This document shows positions 1 to 64,000 of a stretch of 64,000 nucleotides of DNA, one piece after another. Numbering within the stretch: the stretch's first letter is position 1; the number at the start of each line of letters is the position of its first letter. This stretch comes from Macrostomum lignano (taxonomy: Eukaryota), in contig NIVC01000025.1 of the NCBI GenBank assembly GCA_002269645.1, positions 124,001-188,000 of the forward strand. The letters are read 5' to 3'. The notes beneath the pieces were generated by a model. That model saw only the letters and a list, made by a program, of their open reading frames with translations, made no database searches and had not been told where the DNA came from. A program made the translations under genes and the position numbers.

Positions 1-325
1 GCAGACATGAGGATAGAGCGAAAGGGTCAGAGAGGAGACGCCGGCTAGCCACAACCAATCAGCGCAGAGATCAGGATAGAGCGAAAGGGTCAGAGAGGAG
101 ACACCGGCTAGCCACAACCAACCAGCGCAGAGATTAGGATAGAGCGAAAGGGTCAGAGAGGTGACGCCGGCTGGCCGCAACCAATCAGCACAGAGGTGAG
201 GATAGAGCGAAAGGGTCAGAGAGGTGACGCCGGCTGGCCGCAACCAATCAGCACAGAGGTGAGAATAGAGCGAAAGGGTCAGAGAGGAGACGCCGGCTGG
301 CCGCAACCAATCAGCGCGGAGATAA
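1..325. repeat. 63-bp tandem repeat, about 5 copies, runs off the window start
   Basis: GGATAGAGCGAAAGGGTCAGAGAGG recurs with 63-bp spacing (ATAGAGCG at 13, 76, 139). Confidence 0.9.
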
Positions 326-402
326 GAAGAGAGCATCAGAATTAAACTAAGACACCAACCGGTTTATAGTGAATCTCCACTAATATTTTCTTCAAGTTGC
401 AG

Positions 403-1692
403 ATGAGCCCTACTCATCTCTTTGGATCGTCAAGAAAACTACGGATGAGATTCTAGCGAACTTAAGGCTCTTCGTGGCTCCAACCGCATCTGCGGTGAGC
501 ATAGTGGGCCTTCTTCTATCCGTATGGGCGTTCGCTAGAACCTGGCGCGTCCTCAAAGGCAAGGACCTGCTGCTGTGCGCCAATATCGCGGCCGACTTCG
601 TCACCGTTGTTACCACGTAATTTTCAATCGTTTGATTATCAAATGGCCAAGCCGCACACGTTACCAGGCACAAAAATAATTAGGCAAGTTAGCAAAAAGT
701 GAAGTATAAGAGATAGTCTACTATGAGTAGTAATAGCAGGAGGGCTGCGGGCACCCTTCGGCGACATCGTCCTAGAAGCAGCGCCGAAGTAATTCTGCTC
801 ATTACGCTGCTCGGCACGCACTCATACACACGCTCACACAGGGTCGTCAGTCATGTACACTCTCACCTAGCAGTCCTTGCCAATGTCCCTTCCTGGTGTC
901 CGCAGGCTGACTGCCCGCGAGTTTCTCAACGGCGGCCTCGGTAGTCGAATGTCGCTAGCGCTGCCCCACCTGGCTCTGAACTGGGCCTGCAAGCTGTGGG
1001 CCTTCTTCTGGGTGCTCAGCAACAGCCTGTCGTCCAATTTGATTTGTCTGATGGCCGCGGACCAGATCTACGCCCTGTGCTGGCCGCTGCGCCACCGAAC
1101 TCGCATGACAAAGCGGAAATACTGCCTGACGCTCTTCTTGTTCGTCTTTCTCTTTGCCTGCGCAGCAGCTCAGGGCGTCCTGTACGAGACTTACGACTAC
1201 TATGGGCAGAGGTACTGCTACCTGCCACTCATGCTGATCAAAGTCGTCTCCGAGCTCACCCAGGCCTACGCCTCGCTGCTACTTAACGGCGTTGTTAGCA
1301 GCATAGCTCTGGCCGTTAGCAACGTCTTCATCTGCGCCAAGATCTTGTCGATTCGAGCAGCCAGTGCGAAGCTGCAGCAGCAGGCGGACCAGCAGGCGGT
1401 GGACCTGCGCGGCGCCAGAAGCCTGCTGGTCACTGCCGCCGTCTACCTACTGGTCTCGCTGCCCCGAGTGGCGACGTACTTTTTAGCCTATCTCAACATC
1501 CGCTACAACATGTGGGATAACGGGGACATCATGAACCCACTGCTGCTGGCGCTGGCTAACGTTTTCAACTACCTGTTCTACGTGTACTGCTCGGTTAACT
1601 GGCTGCTCTGCGGTCTGCGAATTAGGCTGTTTCGCCACCAGTTCAACCAGCTCCTGGGCCGCCTCAGGCAGCGCGCCACTGGGCCTGCGTAG
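403..1692 (+). CDS. Rhodopsin-class (class A) GPCR, probably peptide-receptor-like; exons about 403-616 and about 871-1692; 5' end and junction unresolved
   Basis: Exon 403-616 (acceptor TTGCAG, donor GTAATT) reads DEPYSSLW...LFVAPTASAVSIVGLLLSVWAF (TM1) and LLLCANIAADFVTVVT (TM2). ORF 877-1692 has C-K-L-W at the start of TM3, AADQIYALCWPLR (DRY-equivalent), further hydrophobic helices, an ECL2 Cys (QRYCY), LLVSLPRV (TM6) and a TM7-like segment. Confidence 0.8.
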
Positions 1693-1764
1693 GCTGCTAA
1701 AGTTTGAGGACATTTGGCACCAACTCTAAGCTCCCAATGTGACGTCACACAATTACACATCTGG

Positions 1765-2072
1765 CGCCAACCCTAGCTCTCAGATCGGTTCCAATTAACC
1801 CTAGCTCTCAGAATGGGCGATTAACCCTGGCTTCCTAGATCGGCGCCAATTAACCCTAGCTTTTAGATCGCGCCAATTATCCTTAGCTTTCAGATCGGCG
1901 CCAATCAACCCTAGCTCGATCAGATTGGCGCCAAATAAACCTAGCTCTCAGATCGGCGCCAATTAACCGTGGCTCTCAGATCAGCGCCAATTAACCGTGG
2001 CTCTCAGATCGGCGCCAATTAACCCTGGCTCTCAGATCGGCGCCAATTAACCCTAGCTCTCAGATCGGCGCC
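1765..2072. repeat. 28-bp minisatellite (CGGCGCCAATTAACCCTAGCTCTCAGAT)
   Basis: Units read directly, e.g. at 2010 and 2038. Confidence 0.9.
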
Positions 2073-3300
2073 ATATTTGATTGTTACTGGCATTTGGGAT
2101 TAGTCTATAGTGCTTGTGGTGTGTCTGTTTTGTAGTAAAAATGTTTGTGTCTCTACCCAGATAAAGTGTGATTCGAACTAAGGAGTCTAGTAATTAGGAG
2201 TTCTAGAAAAAGTCTCTACTTGTTAGTAGGCTGTTTTAAACGTTGCTTTTTAGACGCACCACATTTACAGGTAAGCTAGCTGATAAAAATGATGGTAGGT
2301 TGACAACGGTAGGTGGCATTTTTAGCGATTTAAAAAACTCGAAGCGAGCCCATGACCTACAATTTAATTAGCAAGGTACTGCAGTTGCATCAGGACACTC
2401 CTTTTCGATATTATATATTTTTAATTCTGATTTCGCATCAAAATCACTTTAGTAGCTCGTAGTGCGTTAAAATTTGATGTTGTATTTTGATTAAACATTT
2501 TATAAGCACCCAGTGTACTTTGAAGTACTCAGTAAATGAATTAATTGGCAACAAAAATTGGGTTTTTTATTTGGCAATAAAAAACTCAATTTTTATTTTA
2601 ATCAAATTAATATATTATTTAATGCATGTTGTTTTTATGTTGATGATCCTAAAAATTAATTTAATTTAATTTATTTAATTTCTTTTTTCCAACGTTTCGC
2701 GTGACAAAATTTTGCACCTGTTGTCTGTTCCTCACCAGCTAATCAAGAAATTCAAAGGTAATTTTTTAATTTTCTCGATTACTTCTTGTCAACGTTCTTT
2801 TTGTTAATTTAACAGACTCTGTTGTGGGCAACTCTGTTTATGGCACTGCATGCCAGTCCAATTCCGCGGCAAGCTCTGATCGAGGGAAATAAAAAGGACA
2901 AGAAACAAAAAACAAAGAGAAATGGCCAGGGCAGACCGCCACTGCGTTTTCCTTGTTGGCAGAATCAGTATATGACAGCAAATATATACTCTTTATAATT
3001 ACTGCGACAGGTAAAATATGCAAAATACTTTTTACCGTAATAAATAGTAAAAATTAGAATTTGTGGAGAGTTTTAGAGGAATAGCTCTAAAACTATAGCG
3101 AAAGATGCATCGAAATTCACGATCGATTTTTTGATTAATAAAGGTTTTGAACAATGTATTTGACGATTTACCCTTTTTAAATGTCCAATCCCTAGCTATA
3201 AAAGCTAGAAATAATTTTTATTGAATCAACTTTAAATAGTTTTCCACTCTGATCCAGAGACCGCGCATTCTAACATGAAACCAATGCTCCATAATGCAAC

Positions 3301-4009
3301 CAAGGACGACTTAAGTAGAAGGACGGGAAACCTCGCCTCTTAGAAAATTTTAGAAGGCGGCTTTTCCCGAAAAAATACATTACGGAGATAGGAAGTTTTG
3401 ATTTTTTCAGCAAAAAATTGTTATTGCTTTTGATAGGAGGCAGATCCAGTGTTCATCTCTTGAGATATGCTGTGCCTTTCCCATTGCTCTATCGATATTC
3501 ATAGAGCTTTTCGTTCAGGAAATTAGGATTCTATGTTAATTTCTATTCTACGTTCATTTCCTGAACCAAAAAAAAATAATAACGCATTGCACAGCTCCAA
3601 ATCATTAGTTTTATGAATCCATTTTATCATTTGTGCAGCTTGTGCTACGCATATTTTTTACACAGTCAGCTAAAATAGCTAGATAAAATAGACTCATAAA
3701 ACCGATGAGCCGAGCTATGCTATTAATGGTTTTTAGGCACAAGACATGCGGAAATGTACGTAGAATAAAAAATTAACATAGAATCCTATTTTTCTGAACG
3801 ATAAGCTTTATTAATATCGATAGAGCAATAAGAAAGGCACAGCATATCAAAAAACGAACACTGGATCTGCCTCCTATCAAAAGCAATAACAATTTTTGTG
3901 CTGAAAAAATGAAAACTTCCTATCTCCGTAGTGTATTTTTTCGGGAAAGCCTGCCTTCTAAAATTTTCTAAGAAACGAGGTTTCCCGTCCTTCTACTCAG
4001 TCGTCCTTG
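3301..4009. mobile_element. Non-autonomous foldback/MITE DNA transposon with about 290-bp TIRs and an 8-bp TSD
   Basis: Left end CAAGGACGACTTAAGTAGAAGGACGGGAAACCTCG is the reverse complement of right end CGAGGTTTCCCGTCCTTCTACTCAGTCGTCCTTG; arm similarity continues about 290 bp inward. AATGCAAC flanks both ends (3293-3300, 4010-4017). No ORF. Confidence 0.85.
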
Positions 4010-4184
4010 AATGCAACCTGAACCTAATACTACCCAAATGCAACCCCTCAAGCTAAACTGAGGCCAACTAGCCAAACCAATTTAAGTCTGCAAATGCTGA
4101 AGCAGATAAACCATGCACATCTGGCTGGTGTAACAGCGTCTAGAGCAGCGTACTCTGTCGTTGAGAAGCGACTCCAGCTCAAGC

Positions 4185-7100
4185 TCACACCGATGGGAAC
4201 TGCTGCTCATTGCCACTGCCGTTCTCCACCCCAATGGAGCCATAGCGCGGCCGCCGCATCTCCGACGCGGCCAGGTCCTCCGGCTCGGTGAAGTTGTCAA
4301 CAACCTGCCGCTCGCGTTCCTCGTGCTCGGCGCGCCAGTTCAGCTCGTTGCCGCGCACGAACTTCTCCGCGTCTTTAACGGTGTCGGGCAGCGGCATGTC
4401 CTTGGTCTCCGGCAGCCACAGCACGCTCAGCACCGATACAATAGTCAGGCCGCCAAATACCACAGCCGGTAGCCACTCGGCCACTGTTGACAGGTAATTA
4501 ATCACAGGTGAGATTACGCTGAGAAAGCCGGCTACCACGGCCGAGAGGAAGACGCCGTTGTTGCGCAACGAGGTGGGGAAATTCTCAGCGCCGTAGATGT
4601 CCATGGCTGAGTAAGCAGCCGTGAGTAGGCACTTGCCTGGGGAATTTCATGAAAGTTGGGTGCATTGTGCTTGCAGTCTGAATCTCTCGTGTGACTCAAT
4701 TTCCCTTAGCTTGATCCCTGATTTCTCTGTGACTCTCTCGTGACTCAAGTTCTAAGCTTGATCCCTGATTTATCTGTGACTCTCTCGTGACTCAAGTCCT
4801 AAGCTTGATCTCTGGTTTATCTGTGACTCTCTTGAGACTCAAGTCCTAAGCTTGATCTCTGGTTTATCTGTGACTCTCTTGAGACTCAAGTCCTAAGCTT
4901 GATCTCTGGTTTATCTGTGACTCTCTTGTGACTCAAGTCCTAAGCTTGATCTCTGGTTTATCTGTGACTCTCTTGTGACTCAAGTCCTAAGCTTGATCTC
5001 TGGTTTATCTGTGACTCTCTTGAGACTCAAGTCCTAAGCTTGATCTCTGGTTTATCTGTGACTCTCTTGAGACTCAAGTCCTAAGCTTGATCTCTGGTTT
5101 ATCTGTGACTCTCTTGTGACTCAAGTCCTAAGCTTGATCTCTGGTTTATCTGTGACTCTCTTGTGACTCAAGTCCTAAGCTTGATCTCTGGTTTATCTGT
5201 GACTCTCTTGTGACTCAAGTCCTAAGCTTGATCTCTGGTTTATCTGTGACTCTCTTGAGACTCAAGTCCTAAGCTTGATCTCTGGTTTATCTGTGACTCT
5301 CTTGAGACTCAAGTCCTAAGCTTGATCTCTGGTTTATCTGTGACTCTCTTGTGACTCAAGTCCTAAGCTTGATCTCTGGTTTATCTGTGACTCTCTCGTG
5401 ACTCAAGTTCTAAGCTTGATCCCTGATTTATCTGTGACTCTCTCGTGACTCAAGTCCTAAGCTTGATCTCTGGTTTATCTGTGACTCTCTTGAGACTCAA
5501 GTCCTAAGCTTGATCTCTGGTTTATCTGTGACTCTCTTGAGACTCAAGTCCTAAGCTTGATCTCTGGTTTATCTGTGACTCTCTTGTGACTCAAGTCCTA
5601 AGCTTGATCTCTGGTTTATCTGTGACTCTCTTGTGACTCAAGTCCTAAGCTTGATCTCTGGTTTATCTGTGACTCTCTTGAGACTCAAGTCCTAAGCTTG
5701 ATCTCTGGTTTATCTGTGACTCTCTTGAGACTCAAGTCCTAAGCTTGATCTCTGGTTTATCTGTGACTCTCTTGTGACTCAAGTCCTAAGCTTGATCTCT
5801 GGTTTATCTGTGACTCTCTTGTGACTCAAGTCCTAAGCTTGATCTCTGGTTTATCTGTGACTCTCTTGTGACTCAAGTCCTAAGCTTGATCTCTGGTTTA
5901 TCTGTGACTCTCTTGAGACTCAAGTCCTAAGCTTGATCTCTGGTTTATCTGTGACTCTCTTGAGACTCAAGTCCTAAGCTTGATCTCTGGTTTATCTGTG
6001 ACTCTCTTGTGACTCAAGTCCTAAGCTTGATCTCTGGTTTATCTGTGACTCTCTTGTGACTCAAGTCCTAAGCTTGATCTCTGGTTTATCTGTGACTCTC
6101 TTGTGACTCAAGTCCTAAGCTTGATCTCTGGTTTATCTGTGACTCTCTTGAGACTCAAGTCCTAAGCTTGATCTCTGGTTTATCTGTGACTCTCTTGAGA
6201 CTCAAGTCCTAAGCTTGATCTCTGGTTTATCTGTGACTCTCTTGTGACTCAAGTCCTAAGCTTGATCTCTGGTTTATCTGTGACTCTCTTGAGACTCAAG
6301 TCCTAAGCTTGATCTCTGGTTTATCTGTGACTCTCTTGAGACTCAAGTCCTAAGCTTGATCTCTGGTTTATCTGTGACTCTCGTGACTCAAGTTCTAAGC
6401 TTGATCCCTGATTTATCTGTGACTCTCTCGTGACTCAAGTCCTAAGCTTGATCCCTGATTTATCTGTGACTCTCTCGTGACTCAAGTCCTAAGCTTGATC
6501 CCTGATTTCTCTGTGACTCTCTCGTGACTCAAGTCCTAAGCTTGATCCCTGATTTCTCTGTGACTCTCTCGTGACTCAAGTCCTAAGCTTGATCTCTGGT
6601 TTATCTGTGACTCTCTTGAGACTCAAGTCCTAAGCTTGATCTCTGGTTTATCTGTGACTCTCTTGAGACTCAAGTCCTAAGCTTGATCTCTGGTTTATCT
6701 GTGACTCTCTTGTGACTCAAGTCCTAAGCTTGATCTCTGGTTTATCTGTGACTCTCTTGTGACTCAAGTCCTAAGCTTGATCTCTGGTTTATCTGTGACT
6801 CTCTTGTGACTCAAGTCCTAAGCTTGATCTCTGATTTCTCTGACTCTCTTGTGACTTAAGTCCTAAGCTTGATCTCTGACGAAACACACAGACATACCGA
6901 TAAGCGCCATTGCAACCTTGATGGCAAACAGGTACTGCTTCTCCTGCGGTATGAACGGCACGGCAATTATGGCCACTCCAGCCACGATGGACATCGCCAC
7001 GGTAGGCGTACGGCGCCCGATCCGCTCGGAGACCTGCCAGGCGAGTAGGTAGGCGGGAATCTCTAGCACGCCGCTGACAGCCGTGTTGATGTACACGTCG

Positions 7101-10100
7101 TCAATGATGAACGTGGTGTCTATGGTGAGGCCGTAGTAGGCCAGTGAGTACACCAGCATCACGAAGACTATGATGAGAGTCTTGCGGCGCATGATTGGGT
7201 AGGTGAACAGCTCCAAGGTGCGGCCCGTGGGCGTCTCCTCTATCACGATCTTCTGCAAGTTGCGACCGTGAGGTACTATGTACAGGAGTGGATGTTTGTT
7301 CAACAGATAAAGCCAGAGACCTCGGCATCTCTCTATAGAGAAATCTTGGCGCTTCTTTAGACATTCAGAGACTCTGTGGCACTCAGTTAGGGATCCTGGA
7401 AATTCTATCGACATCTAGAGACTCTGTGACACTCATCTAGAGATCCCGGCACTTCTATAGACATCTAGAGACTTTGTGACAGTCATCTACAGATCCCGGC
7501 ACTTCTATAAACATCTAGAGACTCTGTTATACTCATCTACAGATCCCGGAACTTCTAAAGACATCTAGAGACTCTATGACACTCATTTACAAATACCGGC
7601 TCTTTTATAGACATCTAGATACTTTGTGACAGTCATCTACACATCCCGGCACTTCTATAAACATCTAGAGACTCTGTTACAATATACTCATCTACAGATC
7701 CCGGAACTTCTAAAGACATCTAGAGACTCTGTGACACTCATCTAGAGATTCTAGCACAACTCCTCTAGATGTCTAGAGAATCTGTGGCACTCATCTAGAG
7801 ATCCTTGAACTCCTTTGGATCCTCTAGAAACTTCTCTAGGGTCGGCCTCTTGTGCCTCTGTGCCTTGTGTTGTGAATGTGCATGCTCAATGCTATTATGC
7901 AATGTACGCGAACTGATGTACATCTATGAGTATCAGTCAGATAATATATATTGGCTAGCTCACTATAGCTGAGAGCCACCTCTCCTCTCCTTCGCCTTAA
8001 GTGAAATTGATTTCATTCATTTGGCCAGCGGCCACAACACCTTGTCTTGCTGCAGACCTGCCCAGAGTCACCCTAAAAACTATCTTAATTAACCACAGAG
8101 CTGTAATCAATCACATCAAACTTGTTGGTCCTCCATCGAATTCCGTTCCATCGGGCCATCTTCTCGAACACTCGACCGGCCTCCTTCGTTCGGCCCTTCA
8201 GCACCAACCAGCGAGGCGACTCCGGCACCAGGAAGTACACCAGGATGTAGCTGGAACTGAACGCCAGACTAATTAATTGAATGATGCGCCACTCCTGGCC
8301 CAGGTAGGCGATGAGGCTGCATAGTGAGTAGCCGATGCACCAGAGCAGCCAATAGAGATTGCCCAGCATGGCCCTGTGCTTGGCGGCTGTCAGCTCTTCG
8401 ACCAATAAGAGGCCCTGGTAGTACACTGGCGATGCCAGACCTGCGAGCGATGTGTTATTTTCGAATTTGTTATCGGTTTCGACTTTCGACACAAACTCAT
8501 GTACTGCTCGCATAAATTTTCATGAAGATTACTTGTCACTCCTGGCATTGATTTATCACTCCTGACACTGATTTGTCACTCCTGACACTGATTTGTCACT
8601 CCTGACACTGATTTGTCACTCCTGACACTGATTTGTCACTCCTGACACTGATTTGTCACTCCTGACATTGATTTGTCACTCCTGACACTGATTTGTCACT
8701 CCTGACACTGATTTGTCACTCTGACACTGATTTGTCACTCTGACACTGATTTGTCACTCCTGACACTGATTTGTCACTCCTGACATTGATTTGTCACTCC
8801 TGACACTGATTTGTCACTCCTGACACTGATTTGTCACTCCTGACACTGATTTGTCACTCTGACACTGATTTGTCATTTCTGACACTGGTTTGTCATTTCT
8901 GACAGTGATTTGTTATTTCTGACAGTGATTTGTCATTTCTGACACTGATTTGTCATTTCTGACAGTGATTTGTTATTTCTGACACTGATTTGTCATTTCT
9001 GACACTGTTTTGTCATTTCTGACAGTGATTTGTTATTTCTGACATTGATGTGCCACTTCTGACACTGATTTGTCACTCCTGACACTGATTTGTCACTCCT
9101 GACACTGATTTGTCACTCCTGACACTGATTTGTCACTCCTGACATTGATTTGTCACTCCTGACATTGATTTGTCACTCTGACACTGATTTGTCACTCCTG
9201 ACACTGATTTGTCACTCGTGAAACCAGTTTATCACTTCTGACACTAATGCACCCACCAATGATATAAAATTTGTCACTCTTAGAAACTTATAATATATTT
9301 TCTGAAGTATAAAGAATACTCTGAATAAAAGCGTAATTTAATTTAAATTCAGTATAAAACTTAAATTACAATTTTCATGTAAGAGATCACCTACTTGTAG
9401 GTAAGAGAGAGAAACATTTTATTCCTTTCTTTGTTGCCTGCCCAACGGAGGAGGCTAAGATTGCTAGTTAAACCTGGATAGTTATTTATCCTATCTTAAA
9501 TTAAAATAAAAAAGAAGATTTGCAGGAAACCTTACCTCAGTGCTTCGGCGACATCGTGAGGCCCATTCCGCTGACTCCTGTGCAGACAAGGGCGCCAATA
9601 CTATACGCAGCAGGAACTCATACACAGCTTACACAGGGTGCACAACGGTCCTGACTTTCTAATCGTTGGGCATTACTCTCTGTGCCTTGGGGGTTGGCCC
9701 TCATGGCTGCTCTTCTGCCTAAGAAGCCAACTGAATGCATTTCTCACCTTTCAGAAATCTAGCGCCGATCTGCCACTCAACGGTGGGCGTGAAGACCGGC
9801 AGCACGGTGGTGACAATGTCCACGCAGCCGCAGACCAGCAGGATGGTGCGCCGGCCGATCCGGTCGCCCAGAGTGGCAAACAACATGCCGCAGGCGTCGC
9901 CAAAAAAGTACACGCTCATGAGGATGGTCGGGTAGATGTCCCTGGCGCAGACCAACTGGAAGTCCTTCACCATCGTCAGCCGGATGAAGTCGTTCTCGAA
10001 CTCGAACTCGGTGCACGCCTCTTCGGTCATGTTGCCGGCTGAGTACAGGGACGGATCTGCTGATGAAGCGTTGCCAGCCTCCGACGACCTGCTTATCGTG

Positions 10101-10297
10101 CAGTGACTATCGAAGCCCTGAGGCTCGTAGCCGCTTGAGTTCTGCTGGGCGCACCTGAACGGCGACACGTGCAGCATGAGGGCCAGCAGCTGCAGGTCCA
10201 GCACCGCCTTCACTGAAGTCATCGACAGGGAGAGAAAAACCATCAGCTGGGCGCGACCGAAGCCGCCAATCTGCGTGAGAATTTTCTCGTACTCCAT
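4185..10297 (-). CDS. SLC22-family organic cation/anion transporter (MFS), 4 exons: 10297-9748, 8440-8115, 7252-6898, 4636-4185 (about 560 aa)
   Basis: Family motifs ILTQIGGFGRAQ, FQLVC, DRIGRR, PESPRWL, ERIGRR, AENFPT, LPET. All introns GT-AG with matching phases; total 561 codons. The exon 2/3 junction and the start codon are less certain (frame open upstream to 10378). Confidence 0.9.
4690..6862. repeat. 47-bp minisatellite filling SLC22 intron 3
   Basis: Unit CTAAGCTTGATCTCTGGTTTATCTGTGACTCTCTTG(A/T)GACTCAAGTC, about 46 copies. Confidence 0.95.
7330..7810. repeat. Degenerate 50-bp tandem repeat rich in TCTAGA, SLC22 intron 2
   Basis: ACATCTAGAGACT at 7411, 7461, 7511, 7561. Confidence 0.85.
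8530..9245. repeat. 19-20-bp minisatellite (CACTCCTGACACTGATTTGT), SLC22 intron 1
   Basis: Direct reading of tandem units. Confidence 0.95.
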
Positions 10298-10699
10298 CTG
10301 TGCACGAACTTTGGAGTCTTCTTCAATTCTCACCTGAGCATTGCTACCTGGCGAAAAATGGGTCCGTCGTTTCTCCACGAGCTAATCTAGACTTTACACA
10401 AAAATTGAAACAATTTTTTTAAAGATATCTTAGGCTTTTCTGGTTTTATCTTAAAAATAAAGTGCAAACTTTCTCTTGGCAAAGTAAGTTGCTGGCTTCC
10501 ACGCAGGTAAGCCATGCCTTAGTCAGAAATTGACCAGACTCGGTATCAGGGCTCAGTTGAGAACGGCGGAGCTCTCGGTTATAGTGAGTTCAAAGCTCAA
10601 ATTTGGTTTATACTGTTTGGTCTGAAATGAAAACACTGGAATAACCTGCACTTTGAATTCACTGTGCAGTCCGCAGTTTCAAAAAAGTCATCTAAAGAA

Positions 10700-11397
10700 C
10701 CCGAGAAGAATTGTGGCGCCCTCTGAAGTACCCGAGAGAAATTGTGGCGCCCTCTGAAGTACCCGAGAGAAATTGTGGCGCCCTCTGAAGGACCCGAGAG
10801 AAATTGTGGCGCCCTCTGAAGGACCCGAGAGAAATTGTGGCGCCCCTCTGAAGGACCCGAGAGGAATTGTGGCGCCCCTCTGAAGGACCCGAGAGGAATT
10901 GTGGCGCCCCTCTGAAGGACCCGAGAGGAACTGTGGCGCCCCTCTGAAGGACCCGAGAGGAACTGTGGCGCCCCTCTGAAGGACCCGAGAGGAATTGTGG
11001 CGCCCCTCTGAAGGACCCGAGAGGAACTGTGGCGCCCCTCTGAAGGACCCGAGAGGAACTGTGGCGCCCCTCTGAAGGACCCGAGAGGAACTGTGGCGCC
11101 CCTCTGAAGGACCCGAGAGGAACTGTGGCGCCCCTCTGAAGGACCCGAGAGGAACTGTGGCGCCCCTCTGAAGGACCCGAGAGGAACTGTGGCGCCCCTC
11201 TGAAGGACCCGAGAGGAACTGTGGCGCCCCTCTGAAGGACCCGAGAGGAACTGTGGCGCCCCTCTGAAGGACCCGAGAGGAACTGTGGCGCCCCTCTGAA
11301 GGACCCGAGAGGAACTGTGGCGCCCCTCTGAAGGACCCGAGAGGAACTGTGGCGCCATCTGAAGGACCCGAGAGGAATTGTGGCGCCATCTGAAGGA
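10700..11397. repeat. 32-bp minisatellite (GAAGGACCCGAGAGGAACTGTGGCGCCCCTCT)
   Basis: Tandem units; explains the 32-aa periodic ORFs 10597-11424 and 10688-11389. Confidence 0.95.
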
Positions 11398-12514
11398 CTT
11401 ACTACAGTGTCTAGTAGACGACAAATCTAAATAATTAGGTTAATGAGGCTAATCAGCTTTTATTGCCTTTTATGCAGCTCCAGAGACAGTTTTATCACGT
11501 CGTTACTTTGTCAGTAGTGTGGCCTGAACCCGAGTTTGTTATACAAATCAAGAGGAATTTTATTCCTATCTGACTCGAAAACAAATCAATTGGATCAATC
11601 CAAAGCAAACTTTCTCATATTACTCCAATTCTCTTTTACTATTTAAACTCCCAGCTTCCGACTCCATCCAGAGCCATCTGGAGGTCTATAAAACTCTCCC
11701 TGAAGGATCAAAATCATCATTCAAAGGAGGCTTGACAAATAAAAAACACTGGACCCATCTCTGCACGCTTTGATGTTTTCGAATTTCAAAATGTCAGTCA
11801 AAAATCCATAACTTTGCGCTGAGTTGACAAGAAGGCCTTCGGAGCTCCGGTTGGCGCTCCTGGACCGACAGTGCAGCTTCCGTCTTGCAGATTCCTCATC
11901 TCTTCGTGGCCATGCATGCACGGGATTTCCGCGACTGCAGAACAATGGGAGCGCTATGAGGTAAGTAGACCCTGAGCAAACTGATTTGCCTAGCATTAAG
12001 CTTCAGCTTAAACGGGGAGCCTGTTACTCGAGACAGCTCAGGATGTGTGCTCTGGCTTCGGGGTCGGCAACAACTGTGGAAGCTGCCTGGGCTTCAGTTT
12101 GTCTAACTTTGCCCCCCCCTCCCAACCCCCGAATTTTTCAATCAAATTCAGAGCTAACAGGCGGCTGTTGTTGGCCGTGCCGGATGCCACCTCATTGCCA
12201 GCCCTGATTGCCAGCCGTGCAGACTCAATCAGCAATTATCAGCCATGCGAGGCAAAGCGTTAACAGTCGGGCAAACATTGCGGGCCAGATTTTTTCCCTG
12301 TCTCCCATTAAGTATCTTGTGCAGGCCGGGTTTCCCGCCAGTTTTGGGATTAACGATTGAAAAACACGAGCAGGCGGAAGCATTCTTTGGCTGGCACAAC
12401 ACGCTTCTCATGGGGCCGGTTCAGGAAATTCACTGCCTGTGCAAAGCCAAGAAGATTTTGAATCAAAATTTGAAGTAAGAGCTGTTGCCTCCGAAGCCCT
12501 TCTTTACGAGAGGC

Positions 12515-13490
12515 GGTTTTCAATCCACAGACTTTACAAATTTTCAATCCACAAACTTCACAATCCACAAACTTCACAATCTACAAACTGTACAATCCAC
12601 AAACTGTAAAATCCACAAACTGTACAATCCACAAACTTCACAATCCACAAACTTCACAATCTACAAACTGTACAATCCACAGACTGTAAAATCCACAAAC
12701 TGTACAATCCACAAACTTCACAATCCACAAACTTCACAATCTACAAACTGTACAATCCACAAACTGTAAAATCCACAAACTGTACAATCCACAAACTTCA
12801 CAATCCACAAACTTCACAATCTACAAACTGTACAATCCACAAACTGTAAAATCCACAAACTGTACAATCCACAAACTTCACAATTCACAAACTTCACAAT
12901 CTACAAACTGTACAATTCACAAACTTCACAAACCACAAACTACAATCCACGAACTGTACAATCCACAAACTTCACAATCCACAAACTGTACAATCCACAG
13001 ACTTTACAATCCAAAAACTGTACAATCCACAAACTGTACAATCCACAAACTGTACAATCCACAAACTGTACAATCCACAAACTTCACAATCTACAAACTG
13101 TACAATCCCCAAACTGTAAAATCCACAAACTTTACAATCCACAAACTTCACAATCCACAAACTTCACAATCTACAAACTTCACAATCCACAAACTTCACA
13201 ATCTACAAACTTCACAATCCACAAACTTCACAATCTACAAACTGTACAATCCACAAACTGTAAAATCCACAAACTTCACAATCTACAAACTGTACAATTC
13301 ACAAACTTCACAAACCACAAACTACAATCCACAAACTGTACAATTCACAAACTTCACAATTCACAAACTGTACAATCCACAGACTTTACAATCCAAAAAC
13401 TGTACAATCCACAAACTGTACAATTCACAAACTTCACAATTCACAAACTTCACAATCCACAAACTTCACAATCCACAAACTGTACAATCC
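12515..13490. repeat. 16-bp minisatellite (ACAATCCACAAACTGT / ACAATCCACAAACTTC)
   Basis: Direct reading of tandem units with two main variants. Confidence 0.95.
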
Positions 13491-14469
13491 AAATACTTAA
13501 AAATTCACAACCTCCACAGATCGCAAATGCCATGATTTTCAACTGTCGAGATGCTGCGAATTCATTCGGCATCATTATGAGACCAGAAGTTGCGTCACCA
13601 GCTTTGCCTGCGGGGGTGGCGATTCTGAGCAGTTCAGTAGGGGAAGCCATAATAACACAGCCAGCATTCCACTGACAGCAGCTGTCAACTTTCGGCAATG
13701 ACGAGTAGGACTCAACAAAACTTCCTGCATTCTATTTCGTTGTCGACTTTTTTATCGAAGAAGAGTGCGGGGGATTTCTCGAGGAATAGTTTCTTGAACA
13801 AGAAATTTTAGCCCCCTTAGCAACTATAGTCTCCCTCTGTCTCCTAGATCCATATTCCTGTTCAGTTGTCTGTTTGAGTTTGACAGGTTCATTTTGGAGG
13901 AAGAAAGAGAATAAAAAAACGTTTATGATGAACAAGGATCCACACGAGTTCTCTGCGACACTGAGGGCGACAGAACCTAGAGAGCAATTCGTGTGATGAT
14001 TGTGTTGAAATCACTCCACTTGTCCTCACTGGCTGATTGATTGATTTTCGCACTCGTAACACTCGGGGCGACAAAGAGCTTTGGGATATTATATACTTAT
14101 AGTTATCGGAAGTACCCTGTATTTATCGTTCAAAGCTTGCTCGGCTCGCGCAATTGGAATTGGAATTGAGTGAGGGTCCACTTGGGTTGCACGCTTCGCT
14201 GCAGACCATAATTAACTTGTTTCAAAGTTTCCGCCAGTCAGGGGGCTCACAACTGGACAATGACATCACAGACGGACATCCGGGTGAGCATAGAGTTCGT
14301 CAGCGCTAGACTGACTGGCTGACTGGGCGAGCAATTGAGCGGAAAAGTGGCTGAGCAAAAAAGACAAACTAACTTTTAAATTAGAATTTGAACGTTTCTC
14401 TTTGCTCAGAGGTAACGGCCCTGAAAATCCGGATGAAGAGGCTGACGTTCAGGTTGGGGAAAAGTCGCT

Positions 14470-15175
14470 CACCTCTGTAGGAACTTGGGAAAGAGGTGCT
14501 CATCACCCCTAAAGGAGACTTGGGGAAGAGGCGCTCACCCCTGAAGGAACTTGGGGAAGAGGCGCTCACCCCTGAAGGAGCTTTTGGAAGAGGTGCTCAC
14601 CCCAGAAGGAACTTAGGGAAGAGGCGCTCACCCCTGAAGGAACTTGGGGAAGAGGCGCTCACCCCTGAAGGAACTTAGGGAAGAGGCGCTCACCCCTGAA
14701 GGAACTTTTGGAAGAGGCGCTCACCCTTGAAGGAACTTTTGGAAGAGGCGCTCACCCCTGAAGGAACTTTTGGAAGAGGCGCTCACCCCTGAAGGAACTT
14801 TTGGAAGAGGCGCTCACCCTTGAAGGAACTTTTGGAAGAGGCGCTCACCCCTGAAGGAACTTTTGGAAGAGGCGCTCACCCCTGAAGGAACTTTTGGAAG
14901 AGGCGCTCACCCTGAAGGAACTTGGGGAAGAGGCACTCACCCCTGAAGGAACTTAGGAAAGCGGCACTCATCCCTGAATGAACTTAGGGAAGAGGCGCTC
15001 ACCCCTGAAGGAACTTAGGGAAGAGGCGCTCACCCCTGAAGGAACTTGGGGAAGAGGCGCTCACCCCTGAAGGAACTTGGGGAAGAGGCGCTCACCCCTG
15101 AAGGAACTTGGGGAAGAGGCGCTCACCCCTGAAGGAATTTGGGGAAGAGGCGCTCACCCCTGAAGGAACTTAGGG
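14470..15175. repeat. 31-bp minisatellite (GAAGGAACTTGGGGAAGAGGCGCTCACCCCT)
   Basis: Direct reading of tandem units. Confidence 0.95.
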
Positions 15176-16327
15176 AAGGAGGAATGCTTGCATCACATGC
15201 CCCGAGCTTGATAACTAACAATCGTCTTTGGGCAAAAACCAAACTGTATACTAAGAAAGACAGACAACTTAAAAAGTTAAGGCGTGGGCACAATGCGAAA
15301 TTATAGAAGAACAAACTGGGTTAATAACTGGCTTGGCCAACAGGCCAAGTCTCATGGTTTGTGTTTGTCACAAATTGGTAAAGAAAGTGAGGAGCGATAG
15401 GGCTCAGTCTCTCTTATAGTTCAGCTCAACCAGCCCCATGGTCCGCTTCCAGCCGATTGTCAGTTTGCTGATCGTGACAAAATGGACAGTTTCTCTTGAA
15501 TGGAATGAGACGGCAGTCCCAGCTATTTGTCTTATCTATCTAAATACCTTTAATGAATTCCACACAGTAGTGGAGCGAGTTTATGGCGGCCGGGTGTGTC
15601 ATTAACTGCACGCCCCCAAGTCCGCGGCTGCACCGCGAAATGAATCAAAAGGTGCTAATTAGTCATCCACCCCAACCCCACACCACTCTAGACTTAAATT
15701 GCTCAAACTCATTTCACACCTATGCACTCGTGGCTGGGTTGGGACCGGAACGCGCCGTCTGTTGTTTAAGGTTGGGCCGCCCCCGAGCGCACAAACACCA
15801 TTAATAATTGTTGGATGTTTGCACAATCAGTGGGGGCAAACAGACAGAGACCTGTATAGCTCTGAGACTAATGAATTCCGTGGATGGCTCGTAGAGAGAA
15901 GCGGCTGTTGTGTTTTAGAATTCAGAAAATAAAGAATACAGCCGACTAAACTGAGTTGAATTGAATTGGATTGTCTTCTCTCTCTCTCTCTCTCTCTGTC
16001 CAAGTTGAGACTGACAGGCTGACAGCAATGGTGACTGTGTGTGTCGTCTTTTCTCTCTTTTTTTTCACAATCGATTCTGTCAGTTTTTCGGCTCTTTATG
16101 AGTTTTAGATTAGCGCAAAAGTTGAGTTGTTTACCTAAGCTTAATGAGGTAGGTAGGCTAGTAGGTAAATGCTATACCAGGTGATAGGTGGGTGGGTGGA
16201 GTGCGGCAGCCTAAATAACAATAATGAGGCTCTGATGAGCAGCGATTAACCACCCCTCCTTCGCTGTGCGGTCGGTTCGGGAGCTTCTTAAATAAACAAG
16301 AAAAATAGACTATAGAACCCAATCAAA

Positions 16328-16632
16328 TTGGCTTACAGACCTCACACTCTATGCTTACAGACCTCACATTCTATGCTTACAGACCTCACACTCTATGCTT
16401 ACAGACCTCACATTCTATGCTTACAGACCTCACACTCTATGCTTACAGACCTCACATTCTATGCTTACAGACCCCACACTCCGATGCTTACAGACCCCAC
16501 ACTCCGATGCTTACAGACCTTACACTCCGATGCTTACAGACCCCACACTCCGATGCTTACAGACCCCACACTCCGATGCTTACAAACCCCACACTCCGAT
16601 GCTTACAGACCCCACACTCCGATGCTTACAGA
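16328..16632. repeat. 22-bp minisatellite (ATGCTTACAGACCTCACACTCT)
   Basis: Tandem units; explains three overlapping periodic ORFs. Confidence 0.95.
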
Positions 16633-17467
16633 CTTTTGAACTTAATGCTTGGAGTGGCCAGGCAGTGAAGGGTCATGCGCCTTTATGCATGGAAACCAAA
16701 AAGGAATATTAATGATACTTGATTGTTTAAACAGCTTAAGTGTTGAACTCAAATAGCTGAGCTCAACTCAAATAAACGTTATAAATTTTTATAGACAGAT
16801 AATTTTACAAACGGTCTACGCTACCTTTCGTAATGAATGACAGGAAAATCATCGTCGGATCGGGAAAAAGCTAAAGCCTCATCACCATCATCGTAATTGC
16901 TCAGACCCCTGCCAATTATCCCCATTGCAGCTTAATGGGTCTGCTCATTATCAATATCTCACAAGCCGCTATACAAAAATGAGCAGAGAGGAGAACTCAA
17001 ATTGCTAATAAAATTTGCTTGTCATTTTCCCTGAATGAAAACACGCCGTTTGGGGCTGCACAGCGGAGACAAGAGGAGTGTGGAATTGGGATGGTGAGGC
17101 TGCGGGCCCCGCACGATTAACTCACCTGCACGGGCCCAGTTAGTCAAGTCAGTCGTGTAATGAGCCCTGTCTCAACTACCCTGCTGCTGGTTGCATAATG
17201 TGTATGAGGCTAATAACCTGGCTAAAGCGCCTGCACACCAGCCCAAACCCTGGTCTTGCACCGCAATGCTGCCATGAATGTCTACTTGATGAATTGCAGC
17301 CGAAACAGGGGGGGGGGTGATGGAGGCAGCGGGCCATGGAGCACTGGAGTCTCGCGTCTGGTCGGGAATAGACACTCAAGAAGTTCTTTTAAAAGAATGA
17401 TTGAGAAAATTGGAAAATTTTAAAAAATTGTTTCCATGCACAAGTATTGTAGGCACATCTTGCAACT

Positions 17468-18013
17468 CTATCTAGCACTCCTGACACCTCTATATCTAGC
17501 ACTCCTGACACCTCTATATCTAGCACTCCTGACACCTCTATATCTAGCACTCCTGACACCTCTATATCTAGCACTCCTGACACCTCTATATCTAGCACTC
17601 CTGACACCTCTATATCTAGCACTCCTGACACCTCTATATCTAGCACTCCTGACACCTCTATATCTAGCAATCCTGACACCTCTATATCTAGCAATCCTGA
17701 CACCTCTATATCTAGCACTCCTGACACCTCTATATCTAGCACTCCTGACACCTCTATATCTAGCACTCCTGACACCTCTATATCTAGCACTCCTGACACC
17801 TCTATATCTAGCACTCCTGACACCTCTATATCTAGCACTCCTGACACCTCTATATCTAGCAATCCTGACACCTCTATATCTAGCAATCCTGACACCTCTA
17901 TATCTAGCACTCCTGACACCTCTATATCTAGCAATCCTGACACCTCTATATCTAGCAATCCTGACACCTCTATATCTAGCACTCCTGACACCTCATCTAG
18001 CACTCCTGACACC
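17468..18013. repeat. 24-bp minisatellite (TAGCACTCCTGACACCTCTATATC)
   Basis: Tandem units; 8-aa periodic ORFs on both strands. Confidence 0.95.
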
Positions 18014-18673
18014 CCTAAATCTATAGAAAATCTAAGCCTATAGAGTACAGGTGTTTATACTGAGCAGTCCATGGGCCTATTACAGCATCCTGTCAGAGCT
18101 GACCTCCAGCCTGAGGGTGAGTGTGGTGGAGATAAACGATGGCTTATAGGCCAGTCTGGTAGTATAGGGAATAAATTGACTGTTTAGCACCCTCATTTAT
18201 CCCTATATGGGTAACTCCCCCGGTGCTTATGCCCATGCTAATCAATTTCCACTTGTGGATCTGGTGGGGTGGGAGCACACAATGAGCCTAATTTTCCCCT
18301 TGTTTCACCCATCAATTCACCTGCAGATCTGGGAGGCCATTTTGCTGAATTTTTGGCTTTAATACGAGTCGCCCCAATCACACCAATGTGGGTGGCCGCT
18401 GGTCCTGCTGTTTCGAGAAGCAGGCAGAACCCTTGTTGTTTGAGGCAACTTGCAACTTTCTTTAACTTCCAGCGGCTCTCTCCTCACTCCCTCACTCTAC
18501 CCCTGACTACTTTCCTTTTGTTGCAGCAAAATTGTGTTTTGCTAGGAAATTTTCTAGCAGCAAAAGCGGCCTTCAGACCGGTGGGTGTTAGGGGTAATTT
18601 TGCAACCGTTTTGGAGAAAGTTGCTTTTATTTGCAACAAATTTTGGCTGCAATTTTTTTTCTGGGAACACCTA

Positions 18674-19410
18674 GGACCGATTTCATGAGCAACTGCATGG
18701 TAACTTAGCAGTTAGCAACAGCTAAAATACGAGTAACCGCGGGTATTCAGCAGTCTGTTAAAAACTGGTTTCATGAAGCAACTAGTCAATATCTGCTGCT
18801 AAATATCAGTACTGCTTTTGACAGCCAAGTTGATAATTAAGCCAAACAAGTTGAGAATCTGCCTTGCGCAGTCAGCGAGTGTTCCCAACCCTTCTGTTGA
18901 TTTAGCATCGACACTCTTGGCCATAGACATAATAAGTCTAGGCCATAGACAGTTGGCTTTTTATCAACTTGGTCAGTCTTTTTTATGTCTATGGCCAAGA
19001 GTGTCGATGCTAAATCAACAAAAGGGTTGGGAACACTCGCTGACTGCGCAAGGCAGATTCTCAACTTGTTTGGCTTAATTATCAACTTGGCTGTCAAAAG
19101 CAATACTGCTACTCACCCTAGCAATGAATTCGTGCCATAGACATGAGTTTTAACCGTAAAAATGCTGGTATTTTAGCCGCACTGCTATGCTCATGAAACC
19201 AAACATTACCAGCCCCTGAGAACACCCTATACTATGAGCCATAGACAGTCGTTTTCAATCTCTAGAGGCAGTCTCAATTTTAACAGTAAGTTCGTGAAAC
19301 CACAGCTTACCAGACCGCTAAAAGTTAGCAGCTGCAAAGGTTCGTCATGAAACCAAACTTCATATAGCTGCGTCTATTTACCAGTTACCAGTTGCTCATG
19401 AAATCGGTCC
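18674..19410. mobile_element. MITE-like element with about 22-bp TIRs (GGACCGATTTCATGAGCAACTG), possibly PIF/Harbinger-like
   Basis: 18674 GGACCGATTTCATGAGCAACTG vs CAGTTGCTCATGAAATCGGTCC ending 19410. Flanks CTA/CTG are a near-match 3-bp TSD. Superfamily is an inference. Confidence 0.65.
18807..19108. mobile_element. Near-perfect palindromic MITE (about 130-bp arms) nested in the previous element
   Basis: CAGTACTGCTTTTGACAGCC...CTTGGCCATAGACATA vs TATGTCTATGGCCAAG...GGCTGTCAAAAGCAATACTG; the ORF track shows near-identical peptides on both strands (18818-19078 +, 18837-19103 -). Confidence 0.8.
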
Positions 19411-19559
19411 CTGTGGATTGCTTTCCTTGTTGTATTAGGAAGCCAATGCTTTCTGAGATGGCTTTTATTGTAGATGGTTTTTATTAGGTAGCCAAGCCCT
19501 TACATCTGAATGATGAAGAGTATATATACCTGTCGCAGTAGTTGGTATGTAGTGAGAGA

Positions 19560-20050
19560 TTTAAGATGTGTCAGTTGCTATAAGATGTGTCAGTAGACAT
19601 AAGATGTGTCAGTTACTATAAGATGTGTCAGTTACTATAAGATGTGTCAGTTGCTACAAGATGTGTCAGTAGATGTCAGATGTGTCAGTAGATGTCAGAT
19701 GTGTCAGTAGATGTCAGATGTGTCAGTAGATGTCAGATGTGTCAGTAGATGTCAGATGTGTCAGTAGATGTCAGATGTGTCAGTAGATGTCAGATGTGTC
19801 AGTAGATGTCAGATGTGTCAGTAGATGTCAGATGTGTCAGTAGATGTCAGATGTGTCAGTAGATGTCAGATGTGTCAGTAGATGTCAGATGTGTCAGTAG
19901 ATGTCAGATGTGTCAGTAGATGTCAGATGTGTCAGTAGATGTCAGATGTGTCAGTAGATGTCAGATGTGTCAGTAGATGTCAGATGTGTCAGTAGATGTC
20001 AGATGTGTCAGTAGATGTCAGATGTGTCAGTAGATGTCAGATGTGTGAGT
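19560..20050. repeat. 19-bp minisatellite (GTGTCAGTAGATGTCAGAT)
   Basis: Direct reading of tandem units. Confidence 0.95.
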
Positions 20051-20582
20051 AGTACATACAGATGCTGCTGTATCCACAGACAGGAATCAATAAAGGTTTA
20101 TATATGCTCGCAAGTGAAGGAAATTCACTTCCACCTGACCAGTTCGAACTGTGCATGAGGACTGACTGCTCTAACAACAAAACGGACATGTAGCCAGTTA
20201 CAGTTTTTGCCAATGCGAGAGAAATCTGCTTTTATTTATTTTTACAAAGACATCAGACTAAAGAACAATAAGCTACTACATAGAGTATACATTGTAGATA
20301 ATAGATAGTTGAAGTTGCGAATGACTAGTGTGCTATTGTCAAATCTCTTCTCATATTAGAGTAGCCACACAGGACAACTGTATCAAATTCCAGACATATA
20401 AATTTCAAATTAAGCAATATGGAAAATGTTTTGTCAAAAAAACAATAATAACGAAATGTGTGGCAGTGGTCAATATAGAGTTTCATGACGAAGAAGCAAA
20501 TTAAGTCTTTATTTATTCCCCTCGTGGCGGTCAAAGGTAGAAATTATTTGGTTAAACCTTGACTGTTTTGAAAGTCTAGATA

Positions 20583-21171
20583 CAGAGGTTGGCAAACTTT
20601 CTTTTACCTCGAGGGCCAGTTAAAGAATCCAGCTCATGGATGCGGGCCAGATAGTGGAAAAGAGAGGGAATAGAAGATGAGAGCTGAGAGAAGAGATAGA
20701 AGAGGAGAGAAGAGGAGGAGACAGTGGGGAAAGAAGAGAGAGAGAGAGGGTAGAGAAGGGAGAGGGGAGAAAGGGGAGAGAAGAGAAAGGAGAGAGGGGG
20801 GAGAGAAATAAGAGGGAAGATAAGAGAGGAGAGAAGAAGAGAGAGAGAAGAGGGGAGAGAGGGGAGAGAGGGGAGAGATGAGAGAAGAGAGAGAGGATAA
20901 AGGAGAGAGTGGAGAGAAAGAAGTGGGGAGAGAAGAGAGGAGAGAAGGGGGAGAGAGAGGAGAGGGGAGAGAGGAGAGAGGGGAGAGAGGGGAGAGGGGA
21001 GAGAGAAGACAGGAGGGAGAGAGGAGAGAGGAGAGAAGAGAGAGAGAGCTGAGAAGAGACTAACATTGAGCGGGCCGGATTGCTATTGTGAAGCTTCAAA
21101 GGACCCGCGGGCCTGGTGGAGAGGCTTCGAAGGCCGCATGTGGCCCGCCAGCCGGAGTTTGCCGACCCCTG
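20583..21171. mobile_element. hAT/Charlie-like non-autonomous element containing a GA-rich simple repeat (about 20660-21060)
   Basis: TIRs CAGAGGTTGGCAAACT / AGTTTGCCGACCCCTG, subterminal GCGGGCC/GGCCCGC motifs, left flank GTCTAGAT fits the NTCTAGAN target preference known for Charlie elements. No matching right TSD. Confidence 0.7.
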
Positions 21172-21271
21172 AATGGTCCAGAAGAAAGTGGAGGCTGCTT
21201 TAACAAGGACCCAAGGACCCGATTTGTCCGACAAGTGAGTGAAGAAGTCGCGGCTTAAACACAGAGGCTGC

Positions 21272-24200
21272 TCAAAAGTCAGAGCAGTCCGCGCCCACTC
21301 CGTTGTCGAACTTCAACGCCGCATCTCCTCGAGTCGCCGCCGAACTGTAGTTGAATCCATTCAATAGCAGCTCCTCTTCGGTGTCCTCCTCGTCAGCGTT
21401 CTCGATGACGTCATCGTCTTCAACAGCCGACAAGTTCATGGGTGACTCTGGCTGACGCTGCTGCTGCTGCTGCTGGTCCGACTGGGCCTCGTCTTCAGTG
21501 CGCACTCGCTTGTACTTGGTGCGCCGGTTCTGAAACCACACCTTCACCTGGAGTGGGGTTGGTGATTAATAAGCAGGTAGATTGTAGTATAGTTATTCAG
21601 GTGTACAAGCTGGAAAGAATTTGTACAGCATGGGGATATTCTAATGTACAGAATGGTGATATTCTAGTGTACAGAATGGTGATATTCTAATGTACAGAAT
21701 GGTGATATTCTAATGTAAAGAATGGGATATTCTAATGTACAGAATGGTGATATTCTAATGTACAGAATGGTGATATTCTAATGTACAGAATGGTGATATT
21801 CTAATGTACAGAATGGTGATATTCTAATGTACAGAATGGTGATATTCTAATGTACAGAATGGGGATATTCTAATGTACAGAATGGTGATATTCTAATGTA
21901 AAGAATGGGATATTCTAATGTACAGAATGGGGATATTCTAATGTACAGAATGGTGATATTCTAATGTACAGAATGGGGATATTCTAATGTACAGAATGGG
22001 ATATTCTAATGTACAGAATGGGATATTCTAATGTACAGAATGGGATATTCTTATGTACAGAATGGTAATATTCTAATGTACAGAATTAGTGACATTCAAA
22101 CTAAGCATTTACACAGCCTCAAATTCCTGGCCCCAAAAAAATCTCACCATATAATTACTTGCGGCGATTAGCAGATCAGAAAATCCCTATAATTGTTTTA
22201 AGGTAAATCTCCAATTCCCATAGCATTTACTAATCCGTTCAATTCCAATATTCTGCCTAGAAAGAGATTATCTCCTAAATGATTTTCCTCGCGTAGATTT
22301 TATATGCCAAAATCAGCGCGCGAACAATTAATTGACAGTTGGAAATTGCAGCACTGGAGCGGGACTCAGAGATCTGCGAGGATTATAAGATAAAAACTGA
22401 CCGACTCAATCCTTTCTGGCTCCTATTGTGCTCTTGTGTAACCAACCTTTGTTAATCCGGCTGATTTTGCCAGATCACAATGCGAGACCTGGCTGAGAGG
22501 GCAGGACAGATAGGCAGACAGACAAAGATTAACTCTCAAACCTTCGCAGCAATCGAGAAATTGTTGAGCAGCCAATATGCGCCAAATTAGGCGCACAGTG
22601 CTGTTTGAATGAATGAAAACTACGAGGGCTCATAGGGCTTAGCGACTATTTCCTTTGAGCACCAGGGGCTTTAGCACCAGGGGCTTTAGCACCAGGGGCT
22701 TTAGCACCAGGGGCTTTAGCACCAGGGGCTTTAGCACCAGGGGCTTTAGCACCAGGGGCTTTAGCACCAGGGGCTTTAGCACCAGGGGCTTTAGCACCAG
22801 GGGCGCCAGCACCAGGGGCTTTAGCACCAGGGGCTTTAGCACCAGGGGCTTTAGCACCAGGGGCTTTAGCACCAGGGGCTTTAGCACCAGGGGCTTTAGC
22901 ACCAGGGGCTTTAGCACCAGGGGCTTTAGCACCAGGGGCTTTAGCACCAGGGGCTTTAGCACCAGGGGCTTTAGCACCAGGGGCGCCAGCACCAGGGGCG
23001 CCAGCACCAGGGGCTTTAGCACCAGGGGCTTTAGCACCAGGGGCTTTAGCACCAGGGGCTTTAGCACCAGGGGCTTTAGCACCAGGGGCTTTAGCACCAG
23101 GGGCTTTAGCACCAGGGGCTTTAGCACCAGGGGCTTTAGCACCAGGGGCTTTAGCACCAGGGGCTTTAGCACCAGGGGCTTTAGCACCAGGGGCTTTAGC
23201 ACCAGGGGCTTTAGCACCAGGGGCTTTAGCACCAGGGGCTTTAGCACCAGGGGCGCCAGCACCAGGGGCGCCAGCACCAGGGGCGCCAGCACCAGGGGCG
23301 CCAGCACCAGGGGCGCCAGCACCAGGGGCGCCAGCACCAGGGGCGCCAGCACCAGGGGCGCCAGCACCAGGGGCGCCAGCACCAGGGGCGCCAGCACCAG
23401 GGGCGCCAGCACCAGGGGCGCCAGCACCAGGGGCGCCAGCACCAGGGGCGCCAGCACCAGGGGCGCCAGCACCAGGGGCGCCAGCACCAGGGGCGCCAGC
23501 ACCAGGGGCGCCAGCACCAGGGACACCAGCGCCATATACTTCAGCTAGCTCTTGCCTTTTGCTACTGCTGCTCCCGTGAGCACACAGGAGTCCTGTTGAG
23601 CGCTGGCTTAATCGAACAATCCCTCCCCCCGAACCCAAATCTGATCGCTGGTTCGGCACGCGCAGGAGGCAACTGAGTTTTATTAATTAGAATTAGATAG
23701 GGCTTATTATTATTCAGCCGAGAGGAAATGAGACGACTCAGGCCAACCCCCCATTTCCCTATAAATAGAGTTGAAAGTGAAAACTGCTTTGGGTTTTGCC
23801 GGGCCGGCCCACCGGGATCTGCCGCAGCCTTCCGGCAGCCGGGCAGGCATAAATGGCAGATTAGCACGCGAGAATGCCTGCGGACCTGCTGCTATTCAGC
23901 TCATGTCAGCCCTCATTTCCTTTCCACGCTGCCCGATGCATGACAAGCCGGGGGGCGATTTATGAGCTTCATATCCTAAAGTTGTCAAGCTGAGTTCAAC
24001 TTCCCGAGTAGCTAAAAATTCCCCGCTTAACCCCTCTTGAGTCCAATATTAGCTTTATATACGGTTTGCCCAACGCAAATCTTCGGCACTTGAGCCAGCG
24101 CTCACGGATCTTCCCCTTTCCTTTCCCTGATTTCTCTTTTATGCGCCGCTTCCTGCCACCTTTCACTGCAGAGGAGTTCCAGCGCGACTTAACGAGCGCC

Positions 24201-27069
24201 CGACACGCAGAGTCGTCTGATAGTCTCAAACAAACCCGGAAACTGCCGACTGTCAATGATGATTAGCGAGTAAGGGATTACGGATAATCTAAACAGGGAC
24301 ATGATGAAATTGATGATTAATTTGGCTGACAAATTAGTGGAATTCAAACTACCTTTGCAGCCATCAGGTGGGTTGTGAATTAAATCGCAGCACTAATTGA
24401 CCTTGATAATATTATTCCTTATAGATATCAGGGGCCGTAGCCCAGTGGTCCAGTGCGGCGCTTTGATCTGCCAGCGGCCCAGGCTCGATTACCAATTGAG
24501 TCACATTAATTTGGGGCTTAATTGGAATCTCGGCTTTATGGGTCTGGCCGTGCAATTAACGCCTTTGAGGGCCAACCCCCCAAGGCGCAGTGAAGTGTAC
24601 ATGCCTAACGATAAATAAAGTTAGGGCCGCTGTACACTCCTGTGTGAGTGTGTGCCTGCGTACGTATCCGCGCGCTTGTATGCCTGCTCAGGGGAGTCTG
24701 CGGAATGGGCAGCAATGCCTCTCGCCGGTTGTGCGACAATGTCGCTTAAAGTGCGCCAGGGTGCACACAGCCCCATGCCACTAATGAAAATCAGTAGATA
24801 TCAGTAGATACCAGTAGATATCATTAGATATCAGTAGAATTCAGTAGAATTCAGTAGATATCAATAGATACCAGTAGATATCAGTAGATATCAGTAGATA
24901 TCAGTAGATATCAGTAGAATCAGTAGATACCAGTAGATATCAGTAGATACCAGTAGATATCCGTAGAATCAGTAAATACCAGTAGATTACCGTAGATGCC
25001 TATAGATATCAGTAGATATCATTAGATACCAGTAGATATCAGTAGATACCAGTAGATACCAGTAGATATCAGTAGATACCAGTAGATACCAGTAGATACC
25101 AGTAGATACCAGTAGATACCAGTAGATACCAGTAGATATCATTAGATATCAGTAGATATCAGTAGATACCAGTAGAATTCAGTAGAATTGGGTAGATATT
25201 TGCCATGGGTAGAGATTGTTAGGCAGCGCTCTTATACAACATGATTCAGCAGTTACTCACCTGAGTCTCTGACAGGTTCAGTCCGGCCGCCAGCTCCTTC
25301 CTCTCCTGTCCAACAACGTAGTGATTCTTTTCGAACGCCTGCTCCAGCTGCAGCAGTTGGCCGGGAGAAAATGCCGTCCGAATTCGTTTCGGCTTTCGGT
25401 AGCTTTGGAACAGGAAGGCTTCGGGACCTGTTGGGATGCGGGAGGGAATTGAGATTCATGAGTTACCGGTCATTATATATAGGTTGCCAAGGTAACGCCG
25501 TCAGCTGCGGCTTCGAATCAGCAACAGATCGAATTAAGAAAGCGTACGATGTCGCAAAATGGGGGGGGGCGTTGACAGGCGCCAGTTTAGGGGCGCCAAC
25601 TTAGGGTGCCAACTTAGGGGCGCCAACTTAGAGGGCGCCAATTTAGAGGGCGCCGACTTAGTAGCGCCAACTTACCTGGAGAGGCGCCAACTAAGGATGC
25701 CAACTTAGGGGCGCCAGTTTTGGGGCGCTAGTGGAGAGGCGCCAACTTAGCAGCGCCATCTTAGGGGTGCCAGTTTAGGGGCGCCAGTTTAGGGGCGCCA
25801 ACTTAGCTGCGCCAACTTAGCTGCGCCAACTTAGGGCTTATCCGCGCCCCCACGGATGCGTGCAGGATTGATTCAATGAAATCAAAAACATTCAATTAGA
25901 TTTTAGCTTTCAAGAGCTTGAGGAATACTTGGATTTTAAAACCTACTCTCCGCTCTGACGCAGTTGGCAAATGGATGTGTAGTCAAGGTGGATAGGTGTA
26001 TCAATCTACCTGACACTATAATCTGCATTTCCATCTGCATTCAAATAAAAATTGTTGAGCAAACAAAGCCCAAGCATTTGTATTTTTCTCCACTAATTGA
26101 AGCCTAAAAGCGATGCAATATCGAGGCAATTTATAGAACCGTCCCATTGTTGCAAGCATTAGCTAAAACCCCCTCATTGTGCAGCAGCGCAGTTGCAGTC
26201 GAGGAGTGAGCACAAACCACCGTGTATAAGTGAGTAGCTGAATCGAGAGAGCTGATTAAATAAGAGGTGTTTTAAGCCGAAAGTGCTCAGTGATGAATCC
26301 ATAAAAATCTTTTAAATAGATGCCTGCTTGTCAGGCCCCATGCAGTGCCTCTCTGCGTGCTGTCACGTAGTGCTGTCACCTCCGACTGCTAATGAAGCAA
26401 TTTAAACTGCTGCTAGAGCGATGAAAAGGTTGAAAATAATTCCATTTTATCTGATTGTTGAAAGCACTCTGCAGGGCTGCACTGTTTTGTGTAAACAGTC
26501 AGGTTGGTCATGCTGTGCGCATTGTTAATTATCTCTACACCTCCATTCAGGCTTGTTGCTGTTTACCTGTCAGTCAGCTGGGGGTTCGTGCGCTTCTCAC
26601 GAATTCGAGCTACAGTGGCAATGCGACCCGGGTTCGATTCCCCAAGGCCTGCTGTCAGGGGCAGAGGCTCACCTGGGATGCGCACAGATCCCGGATGTCC
26701 GAACTGATGAGCTCCCGGCTGGGGCTGGAAGCGGGCGTGCAGCGCCTGCAGCCACATCCTTTGATCCGGTGTCTGCTGCAGCTGCTGTGGAAGCCGCGCA
26801 CCTGGAAACTGGCTCCAAAGTCTTAGAGGGGTCGGCACTGGAAACCCGGCCGCAGCCGCCGCAGCCGCAGCCGCCGCCGCCGCAACTGCAGCCGCCGTAT
26901 TAGTTGGTGCTGAAGTAGTCGCAGGCGCGGTTCCTCTTTCGCCGTCGGTAGCATTGGCGTTGCAGTCCTCAGCCGCCGCTGCTTGAGCAGACCGCTGCTC
27001 TCCGGCCTCCAAAGCGTCTTGATCTCCTTCGCACTTGCCGATCAGCTCAGCAATGGTGAAGCCGGTCAT
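21272..27069 (-). CDS. emx: Emx / empty spiracles homeobox transcription factor, 3 exons: 27069-26673, 25427-25261, 21547-21272 (about 279 aa)
   Basis: Spliced homeodomain [45 protein letters not shown]|[14 protein letters not shown] is diagnostic for Emx. N-terminal eh1-like GFTIAELI. Donors GTGAGC and GTGAGT; phases match. The middle exon is absent from the ORF track. Confidence 0.95.
21640..22085. repeat. 22-23-bp minisatellite (GATATTCTAATGTACAGAATGGT), Emx intron 2
   Basis: Direct reading. Confidence 0.95.
22660..23530. repeat. 15-bp minisatellite (ACCAGGGGCTTTAGC / ACCAGGGGCGCCAGC), Emx intron 2
   Basis: Direct reading; 5-aa periodic ORFs in several frames. Confidence 0.95.
24431..24775 (+). 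mobile_element. tRNA-derived SINE, copy 1
   Basis: GGGGCCGTAGCCCAGTGG (A box) and GGCTCGATTACC (B-box-like); body shared with 29274-29625 and 57071-57405. Confidence 0.85.
24790..25190. repeat. 10-bp minisatellite ((T/C)CAGTAGATA)
   Basis: Direct reading. Confidence 0.9.
25575..25835. repeat. Degenerate 13-15-bp repeat (GGCGCCAACTTAG), Emx intron 1
   Basis: Direct reading. Confidence 0.85.
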
Positions 27070-27169
27070 TTAGGGGGAGTTGAACTGCTTGTTTCTTTTT
27101 AAACAAAGACTGCAGCCTAGAGAGCCCGAGCCAGACTGTTTTCAGAGGGAGCTTTGATTTGATTTTCTT

Positions 27170-27345
27170 TTATTAGCTATAAAGAATATCTTGCCGCTAT
27201 GGTGAGCAGGGCCGGGACTCATTTGAGCAGAGCATTAGTGGTCCACAGCCAGCCCCAATCCCCCCTCACCGTTCTCTCATTGGCTGCAGTAAGCGCGGCC
27301 TCTGACCAACCCCGCCCCATCTCTTCTAGGGGCCGCGCCGCGCCA
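27170..27345 (-). promoter_or_regulatory. Candidate Emx proximal promoter (CCAAT box, GC box)
   Basis: GCAGCCAATG on the - strand near 27280 and CCCCGCCC near 27310, 200-250 bp upstream of the ATG. Motifs only; no transcript evidence. Confidence 0.35.
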
Positions 27346-27429
27346 AGCTCCTCACCTCCTCAACTTGGTCCTCATCATAGCGCACATCCGGTCCCCGCGC
27401 GTGGCAACTGCAGATAATCATTTGCTATC

Positions 27430-28570
<1,141 letters not shown>

Positions 28571-29273
28571 TTATAACATAGTTATGTGCTTGTACATGCA
28601 TGTTGTCATATATTTAAGTAGCTTTTAGATGTACTTAGCCTTGTGTGAGCCAACGATAACACGCAAAAATGGCACATTTTAGATACATTTACAATTATTG
28701 CATTGTTGGGCCGAGATTTACATATAACTGTATATATATTTTTAAAACAAAAATCTTTGTATTCGCTATTTAAACTGTGCTCGGGAACTTCAGCTCTGAT
28801 CTGCTCCTTTGGCTTCAGATCATTTCAATGTATTATTAAAATTATTGCATAAATTTCGTTTGGTCCCTTTCAATATTTTTCTGGGAACTTCCAGCAAAAA
28901 CTTCGAAGGGCGAGCGGCCAATTCGCACCACATAGCACTCTTGGTATTGGTATGCATCTCTAAAGGAAGAAAGGAAGAGTTAGTCCAACTAAATTATTAG
29001 TTTGAACAATGCTTTATTCATACATGAATGTGGTACCGTTGTACAAGTCCCAATTTACAAATCGTACAAGTCCCTAACGAAGCACGTTTGGCTAAATTTG
29101 GCTCATATTTTTACATATAGAAATTTGTATAGCATTAGACATACCTGGTAACTGATATCCAGTTCTTATTATTCTTAAAATAATTCTACATTTTTATGAC
29201 GAGAGTTTAGCAGCTCAGTATTTCGTTTTTGTTGCTGTCCCAAAAAAGCGTGCTGAAGAAAGAATTTGTTAGG

Positions 29274-29680
29274 GGGGCCGTAGCCCAGCGGTAGCGCAGC
29301 TGCTCTGGTGTGCCAGCGACCCAGGCTCGATTCCAAGTGCAGCCACATTAATTTGGGGCTGAATTGGAATTTCGGCTTGGCTCGCTTGTGCAATTAACGG
29401 CCTTGAGAGCCAACCCCCCAAGGCGCAGTGAAGTGTACATGCCTAACAATGCCTAACATGCCTAAAGTTAGGGCCGCTGTACACTCCTGTGTGAGTGTGT
29501 GCCTGCGTAACGTATCCGCGCGCTTGTATGCCTGCTCAGGGGAGTCGGCGGAATGGGCAGTAATGCCTCTCGCCGGTTGTGTGCCTATGTCGCCTAAAGT
29601 GCGCCAGGGTGCACACAACCCCCCTGCCTTTGTTACTTGTAAGTAACTTTGTTACTTGAGAAGTAATTTGTTACTTCTTC
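29274..29680 (+). mobile_element. tRNA-derived SINE, copy 2 (most complete, with repeat tail)
   Basis: GGGGCCGTAGCCCAGCGGTAGCGC (A box), GGCTCGATTCC (B box), shared body, tail of TTTGTTACTT repeats. Confidence 0.88.
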
Positions 29681-30755
29681 CGGCTTTATTGCGATAAAAC
29701 AAAATTAGTAAGTTATACCGACAAATTATGCATAGATAGTATTCTTTGAAACATATTTTATATCTTATCGTAACAAAACAAATGAAAATATCCTTAAAAA
29801 ATAATGCTTACAAAGCATTCTTTTGACTCTACAGACAATATTCATAATTTGTCGTAGAAATAGTCAGGGAATTTTCACCTAATGTTTTAGACTCATTAAG
29901 TACATAATTCAGTATGCTCAGCTGTACAGTACTGATGCTGAAAACGACTTTAACTTTGTCTTTTCTGTAAGCATGAATATAAAATCTATATAGAAAATCA
30001 TTTTACAGTTAATTTAAAGCTAGCTCTTGTTAGTAATGGCTTTTAATTATTGTAGTTTTGATAGGAAGTCTTCATATTATATATTTACGATCTGAATATT
30101 TTCATCATTTTTAATTTGTTTACTGTTCCACGACACACACGAAGTAGAAGATGAAGAATTCTTAGATTTTTTATTTTACCTTTTTGATTTATTAAGCCAG
30201 TTTACTATTTTGGCATCATTTTAGTATAATAAAAATGAATACTTCATGGTGGATTCATCATATTCTATTAAATATTTAGTTAGTTTGAATAGCTATTTAT
30301 ATTTTAGCTGTGATATGAGTGTTAGGCTATTACAGAAATTAAAAAATCCAGTTATTAGAAAGTGGAATATAATTACATAATCTATATAATCTACTAGTGT
30401 AATTCTTTTTTTTTAATTACACTTGTACCTCATACTATAGTCATATGATACTATTATCATATTTTAAAGTGTACAAAAATAAATACAACACAAATCATCA
30501 AATGAGAAGTAAAATATGCACAAACAAAAATCCATAGTAGTTTTTTAAAGAAAACAGTTTTTCGTCTTTAGTTTTCACTTCCATTTTTATTAATTCTAAA
30601 AAACTTTCGAAGAATCAGTTTGCTCAACAATAATATAAAGTCCAAAAATAGTAAACAAATAAAATTAGCAAATAAAAAACTGTTGGTAAATAGCAAATTT
30701 GTTATTAAGATTTATACTGAGAATAATAAGACTGATCTCTCTTTTACTTCTTCAG

Positions 30756-32501
30756 ATGTCGTTAAGGCTGACTAAAAAAGCAGACGTCGACGCGGAATCC
30801 GAACCCGACAGCCGGCAGCCAGCTGACGAAGCGACGTCCGCGACGGAAGATGACGAGGAGGACCAGGGCGAAGAAGACGATGTCGACGACGACGAAAACC
30901 TTGACGACGACGACGACGACAACGACGACGACGACGACGAAGAGGTGAGCGCAGCCGGGGAGCTGACTCTGGAAGACGATCTGACGGCCAGCGTGCTGAT
31001 CGACGCAGCGCCAGTTGTCGGTGAAGACGACGACGAAGTTACCGGCGAAGGCGACGATGAAGAGGAGGAAGACGACGACGAGGAGACGGCATCGCCAGCC
31101 CCAGCTGATCAGTGGCTGCCGAAGTCAAGCAACATCGTTAAGCCGACGCCGCCGCCGCTGCCGATTGTGCCGATGCCGAAGGCTGCGAAGCCGTCCACGG
31201 TGGTGAAACTGGCGCCAACCGAGGAGACGGACAGGTCGACGAAGCCTCCGGTGCCGACGGGCAGCGCTAAGAAGAAGAAAAAGAAAAAGTAAGATTAGAT
31301 TGGGTAAATGCGCTTACTGAAGGAGTTAGCGGCGCTTACTGAAGGTGGTAGTAGCGCTTACTGAAAAGAGCTAACGGCGCTTACTGGAGGTGGTAGCAGC
31401 GCTTACTGAAGGTGTTAGCGGCGCTTACTGAAGGAGGTTTTCAGCTTACTGAAGGGAGTTAGAGGCGGTTACTTAAAGTGCGATTCGCGCTTAGTGAAAA
31501 CTTTTAGCGGCTGACTGAAGGTGCTAGGCGTATCTGGGCGAACCCGAAATGAATTCAAGAATTTTTGCAGACTCCTAAACATTTCAGTGAAAAATGTTTG
31601 AAGAAATATTTCATTATTAGTACAATTTAATAACAATGTTTTTCAGGGTTTACACAATTTGCTTAACCAGCTGCAAATACGATGTCGGTGAGTGCAGTGC
31701 CCCCTTGAAATATCTACATATTGTTGGCCCCAATAATTTAAGTTCTACCAAATAAAACTGTATTTACCATCTTGCAGTCCGTCGATCTGCCCGTCGGGTC
31801 GGTTTTCGCGAAGTCGAAGAGGATGACGACTGGAACGTGTATTGGACAGACACATACGTGACCATAGACAAAGTCTGCGCTATGAAGAAGTACCAGGTAA
31901 CTGCTAGCACAGATTCGTATCCGAGGCCCCGAAAAGCCTACAGGGGTTTGGGCCATAGACACCCAGCTGCTGCTGCTAGTGCTTGAGAGCAGCATAAGCT
32001 ACAGTCTATGGTCTGAACCCCCGGCTGGAGTGGTCCATCTAGGGGCAGATAGAATCCGTGGCTGCAACTGAAGACCATAGAAGCTTACTGGGCATTTGAT
32101 TTTTTACCATAGACAGTAGTCTAGGGAATATTTATTATTATCAATATTTCACAGACGACAATAACAATTATTATTGGGAATTCTGTACTAAAAACCTTCT
32201 CATGTCGTACTTTTGTACTTTTGCTTTGTTTTTTTAAGTTGCATCTTTGACATTCAAAAAACATTTTATCTTGAAATTATCGCCCATAATGGAAAAACCA
32301 ACACAGAAAATCAATCATTTTCCGGGAATGAGCGAGATCTGCAGGAAAGATAATCTTAGCCGGAATTTGGCCCGAATGCAGAAGCTCTTTCCTAAGGAGT
32401 TCGCCAATATAGCGCCCAAGACTTGGATACTGCCTGCCGAGTGAGTCTGTGCTTAAGGATATGATCGATAGATAGGGTGAACAGGTAGAATAGATGGCTA
32501 T

Positions 32502-32553
<52 letters not shown>

Positions 32554-35500
32554 TACAGACAGACAGACAGACAGACATACAGACAGACAGACAGACAGAC
32601 ACTAAGACACTAAGACAGACAGACAGACAGACAGACACTAAGAAACTAAGACAAGATAGATAGACAGTGTCTAAGACAGACAGACACTTTATATTTCCCG
32701 AACCCATCCCCTGCCAGCTGGGGAGAGTTGCAGGCGTTCGCCCGCAGCAAGAAGCACAAGACTTACATCCTGAAGCCGGAGGCCAGCTGCCAGGGCAAGG
32801 GCATCTGGTGCACTAAAAACGCCAAGGACATCAAACCGGGCGAGCATCAGATCTGCCAGTTGTACCTCACCAAGGTGAGATCGGCTGTAGTCTCTGCTTA
32901 ATCAAGCAGCTCGTTGTTATCTATGGGTTTATCTATTCTTATCCATATTGACTAGATTAGCAATCCATATTGACTAGATTAGCAATACATATTGACTCAA
33001 CCTCAACTTCTTTCATCCGCCGCAGCCGTTTCTCATAGACGGCTACAAATTCGATCTGAGGGTCTACGTGCTGGTGACCAGTTGCGACCCGTTGCGCATT
33101 TTTGTCTTCAAAGAAGGTCTCGCCCGGTTTACCACAGTGAAGTACAGGGACCCCACTAATGGCAATCTGGTAAGCTTTATCGGTTTATTAGTTAAAAATT
33201 TACAAAACTTTAAGAACCGGAGGTAAATAGAAACAAAATGTTTTTTTCGGGTGCTTGTGTAACTTTTATATTCGTGCTTTGTTTGTTAAAATTGCAGGAA
33301 AATATCTACATGCACCTGACTAACTATGCTGTGCAGAAGGGCCGGAAGGACTACGTTCGCAATGATGAAGAGGGCGGAACAAAAAGGTTTGTGTGGGGAA
33401 ATGGGATCGGTGTGGGTGGGGAAATGGGATTGGTGTGTGTGTGTGTGGGGGAAATGGGATTGGTGTGTGTGGGGGAATGGGATCGGTGTGTATGGGAAAA
33501 TGGGATCGATGTGTGTGAGGAAATGGGATTGGTGTGTGTGGGGGAATGGGATCGATGTGTGTGGGGAAATGGGATCGGTGTGTGTGGGAAAATGGGATCG
33601 ATGTGTGTGGGGAAATGGGATCGGTGTGTGTGGGGAAATGGGATTGGTGTGTGTGGGGGGAATGGGATTGGTGTGTGTGGGGAAATGGGATTGGTGTGTG
33701 TGGGGGGAATGGGATTTGTGTGTGTGGGGGGAATGGGATTGGTGTGTGTGGGGAAATGGGATCGATGTGTGTGGGGAAATGGGATCGGTGTGTGTGGGAA
33801 AATGGGATCGATGTGTGTGGGGAAATGGGATCGGTGTGTGTGGGGAAATGGGATTGGTGTGTGTGTGTGGGGGAAATGGGATTGGTGTGTGTGGGGGAAT
33901 GGGATCGGTGTGTATGGGAAAATGGGATCGATGTGTGTGGGGAAATGGGATCGGTGTGTGTGGGGAAATGGGATTGGTGTGTGTGTGTGGGGGAAATGGG
34001 ATTGGTGTGTGTGGGGGAATGGGATCGGTGTGTATGGGAAAATGGGATCGATGTGTGTGAGGAAATGGGATTGGTGTGTGTGGGGGAATGGGATCGATGT
34101 GTGTGGGGAAATGGGATCGGTGTGTGTGGGAAAATGGGATCGATGTGTGTGGGGAAATGGGATCGGTGTGTGTGGGGAAATGGGATTGGTGTGTGTGGGG
34201 GGAATGGGATTGGTGTGTGTGGGGAAATGGGATTGGTGTGTGTGGGGGGAATGGGATTTGTGTGTGTGTGGGGAATGGGATTGGTGTGTGTGGGGAAATG
34301 GGATCGATGTGTGTGGGGAAATGGGATCGGTGTGTGTGGGAAAATGGGATCGATGTGTGTGGGGAAATGGGATCGGTGTGTGTGGGGAAATGTGATTGGT
34401 GTGTGTGGGGGGAATGGGATTGGTGTGTGTGGGGAAATGGGATTAGTGTGTGTGGGAAAATGGGATCGGTGTGTGTGGGAAAATGGGATCGATGTGTGTG
34501 GGGAAATGGGATCGGTGTGTGTGGGGAAATGGGATTGGTGTGTGTGGGGGGAATGGGATTGGTGTGTGTGGGGAAATGGGATTAGTGTGTGTGGGGAAAT
34601 GGGATTGGTGTGTGTGGGGAAATGGGATTTGTGTGTGTGGGGGGAATGGGATTGGTGTGTGTGGGGAAATGGGATTAGTGTGTGTGGGGAAATGGGATCG
34701 GTGTGTGTGGGGAAATGGGATTGGTGTGTGTGGGGAAATGGGATTTGTGTGTGTGGGGGGAATGGGATTGGTGTGTGTGGGGAAATGGGATTGGTGTGTG
34801 TGGGGGAATGGGATTGGTGTGTGTGGGGAAATGGGATTAGTGTGTGTGGGGAAATGGGATCGGTGTGTGTGGGGAAATGTGATTGGTGTGTGTGGGGGGA
34901 ATGGGATTGGTGTGTGTGGGGAAATGGGATCGGTGTGTGTGGGGAAATGGGATTGGTGTGTGTGGGGGAATGGGATTAGTGTGTGTGGGGAAAAGGGATT
35001 GGTGTGTGTGGGGAAATGGGATTGGTGTGTGTGGGGGAATGGGATTGGTGTGTGTGGGGGAATGGGATTGGTGTGTGTGGGGGAATGGGATTGGTGTGTG
35101 TGGGGGAATGGGATTGGTGTGTGTGGGGAAATGGGATTTGTGTGTGTGGGGGAATGGGATTGGTGTGTGTGGGGGAATGGGATTGGTGTGTGTGGGGGAA
35201 TGGGATTAGTGTGTGTGGGGAAAAGGGATTGGTGTGTGTGGGGAAATGGGATTGGTGTGTGTGGGGAAATGGGATTGGTGTGTGTGGGGGAATGGGATTG
35301 GTGTGTGTGGGGAAATGGGATTGGTGTGTGTGGGGGAATGGGATTGGTGTGTCAAGTTGGGAAAATGGTGTGAAACAAGAATGCGATGCGAGTTGAGGCC
35401 ACCCAGCGCTGGTAACCCCACCGCAGACGCATATCGACCATCAACCGCTGGCTGGAGAACAACAACCACGACGTCGCCAAACTGTGGGCAGACATTGACG

Positions 35501-38500
35501 ACATCATCATCAAGACGGTGATGTCTGCCCACTACGTAGTGAAGCACAATTATCGCACCTGCTTCCCTAATCACGTGAGAGGTTCCGCTTGTTTCGAAAT
35601 TCTCGGTTTCGACATCATCTTAGACCGGAAGCTGCGGCCCCAGGTGCTCGAGGTCAACCATAGTCCATCGTTCAGCACAGACTCTCGACTAGACCGGGAA
35701 ATCAAGGAGGCCCTGATCACGGACACGCTCAATCTCATCAATGTTGGCGCGGTTGATCGCAAGAAAGTAATTGAGGAGGAACGCCGAAAGATTCAGGACC
35801 GACTTTTCCAGCGGAACAGCAGGAAGGAGACCAAGTGAGTTGCCCCGGCTGAGGCCAGTCTCCCTTCTGGCAGTCGAATTTGATGATGAAGCTGAGCAAA
35901 TAGAGAATCCCCATTCGCTGCGGCAGGAACCACTGCTACAGAGCTGCTCTCGGCCATAGACAATAAAAACTCGCAATTCCCAGCTGCACCCGGCCATAGA
36001 CAATAAAAACTCGCAATTCCCAGCTGCACCCGGCCATAGACAATAAAAACTTGCAGTTCCCAGCTGCACCCGGCCATAGACAATAAAACCCGCAATTCCC
36101 AGCTGCTCTCGGCCATAGACAATAAAACTCGCAATTCCCAGCTGCACCCGGCCATAGACAATAAAAACTCGCAATTCCCAGCTGCTCTCGGCCATAGACA
36201 ATAAAACTCGCAATTCCCAGCGGCACCCGGCCATAGACAATAAAACCCGCAATTCCCAGCTGCACCGGCCTAAGACCATAAAAACCCGCAATTCCCAACT
36301 GCACCGGCCTAAGACCATAAAAACTCGCAATTCCCAGCTGCACCCGGCCATAGACAATAAAAACTCGCAATTCCCAGCTGCACCCGGCCATAGACAATAA
36401 AAACTCGCAATTCCCAGCTGCTCTCGGCCATAGACAATAAAACTCGCAATTCCCAGCGGCACCCGGCCATAGACAATAAAACCCGCAATTCCCAGCTGCA
36501 CCGGCCTTAGACCATAAAAACTCGCAATTCCCAACTGCACCGGCCTAAGACCATAAAAACTCGCAATTCCCAACTGCACCGGCCTAAGACCGTAAAAACT
36601 CGCAATTCCCAGCTACACCCGGTCATAGACAATAAAAACCCGCAATTCCCAGCTGCACCCGGCCATAGACAATAAAAACTCGCAGTTCCCAGCTGCACCC
36701 GGCCATAGACAATAAAACCCGCAATTCCCAGCTGCACCGGCCTTAGACCATAAAAACTCGCAATTCCCAGCTGCACCCGGCCATAGACAATAAAACCCGC
36801 AATTCCCAGCTGCACCGGCCTTAGACCATAAAAACTCGCAATTCCCAGCTGCACCCGGCCATAGACAATAAAACCCGCAATTCCCAGCTGCACCGGCCTT
36901 AGACCATAAAAACTCGCAATTCCCAGCTGCACCCGGCCATAGACAATAAAACCCGCAATTCCCAGCTGCACCGGCCTTAGACCATAAAAACTCGCAATTC
37001 CCAGCTGCACCCGGCCATAGACAATAAAACCCGCAATTCCCAGCTGCACCGGCCTTAGACCATAAAAACTCGCAATTCCCAGCTGCACCCGGCCATAGAC
37101 AATAAAACCCGCAATTCCCAGCTGCACCGGCCTTAGACCATAAAAACTCGCAATTCCCAGCTGCACCCGGCCATAGACAATAAAACCCGCAATTCCCAGC
37201 TGCACCGCCCTTAGACCATAAAAACTCGCAATTCCCAGCTGCACCCGGCCATAGACAATAAAAACCCGCAATTCCCAGCTGCACCCGGCCATAGACAATA
37301 AAACCCGCAATTCCCAGCTGCACCCGGCCATAGACAATAAAACCCGCAATTCCCAGCTGCACCGGCCTTAGACAATAAAACCCGCAATTCCCAGCTGCAC
37401 CCGGCCATAGACAATAAAGTAAAACTCCCCCGCAGACTGCAAGCAAAGCAAGCTGCTTAAGGCTGTTCTCTCTGGTTTAAAGTTAATGTTCTCTTGAATC
37501 GAAGAATTTCAAAGCACGAAAGTTGAATTATGTCTTCACTTGGGGCGGATTGTGCCGCAGCAAATGAGAATTCTCAACTTACCTGCTAACCTGCTAATTT
37601 GGGGCTTGTTTTTACAATAGTAACAACATGTTTCTCCCAATTTCAAGGAGCGAAATTTACCAACGGGAAAGGTACCATTTTTGATTCAGTTCTTTCGTAC
37701 AAAATGTACTTTTATTTTATTGCGCTACTTAAACGAGTCTATATCTCTCTACATTGGTATAGAGTGTACTGTGAAGCTCATTGTACCATACATTTCACAA
37801 CATCAATACCCGTGTGATATTAACCAAATAAAAATATTAATCTTCAGTTTTAGAGTGGCCTATTATATTTATTGTGCGCTATTGTCTTGCCGCTTATCTT
37901 TGTGAAACTGTCATTCAATGTGCAATCCAGTGTTTATCTTACCGACTATTGTTGTAATATTGTATTTGTTGCTTTTGTTTAGCAAAATAATTAATTTGCA
38001 AAAGTGAGACCCGATCCCATGGAACAGTGACAATTTACCAATACAATTAGTGAAAATTTACCGATACAATTAGTGAAAATTTACCGATACAATCGGTGAC
38101 AAGTTACCAGCCAAGTCAGTGCCAATTTAACAACCAAATCAGTGAAAATTCAGACACTGAGAGTTTACCAATTCAGACACTGAGAGTTTACCAATTCAGA
38201 CACTGAGAGTTTACCAATTCAAACACTGAGAGTTTATCAATTCAGACACTGAGAGTTTACCAATTCAGACACTGAGAGTTTACCAATTCAGACACTGAGA
38301 GTTTACCAATTCAGACACTGAGAGTTTATCAATTCAGACACTGAGAGTTTACCAATTCAGACACTGAGAGTTTACCAATTCAGACACTGAGAGTTTACCA
38401 ATTCAGACACTGAGAGTTTACCAATTCAGACACTGAGAGTTTACCAATTCAGACACTGAGAGTTTACCAATTCAGACACTGAGAGTTTACCAATTCAGAC

Positions 38501-41500
38501 ACTGAGAGTTTACCAATTCAGACACTGAGAGTTTACCAATTCAGACACTGAGAGTTTATCAATTCAGACACTGAGAGTTTACCAATTCAGACACTGAGAG
38601 TTTACCAATTCAGACACTGAGAGTTTATCAATTCAGACACTGAGAGTTTACCAATTCAGACACTGAGAGTTTACCAATTCAGACACTGAGAGTTTACCAA
38701 TTCAGACACTGAGAGTTTACCAATTCAGACACTGAGAGTTTACCAATTCAGACACTGAGAGTTTACCAATTCAGACACTGAGAGTTTACCAATTCAAACA
38801 CTGAGAGTTTATCAATTCAGACACTGAGAGTTTACCAATTCAGACACTGAGAGTTTACCAATTCAGACACTGAGAGTTTACCAATTCAGACACTGAGAGT
38901 TTACCAATTCAGACACTGAGAGTTTATCAATTCAGACACTGAGAGTTTACCAATTCAGACACTGAGAGTTTACCAATTCAGACACTGAGAGTTTACCAAT
39001 TCAGACACTGAGAGTTTACCAATTCAGACACTGAGAGTTTACTAATTCAGACACTGAGAGTTTACCAATTCAGACACTGAGAGTTTACCAATTCAGACAC
39101 TGAGAGTTTACCAATTCAGACACTGAGAGTTTACCAATTCAGACACTGAGAGTTTACCAATTCAGACACTGAGAGTTTATCAATTCAGACACTGAGAGTT
39201 TACCAATTCAGACACTGAGAGTTTACCAATTCAGACACTGAGAGTTTACCAATTCAGACACTGAGAGTTTACCAATTCAGACACTGAGAGTTTACCAATT
39301 CAGACACTGAGAGTTTATCAATTCAGACACTGAGAGTTTACCAATTCAGACACTGAGAGTTTACCAATTCAGACACTGAGAGTTTACCAATTCAGACACT
39401 GAGAGTTTACCAATTCAGACACTGAGAGTTGACTAATTCAGACACTGAGAGTTTACCAATTCAGACACTGAGAGTTTACCAATTCAGACACTGAGAGTTT
39501 ACCAATTCAGACACTGAGAGTTTACCAATTCAGACACTGAGAGTTTACCAATTCAGACACTGAGAGTTTACCAATTCAGACACTGAGAGTTTACCAATTC
39601 AGACACTGAGAGTTTACCAATTCAGACACTGAGAGTTTACCAATTCAGACACTGAGAGTTTACCAATTCAGACACTGAGAGTTTACCAATTCAGACACTG
39701 AGAGTTTACCAATTCAGACACTGAGATTTCACCTCGCCAACCCGCACAGGGAGGACCTGGAGAAGGAGGCCGCCAAGTACGCTGAGATTCAAGAGGCCTA
39801 CGAGCTGCAGCACATGGGGAATTTCAGGCGCATCTACCCGGAGCCCACCGACCAGTCGCCACAGAGCGGTCGCTACGCCCGTTTCCTGGCGCAGGGCGGC
39901 TTCCTCTACCAGGAGACAGCGGCCACGAGAGCTCGGGCAGACTGCGCCAGACAGCAGCGGGAGGAGCTGAGCAGGAAGGCCGCCGGCAGCCAGCTGGGGC
40001 CGACAGGTCGACAGCGCCGAGTCGGTGGCACCGGCGCCGGCGCAGCGGCTCGATCTGAAAGTCCCGACAGACCGCCGCTGCGCCGGCCGCAGCAAACCCG
40101 ATCGAGAGTCCGCCAACAGCAGCAGCAGCAGCCGGGAGCAGCTGGCGGTGTCAGAGAGGTTAGTGAGTCGGAGACGACAGTCAGGCCCCGCCTGATGTCG
40201 GCACAGAGCGACGACCGTCGGCCAGTGAGGGGGGCCGGCAGGCTGACCAGCGCCAGGCCGAGGACCTGCGGCGGCGGCAGCGGCGGCATCGCTTGGCCAG
40301 ATGAGGTGTCCCATATATTCGTCATTTGTGGGGCGACACTCCTGGGAGGCTGGAGTCGAATTCGAATTTGGAATAACCAACTCATTTTTTTGCCCTACTA
40401 ACTGCTCAAGCTGTCTGAATTCAATCTCACCCATAGATTTGAGAGGCCAACCCTAAATCTCACCCTTAGGTTCGAAAGATCAACCCTAAATCTCACCCTT
40501 AGGTTTGAAAGATCAACCCTAAATCTCATCCTTAGATTTGAAGGATCAACCCTAAATCTCATCCTTAGATTTTAAGGATCAACCCTAAATCTCACCCTTA
40601 GGTTTAAAAGATCAACCCTAAATCTCACCCTTAGGTTTAAAAGATCAGCCCTAAATCTCATCCTTAGATTTGAAGGATCAACCCTAAATCTCATTTATAG
40701 ATTTGAAAGATCAACCCTAAATCTCACCCTTAGGTTTAAAAGATCAGCCCTAAATCTCATCCTTAGATTTGAAAGATCAACCCTAAATCTCATTTATAGA
40801 TTTGAAAGATCAACCCTAAATCTCACCCTTAGGTTTAAAAGATCAACCCTAAATCTCACCCTTAGGTTTGAAAGATCAACCCAAAATCTCACCCTTAGGT
40901 TTGAAAGATCAACCCTAAATCTCACCCTTAGGTTTGAAAGATCAACCCTAAATCTCACCCTTAGGTTTAAAAGATCAGCCCTAAATCTCATCCTTAGATT
41001 TGAAAGATCAACCCTAAATCTCATTTATAGATTTGAAAGATCAACCCTAAATCTCACCCTTAGGTTTAAAAGATCAACCCTAAATCTCACCCTTAGGTTT
41101 GAAAGATCAACCCAAAATCTCACCCTTAGGTTTGAAAGATCAACCCTAAATCTCACCCTTAGGTTTGAAAGATCAACCCTAAATCTCACCCTTAGGTTTA
41201 AAAGATCAACCCTAAATTTCATCCTTAGATTTGAAGGATCAACCCTAAATTTCATTTATAGATTTGAAAGATCAACCCAAAATCTTACTTTTAGATTTGA
41301 GAGAACAACCCAAAAATCCCACTAATAGATTTGAAAGATCAACCCTAAATCTCACTTATAGATTTGAAAAATCAGCCCTAATCTCACCCTTAGATTTGAC
41401 AGATCAATCCTAAATCTCATCCTTAGATTTGAAAGAGCAGCCCTAAATCTCATCCTTAGAATTCCAAGGATAAAAGTACAGTTTAAGACCCTGATTAACT

Positions 41501-43403
41501 CCTCAATATTTGCAACCGTTGAAAATTTGAACTAACCGCCTTTTTCAAACGCTAAAAATCGTCGTTTTTTGCTACTAACAGTAGCGTTATTCCGCTGAAA
41601 TACCGCTTACTGCCGCTGCCGCTGCCGCTGCCGCCGTGCCTACCATGCTTTGCCGATTGTCCTTATTAACAACACAATTGCTCGGCTGCGCTGTTGACTG
41701 CTTTTTTTCTGCTTTTGCTGCCAATCATATTTTCGTGTTGCTGTGCGATAACAAGAAGCAGGATGTCCAGGACCGGACAGAGTATTTGAGATTGGGTATT
41801 AGAGATGGGAAATCTCGGGTATTAGAGACGGAGAGTCTTGGGTATTAGAGACAGAGAGTCTTGGGTATTAGCAACGGAGAATCTTGGGTATTAGAGACGG
41901 GGAATCTTGTTCATTTGAGACAGGGAATCTTGGGTATTAGAGATGGGAAATCTTGGGTATTCGAGATTGGATATTAGAGACTGGGGAATCTAAGGCATTA
42001 GAGACCGGGGAATCTCGGGTGTTAGAGACGGGGAATCTTGGGTATTAGAGGCCGGGGAATCTTTGGTATTATTGAAGTATGGACGGGAAATCTTGGGTTT
42101 TATTGGTTAAGATGCTCAATTTAAACTACTAATAGTAGACTAGCCGTTACAAAATATTTTATAAAGGAAAATATCAAACTAAAATCTCTCCCAGGCTTCG
42201 ACGCCAATTGTTGACACGCTGACGCCGCAGCCAATCATAGACGAGGAGGAGATCGACAGGCTGTCGGGCCTGATGCAGCGGGACAATCTAGTTCGCGGTC
42301 TGGGCATTGTGGAGCAGGTGTACCGGCTGCTCCACTGTACACCTGGCACCGTGGCCTCAATGCCGGTAGATCCCCAGCAGCAGCAACAGAAACAGCAGCA
42401 GCAGCAGCAGCAGCAGCCATACCAGTCAAGCCTATTAGCGGCAAATAGTCGCTACCTAGACGAGCTGTCGAATCGTTTAGGCGTTGCCATGCTAACCGGA
42501 AGTTATGCGGCCGCGGCTGCGGCAGCCGCTGCAGCCACCAGTGCCGCGGCACCGTCAGGAGCTCTGCAGCAGCAGCAGCAGCGGACTGCAGCCGCCCAGC
42601 CGCCAGCTCGGCAGTGGATGCGACCAGGGAGCCGCCATCATCGACTGGCCTTTGGTCAGCGGGTTGGCAGCGACTACGGCTCGGCTGGCAAGGCCCGCAG
42701 CTACGGTGGGGAGGGGCTGTTGATGGCCTTGGAGAGACTGGGGAATCTTGGGTATTAGAGATTGGGGAATCTTGGGTATTAAATACAGGGGAATCTTGGG
42801 TATTAAATACAGGGGAATCTTGGGTATTAAATACAGGGGAATCTTGGGTATTAAATACAGGGGAATCTTGGGTATTAAATACAGGGGAATCTTGGGTATT
42901 AGAGACTGGGGGAATCTTGGGTATTAGAGACTGGGGGAATCATGAGTATTAGAAACGGAGAATCTTGAGTATTAGAGACTGGGGGAATCATGGGTATTAG
43001 AAACGGAGAATCTTGGGTATTAGGGACGGGGAATCTTGGGTATTAGGGACGGAGAATCTTGGGTATTAGGGACGGAGAATCTTGGGTATTAGGGACGGGA
43101 AATCTTGGGTATTAGGGACGGGGAATCTTGGGTATTAGGGACGGGGAATCTTGGGTATTAGGGACGGGGAATCTTGGGTATTAGGGACGGGGAATCTTGG
43201 GTATTAGGGACGGGGAATCTTGGGTATTAGGGACGGGGAATCTTGGGTATTAGGGACGGGGAATCTTGGGTATTAGGGACGGGGAATCTTGGTCGGAGTC
43301 GTGTAAGCAGGTATCTCAGTCAGTGCCAATCTGACTAACCCAGCTTGGCAATCTCAAACCCCCGACAGGACCGGCGAAGCTAGGTCAGTATGGAGTCAGA
43401 CAG

Positions 43404-43435
<32 letters not shown>

Positions 43436-43679
43436 ATACGTCTTGGGTAGCGGCCTATCAGCAGCGAGTCTGTCCGTGATGTCAGCCCCAATGGCTGGCC
43501 GTCCAGTTGAAGACAACGCTGCACATCAGCAGCTGGGCGGTGGCGGCGGCATGCAGACTGGCAAGCGGCTGCCGAAGCAGCTGCCGGCCAAGGTGGCACC
43601 TGCTGGACGGCGAGTTGGCAGCGGCGGCGACGGCGGGAACCGTCCGACTGTTGGCAGTTCGGCGATCCTGCAGCGATGA
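30756..43679 (+). CDS. ttll6: Tubulin polyglutamylase TTLL6/TTLL13-like; exons 30756-31288, 31647-31687, 31778-31896, 32307-32440, 32718-32874, 33026-33169, 33298-33386, 35427-35834, 39750-about 40305, 42195-about 42705, 43369-43679
   Basis: TTL motifs: [130 protein letters not shown]. Phases match through exon 9. Donors of the last two internal exons are uncertain. TTLL6 vs TTLL13 cannot be separated. Confidence 0.92.
31310..31520. repeat. Degenerate about 23-bp repeat (GCGGCGCTTACTGAAGG), TTLL intron 1
   Basis: GCTTACTGAAGG recurs about 7 times. Confidence 0.75.
32500..32685. repeat. (GACA)n microsatellite, TTLL intron 4
   Basis: Direct reading. Confidence 0.95.
33387..35352. repeat. 23-bp G-rich minisatellite (TGTGTGTGGGGAAATGGGATTGG), TTLL intron 7
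   Basis: Tandem units starting at the splice donor; explains the 23-aa periodic Cys/Trp/Gly ORFs. Confidence 0.95.
35940..37420. repeat. 39-40-bp minisatellite (CCCGGCCATAGACAATAAAAACTCGCAATTCCCAGCTGCA) with a 78-bp dimer higher-order unit
   Basis: Direct reading; 26-aa periodic ORF 36507-37349. Confidence 0.95.
38150..39725. repeat. 23-bp minisatellite (TTCAGACACTGAGAGTTTACCAA)
   Basis: Highly homogeneous array ending about 25 nt before the acceptor at 39749. Confidence 0.97.
40430..41460. repeat. 33-bp minisatellite (AAATCTCACCCTTAGGTTTGAAAGATCAACCCT)
   Basis: Direct reading; 231-bp (7-unit) block duplicated at 40794-41024 and 41025-41255. Confidence 0.95.
41790..42105. repeat. Degenerate 23-bp repeat (GGGAATCTTGGGTATTAGAGAC)
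   Basis: Same unit as 42735-43293. Confidence 0.85.
42735..43293. repeat. 23-bp minisatellite (GGGGAATCTTGGGTATTAGGGAC)
   Basis: Direct reading. Confidence 0.93.
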
Positions 43680-43789
43680 CCTTCGATAGAGCAAGGGTTT
43701 TGACTGCGTAATCAGGGTGAAATATTCATATATCAATTATCTTCTAAAAATCGATTTTTTGCAATGCAAACTCAAGCAACAGATCTGTG

Positions 43790-44625
43790 TCAGGTGAGTG
43801 CTGATTTAGAGTGTCAGGCGAGTACTGATTAAAGTGTGTCAGGTGAGTGCTGACTTATAGTGTCAGGCGAGTGCTGATTTAGAGCGTCAGGTGAGTGCTG
43901 ATTTAGAGTGTCAGGTGAGTGCTGATTAAAGTGTGTCAGGTGAGTGCTGACTTATAGTATCAGGCGAGTGCTGATTTAGAGTGTCAGGTGAGTGCTGACT
44001 TATAGTGTCAGGCGAGTGCTGATTTAGAGTGTCAGGTGAGTGCTGACTTATAGTGTCAGGCGAGTGCTGATTTAGAGTGTCAGGTGAGTGCTGACTTATA
44101 GTGTCAGGCGAGTGCTGATTTATAGTGTCAGGTGAGTGCTGATTAAAGTGTGTCAGGTGAGTGCTGATTTAGAGTGTCAGGCGAGTACTGATTTAGAGTG
44201 TCAGGTGAGTGCTGATTTAGAGTGTCAGGTGAGTGCTGACTTATAGTGTCAGGCGAGTGCTGATTTATAGTGTCAGGTGAGTGCTGATTAAAGTGTGTCA
44301 GGTGAGTGCTGATTTAGAGTGTCAGGCGAGTACTGATTTAGAGTGTCAGGTGAGTGCTGATTTAGAGTGTCAGGTGAGTGCCGACTTATAGTGTCAGGCG
44401 AGTACTGATTTAGTGTCAGGTGAGTGCTGATTTAGAGTGTCAGGTGAGTGCTGATTTAGAGTGTCAGATGAGTGCTGATTTAGAGTGTCAGGTGAGTGCT
44501 GATTTAGAGTGTCAGATGAGTGCTGATTAAAGTGTCAGGTGAGTGCTGATTTAGAGTGTCAGATGAGTGCTGATTTAGAGTGTCAGGTGAGTGCTGATTT
44601 AGAGTGTCAGGTGAGTGCTGATTTC
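43790..44625. repeat. 24-bp minisatellite (GTGTCAGGTGAGTGCTGATTTAGA)
   Basis: Direct reading. Confidence 0.95.
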
Positions 44626-45294
44626 AATTATTAGGATAAGCATTGTGTAGCGATTCAGCTAGGTAGCAAGGCAATTTCCCGAGTTATTTAGTCGACTATT
44701 CTGCATGCAGCTGCTTGTAAAATGTACTTTTTTATTAATCAGTTCGAGTCTGTTGACATGCAGATTGTTTCTTTCTAAATCGAGTGTCACTTTTTGTTGT
44801 TTGCAACGCAGATAAGAGTTACTTTTTGTTAAAAAGATGACAATAATGTTTTCGTTTGGCTAAACTGGCACGAGTTTAAATCATAGATTTCTACGAAAGG
44901 CGCCAACTTGGCTATAATGATTTATTTTCCTATGCCAGTCAGAGTGAACTCAAGCTGTGCCACTTTAAATTTCTTTCTTTCAAGTCTTTGACAAACACGA
45001 CAACAGCACAGGAAATATATAAATGTTATGTCATTGCCAGAGCTGCACCATGGAGAGTTTATATGATTGCTGTAGTTTTTATTTTGCATTCTGCTAATAA
45101 CCAGTTGAAAACTTTTGGACTCCGTTTTGTTTGTAAATTTAAACTAAAGTATAGAAATCAATCAGGTTTCAACTTCAAGACCCCTCTGAATGTACTTACT
45201 TTCAGTACTTACTTTCTACTCGTAATCGTCAAGAATGTAGCTAGTGCTCTCTCTGTCTTGTAGGTTGAAATCCGGCCAATTCCATGCACACAAG

Positions 45295-45815
45295 TCCCGA
45301 ATGATCCAGACACAATGAAGAGCCAGTTACCAGATCCAGACACAATGAAGACGATCGTTACCAGATCCAGACACAATGAAGAGCCAGTTACCAGATCCAG
45401 ACACCATGAAGAGCCAGTTACCAGATCCAGACACAATGAAGACGATCGTTACCAGATCCAGACACAATGAAGACGATCGTTACCAGATCCAGTTACCAGA
45501 TCCAGACACCATGAAGAGCCAGTTACCAGATCCAGACACAATGAAGAGCCAGTTACCAGATCCAGACACAATGAAGACGATCGTTACCAGATCCAGACAC
45601 AATGAAGAGCCAGTTACCAGATCCAGACACCATGAAGAGCCAGTTACCAGATCCAGACACAATGAAGACGATCGTTACCAGATCCAGACACAATGAAGAC
45701 GATCGTTACCAGATCCAGACACAATGAAGACGATCGTTACCAGATCCAGACACAATGAAGAGCCAGTTACCAGACACAGACACAATGAAGAGCCAGTTAC
45801 CAGACACAGACACAC
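45295..45815. repeat. 30-31-bp minisatellite (CCAGATCCAGACACAATGAAGAGCCAGTTA)
   Basis: Direct reading, two variants. Confidence 0.93.
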
Positions 45816-46416
45816 AAACACTGAATTATATTGATTACCAGTTAACCAGTTAAAAAATAATTCAGACAGTAAACTCCAGTGTGTTTAAGCATTACGGACA
45901 ATGATTCTGCCATTGCCGAATACAGAATTAATCATACAGGCAACAGTTTGAATATAATTCATATATATGGACTTTTGCGCGCCGGTTCACTTAGCTATAA
46001 TATTTTTCAAAGACAATAAGGACAATCGAGCTATCAGTCAGTAAGTCAGATTTCACTTGACAGAAGTAAACAATGGTTTAACAGCAACAGGCACATAACA
46101 ACCGAAACCAGTGAAACAGAGAGATAAGAAATTGACAAGTTACAGCGATAATAGAGCAAGTGGCCTGACCTCATGACTAAATATTTATTAAAGATACTAT
46201 CAAATTTATTATACTACTAACAAGCAGATGCTCATTAAGTAGTATTAATAGCTTTACTATTAATACGATATAAATAATGCAACATCCGAGTCTAACATCT
46301 TATATTCTAAGCATTGCATTAGTAAATTAATTAAAACTTCGTCGGGTGTTGATAAAATAATAAGCAAACTAATAATATAATTAGCCTTAGCCTGTAGCAG
46401 TTCTGAAGCTCGGCAA

Positions 46417-48654
46417 TCACTGCTCCTCAGAGTTGGCCGGAGCGTTCAGGCAGATCCACTGGCCGTCCAGGCTCTCCTTCCACAGGCTGACTTTGTTGTC
46501 GCCGCTGCTCACCGCCAGCAGATTGCCGGTGACGCTCCAGCTGACGTGCCAGAGGACGTCTTGGAATGGCGGCAGGGTGACGGAGCTCCAGGAGGTGTCC
46601 TCGTCGCGACGGGTCCAGATAATAACCCGGCAGTCCTGGGGATTCAGATTGGGAATAGCGAATGGGCTACAAATAGAAGGGCCCAGCAGCTGAGGATCTG
46701 GGAGGCTGGCCCAGCAACTGGAGATCTGGGAGGCTGGTGACCCAGCAACTGGGGATCTGGGAGGCTCGCCCAGCAGCTGAGGATCTGGGAGGCTGGCCCA
46801 GCAACTGAGGATCTGGGAGGCTGGCCCAGCAACTGGAGATCTGGGAGGCTGGTGACCCAGCAACTGGGGATCTGGGAGGCTCGCCCAGCAGCTGAGGATC
46901 TGGGAGGCTGGCCCAGCAACTGAGGATCTGGGAGGCTGGCCCAGCAACTGGAGATCTGGGAGGCTGGTGACCCAGCAACTGGGGATCTGGGAGGCTCGCC
47001 CAGCAGCTGAGGATCTGGGAGGCTGGCCCAGCAATTGGGGATCTGGGAGGCTGGCCCAGCAACTGATGATCTGAGAGGCTGGCCCAGCAACTGAGGATCT
47101 GTGTAGAATGGGGATCGCATCGCACCTGGCCGCAGCTGGCAATCATGTCTCTGGACAGTCCGAGATTGGGCGCCCAGGCGACGTCGCGCACCCAGTCCGA
47201 GTGGCCCTCCAGAGTGCTCTCGCGGGACCACTGAGCGCCGTCGGGTTCCAGACGCCAGACGCGCACCTGTCAGCGGCCGGGAATAGCAACAAGGATTAAC
47301 ATGTGTATAATTTAGAAGTAACATATCAAGGTCATCCGTCATCCCCGTCACCTGTCCATCGCAGCCGCCGGATACCAGGCGCCGAGCGGTCGGTGCCGAG
47401 CCGCGACCCCCGGCGGCGTCATCGGCGGCTGAGGAGGCCACGGGCGGGCAGAGCAGCGAGCTGGGCTGAGTGGCCGGGGCCCAGCTGACCGCGTTGACAC
47501 CGATGGTGTGCGCGTTGGGGATTTTTGAGGTCTCCCAGTTGCCATCCTGAATAAACGCAGGTATGTTCTATTTTTTTGGATACATATCGGCTGAGTGAAC
47601 CTATTTTCGATACATATCGGCTGGGTGAACCTATTTTCGATACATATCGGCTGACTAAACCTATTTTCTATACATATCGGTTGACTAAACCTATTTTCGA
47701 TACATATCGGCTGACTAAACCTATTTTCTATACATATCGGTTGACTAAACCTATTTTCAATACATATCGGTTGACTAAACCTATTTTCGATACATATCGG
47801 CTGGGTGAACCTATTTTCGATACATATCGGCTGACTAAAGCTATTTTCTATACATATCGGTTGACTAAACCTATTTTCGATACATATCGGCTGACTAAAC
47901 CTATTTTCGATACATATCGGTTGACTAAACCTATTTTCGATACATATCGGTTGACTAAACCTATTTTAGATACATATCGGTTGACTAAACCTATTTTCTA
48001 TACATATCGGTTGACTAAACCTATTTTCGATACATATCGGTTGACTAAACCTATTTTCTATACATATCGGTTGACTAAACCTTTTTTCTATACATATCGG
48101 ATTATTGAACCTATTTTCTATACATATCGGTTGACTAAACCTATTTTCGATACATACCGGCTGTGGCATACATTCAAATTTTAATTGAGTAAGCTAGAAC
48201 AGCTAACCTGGCCGCAGGTGACCACAGAGATGCTGCCATCAGAGGAGGCGCAGGCAAACATTAATCCGTACTCGTGCGGTGCCCAAGCCACAGAATTAAC
48301 GCTGCTCTCGTGCTGCGCGTGTTCATAAACAACCTCCCATTGCTGGTGCTGCTGTTGACGCTGCTGGTGCTGTTGCGGCGCTGCGGCGGACTCTCGCCAG
48401 ACCAGCACTCGCCGATCGTAGCTGCAGGAGGCCAGCAGGGAGCCGTGAACAGGATGCGACCAGGCCACCTGCCACACCGGGCCCTCGTGTCTGGCCAGAG
48501 TGCACAGCAGCGATTGGCCGCGATTTCGGACATCGAATACTCGGATGGTCTTGTCCGACGAGCAGGTGGCCAGCCGGGTGCCGTAGTAATCTAGCTGGGC
48601 ATCGTGGATCATGTCATCGTGTGCAGTGTCCACTGTTTGCATTACAGACACCAT
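46417..48654 (-). CDS. sec13: Protein SEC13 (COPII / Nup107 / GATOR2 WD40 subunit), 4 exons: 48654-48208, 47546-47352, 47266-47126, 46635-46417 (about 333 aa)
   Basis: [121 protein letters not shown]; all introns phase 0 GT-AG. Confidence 0.97.
46680..47100. repeat. 28-30-bp minisatellite filling Sec13 intron 3
   Basis: CCCAGCA(G/A)CTG(A/G)GGATCTGGGAGGCT units. Confidence 0.9.
47575..48165. repeat. 30-bp minisatellite filling Sec13 intron 1 (TACATATCGGTTGACTAAACCTATTTTCGA)
   Basis: Direct reading; 10-aa periodic ORF. Confidence 0.95.
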
Positions 48655-48719
48655 AGTTGGCTTGGTAAATAGCGATTAATACTAAGCATGAATGGCATGC
48701 ATTTACAATTGCAGTGGGG

Positions 48720-49920
48720 CGATTCTTGGGGTGGGTGACTGGATGAGGGGCGATTCTTGGGGTGGGTGAGGGGCGATTCTTGGGGTGGGTGAGGGGCGAT
48801 TCTTGGGGTGGGTGAGGGGCGATTCTTGGGTGGGTGAGGGGCGATTCTTGGGGTGGGTGAGGGGCGATTCTTGGGGTGGGTGAGGGGCGATTCTTGGGGT
48901 GGGTGAGGGGCGATTCTTGGGGTGGGTGACTGAATGAGGCGCGATTCTTGGGGTGGGTGAATGAATGAGGGGCGATTCTTGGTGTGGGTGAGGGGCGATT
49001 CTTGGGGTGGGTGACTGAATGAGGGGCGATTCTTGGTGTGGGTGAGGGGCGATTCTTAAGGTGGGTGAGGGGCGATTCTTGGGGTGGGTGAGGGGCGATT
49101 CTTGGGGTGGGTGACTGAATGAGGGGCGATTCTTGGTGTGGGTGAGAGCGATTCTTAAGGTGGGTGAGGGGCGATTCTTAAGGTGGGTGAGGGGCGATTC
49201 TTGGGGTGGGTGAGGGGCGATTCTTGGGGTGGGTGACTGAATGAGGGGCGATTCTTGGTGTGGGTGAGGGGCGATTCTTGGGGTGGGTGAGGGGCGATTC
49301 TTGGTGTGGGTGAGGGGCGATTCTTGGGGTGGGTGACTGAATGAGGGGCGATTCTTGGGGTGGGTGAGGGCCGATTCATGGGGTGTGTGAGGGGTGATTT
49401 TTGTGTGGGTGAGGGCGATTCTTGGGGTGGGTGACTGAATGAGGGCGATTCTTGGGGTGGGTGACTGAATGAGGGGCGATTCTTGGGGTGGGTGACTGAA
49501 TGAGGGCGATTCTTGAGGTGGGTGAGGGGCGATTCTTGGGGTGGGTGAGGGGCGATTCTTGGGGTGGGTGAGGGGCGATTCTTGGGGTGGGTGACTGAAT
49601 GAGGGCGATTCTTGGGGTGGGTGAGGGGCGATTCTTGGGGTGGGTGACTGAATGAGGGGCGATTCTTGGGGTGGGTGAGGGCCGATTTATGGGGTGTGTG
49701 AGGGGTGATTTTTGTGTGGGTGAGGGCGATTCTTGGGGTGGGTGAGGGGTGATTTTTGTGTGGGTGAGGGCGATTCCTATGGTGGGCTTCTACAGGAAGA
49801 ATTAGAATTAGAAGAGTTAGAAGAGATTCTACAGGAATTCCTGGTGAGGGGCGATTTTGGAGGTGGGTGAGGGGGTGATTCTTAGCCTCTTAGGGTGGGT
49901 GAAGGGCGATTCCTGGGTTG
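48720..49920. repeat. G-rich 23-bp minisatellite (GGGGCGATTCTTGGGGTGGGTGA) with a CTGAATGA insertion variant
   Basis: Direct reading; begins about 65 bp upstream of the Sec13 ATG. Confidence 0.93.
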
Positions 49921-51062
49921 GCTGTGACAATTCAGGTGCCAGGTGAACAAAAGTGGCTATTAGGAGTGAGGCAGTCAACTGGGAAAAATATTTTAAAGAC
50001 AAAAGAGAAGATATACTATAGCAGCCGAAGTCGCATTTTGCAACAACTGGATAGCTATAATGTATATTAATGATAACTCAATGTTAGTACGAAGTTAGTT
50101 TAGTAATTAATAGCTGTGTCAACTGAATACATAGATTTGAGTATTGTATTGACGACAGAGTCAACTCTACATATACACTTACTAATCAGCTAATCTCTTA
50201 AAACATCTTATTAGAGGATCGGCACAGCAACGCTTATTAAAAAATTTATAGCCAGCCAATCAAAATACGAGTAGCAATCGGCTGGGGCCAATAAAACACA
50301 GAAGAGAAAGAGAGACAATTTAAAAGAAGAAGCAAACAGCAAAGCACCGCTAGTCAGAGAAACGAAGAGGAAAAAGTTGATTAATATTTCAAAGATTGAT
50401 TTAATTTTTTAAAGCGCAGTAAAAGACCATATGATAGCCAAGAGAAAAGTGAAATGTTTGTTTTCAAATTGAATTATTTGATAAAAGGAAGCGAATAAAA
50501 CCACATTAAGGAGATGAAATTAATACTATTATTACAATATTATTGATAATTTTCGACGCAAAATAATAAATTGTAGTTCTGACAATAAAGGACTGTGTTT
50601 ACTGATCAAAACTAATTCAAAAGCAAAGCGCATTTGCGTCACTTTATGCATTTCGCATTTATAACAACTCTATTTAGACTACTTGAGTCAGTAGCAAGTT
50701 AAGCGCTAACACAAACGACTCTTGGACTACTTTTTTTCACGACTTGACTCATTTTATTAATAAGTTGAGCTCGTTCTTGACACATTTTTGATCACAGCAA
50801 ACACAGTCTGGAAACTTTTACAACAATAACCTCGTATAAGCCGCAAAATTAGAGATAAAGAAGACAACATGACAGACAGGACAGAGGAGCATACACTCAT
50901 ACTGTGGCAATATAATAATTCTTAGATTATTCAGTAGGAAGTATAGCAGGCTGAGGCCTTGATTAGTTTTAATCGTCGTGCCCTGGCGACATCGGATGCT
51001 GCAATGGGAAATATGTAAGGGAATTGATTGACAGCGTAAATTAATTTTTGACTAACAAAATA

Positions 51063-51995
51063 GACGCCAACTTAGCGCCGCAGTCTACATTTTAGGCGCC
51101 AATTTAGCGCCGCAGTCTACATTTTAGGCGCCAATTTAGCGCCGCAGTCTACATTTTAGGCGCCAATTTAGCGCCGCAGTCTACACTTAAGGCGCCAACT
51201 TAGCGCCGCAGTCTACATTTAAGGCGCCAATTTAGCGCCGCAGTCTACATTTAAGGCGCCAATTTAGCGCCAAATTCTACATTTTAGGCGCCAATTTAGC
51301 GCCGCAGTCTACATTTAGGGCGCCAATTTAGCGCCAAATTCTACTTTTAAGGCGCCAATTTAGCGCCGCAGTCTACATTTAAGGCGCCAAATTCTATATT
51401 TTAGGCGCCAATTTAGCGCCGTAGTCTACATTTAAGGCGCCAATTTAGCGCCGCAGTCTACATTTAAGGCGCCAAATTCTATATTTCAGGCGTCAATTTA
51501 GCGCCGCAGTCTACATTTAAGGCGCCAATTTAGCGCCGCAGTCTACATTTTAAGCGCCAATTTAGCGCCGCAGTCTACATTTTAGGCGCCAATTTAGCGC
51601 CGCAGTCTACACTTAAGGCGCCAACTTAGCGCCGCAGTCTACATTTAAGGCGCCAATTTAGCGCCGCAGTCTACATTTAAGGCGCCAATTTAGCGCCGCA
51701 GTCTACATTTTAGGCGCCAATTTAGTGCCGCAGTCTACATTTCAGGCGCCAATTTAGCGCCGTAGTCTACATTTAAGGCGCCAATTTAGCGCCGCAGTCT
51801 ACATTTCAGGCGCCAATTTAGCGCCGTAGTCTACATTTTAGGCGCCAATTTAGCGCCGTAGTCTACATTTTAGGCGCCAATTTAGCGCCGCAGTCTACAA
51901 CTCTACATTTTAGGCGCCAATTTAGCGCCGTAGTCTACATTTTAGGCGTCAATTTAGCGCCGCAGTTTACAACTCTACATTTTAGGTGCCAATTT
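51063..51995. repeat. 32-bp minisatellite (GGCGCCAATTTAGCGCCGCAGTCTACATTTTA)
   Basis: Direct reading. Confidence 0.95.
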
Positions 51996-52336
51996 AGCTT
52001 CGAGAGCCAACATAAAAATATTGTAATTGGATGGCATGGCAAAATACTACTTATAATAGTAACGCATCTAGTAAAACAAATCACTTTTACAAAATTGTCA
52101 TACGAGAAAAAAACAACCCAAAATATTCATTTAGCGGCCAAAAAGGAAAGCAAGGAAACAAAGGATGCCGAGAGGAAAGGATCTAATTTTTTCTTTTGAT
52201 TGCTTACTGTTTGCTTCTAGTAGACTGTAGATTATTTCGAGTATCTGTATTGTAACACCGACCACCGTTTGTTCGCTCGCAGTTGTTTACGCTGTGCATG
52301 TGCTTATAATAATGCAATAAAGTACTTCTATCTGCG

Positions 52337-55300
52337 TCACTTGTGGCCTGGATTCGGGTGCTGCGTTTGAGCTTCATGATGTTCAGGAGTCTTATCATGA
52401 TGTTCAGGTGTCTTGTCATGATGTTCAGGTGTCTTATCATGGTGTTCAGGAGTCTTATCATGATGTTCAGGAGTCTTATCATGATGTTCAGGAGTCTTAT
52501 CATGATGTTCAGGTGTCTTATCATGATGTTCAGGTGTCTTATCATGATGTTCAGGTGTCTTATCATGATGTTCAGGTGTCTTATCATGATGTTCAGGTGT
52601 CTTATCATGATGTTCAGATGTCTTATCATGATGTTCAGGTGTCTTATCATGATGTTCAGGTGTCTTATCATGATGTTCAGATGTCTTATCATGATGTTCA
52701 GGTGTCTTATCATGATGTTCAGGCTTCTTATCATCATGATGTTCAGGTGTCTTATCATGATGTTCAGATGTCTTGTCATCATGATGCTCATCATCCTTAT
52801 CATGCCGTCCACTGTCTCGGTGGTCGTCGTGCTCCCGACTGTCCCGGTCATCCCGGTCGCGGCGATCCCGTCTGTCCCGATCGCGCCCACCGAGCAGCTG
52901 CAAAATTTCGTACTTCTACTACTGACATGAAGCTGACATGCTACTGACATGAAGCTGACATGCTACTGACATGAAGCTGACATGCTACTGACATGAAGCT
53001 GACATGCTACTGACATGAAGCTGACATGCTACTGACATGAAGCTGACATGCTACTGACAGACAAGGAGGCCCTCTTTATTCAGTATCCAGCAACAGCATG
53101 GAACTATCTCTATAAAAAAGTTGCAGACAGCTCAATAGCATTTTGATTGACAGGCCCCACACCCAGACGCTTACGTCCTCATCGTCGTCCGGGTGCTCGC
53201 GATCGTAATCGTCCTCGAACTGCTTGAATTCGTCGTCCTTGTAGGGCGGCGCGTCGTCCTCTTCGGAGGTCTGGGTGAGCGCGAGGGAAGGAGGTATATA
53301 TAGGTTTGGGTGGCTCTTGAGTAGGCTGAAGACAAGAGTAAAAAAGGCCAAGAGGCCAAACGGACAAGAGGCCAAAGAAACAAGAGGCCAAAGGGACAAG
53401 AGGCCAAAAGGGACAAGAGGCCAAAGGGACAAGAGGCCAAAGGGCTAAGAGGCCAAAGGGACAAGAGGCCAAAGGGACAAGAGGCCAAAGGGACAAGAGG
53501 CCAAAAGGGACAAGAGGCCAAAAGGGCTAAGAGGCCAAAGGGACAAGAGGCCAAAGGGACAAGAGGCCAAAGGGACAAGAGGCCAAAGGGCTAAGAGGCC
53601 AAAGGGCTAATAGGCCAAAGGGCCAGGAGGCCAAAGGGCTAATAGGCCAAAGGGCCAGGAGGCCAAAGGGCTAATAGGCCAAAGGGCCAGGAGGCCAAAG
53701 GGCTAATAGGCCAAAGGGCCAGGAGGCCAAAGGGCCAAAAGGGCAAAGGGCCTAGAGGGAAGATTGAGCCAAGAGCCAAGAGACCAAAGGGACAAGAGGT
53801 CAAAGGAAAAGAGGCCAAAGGGCCAAGAGGCCAATATAAACCCCAAACCCACCTTCCAATCATCGTCCTTCTTGAAGTCGGGATTCTTAGTCCACCGCTC
53901 GAACTCGTCCCAGCTGATCATCATGTCCTTGTTGGTGTCGACCTTGTCCAGCACCTCCTGCCGCATCCGCTCCATCTCGTGCTGCTTCTCTAACGCATTT
54001 ACCGTAGTATCGTTAGTGCGATTGTAGGCCTTCTCCAGCTGTTGGCGGGGGTCAGTTTGATATGAAAAACTTGTATTATGGGGTCATTTAAGGTCAAGCA
54101 ATGATTTTCATAATCAACACACTACTGACACCTTTTTATGCATTTCTTCTAAATTCTAAAACTAAAAAATAAAATATTTGCTTTTTCATACCGCAGCACC
54201 TGCTAAAATATCAAAGCAAGTCTACAAATAGAAAGCAAGCTAAACTACCTTTAGTTGCCTTTAAAAAATTATCTAAATTGATTTTCTGCTACTATTAGTA
54301 ATGACTCACTTCAATTGAAGATGCACAATGAGACGAAAATTTATTGGAAGCAAAAATGGAAGATAGTTTCATTTATGGATTCTACATACATACTACTTAA
54401 CAAATCTAATAAGTAGTAAGTAGCACACGAACCTCTTTCAGGAATAGCGCTTCAATCTCGTTAACGTCCAAATGCCCGTCTCCATTGACGTCTAGAAATT
54501 GACAACAGAATCGAGATGCGTTTAACTGAGTCTTGATTGTACTATTGTCTACTAACAGTAGTCAAAAAACAGCTTGCAGAATCCAATGCTAACAAAGAAA
54601 AAACAAAGACTCAGCCGTTACCATGCAGTAGGAAAAATGTTTTCGGATTGAAAGAATCCTTGTCCATGTGGTCCTCATCAGCCCAGGCGTCCCGCAGCTG
54701 CTCACTGCTGCCCTGTTAGGGATATATTTGGCATTTTGAAGACGAAATCGGGCCAAAAGGAAAAAAAACAAAGGACTTTAGTTCAGTAGGAAAAAATAGC
54801 CTTTTGAAAAACACCTGCAAATTAAATTTGACATAGTAACAGCAGACACCGAAGTAATGCCTAGATTTTAGGTTTATTAATTGTAACCTTCTGATATTTC
54901 TACTGTTAGTAAAGCGGAATGGGATGTTTATTTATTTTTTGTCAGAATGTCGTGTTTTTTGATTGATCTCAGACTAAATCAGAAAGATATAGTAACTACA
55001 AAACCGAAAAGAATAAACAAAAGTAACAAGAAAAGTCGATCGAGATCAAACTAATCTCCCGGATTCCTGCAGGACTTAGTAGTTACCGTGCAAATTAAAA
55101 AATGTTTTCGCGTCGAATTCTTGACTAAGTCCGTCCTGATTGGTCCACAGGTCCATCAGCTGGGCTAGACTGCCCTGGACGCGTTATTTTATAACTTTAT
55201 ATTTCTATATTGATTTGCACTTTTGTAAAGTTTCAGAACTTTGGAGATTTCGAGAAACTGGGCCATGAGAGATGAAGTGCGACTATGGGTCAGCTAGGGT

Positions 55301-58300
55301 CATGAGGGGTGACTGTGGGTCAGCTAGGGTCATGAGGGATGACTGTGGGTCAGCTATAGTCATGAGGGATGACTGTGGGTCAGCTATAGTCATGAGGGGT
55401 GACTATGGGTCAGCTGGGGTCATGAGGGATGACTGTGGGTCAGCTAGGGTCATGAGGGATGACTGTGAGTCAGCTGGGGTCATGAGGGATGACTGTGGGT
55501 CAGCTAGGGTCATGAGGGATGACTGTGGGTCAGCTAGGTCATGAGGGGTGACTGCGGGTTAGCTAGGGTCATGAGGGATGACTGTGGGTCAGCTATAGTC
55601 ATGAGGGGTGACTGTGGGTCAGCTGGGGCCATGAGGGGTGACTGTGGGTCAGCTGGGGCCATGAGGGGTGACTGTGGGTCAGCTAGGGTCATGAGGGGTG
55701 ACTGTGGGTCAGCTAGGGTCATGAGGGGTGACTGTGGGTCAGCTAGGGTCATGAGAGATGACTGTGGGTCAGCTATAGTCATGAGGGATGACTGTGGGTC
55801 AGCTATAATCATGAGGGGTGACTGTGGGTCAGCTGGGGCCATGAGGGGTGACTGTGGGTCAGCTGGGGCCATGAGGGGTGACTGTGGGTCAGCTGGGGTC
55901 ATGAGGGGTGACTGTGGGTCAGCTGGGGTTATGAGGGGTGACTGTGGGTCAGTTAGGGTCATGAAAGACGGCAGTTTGTTGCTATAAATAGTAATTATTA
56001 TTTATTCAAAAAAATACTTCACAGAAACTTCACAGATAAAACCCACAGAATTGAAACACCCCAAGTTCCTAGTAACTGTTTCGAAAAGCAAGCTAAATTG
56101 CGCATTAACGCACCGGATGGTGAATCTTTTCATGTTGCTTGTGCTTCTTTTTCTCTTCTTGGTATTCCTTCTCGGCCGCCTCTCTGGCTTTGGTGTCGTT
56201 AATCTTGTGCAGCTTGCGCAGTCTCAGATGCTCCTTCATCATCTCGTACTGCTTGTATTGCTCCTGAATTGAAGAAGAATTGAAGAATAAGTAAGTTGTA
56301 GGAAACATTATTGACTTGTGTCTATGGACTGCTGAGCGCTTCTTAACGAATTATCCCTAATTGGTCACAGCAGCTTATTGTTAATTTCATTCTTCTCTTC
56401 CTCATTCCCCTATCTCTTTCCAATCATCCCAGTCTATTCCCAATCTTCCCATTTCTTTCTCATCCTCCCATCTCTTACTCATCCTCCAATCTATTCATCA
56501 TCCTCCCATCTCTTCCTCATCCTCTCATCTCTTCCTCATCCTCTCATCTTTTCCTCATCCTCAATTTCTTCCTCATCCTCCCATCTATTCCACAGACTCC
56601 CATCGATTCCTCCCATACCACAGCGCTCCCCAGCTCACCTGCTTGGCCTCGTCAACCCTGTGCATATCGGAGACCACCTGGTGGATCAACTTTTCCAAAT
56701 CGGACGCCTCAAACGAATGGGGATTCTCGTGATCCAAATGAGCCTTCTTAATGGTCTCCTGGTCCATGTTGAACACATCCGGATGGATTGGAACTCCCGC
56801 TTCGCGCATCGGATTTCCGGCGGCAGCTTTTTTAGCTTCTAACATTTTCTCCAACGCGTTGAGCCGGTCAACCTCGTTGCGCTTGATCTCGTCTAGGCGA
56901 GTGCGCACAGAGTGGTCGACGAACTCCAGCTGGCTAGCCAAATCTCCCGCCTGCACAGTGGGGAAAATTTGTAGGAACAAATAAGAAGCAAAATCCTACT
57001 GACACCATTATCTGCTTGTCCAATGTCTGCAAATTTTACTATCTAATCTCACACTAGTCTATCGCGGCGATCTGATGTGCCAGGGGCCCCCAAGGCTCGT
57101 TTCCAATTTAAGTGCAGTCACATTAATTTGGGTCTAAATTGGAATCTCCGCTTGGCTCTGCTCGTGCAATTAACGGCCTTGAGGGCCAACCCCCAAGGCA
57201 CAGTGAAGTGTACATGCCTAACAATTGATAAAGTTAGGGCCGCTGTACACTCCTGTGTGAGTGTGTGCCTGTGCGTATGACTGCGTACGTATCCGCGCGC
57301 TAATTGTGTGCCTGCTCAGGGGAGTCAGGCGGAATGGGCAGCAATGCCTCTCGCCGGTTGTGTGACAATGTCGCTTAAAGTGTGCCAGGGTGCAGACAGC
57401 CTCCTTTGCTTCTAAAATTATATTAAACACTATTCACGCTTTGTCAGAATGTTCCGGGTAAGCTTCCTAGAGTTTAGTGGTAACTACATTAAATTAATAA
57501 ACAATAACTGCAATTTCTATATAATAACCTATAACTATATTAGGGGCTTGACAGCCAGATAAAAGAGGCCGACCGGCCGACCCCACAGATACTAGAATAA
57601 CTAGGTGGGCCACTCAGCACATTTGCGTGTAAGCTACTTTCAGTTCAGTAGTAAGTTGAACAGAAGCATTTTAATGTATTTTTAAAACCAAAGGCATTTA
57701 TTGGCTCTTGATTCCCAGCTTAAACCCTCCAATCGCGCCTTTCCACACTACCCCCCGCCCCGTCCCAATTTTTATTGCCTTTTTCGGAATTCCAGCCTAA
57801 AGCTGTCATGTACATTTCAGTGGACTGGCTAATGTACATTATGGCTGAACCAATTAGCAAGTTGTTTATGCCTGCAAGCTTGTGCTTCTAAACTTATTAA
57901 AGTCATTTCAGCCACCTTTATTTTTTTAAAAAAAAAAGCTTATGTATTCTTCTTTGCTACTGAACTGAAAGTAGAAATCTGTTTTGCTTACTATATACGC
58001 CTGAGTGGCCCATCTAGTTATTTTCTAGATCTATCTGGTCTAATATCTAATATCTAGATCTATCTAGTCTATATAGTCACTCCTAAATCTATAAAAAACC
58101 AACCACCACCACAAAAAACGAATGGGTTATTAAAATAACCAAATCACTAAATAGTGCATTTAATAAGTTAATAACTAAAACAAGCGTATTAAGTAATTAA
58201 GCAATTAAGCTTCAAATCACGTTACTACAAGTAGTGTGAAACATGTAGTTTATGCAAATAAATCTGGCTAAGCTATGCCCTATGGGTGCACCACAACAAC

Positions 58301-59459
58301 ACAAACGGGCAACGTGGATTCAAGCGCACAGTAACATGCATTTTCAAAAATTGTCACCTCAGAAAGATTTTGAACTCGTTTAGCAAATTCCTTGTTTGAT
58401 TCCAGAATCTGTGACACCTCTCTCACATAGTTTGCATAGGGCAAATGGGACTGAAAGTGCGATAGTTATCAATTAAGCTTGTTAAAACTAATAATCAGGT
58501 GCAATTAGGTTATAAGCGGATAAGATAAATGCTTTATTTGTGCTGTTATTGTGTGTGAAAAAAACTAATCCTGAAAATTAAAGAAAATGACAAAACCTAT
58601 CATTAGGAAAAACAGCACCACGAATGCTAGAAAAAATTAAATAAATTAGATAAGAAACTCTTACAGGTAAAATCGCCAATTCTAACAAACTACAGTTTTT
58701 TAGACAAAAAAAACACATACACTCATCTTGTGAGTAGAATTCTTGAACTTTTCCCATTCAGACTTGAAATGCTTGTCCATGTGCAGGTGCGCCATAACCT
58801 CTTCGACATATTTTTTATAATCGTCAGGACTGTAGGCCTTCTGAAAACCAGCAATTTTGGCCCGCAATTTTTGCAAGCTTTTAGAATTACAAACTGCCAA
58901 ATGGCATCCTGCTGATTCTGGGTTAAAGTTGATGTGCGATAACACACAGAAAACCTACTAAGAATGACAAACTTTCTTAAAGAATGTTACTATATATAAT
59001 GCATACATGTAGTTTATGTTAGACACAATTTACTTGAAGCTCTGAAATAGAAAAAAGAGAAATATCTTCTAATAGAAGATACCATACTCGTAACTTATTT
59101 AATGTTTGAATGTTAAGCAATATAAACTATGATTTATGAAGGCATGGCAGTATGATCAATTATTTTTTACAATGTATTTGTCAGCTACTATAGATAGACC
59201 AGATACTAAAAGCCAAGAAGCATCCCAGAGTCACTGTTAGAATCACTGAGTTGCAAATGGGGAGTGTATAGAATCAATATGCAGATCAATCAATATGGAT
59301 TTAATAAAAAACACTGAATCTTACCAGCAAGTCATCAGCTGGTCCTGGCTTCTTTGCCACAACAGTGGGTGCAGGTTTTTTTACAACTGGGGGCGCAAAG
59401 CAGCCAGTCAGACAGCAAAATAGAATAGCAGCCAATGCAGCTCGATGACAGTGCATCAT
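52337..59459 (-). CDS. nucb: Nucleobindin (NUCB1/2-like, secreted/Golgi EF-hand Ca2+-binding protein); exons 59459-59325, 58840-58723, 58681-58665 (tentative), 58450-58358, 56950-56639, 56263-56114, 54712-54622, 54491-54433, 54038-53853, 53270-53175, 52897-52337
   Basis: Signal peptide MMHCHRAALAAILFCCLTGCFAPPV; LEFVDHSVRTRLDEIKR; HENPHSFEASDLEKLI; YKQYEMMKEH; HHP|GSSEQLRDAW; FNPKTFFLLH; EF-hands DVNGDGHLDVNE and DTNKDMMISWDE. Phases consistent. Use of the N-terminal small exons and of the last exon is less certain. Confidence 0.92.
52365..52790. repeat. 21-bp tandem repeat (CATGATGTTCAGGTGTCTTAT), probably coding (HHDKTPE)n in the nucleobindin last exon
   Basis: Direct reading; in frame with the acceptor at 52898-52899. 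Confidence 0.9.
52915..53060. repeat. 22-bp minisatellite (CTACTGACATGAAGCTGACATG)
   Basis: Direct reading. Confidence 0.93.
53345..53835. repeat. 16-bp minisatellite (GAGGCCAAAGGGACAA and variants)
   Basis: Direct reading. Confidence 0.92.
55265..55965. repeat. 30-bp minisatellite (ATGAGGGGTGACTGTGGGTCAGCTAGGGTC)
   Basis: Direct reading; 10-aa periodic ORFs. Confidence 0.95.
57071..57405 (+). mobile_element. tRNA-derived SINE, copy 3 (5'-truncated), nucleobindin intron
   Basis: Shares CACATTAATTTGGG...GCAATTAACGGCCTTGAGGGCCAACCCC...AAAGTTAGGGCCGCTGTACACTCCTGTGTGAG...GCCAGGGTGCA with the other two copies; A box missing. Confidence 0.85.
57586..58037. mobile_element. Degenerate MITE-like element with about 85-bp inverted repeats
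   Basis: AATAACTAGGTGGGCCACTCAG...CTACTTTCAGTTCAGTAG vs CTACTGAACTGAAAGTAG...CTGAGTGGCCCATCTAGTTATT. No TSD found. Confidence 0.6.
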
Positions 59460-62359
59460 TGCAATATTTGCTGGAAATCAATTAATTTTCAAATAAGAAG
59501 TCCTGTTTAAATGTAGATTTGAAAAGATTTGAAACTACATAGAATGTGTGTTGTGAAACAAGGGTGATCAGCCTGGAGAGGGGCTCTGCTGCTGGATATT
59601 GTAGGGGCCATACCCAGATTGGGGCTAGGACTCAGGGTATAGCAAAATAGCCTTATTGGATGCTACTAGCCCAAGCCTATGGGGACACTGCCAACCCAAC
59701 AGTGGAATCAGGAGAAAAGGTGCAAAGACTGATCCACCCAAGCCACCCACCAATGACAAAACCTAGGTGTGCACGCAAAAGATTGGAATAAATTATAATT
59801 TTTTTGAACTTTCATATTGGAGCAAGTCTGGGCAGCTTATTTACCAGGCCAAGTCTCCTATTAGGTAGGCAAAGCACAATTCTATAGGGCTGCAAGCCAC
59901 AAGGCTTTTACACTACTCAGCTCTAATGAGCCCAAGCCAAGGGGTTGGAGAGGAGCACCACAGAGCAAAGGGATACTGCACTTAGCCAGTATTTCCCAAT
60001 TTGGGACAAACTTTTCCCTAGGACCCAAATGTGTATTAAAGGCATATTGCCTCTTTTGCATATATCATATATCTCTAGCCAGGTTAGGCCTAACAATGAA
60101 AGAAAATTTAGTTTTTGTTTTTATTTGGTAAGTCGTAAAACTAAATTGTATAGCCCTGCATAATTTGGACAGGCTAATACACAGGACATATAATTATTTT
60201 CTAAAAAAATCAAAGTGCATTTTATTAAAGGCATATGCACTAAATACTATATTCCCCTTGTTGCACTTTGTAAATGACATGACAACCAGTGAGATTCACT
60301 ATTGCCAGTTGCCCTGCTTCTAATAAGTAGGCATGCAAGTGCACAAGTATATATATAGTCATGTGCAATATAAAGACACACATGAATATATATCATTACT
60401 AAAAAGTGCTATTTTTATCTATCTGCTTATTTTTTTCCTTTTTTTTCTTCTCTCATTTAGCTTATAGGAATAAGCTAAATGATTACTACCTAGCTCTAGA
60501 GATATCAAGGTTTGTTAGCCTCTATACTTTAAGGAAGTCAATATACCATGCACTAGAAAAAAATTGCAACACAGTCAGTATGGGACTTTTATTTCATTTA
60601 TGCATTTTTCTATGCCAAAACCTGTAAAACCATATAAAATATATATAAAAATTAAAAATGCAAATTAGATTAGCTAATAATTTTTTACTTTAGAACAAAT
60701 TTCTTCAAAAATTATATACCAATGAACTTAATATCATAGTTATGTACTAAGTGCATTAGAGACCTTTTGTAATGCAAATTAATTGAAAGAATAAAACATT
60801 TTGTTAAAAATATAATTTTTTCTTCAAATATAGCAGAGTATAATGTATACACTTCTCAATTATATTAAATGGGCTACTTAATCTTGCAAGCTACTTGACT
60901 CAGCTTTAAATACTTAAGTATTAAAAAAGGATATAAATTTCTTGATTTTGATATTTCTAAGTAATATAAAAGGGTCAACAATTTGATTTCATAGTATTAA
61001 GTTGAGAACTTATAGGTAGACCTATTATACAGATAACATATGTTATAAAGTTGGATATAGGAAATTTAATAATATTTAACTTTGGTAGAAAAATTTCATA
61101 GGCAGTTTTATAATTTATAAATATACTATGCACTGTATATGCTAAATTAAATAAAAGTAGTACAATTTTTTGACAACAATCTTTTTAATATATAATATTT
61201 TAAAGCAGTTGTTATTTCTTTGGTAACTAGAAAAATAGCAATTTAAGTTATTTGTCTAGTTATTAGATAGATAGCTATTTCATTATTTATCTAATAAACC
61301 ATAGTCAGGCCATAGTTAGGAAGGCAGTAGATTTTATCAAATTGGCCATTTCTCCGGCATACTTGGTATATTTGGTGCAAAAGGAAAAATGACAGCCTGC
61401 AACTTGGTGCAGTTGGCATATGGGATAGATTCCTTTGATAAGTAAATAATAATATAATCAAGCAGCCTTCATGACAGGCCTGTATATTTTTTGTATTTTC
61501 AGATATTTTGTTGTTACAATTATAGTAACTGAAATAACAATTGTTCATTTACCTAATGAAATTTTATGGAACTTTTACAAAAATCATTGTTTTTTATGAA
61601 CATTAAAGACTGCTGAAGGTTCAAATTCAAATTTTCATTTACTGTTTGCTATTTGCCATTTGATCTTATTGCTTAATCATCATTATTATATTGTTATAAA
61701 TAGCATTTTTAACTATTCTAAGTGCAAGTGCATGGCATAAGAAAAAAATTGCTTCAGTGCATGGTGCATTAGAAAAAAATGGGGGAAATTTATTTTAGTG
61801 CACATGGCGCATCTTCTTGACTATGGTAGTCACTAGTCAGGAAGGTGTCCTATATGCCAGAATTTTCTGGTATGCATTAGCCTTTTATTGTTTATTGGCA
61901 TATATATTTAGTATGCTTAAATCCTAAAAGTTGTATTTTTGCATATAAAGAGTGATATAAAAAGCCATTTAAAAAGGGAACCACTTAATTTAGTGAGGTT
62001 GGCTTGGCAACAAGCAATTTAGTGTAGAAGGGCTTATGTTTATTCCTAGAAAATTAGTTTGTTTCCACGAAATTAAATTCCCGCCAAAATAATAAGTACC
62101 GTATGATTTGTTTTAATTCGTAAATTTGTTTTACTGAATAATATTTTGTTTTAATGATGCGAATAATTTGTTTTAGCTATTCATTTGTTTTAATGTTAGA
62201 TACGTAAGCCAATGAAACAAGACTCTAACTAGTATAAATACAAGGCCAAAATAAAACGAAACCTCAACCTTTTGGGTTCCTAATCAGTTAACAGGAAATT
62301 AAGATTTCTTGGTTCTTCTGAATTAGTCCTTTGAAGCAGTATTGCAAACTAAGTTACCG

Positions 62360-62848
62360 TGTTGGATAGCAGAAAGTGTTTTGCCAGTACAGTGACAAGC
62401 AGGGATTGCTGATCAAAGAGGGTGGAATACCCAGTAAAGAGGGTGGAATACCCAGTGTAAAGAGGGTGGAATACCCAGTACAAGGGTGGAATACCCAGTG
62501 TAGAAAGGTTGGATTACCCAGGAAGGGAGAATTTTCAGGTTGCTCAGATAAGCGTGATGCAGTTCTAAGTCGTAAGAGACAGTACTAAAAGAAGCCGGAA
62601 ACCCCTCGGTCTGTGGTAAACGCCGTGTTTGGACTGGATAATTTTAGGAATTTAGCAGTAGTCAGCAGTGTCTTGCCGCTCGGGCACTGAAGCTACCAAG
62701 GGTAATTCGTAGCGACGATAGCCTATAACGTAAAAGTACATGTAAGTATAGAAATAGGATTCTTAGAAATAGCAAACTTAGCAGATTTAGTACAGTTCAG
62801 TGATTAAACTTTAGAATTAAAATAGAGAGAGCCAGAAGGCCTGCAACA
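62360..62848 (+). mobile_element. 5' LTR of a Ty3/Gypsy retrotransposon
   Basis: TGTTG at 62360 and CAACA at 62844-62848 (5-bp inverted termini), followed after ACT by a TGG-initiated PBS; an alternative end lies at 62900. Internal GGGTGGAATACCCAGT repeats. 3' LTR is outside the window. Confidence 0.75.
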
Positions 62849-62851
62849 ACT

Positions 62852-62914
62852 TGGTGACAAGTCGGTGGGATATTATAAACTAGCGAAGGGGCCTACAACA
62901 ACTTGGTGGCAGCG
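62852..62914 (+). other. Two tRNA-Leu-like primer-binding sites (62852-62871 and 62904-62914)
   Basis: TGGTGACAAGTCGGTGGGAT and TGGTGGCAGCG; the complement of the metazoan tRNA-Leu(AAG/TAG) 3' end is TGGTGGCAGCGGTGGGAT (recalled from known tRNA sequence, not from this genome). Confidence 0.65.
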
Positions 62915-62995
62915 TAAAGGATCGAGGAACCGGCGAGAATCTAGTATAGTGTTTTAAGTAGTTAAAAGTACATTTCAAAAGTACATTCGGATAGG

Positions 62996-63949
62996 ATGGC
63001 TGCAGGAATTAATGATGCAATTGCACTTTTAGCTGAGGAGATTAGGAACAGATTAGAATTAGGACCATTAAGGCATGTGAAGATACAGAAGTTTACGCCT
63101 AGTCAGGATATTAGGATTTGGCTCACTGCTTTCGACCAGAGGTGCGAAGCAGAAGGAATAGAAGTAGAGCATAGGAAGACTGAGCTACTAGCTAACTTAG
63201 ATCTAGCGACAGCATTTGCTGCAGTGCAAAGGTTAAATTTGCCTGATGAACTAACTTACGAGGAGTTTAAGGAGCGCTTAGTAGAGAGGTTTGGTAGGAT
63301 AGGTAGTGCATCAGAATTTCGGGAGGAATTCCGTGGAAGAATGCAGGGTAGGAACGAGACTGCGGAAGCTTATGCCGACGCATTGATTGAGCTGTCCGCA
63401 AGAGCTTTCCCGAATATGAACGCTGAACAGCGTGAGGAAGAAGTTGTTGAACAGTTTATCAAGGGGGTGAGAATCCCAACAGACACTAGGGAGAAGCTAA
63501 TTTTCGCGCAGCCAGCTAATCTGCAGGAGGCTAGGAGAATGTTGCGTAGGATTGAAGCAGCGTGGCATATGTCACACAAAGGAGGTGTGAGAACTGTGAG
63601 GGAAGGAGAGGATGAGCAGCAGAAGTTGCAGGAGCTGGTGAGACAGCAGAAGGATGAGCTGGAACAGCAGCGGAAGAGAATTGAAGAGCTCATGGCGTAT
63701 AAGCCGCTGTACAAACCAGGGCCTCAGCCATGCCCAGCTCAGATGCCGCGTCAAGCATCTCAGCAGCAGTCGGCGTTTCAGCCACGACTTTCAAATATGT
63801 ATCGGCCCAGGCCAAGGAGTGAGTTTGTAGGCAAATCATTCGTGCCACAGCCAGGAAAGTGTGCAGTCTGCCAGAATCCGGGACCGATAAGGCCTGGTTT
63901 GGATCACCAGTGCCGCTTGTTCCGTAATCGAGGTAATCAGGGAAACTAG
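62996..63949 (+). CDS. gag: Gag polyprotein of a Ty3/Gypsy LTR retrotransposon
   Basis: Intronless 317-aa ORF after LTR/PBS, with KFTPSQDIRIWL..F, LTYEEFKERLVERFG, FRGRMQGRNETAEAYADALIELSARAFP, VVEQFIKGV, a coiled coil and a C-terminal Cys/His motif. Confidence 0.88.
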   Translation: MAAGINDAIALLAEEIRNRLELGPLRHVKIQKFTPSQDIRIWLTAFDQRCEAEGIEVEHRKTELLANLDLATAFAAVQRLNLPDELTYEEFKERLVERFGRIGSASEFREEFRGRMQGRNETAEAYADALIELSARAFPNMNAEQREEEVVEQFIKGVRIPTDTREKLIFAQPANLQEARRMLRRIEAAWHMSHKGGVRTVREGEDEQQKLQELVRQQKDELEQQRKRIEELMAYKPLYKPGPQPCPAQMPRQASQQQSAFQPRLSNMYRPRPRSEFVGKSFVPQPGKCAVCQNPGPIRPGLDHQCRLFRNRGNQGN

Positions 63950-63983
63950 AGTTCGAGGGCCGAGAGACGAGGCCACGTCCCTC
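63940..63983 (+). other. -1 ribosomal frameshift signal (G GGA AAC plus downstream stem) at the gag-pol junction
   Basis: Heptamer GGGAAAC at 63940-63946 directly before gag TAG; -1 frame open to window end (GKLEFEGRETRPRPSRKFNC); GAGGG (63955-63959) pairs with CCCTC (63979-63983). Confidence 0.7.
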
Positions 63984-64000
63984 CAGAAAATTTAATTGCA

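Follow-up and report, generated by a model that had tools for sequence, protein, structure and literature searches.

The window analysed here is a 64,000-nucleotide stretch of Macrostomum lignano contig NIVC01000025.1, to which it is identical over 23 kb. On its minus strand lies a nucleobindin gene, identified from a translated gene model and a homologue search (Table 1). Nucleobindins are Ca2+-binding proteins, conserved and either secreted or located in the Golgi, and nesfatin-1, an appetite-regulating peptide in vertebrates, is an N-terminal nucleobindin fragment. An earlier sequence-only reading of this DNA had proposed a nucleobindin gene with paralogous exons in its nesfatin region, and both the homologue matches and the alignment to the Pfam domain NUCB1_N bear this out. 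The gene model used as query, which carried both of these exons (A and B), is 88% identical to UniProt model P0001 and agrees with it residue for residue across E1, A, E4 and E5; besides P0001, it matched 110 other NUCB proteins. Exon 1 runs from ATG ATG through a putative signal peptide to ...PGPADDLL, and P0001 and the GenBank model P0114 have N-termini of exactly this sequence. The hydrophobic N-terminus, MMHCHRAALAAILFCCLTGCFA, was read from the sequence, and AF2 predicts a helix at residues 3-20. The gene has two options for its 3' terminal exon, the first of which is used in part by P0001.

Table 1. Exons and candidate segments of the M. lignano nucleobindin gene, listed in the direction of transcription (positions are those of the window).
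Feature	Positions	Strand	Length (nt)	Phase	Remarks
Exon 1 (E1)	59325..59459	-	135	ends phase 0	donor gtaaga
Exon A	58721..58840	-	120	0/0	helix exon, diverged upstream copy; KAYSPDDYKKYVEEVMAHLHMDKHFKSEWEKFKNSTHKMS
Rejected 'microexon'	58665..58681	-	17		AATTGGCGATTTTACCT
Exon B	58358..58450	-	93	0/0	helix exon, canonical copy; SHLPYANYVREVSQILESNKEFAKRVQNLSE
Exon 4 (E4)	56639..56950	-	312	0/0	begins AGDLASQLEFVDHSVRTRLDEIKR; follows A or B in database models
Exon 5 (E5)	56114..56263	-	150	0/0	
Exon C1	55087..55174	-	88	0 to 1	pre-EF-hand 1 exon, diverged upstream copy; GSLAQLMDLWTNQDGLSQEFDAKTFFNLH
Exon C2	54622..54712	-	91	0 to 1	canonical copy; GSSEQLRDAWADEDHMDKDSFNPKTFFLLH
Exon 7 (E7)	54433..54491	-	59	1 to 0	EF-hand 1 loop, DVNGDGHLDVNEIEALFLKE
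Exon 8	53853..54038	-	186		EF-hand 2
Exon 9 (E9)	53175..53270	-	96		acidic segment
Terminal exon 10, option 1	52337..52897	-			Arg/Asp-rich stretch, ~19 copies of a 21-nt repeat (EHHDKTP), stop
Terminal exon, option 2	50969..50998	-			HPMSPGHDD + stop; choice of GenBank models

The encoded protein resembles NUCB1 (calnuc) and NUCB2 (the nesfatin precursor). Its NUCB1_N domain (PF25434) scores 90.3 bits with exon A and 95.1 bits with exon B, against a gathering cutoff of 27. The EF-hand pair (EF-hand_7) scores 44.9 bits with exon C1 and 40.6 bits with exon C2, and matches the solved Ca2+-binding domain of nucleobindin 1 (1SNL) with E = 3.8e-23. A further likeness is the dibasic site in ...LDEIKR, which lies at the homologous position, and the putative signal peptide would be another. 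The sequence-only reading had pointed to this site; DEIKR is at 56893-56879 (KR codons 56884-56879) and lines up with DE[IL]KR in each of the other 21 NUCB sequences that we aligned. Because the KR pair is conserved throughout the family, it says nothing specific about this locus, and AF2 predicts that it falls within a long helix (H96-128 with A, H92-124 with B). The M. lignano locus differs from NUCB1 and NUCB2 in having two alternative genomic copies of the helix exon, a doubled pre-EF-hand exon, and the option of a His-rich (EHHDKTP)n tail.

Sequence comparison shows that A and B are paralogues of each other, both encoding the nesfatin-core helix; this helix corresponds by homology to the core of nesfatin-1 called M30, with which the A/B exon can be aligned (PMC3516497). 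Both have splice sites (acceptor ttttcag and donor gtatgt for A, tttcag and gtgaca for B), and 8 of the 18 residues of their shared core are identical, as had been noticed from the DNA. Their local alignment score is 36, compared with 18.6 +/- 3.8 in shuffled sequences (z ~4.6), and was reached by 8 of 5000 shuffles. When the two peptides are aligned separately to the NUCB1_N profile they fall on the same segment, A at positions 34-61 (18.3 bits) and B at positions 32-60 (22.5 bits); a construct without either exon scores 70.6 bits for the whole domain. The AF2 models predict the same helix-turn-helix for the two isoforms (H50-66 and H68-79 with A, pLDDT 82-95; H54-66 and H68-75 with B, pLDDT 83-93). 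B, an M. lignano paralogue and protein P0003 also differ from NUCB1 and NUCB2 by having in common a loop after the helix that is four residues shorter. At the DNA level the cores of A and B are only 56% identical, which is near saturation, with codon position 2 best kept, so the duplication is old. Each exon begins and ends in phase 0, and either fits in frame after E1 and before E4, in agreement with the sequence-only reading.

We found a second duplicated exon pair, C1 and C2, in the same gene; it is absent from the earlier reading. The C1/C2 alignment score of 69 was reached by none of 5000 shuffles, and C2 aligns to the start of the 1SNL structure. Translation of an mRNA holding C1 and C2 together runs through a frameshift into stop codons, and by the exon phases the skipping of both also shifts the frame. 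A productive mRNA must therefore hold exactly one of the two, and because the reading frame enforces the choice, C1/C2 is a stronger case for mutual exclusivity than A/B.

The gene is present in two copies in the M. lignano data, and the open reading frames and AG/GT sites of A and C1 are intact in both. Exon B is 100% identical between the copies; A has two substitutions and C1 has one, all three synonymous, and E4 has nine, four of them replacements. On the assumption that roughly one random change in four is synonymous, three synonymous changes out of three have p ~0.02, which is weak evidence because the copies are so alike (98-100% in exons). Divergence between the copies is ~7% across whole introns and 0-1.7% in A and B, but the sequence directly flanking the two exons is likewise diverged by only ~2%, so this contrast is also weak. 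A paralogous locus elsewhere in M. lignano contains a single helix exon (93 nt) and a single C exon (91 nt); a search of it for A-like and C1-like exons found none. B and C2 have the same lengths as these single exons and are nearer to them in sequence than A and C1 are (score 112 for C2). The best reading of these comparisons is that B and C2 are default exons of the ancestral type and that the upstream exons, A and C1, are old copies that have diverged.

Each of four database models of the gene has exactly one of A and B. GenBank models PAA93516 and PAA78953 have the structure E1-B-E4...C2, UniProt models A0A1I8HPU3 and A0A1I8FUU4 have the structure E1-A-E4...C2, and all four include C2 only, so that C1 is in no database model. 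From the composition of these models we infer that A and B are mutually exclusive, and it is probable that A and C1 are spliced into mRNAs. We put a probability of about 60% on the explanation that the M. lignano nucleobindin gene contains two clusters of alternatively used, tandemly duplicated exons. The first cluster, A or B, would supply the N-terminal NUCB domain with its first helix-turn-helix, and the second, C1 or C2, would supply EF-hand 1 with its linker and entering helix. A and C1 would be old upstream copies held under protein-level selection. Each mRNA would then have exactly one of C1 and C2, as the frame enforces, and most likely one of A and B, a choice that the frame does not force. 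Combined with the two 3' terminal exons, the two clusters could let one gene encode as many as 8 variants of a secreted Ca2+-binding protein.

Mutually exclusive clusters that arose by tandem exon duplication, consisting of homologous pairs with the same phase and similar lengths, are catalogued in Drosophila and human. A/B and C1/C2 resemble them in that the members of each pair are adjacent, homologous, equal in phase, similar in length and interchangeable in fold, and the frame shift caused by including both or neither of C1 and C2 is the classic NMD-policed arrangement. The A/B pair departs from the pattern. Its exclusivity is enforced neither by frame, since both exons are multiples of three (differing by 27 nt in length) and an mRNA could hold both or neither, nor by sterics, since the 270-nt intron between them should not block co-inclusion. 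In addition, no docking/selector pairing was detected for A/B: a comparison of 14-mer complementarity with shuffled sequences gave one AT-rich 13/14 match where 0.73 were expected, and the sole strong pairing in an inverted-repeat scan is a MITE-like foldback. We dropped RNA pairing as evidence for A/B exclusivity because the complementarity is at chance level. With these differences, the M. lignano nucleobindin is most likely another case of a known phenomenon, duplicated exons that are used alternatively.

A less probable explanation, though the strongest of the rivals, is that A and C1 are silent relics (pseudo-exons), that only B and C2 are spliced, and that the A-containing UniProt models are prediction artefacts. 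The GenBank annotation was built from StringTie/TACO assemblies of RNA-seq with TransDecoder (PMC5730564); it is the sole annotation known to be RNA-based, and its models include B and C2 for each of the two gene copies. The current GenBank models lack A, C1 and the His-rich terminal exon, and all the support for exon A comes from gene models that belong to an older assembly. In these, A stops two codons short, where this assembly has no GT, so that their A-to-E4 junction is non-canonical here, and one model runs on into the neighbouring gene, Sec13. The acceptor of C1 has a weak polypyrimidine tract (aaataacgcgtccag), which together with the absence of C1 from every model also fits a relic. 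When the exon A peptide was used as a phmmer query against 1.84 billion cluster representatives, we obtained one weak, probably spurious match. Against this explanation, A is close to DNA saturation relative to B and yet retains a 40-codon open frame, both splice sites, five residues that are invariant in the family (Y, Y, L, D and F) and its own Pfam match. C1 likewise retains GS..QL.D.W...D..F..KTFF.LH, with an EF-hand score slightly above that of C2, and the differences between gene copies in A and C1 are 3/3 synonymous. Moreover, because A and B are both in frame, an ab initio predictor that had taken A would have had no reason to omit B.

It is unlikely that A and B are constitutive or often co-included, giving a nucleobindin with two tandem nesfatin-core helices, as the sequence-only reading had offered beside alternative isoforms. 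A splice from A to B is in frame and free of stop codons, the intron presents no barrier, and Pfam sees two matching stretches in a tandem construct. However, adding A beside B raises the NUCB1_N score only from 95.1 to 96.3 bits, the RNA-seq-based model omits A, and no database model of either gene copy holds both exons. We also looked for tandem helices elsewhere, among 120 retrieved proteins (homologues of NUCB together with the M. lignano models and some fragments), and found none: the helix motif occurs once in the 99 full-length homologues, is missing from 21 proteins, and occurs twice in 0. The models, with A or B in each, fit the other half of that proposal, alternative use.

We reject the suggestion that A is spliced from a phase-1 donor at 58723, with a 17-nt microexon then restoring the frame before B: the AG..GT-bounded segment does exist, with AG and GTAAGA boundaries that are both kept in gene copy 2, where the one base that differs within the segment would leave the residue unchanged in that frame, but the stronger gtatgt donor two bases downstream makes A 120 nt long and already in frame for B or E4, full enumeration shows that 7 other AG..GT segments of the same intron would repair a 118-nt A equally well (8 in all, a chance-level result), its acceptor lacks a pyrimidine tract, and its peptide, KLAILP, is absent from every database model of the gene.

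This gene is a clear candidate for mutually exclusive splicing, and it belongs to a regenerating flatworm model with transgenesis, in which the isoforms are directly testable. Two natural versions of the M30 core allow its fixed residues (Y..Y[VL]..V...L..[DN]K.F) to be compared with its variable ones, and the second swap, C1/C2, affects EF-hand 1. To our knowledge, the receptor of nesfatin-1 has still not been found. A more far-reaching idea, which we regard as unlikely, is that the exon swap yields two nesfatin-like peptides together with a swap of the EF-hand 1 entry helix, possibly with the clusters co-ordinated (A with C1, B with C2). Were that so, the M30-type cores of the two peptides would differ at ~55% of positions, and the two-cluster swap would diversify both the hormone-like signalling and the Ca2+ sensing of nucleobindin.

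In the literature we found no relevant link between nucleobindin and mutually exclusive exons, nor any mention of these M. lignano gene identifiers. A comparison of NUCB isoform pairs from Mytilus, Bradysia and Octopus for mutually exclusive exons gave only C-terminal differences and one cassette skip. A parallel is octopus nucleobindin-2 (O. vulgaris isoform X3 compared with O. sinensis isoform X1), in which the helix exon, likewise bounded in phase 0 (...IK|SG...), is alternatively spliced and can be skipped in phase, as in X3. The octopus gene skips a single exon, whereas M. lignano has a paralogous copy to swap in.

The minus strand encodes a nucleobindin from 59459 to about 50969. The protein assembled from exons read in the sequence gave 112 protein matches; the top match is Macrostomum lignano A0A1I8HPU3, identical in every shared exon, and the next are nucleobindin-1 and -2 of insects, molluscs and vertebrates (35-46% identity). 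The gene had been correctly identified in the sequence-only reading. Over 23 kb, the window agrees base for base with contig NIVC01000025.1 (locus L002) of the GenBank assembly Mlig_3_7. We found a second copy of the gene on NIVC01000659.1 (L001; 97-100% identical) and a paralogue, Mlig034413, on NIVC01000526.1 (L003; 52% identical). AG acceptors and GT donors are present at all nucleobindin exons. We give a probability of roughly 0.6 to the interpretation that this is one nucleobindin gene with two clusters of alternatively used duplicated exons, A/B and C1/C2, in which B and C2 would be the default exons and A and C1 the alternatives.

Exons of the nucleobindin gene (window positions, written in the direction of transcription)
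Exon	Position	Strand	Description
E1	59459-59325	minus	135 nt, putative signal peptide
A	58840-58721	minus	120 nt
B	58450-58358	minus	93 nt
E4	56950-56639	minus	312 nt
E5	56263-56114	minus	150 nt
C1	55174-55087	minus	88 nt
C2	54712-54622	minus	91 nt
E7	54491-54433	minus	59 nt
E8	54038-53853	minus	186 nt
E9	53270-53175	minus	96 nt
E10	52897-52337	minus	terminal option 1, (EHHDKTP)n repeats
E11	50998-50969	minus	terminal option 2, HPMSPGHDD + stop

The earlier translations of A and B were exact, and the proposed paralogy of the two exons is borne out. Their 18-residue cores share 8 identical residues, and their local alignment score of 36 (shuffles: 18.6 +/- 3.8) was reached by 8 of 5000 shuffles. 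We consider it more telling that each peptide alone matches the same segment of the Pfam NUCB1_N profile–A at positions 34-61 (18.3 bits) and B at positions 32-60 (22.5 bits). The NUCB1_N domain score rises from 70.6 bits without either exon to 90.3 with A or 95.1 with B. In the family alignment the nearly invariant Y, Y, L and F are present in both exons, a D is also kept in A, and an E is kept in B. The segment is homologous to M30, the active middle part of nesfatin-1 (PMC3516497). The dibasic KR site, at the position where nesfatin-1 ends, lies, as claimed, at codons 56884-56879; it is present in 22 of 22 aligned NUCB sequences and falls inside a long predicted helix. AlphaFold2, run with a 58-sequence alignment, gave confident models of both isoforms (pTM 0.71 and 0.77), in which the swapped region forms the same helix-turn-helix (H50-66 and H68-79 with A, H54-66 and H68-75 with B; pLDDT 82-95).

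A second duplication affects the exon that precedes EF-hand 1. Its two copies encode GSLAQLMDLWTNQDGLSQEFDAKTFFNLH (C1) and GSSEQLRDAWADEDHMDKDSFNPKTFFLLH (C2); their alignment score of 69 was reached by none of 5000 shuffles. The region corresponds to the beginning of calnuc's Ca2+-binding domain, whose structure is solved (1SNL), and the EF-hand pair is recognised whichever exon is used (44.9 bits with C1, 40.6 with C2). Both exons run from phase 0 to phase 1. Including both causes a frameshift with many stop codons, and, from the exon phases, an mRNA with neither would likewise be out of frame, so just one of them can be present in a productive mRNA. This is textbook frame-policed mutual exclusivity, and in the proposed mechanism the reading frame would police the choice between C1 and C2.

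In the paralogue locus the helix exon, exactly 93 nt long, and the 91-nt C exon are each present once. There is no room in it for a second helix exon, because the intron between exon 1 and the helix exon is only ~90 nt, and a lenient tBLASTn search of this locus found no further copies. Because B and C2 have these same lengths and resemble the exons of the paralogue far more closely (scores of 64 for B and 47 for A; 112 for C2 and 60 for C1), they are the canonical versions, and A and C1 are diverged copies, each upstream of its partner. DNA identity is 56% in the A/B core and 60% between C1 and C2, so both duplications are old; in each pair, conservation is highest at codon position 2. In the alignment of the family, B, the paralogue and the NUCB protein P0003 have in common a loop that is shorter by 4 residues than that of other animals; A does not share it, which hints that A may be older than the gene duplication, 30-40 residues being too few to settle the point.

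A and C1 could instead be silent relics, which we think unlikely. C1 occurs in no database model. Despite its age, A still has an open frame of 40 codons and splice sites at both ends, and it bears the family signature. The two gene copies differ at 2 sites in A and 1 in C1, all three differences being synonymous, and at 9 sites in constitutive E4, of which 4 are replacements. Whole introns of the 5' half differ by ~7%; this contrast with the exons is weak evidence for selection, because the sequence directly flanking A and B is itself only ~2% diverged. Along the gene, divergence between the copies falls sharply, from ~7% in introns upstream of E5 to 0.2-2.7% from C1 on, a pattern suggesting that a tract of gene conversion or recombination has its boundary near the E5-C1 intron.

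The UniProt models A0A1I8HPU3 and A0A1I8FUU4, which we take to come from the older ML2 assembly, read E1-A-E4-E5-C2... In both, A stops at ...NSTHK, six bases short of the gtatgt donor, where both gene copies in the present assembly have AAG/ATGAGT (58726-58715, minus strand) and no GT; either the older assembly differs at that base or the junction is non-canonical. The GenBank models PAA93516 (this locus) and PAA78953 (second copy) both read E1-B-E4-E5-C2-E7-E8-E9-E11, a B-only, C2-only form that rests on transcripts, since the annotation combined StringTie/TACO RNA-seq assemblies with mapped de novo transcripts and used TransDecoder to call ORFs (PMC5730564). No M. lignano database model contains A and B together, and none lacks both.

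Of the two outcomes envisaged in the sequence-only reading, alternative use of A and B is thus better supported than their use in tandem. The lengths of A and B are both multiples of three, and the intron between them is 270 nt. Tandem use is nevertheless improbable: no protein has two helix motifs among the 120 retrieved, which comprise NUCB homologues, a few fragments and the M. lignano models; 99 of them have a single motif and 21 (fragments or divergent sequences) lack it. We see no obvious structural enforcement of exclusivity for A and B; a search for competing RNA pairing yielded just one AT-rich 13/14 match (0.73 expected), and a strong foldback in the B-E4 intron proved to be part of a MITE-like element. 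A and B may be alternative exons that are kept apart by regulation rather than by structure, and a minor form with both or neither could exist.

Joining A to B had been thought to need a 17-nt microexon (58681-58665), which is wrong: with the gtatgt donor at 58720, A is 120 nt long and can be spliced in frame straight to B or E4, and the phase-1 donor, which lies two bases upstream, is the weaker site. The microexon is spurious, and a route through it extremely improbable, as the frame needs no repair, the segment is one of 8 that would repair a 118-nt A (among 22 short AG..GT segments in the A-B intron), and its peptide is absent from database proteins.

Systems in which duplicated exons are used in a mutually exclusive way are well known. 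We found no report of one in the literature on the nucleobindin family, where the present gene, if correctly interpreted, would be a new instance. The octopus nucleobindin differs in that a single exon homologous to A/B is simply skipped in one predicted isoform. Octopus vulgaris X3 lacks exactly the 36 residues of this exon that are present in O. sinensis X1, so the boundaries and phase of the A/B exon are ancient, and its alternative splicing is not confined to flatworms.

The gene also has two alternative terminal coding exons. E10 contains ~19 tandem 21-nt repeats encoding a His-rich tail, and the repeat is spliced out internally in A0A1I8HPU3; the GenBank models end in E11. The MITE-like element (~427 bp, 57596-58022; terminal inverted repeats 57596-57654 and 57954-58022) occurs in both copies of the gene, and L003 has a related terminal repeat at ~18077. 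Almost every long intron contains a minisatellite (56394-56612, 55281-55964, 53331-53834, 52919-53059 and 51061-51971, with periods of 19, 30, 16, 22 and 32 nt and 6 to 32 copies), and these are the source of most length differences between the two copies. A Sec13-like WD40 gene (48675-46400) lies ~2.3 kb downstream of E11 on the same strand, and in A0A1I8FUU4 nucleobindin exon 9 is spliced straight onto it (...DDDED/PTMVSVMQ...). This fusion could reflect a polycistronic, trans-spliced transcription unit, of a kind that occurs in M. lignano (PMC5730564).
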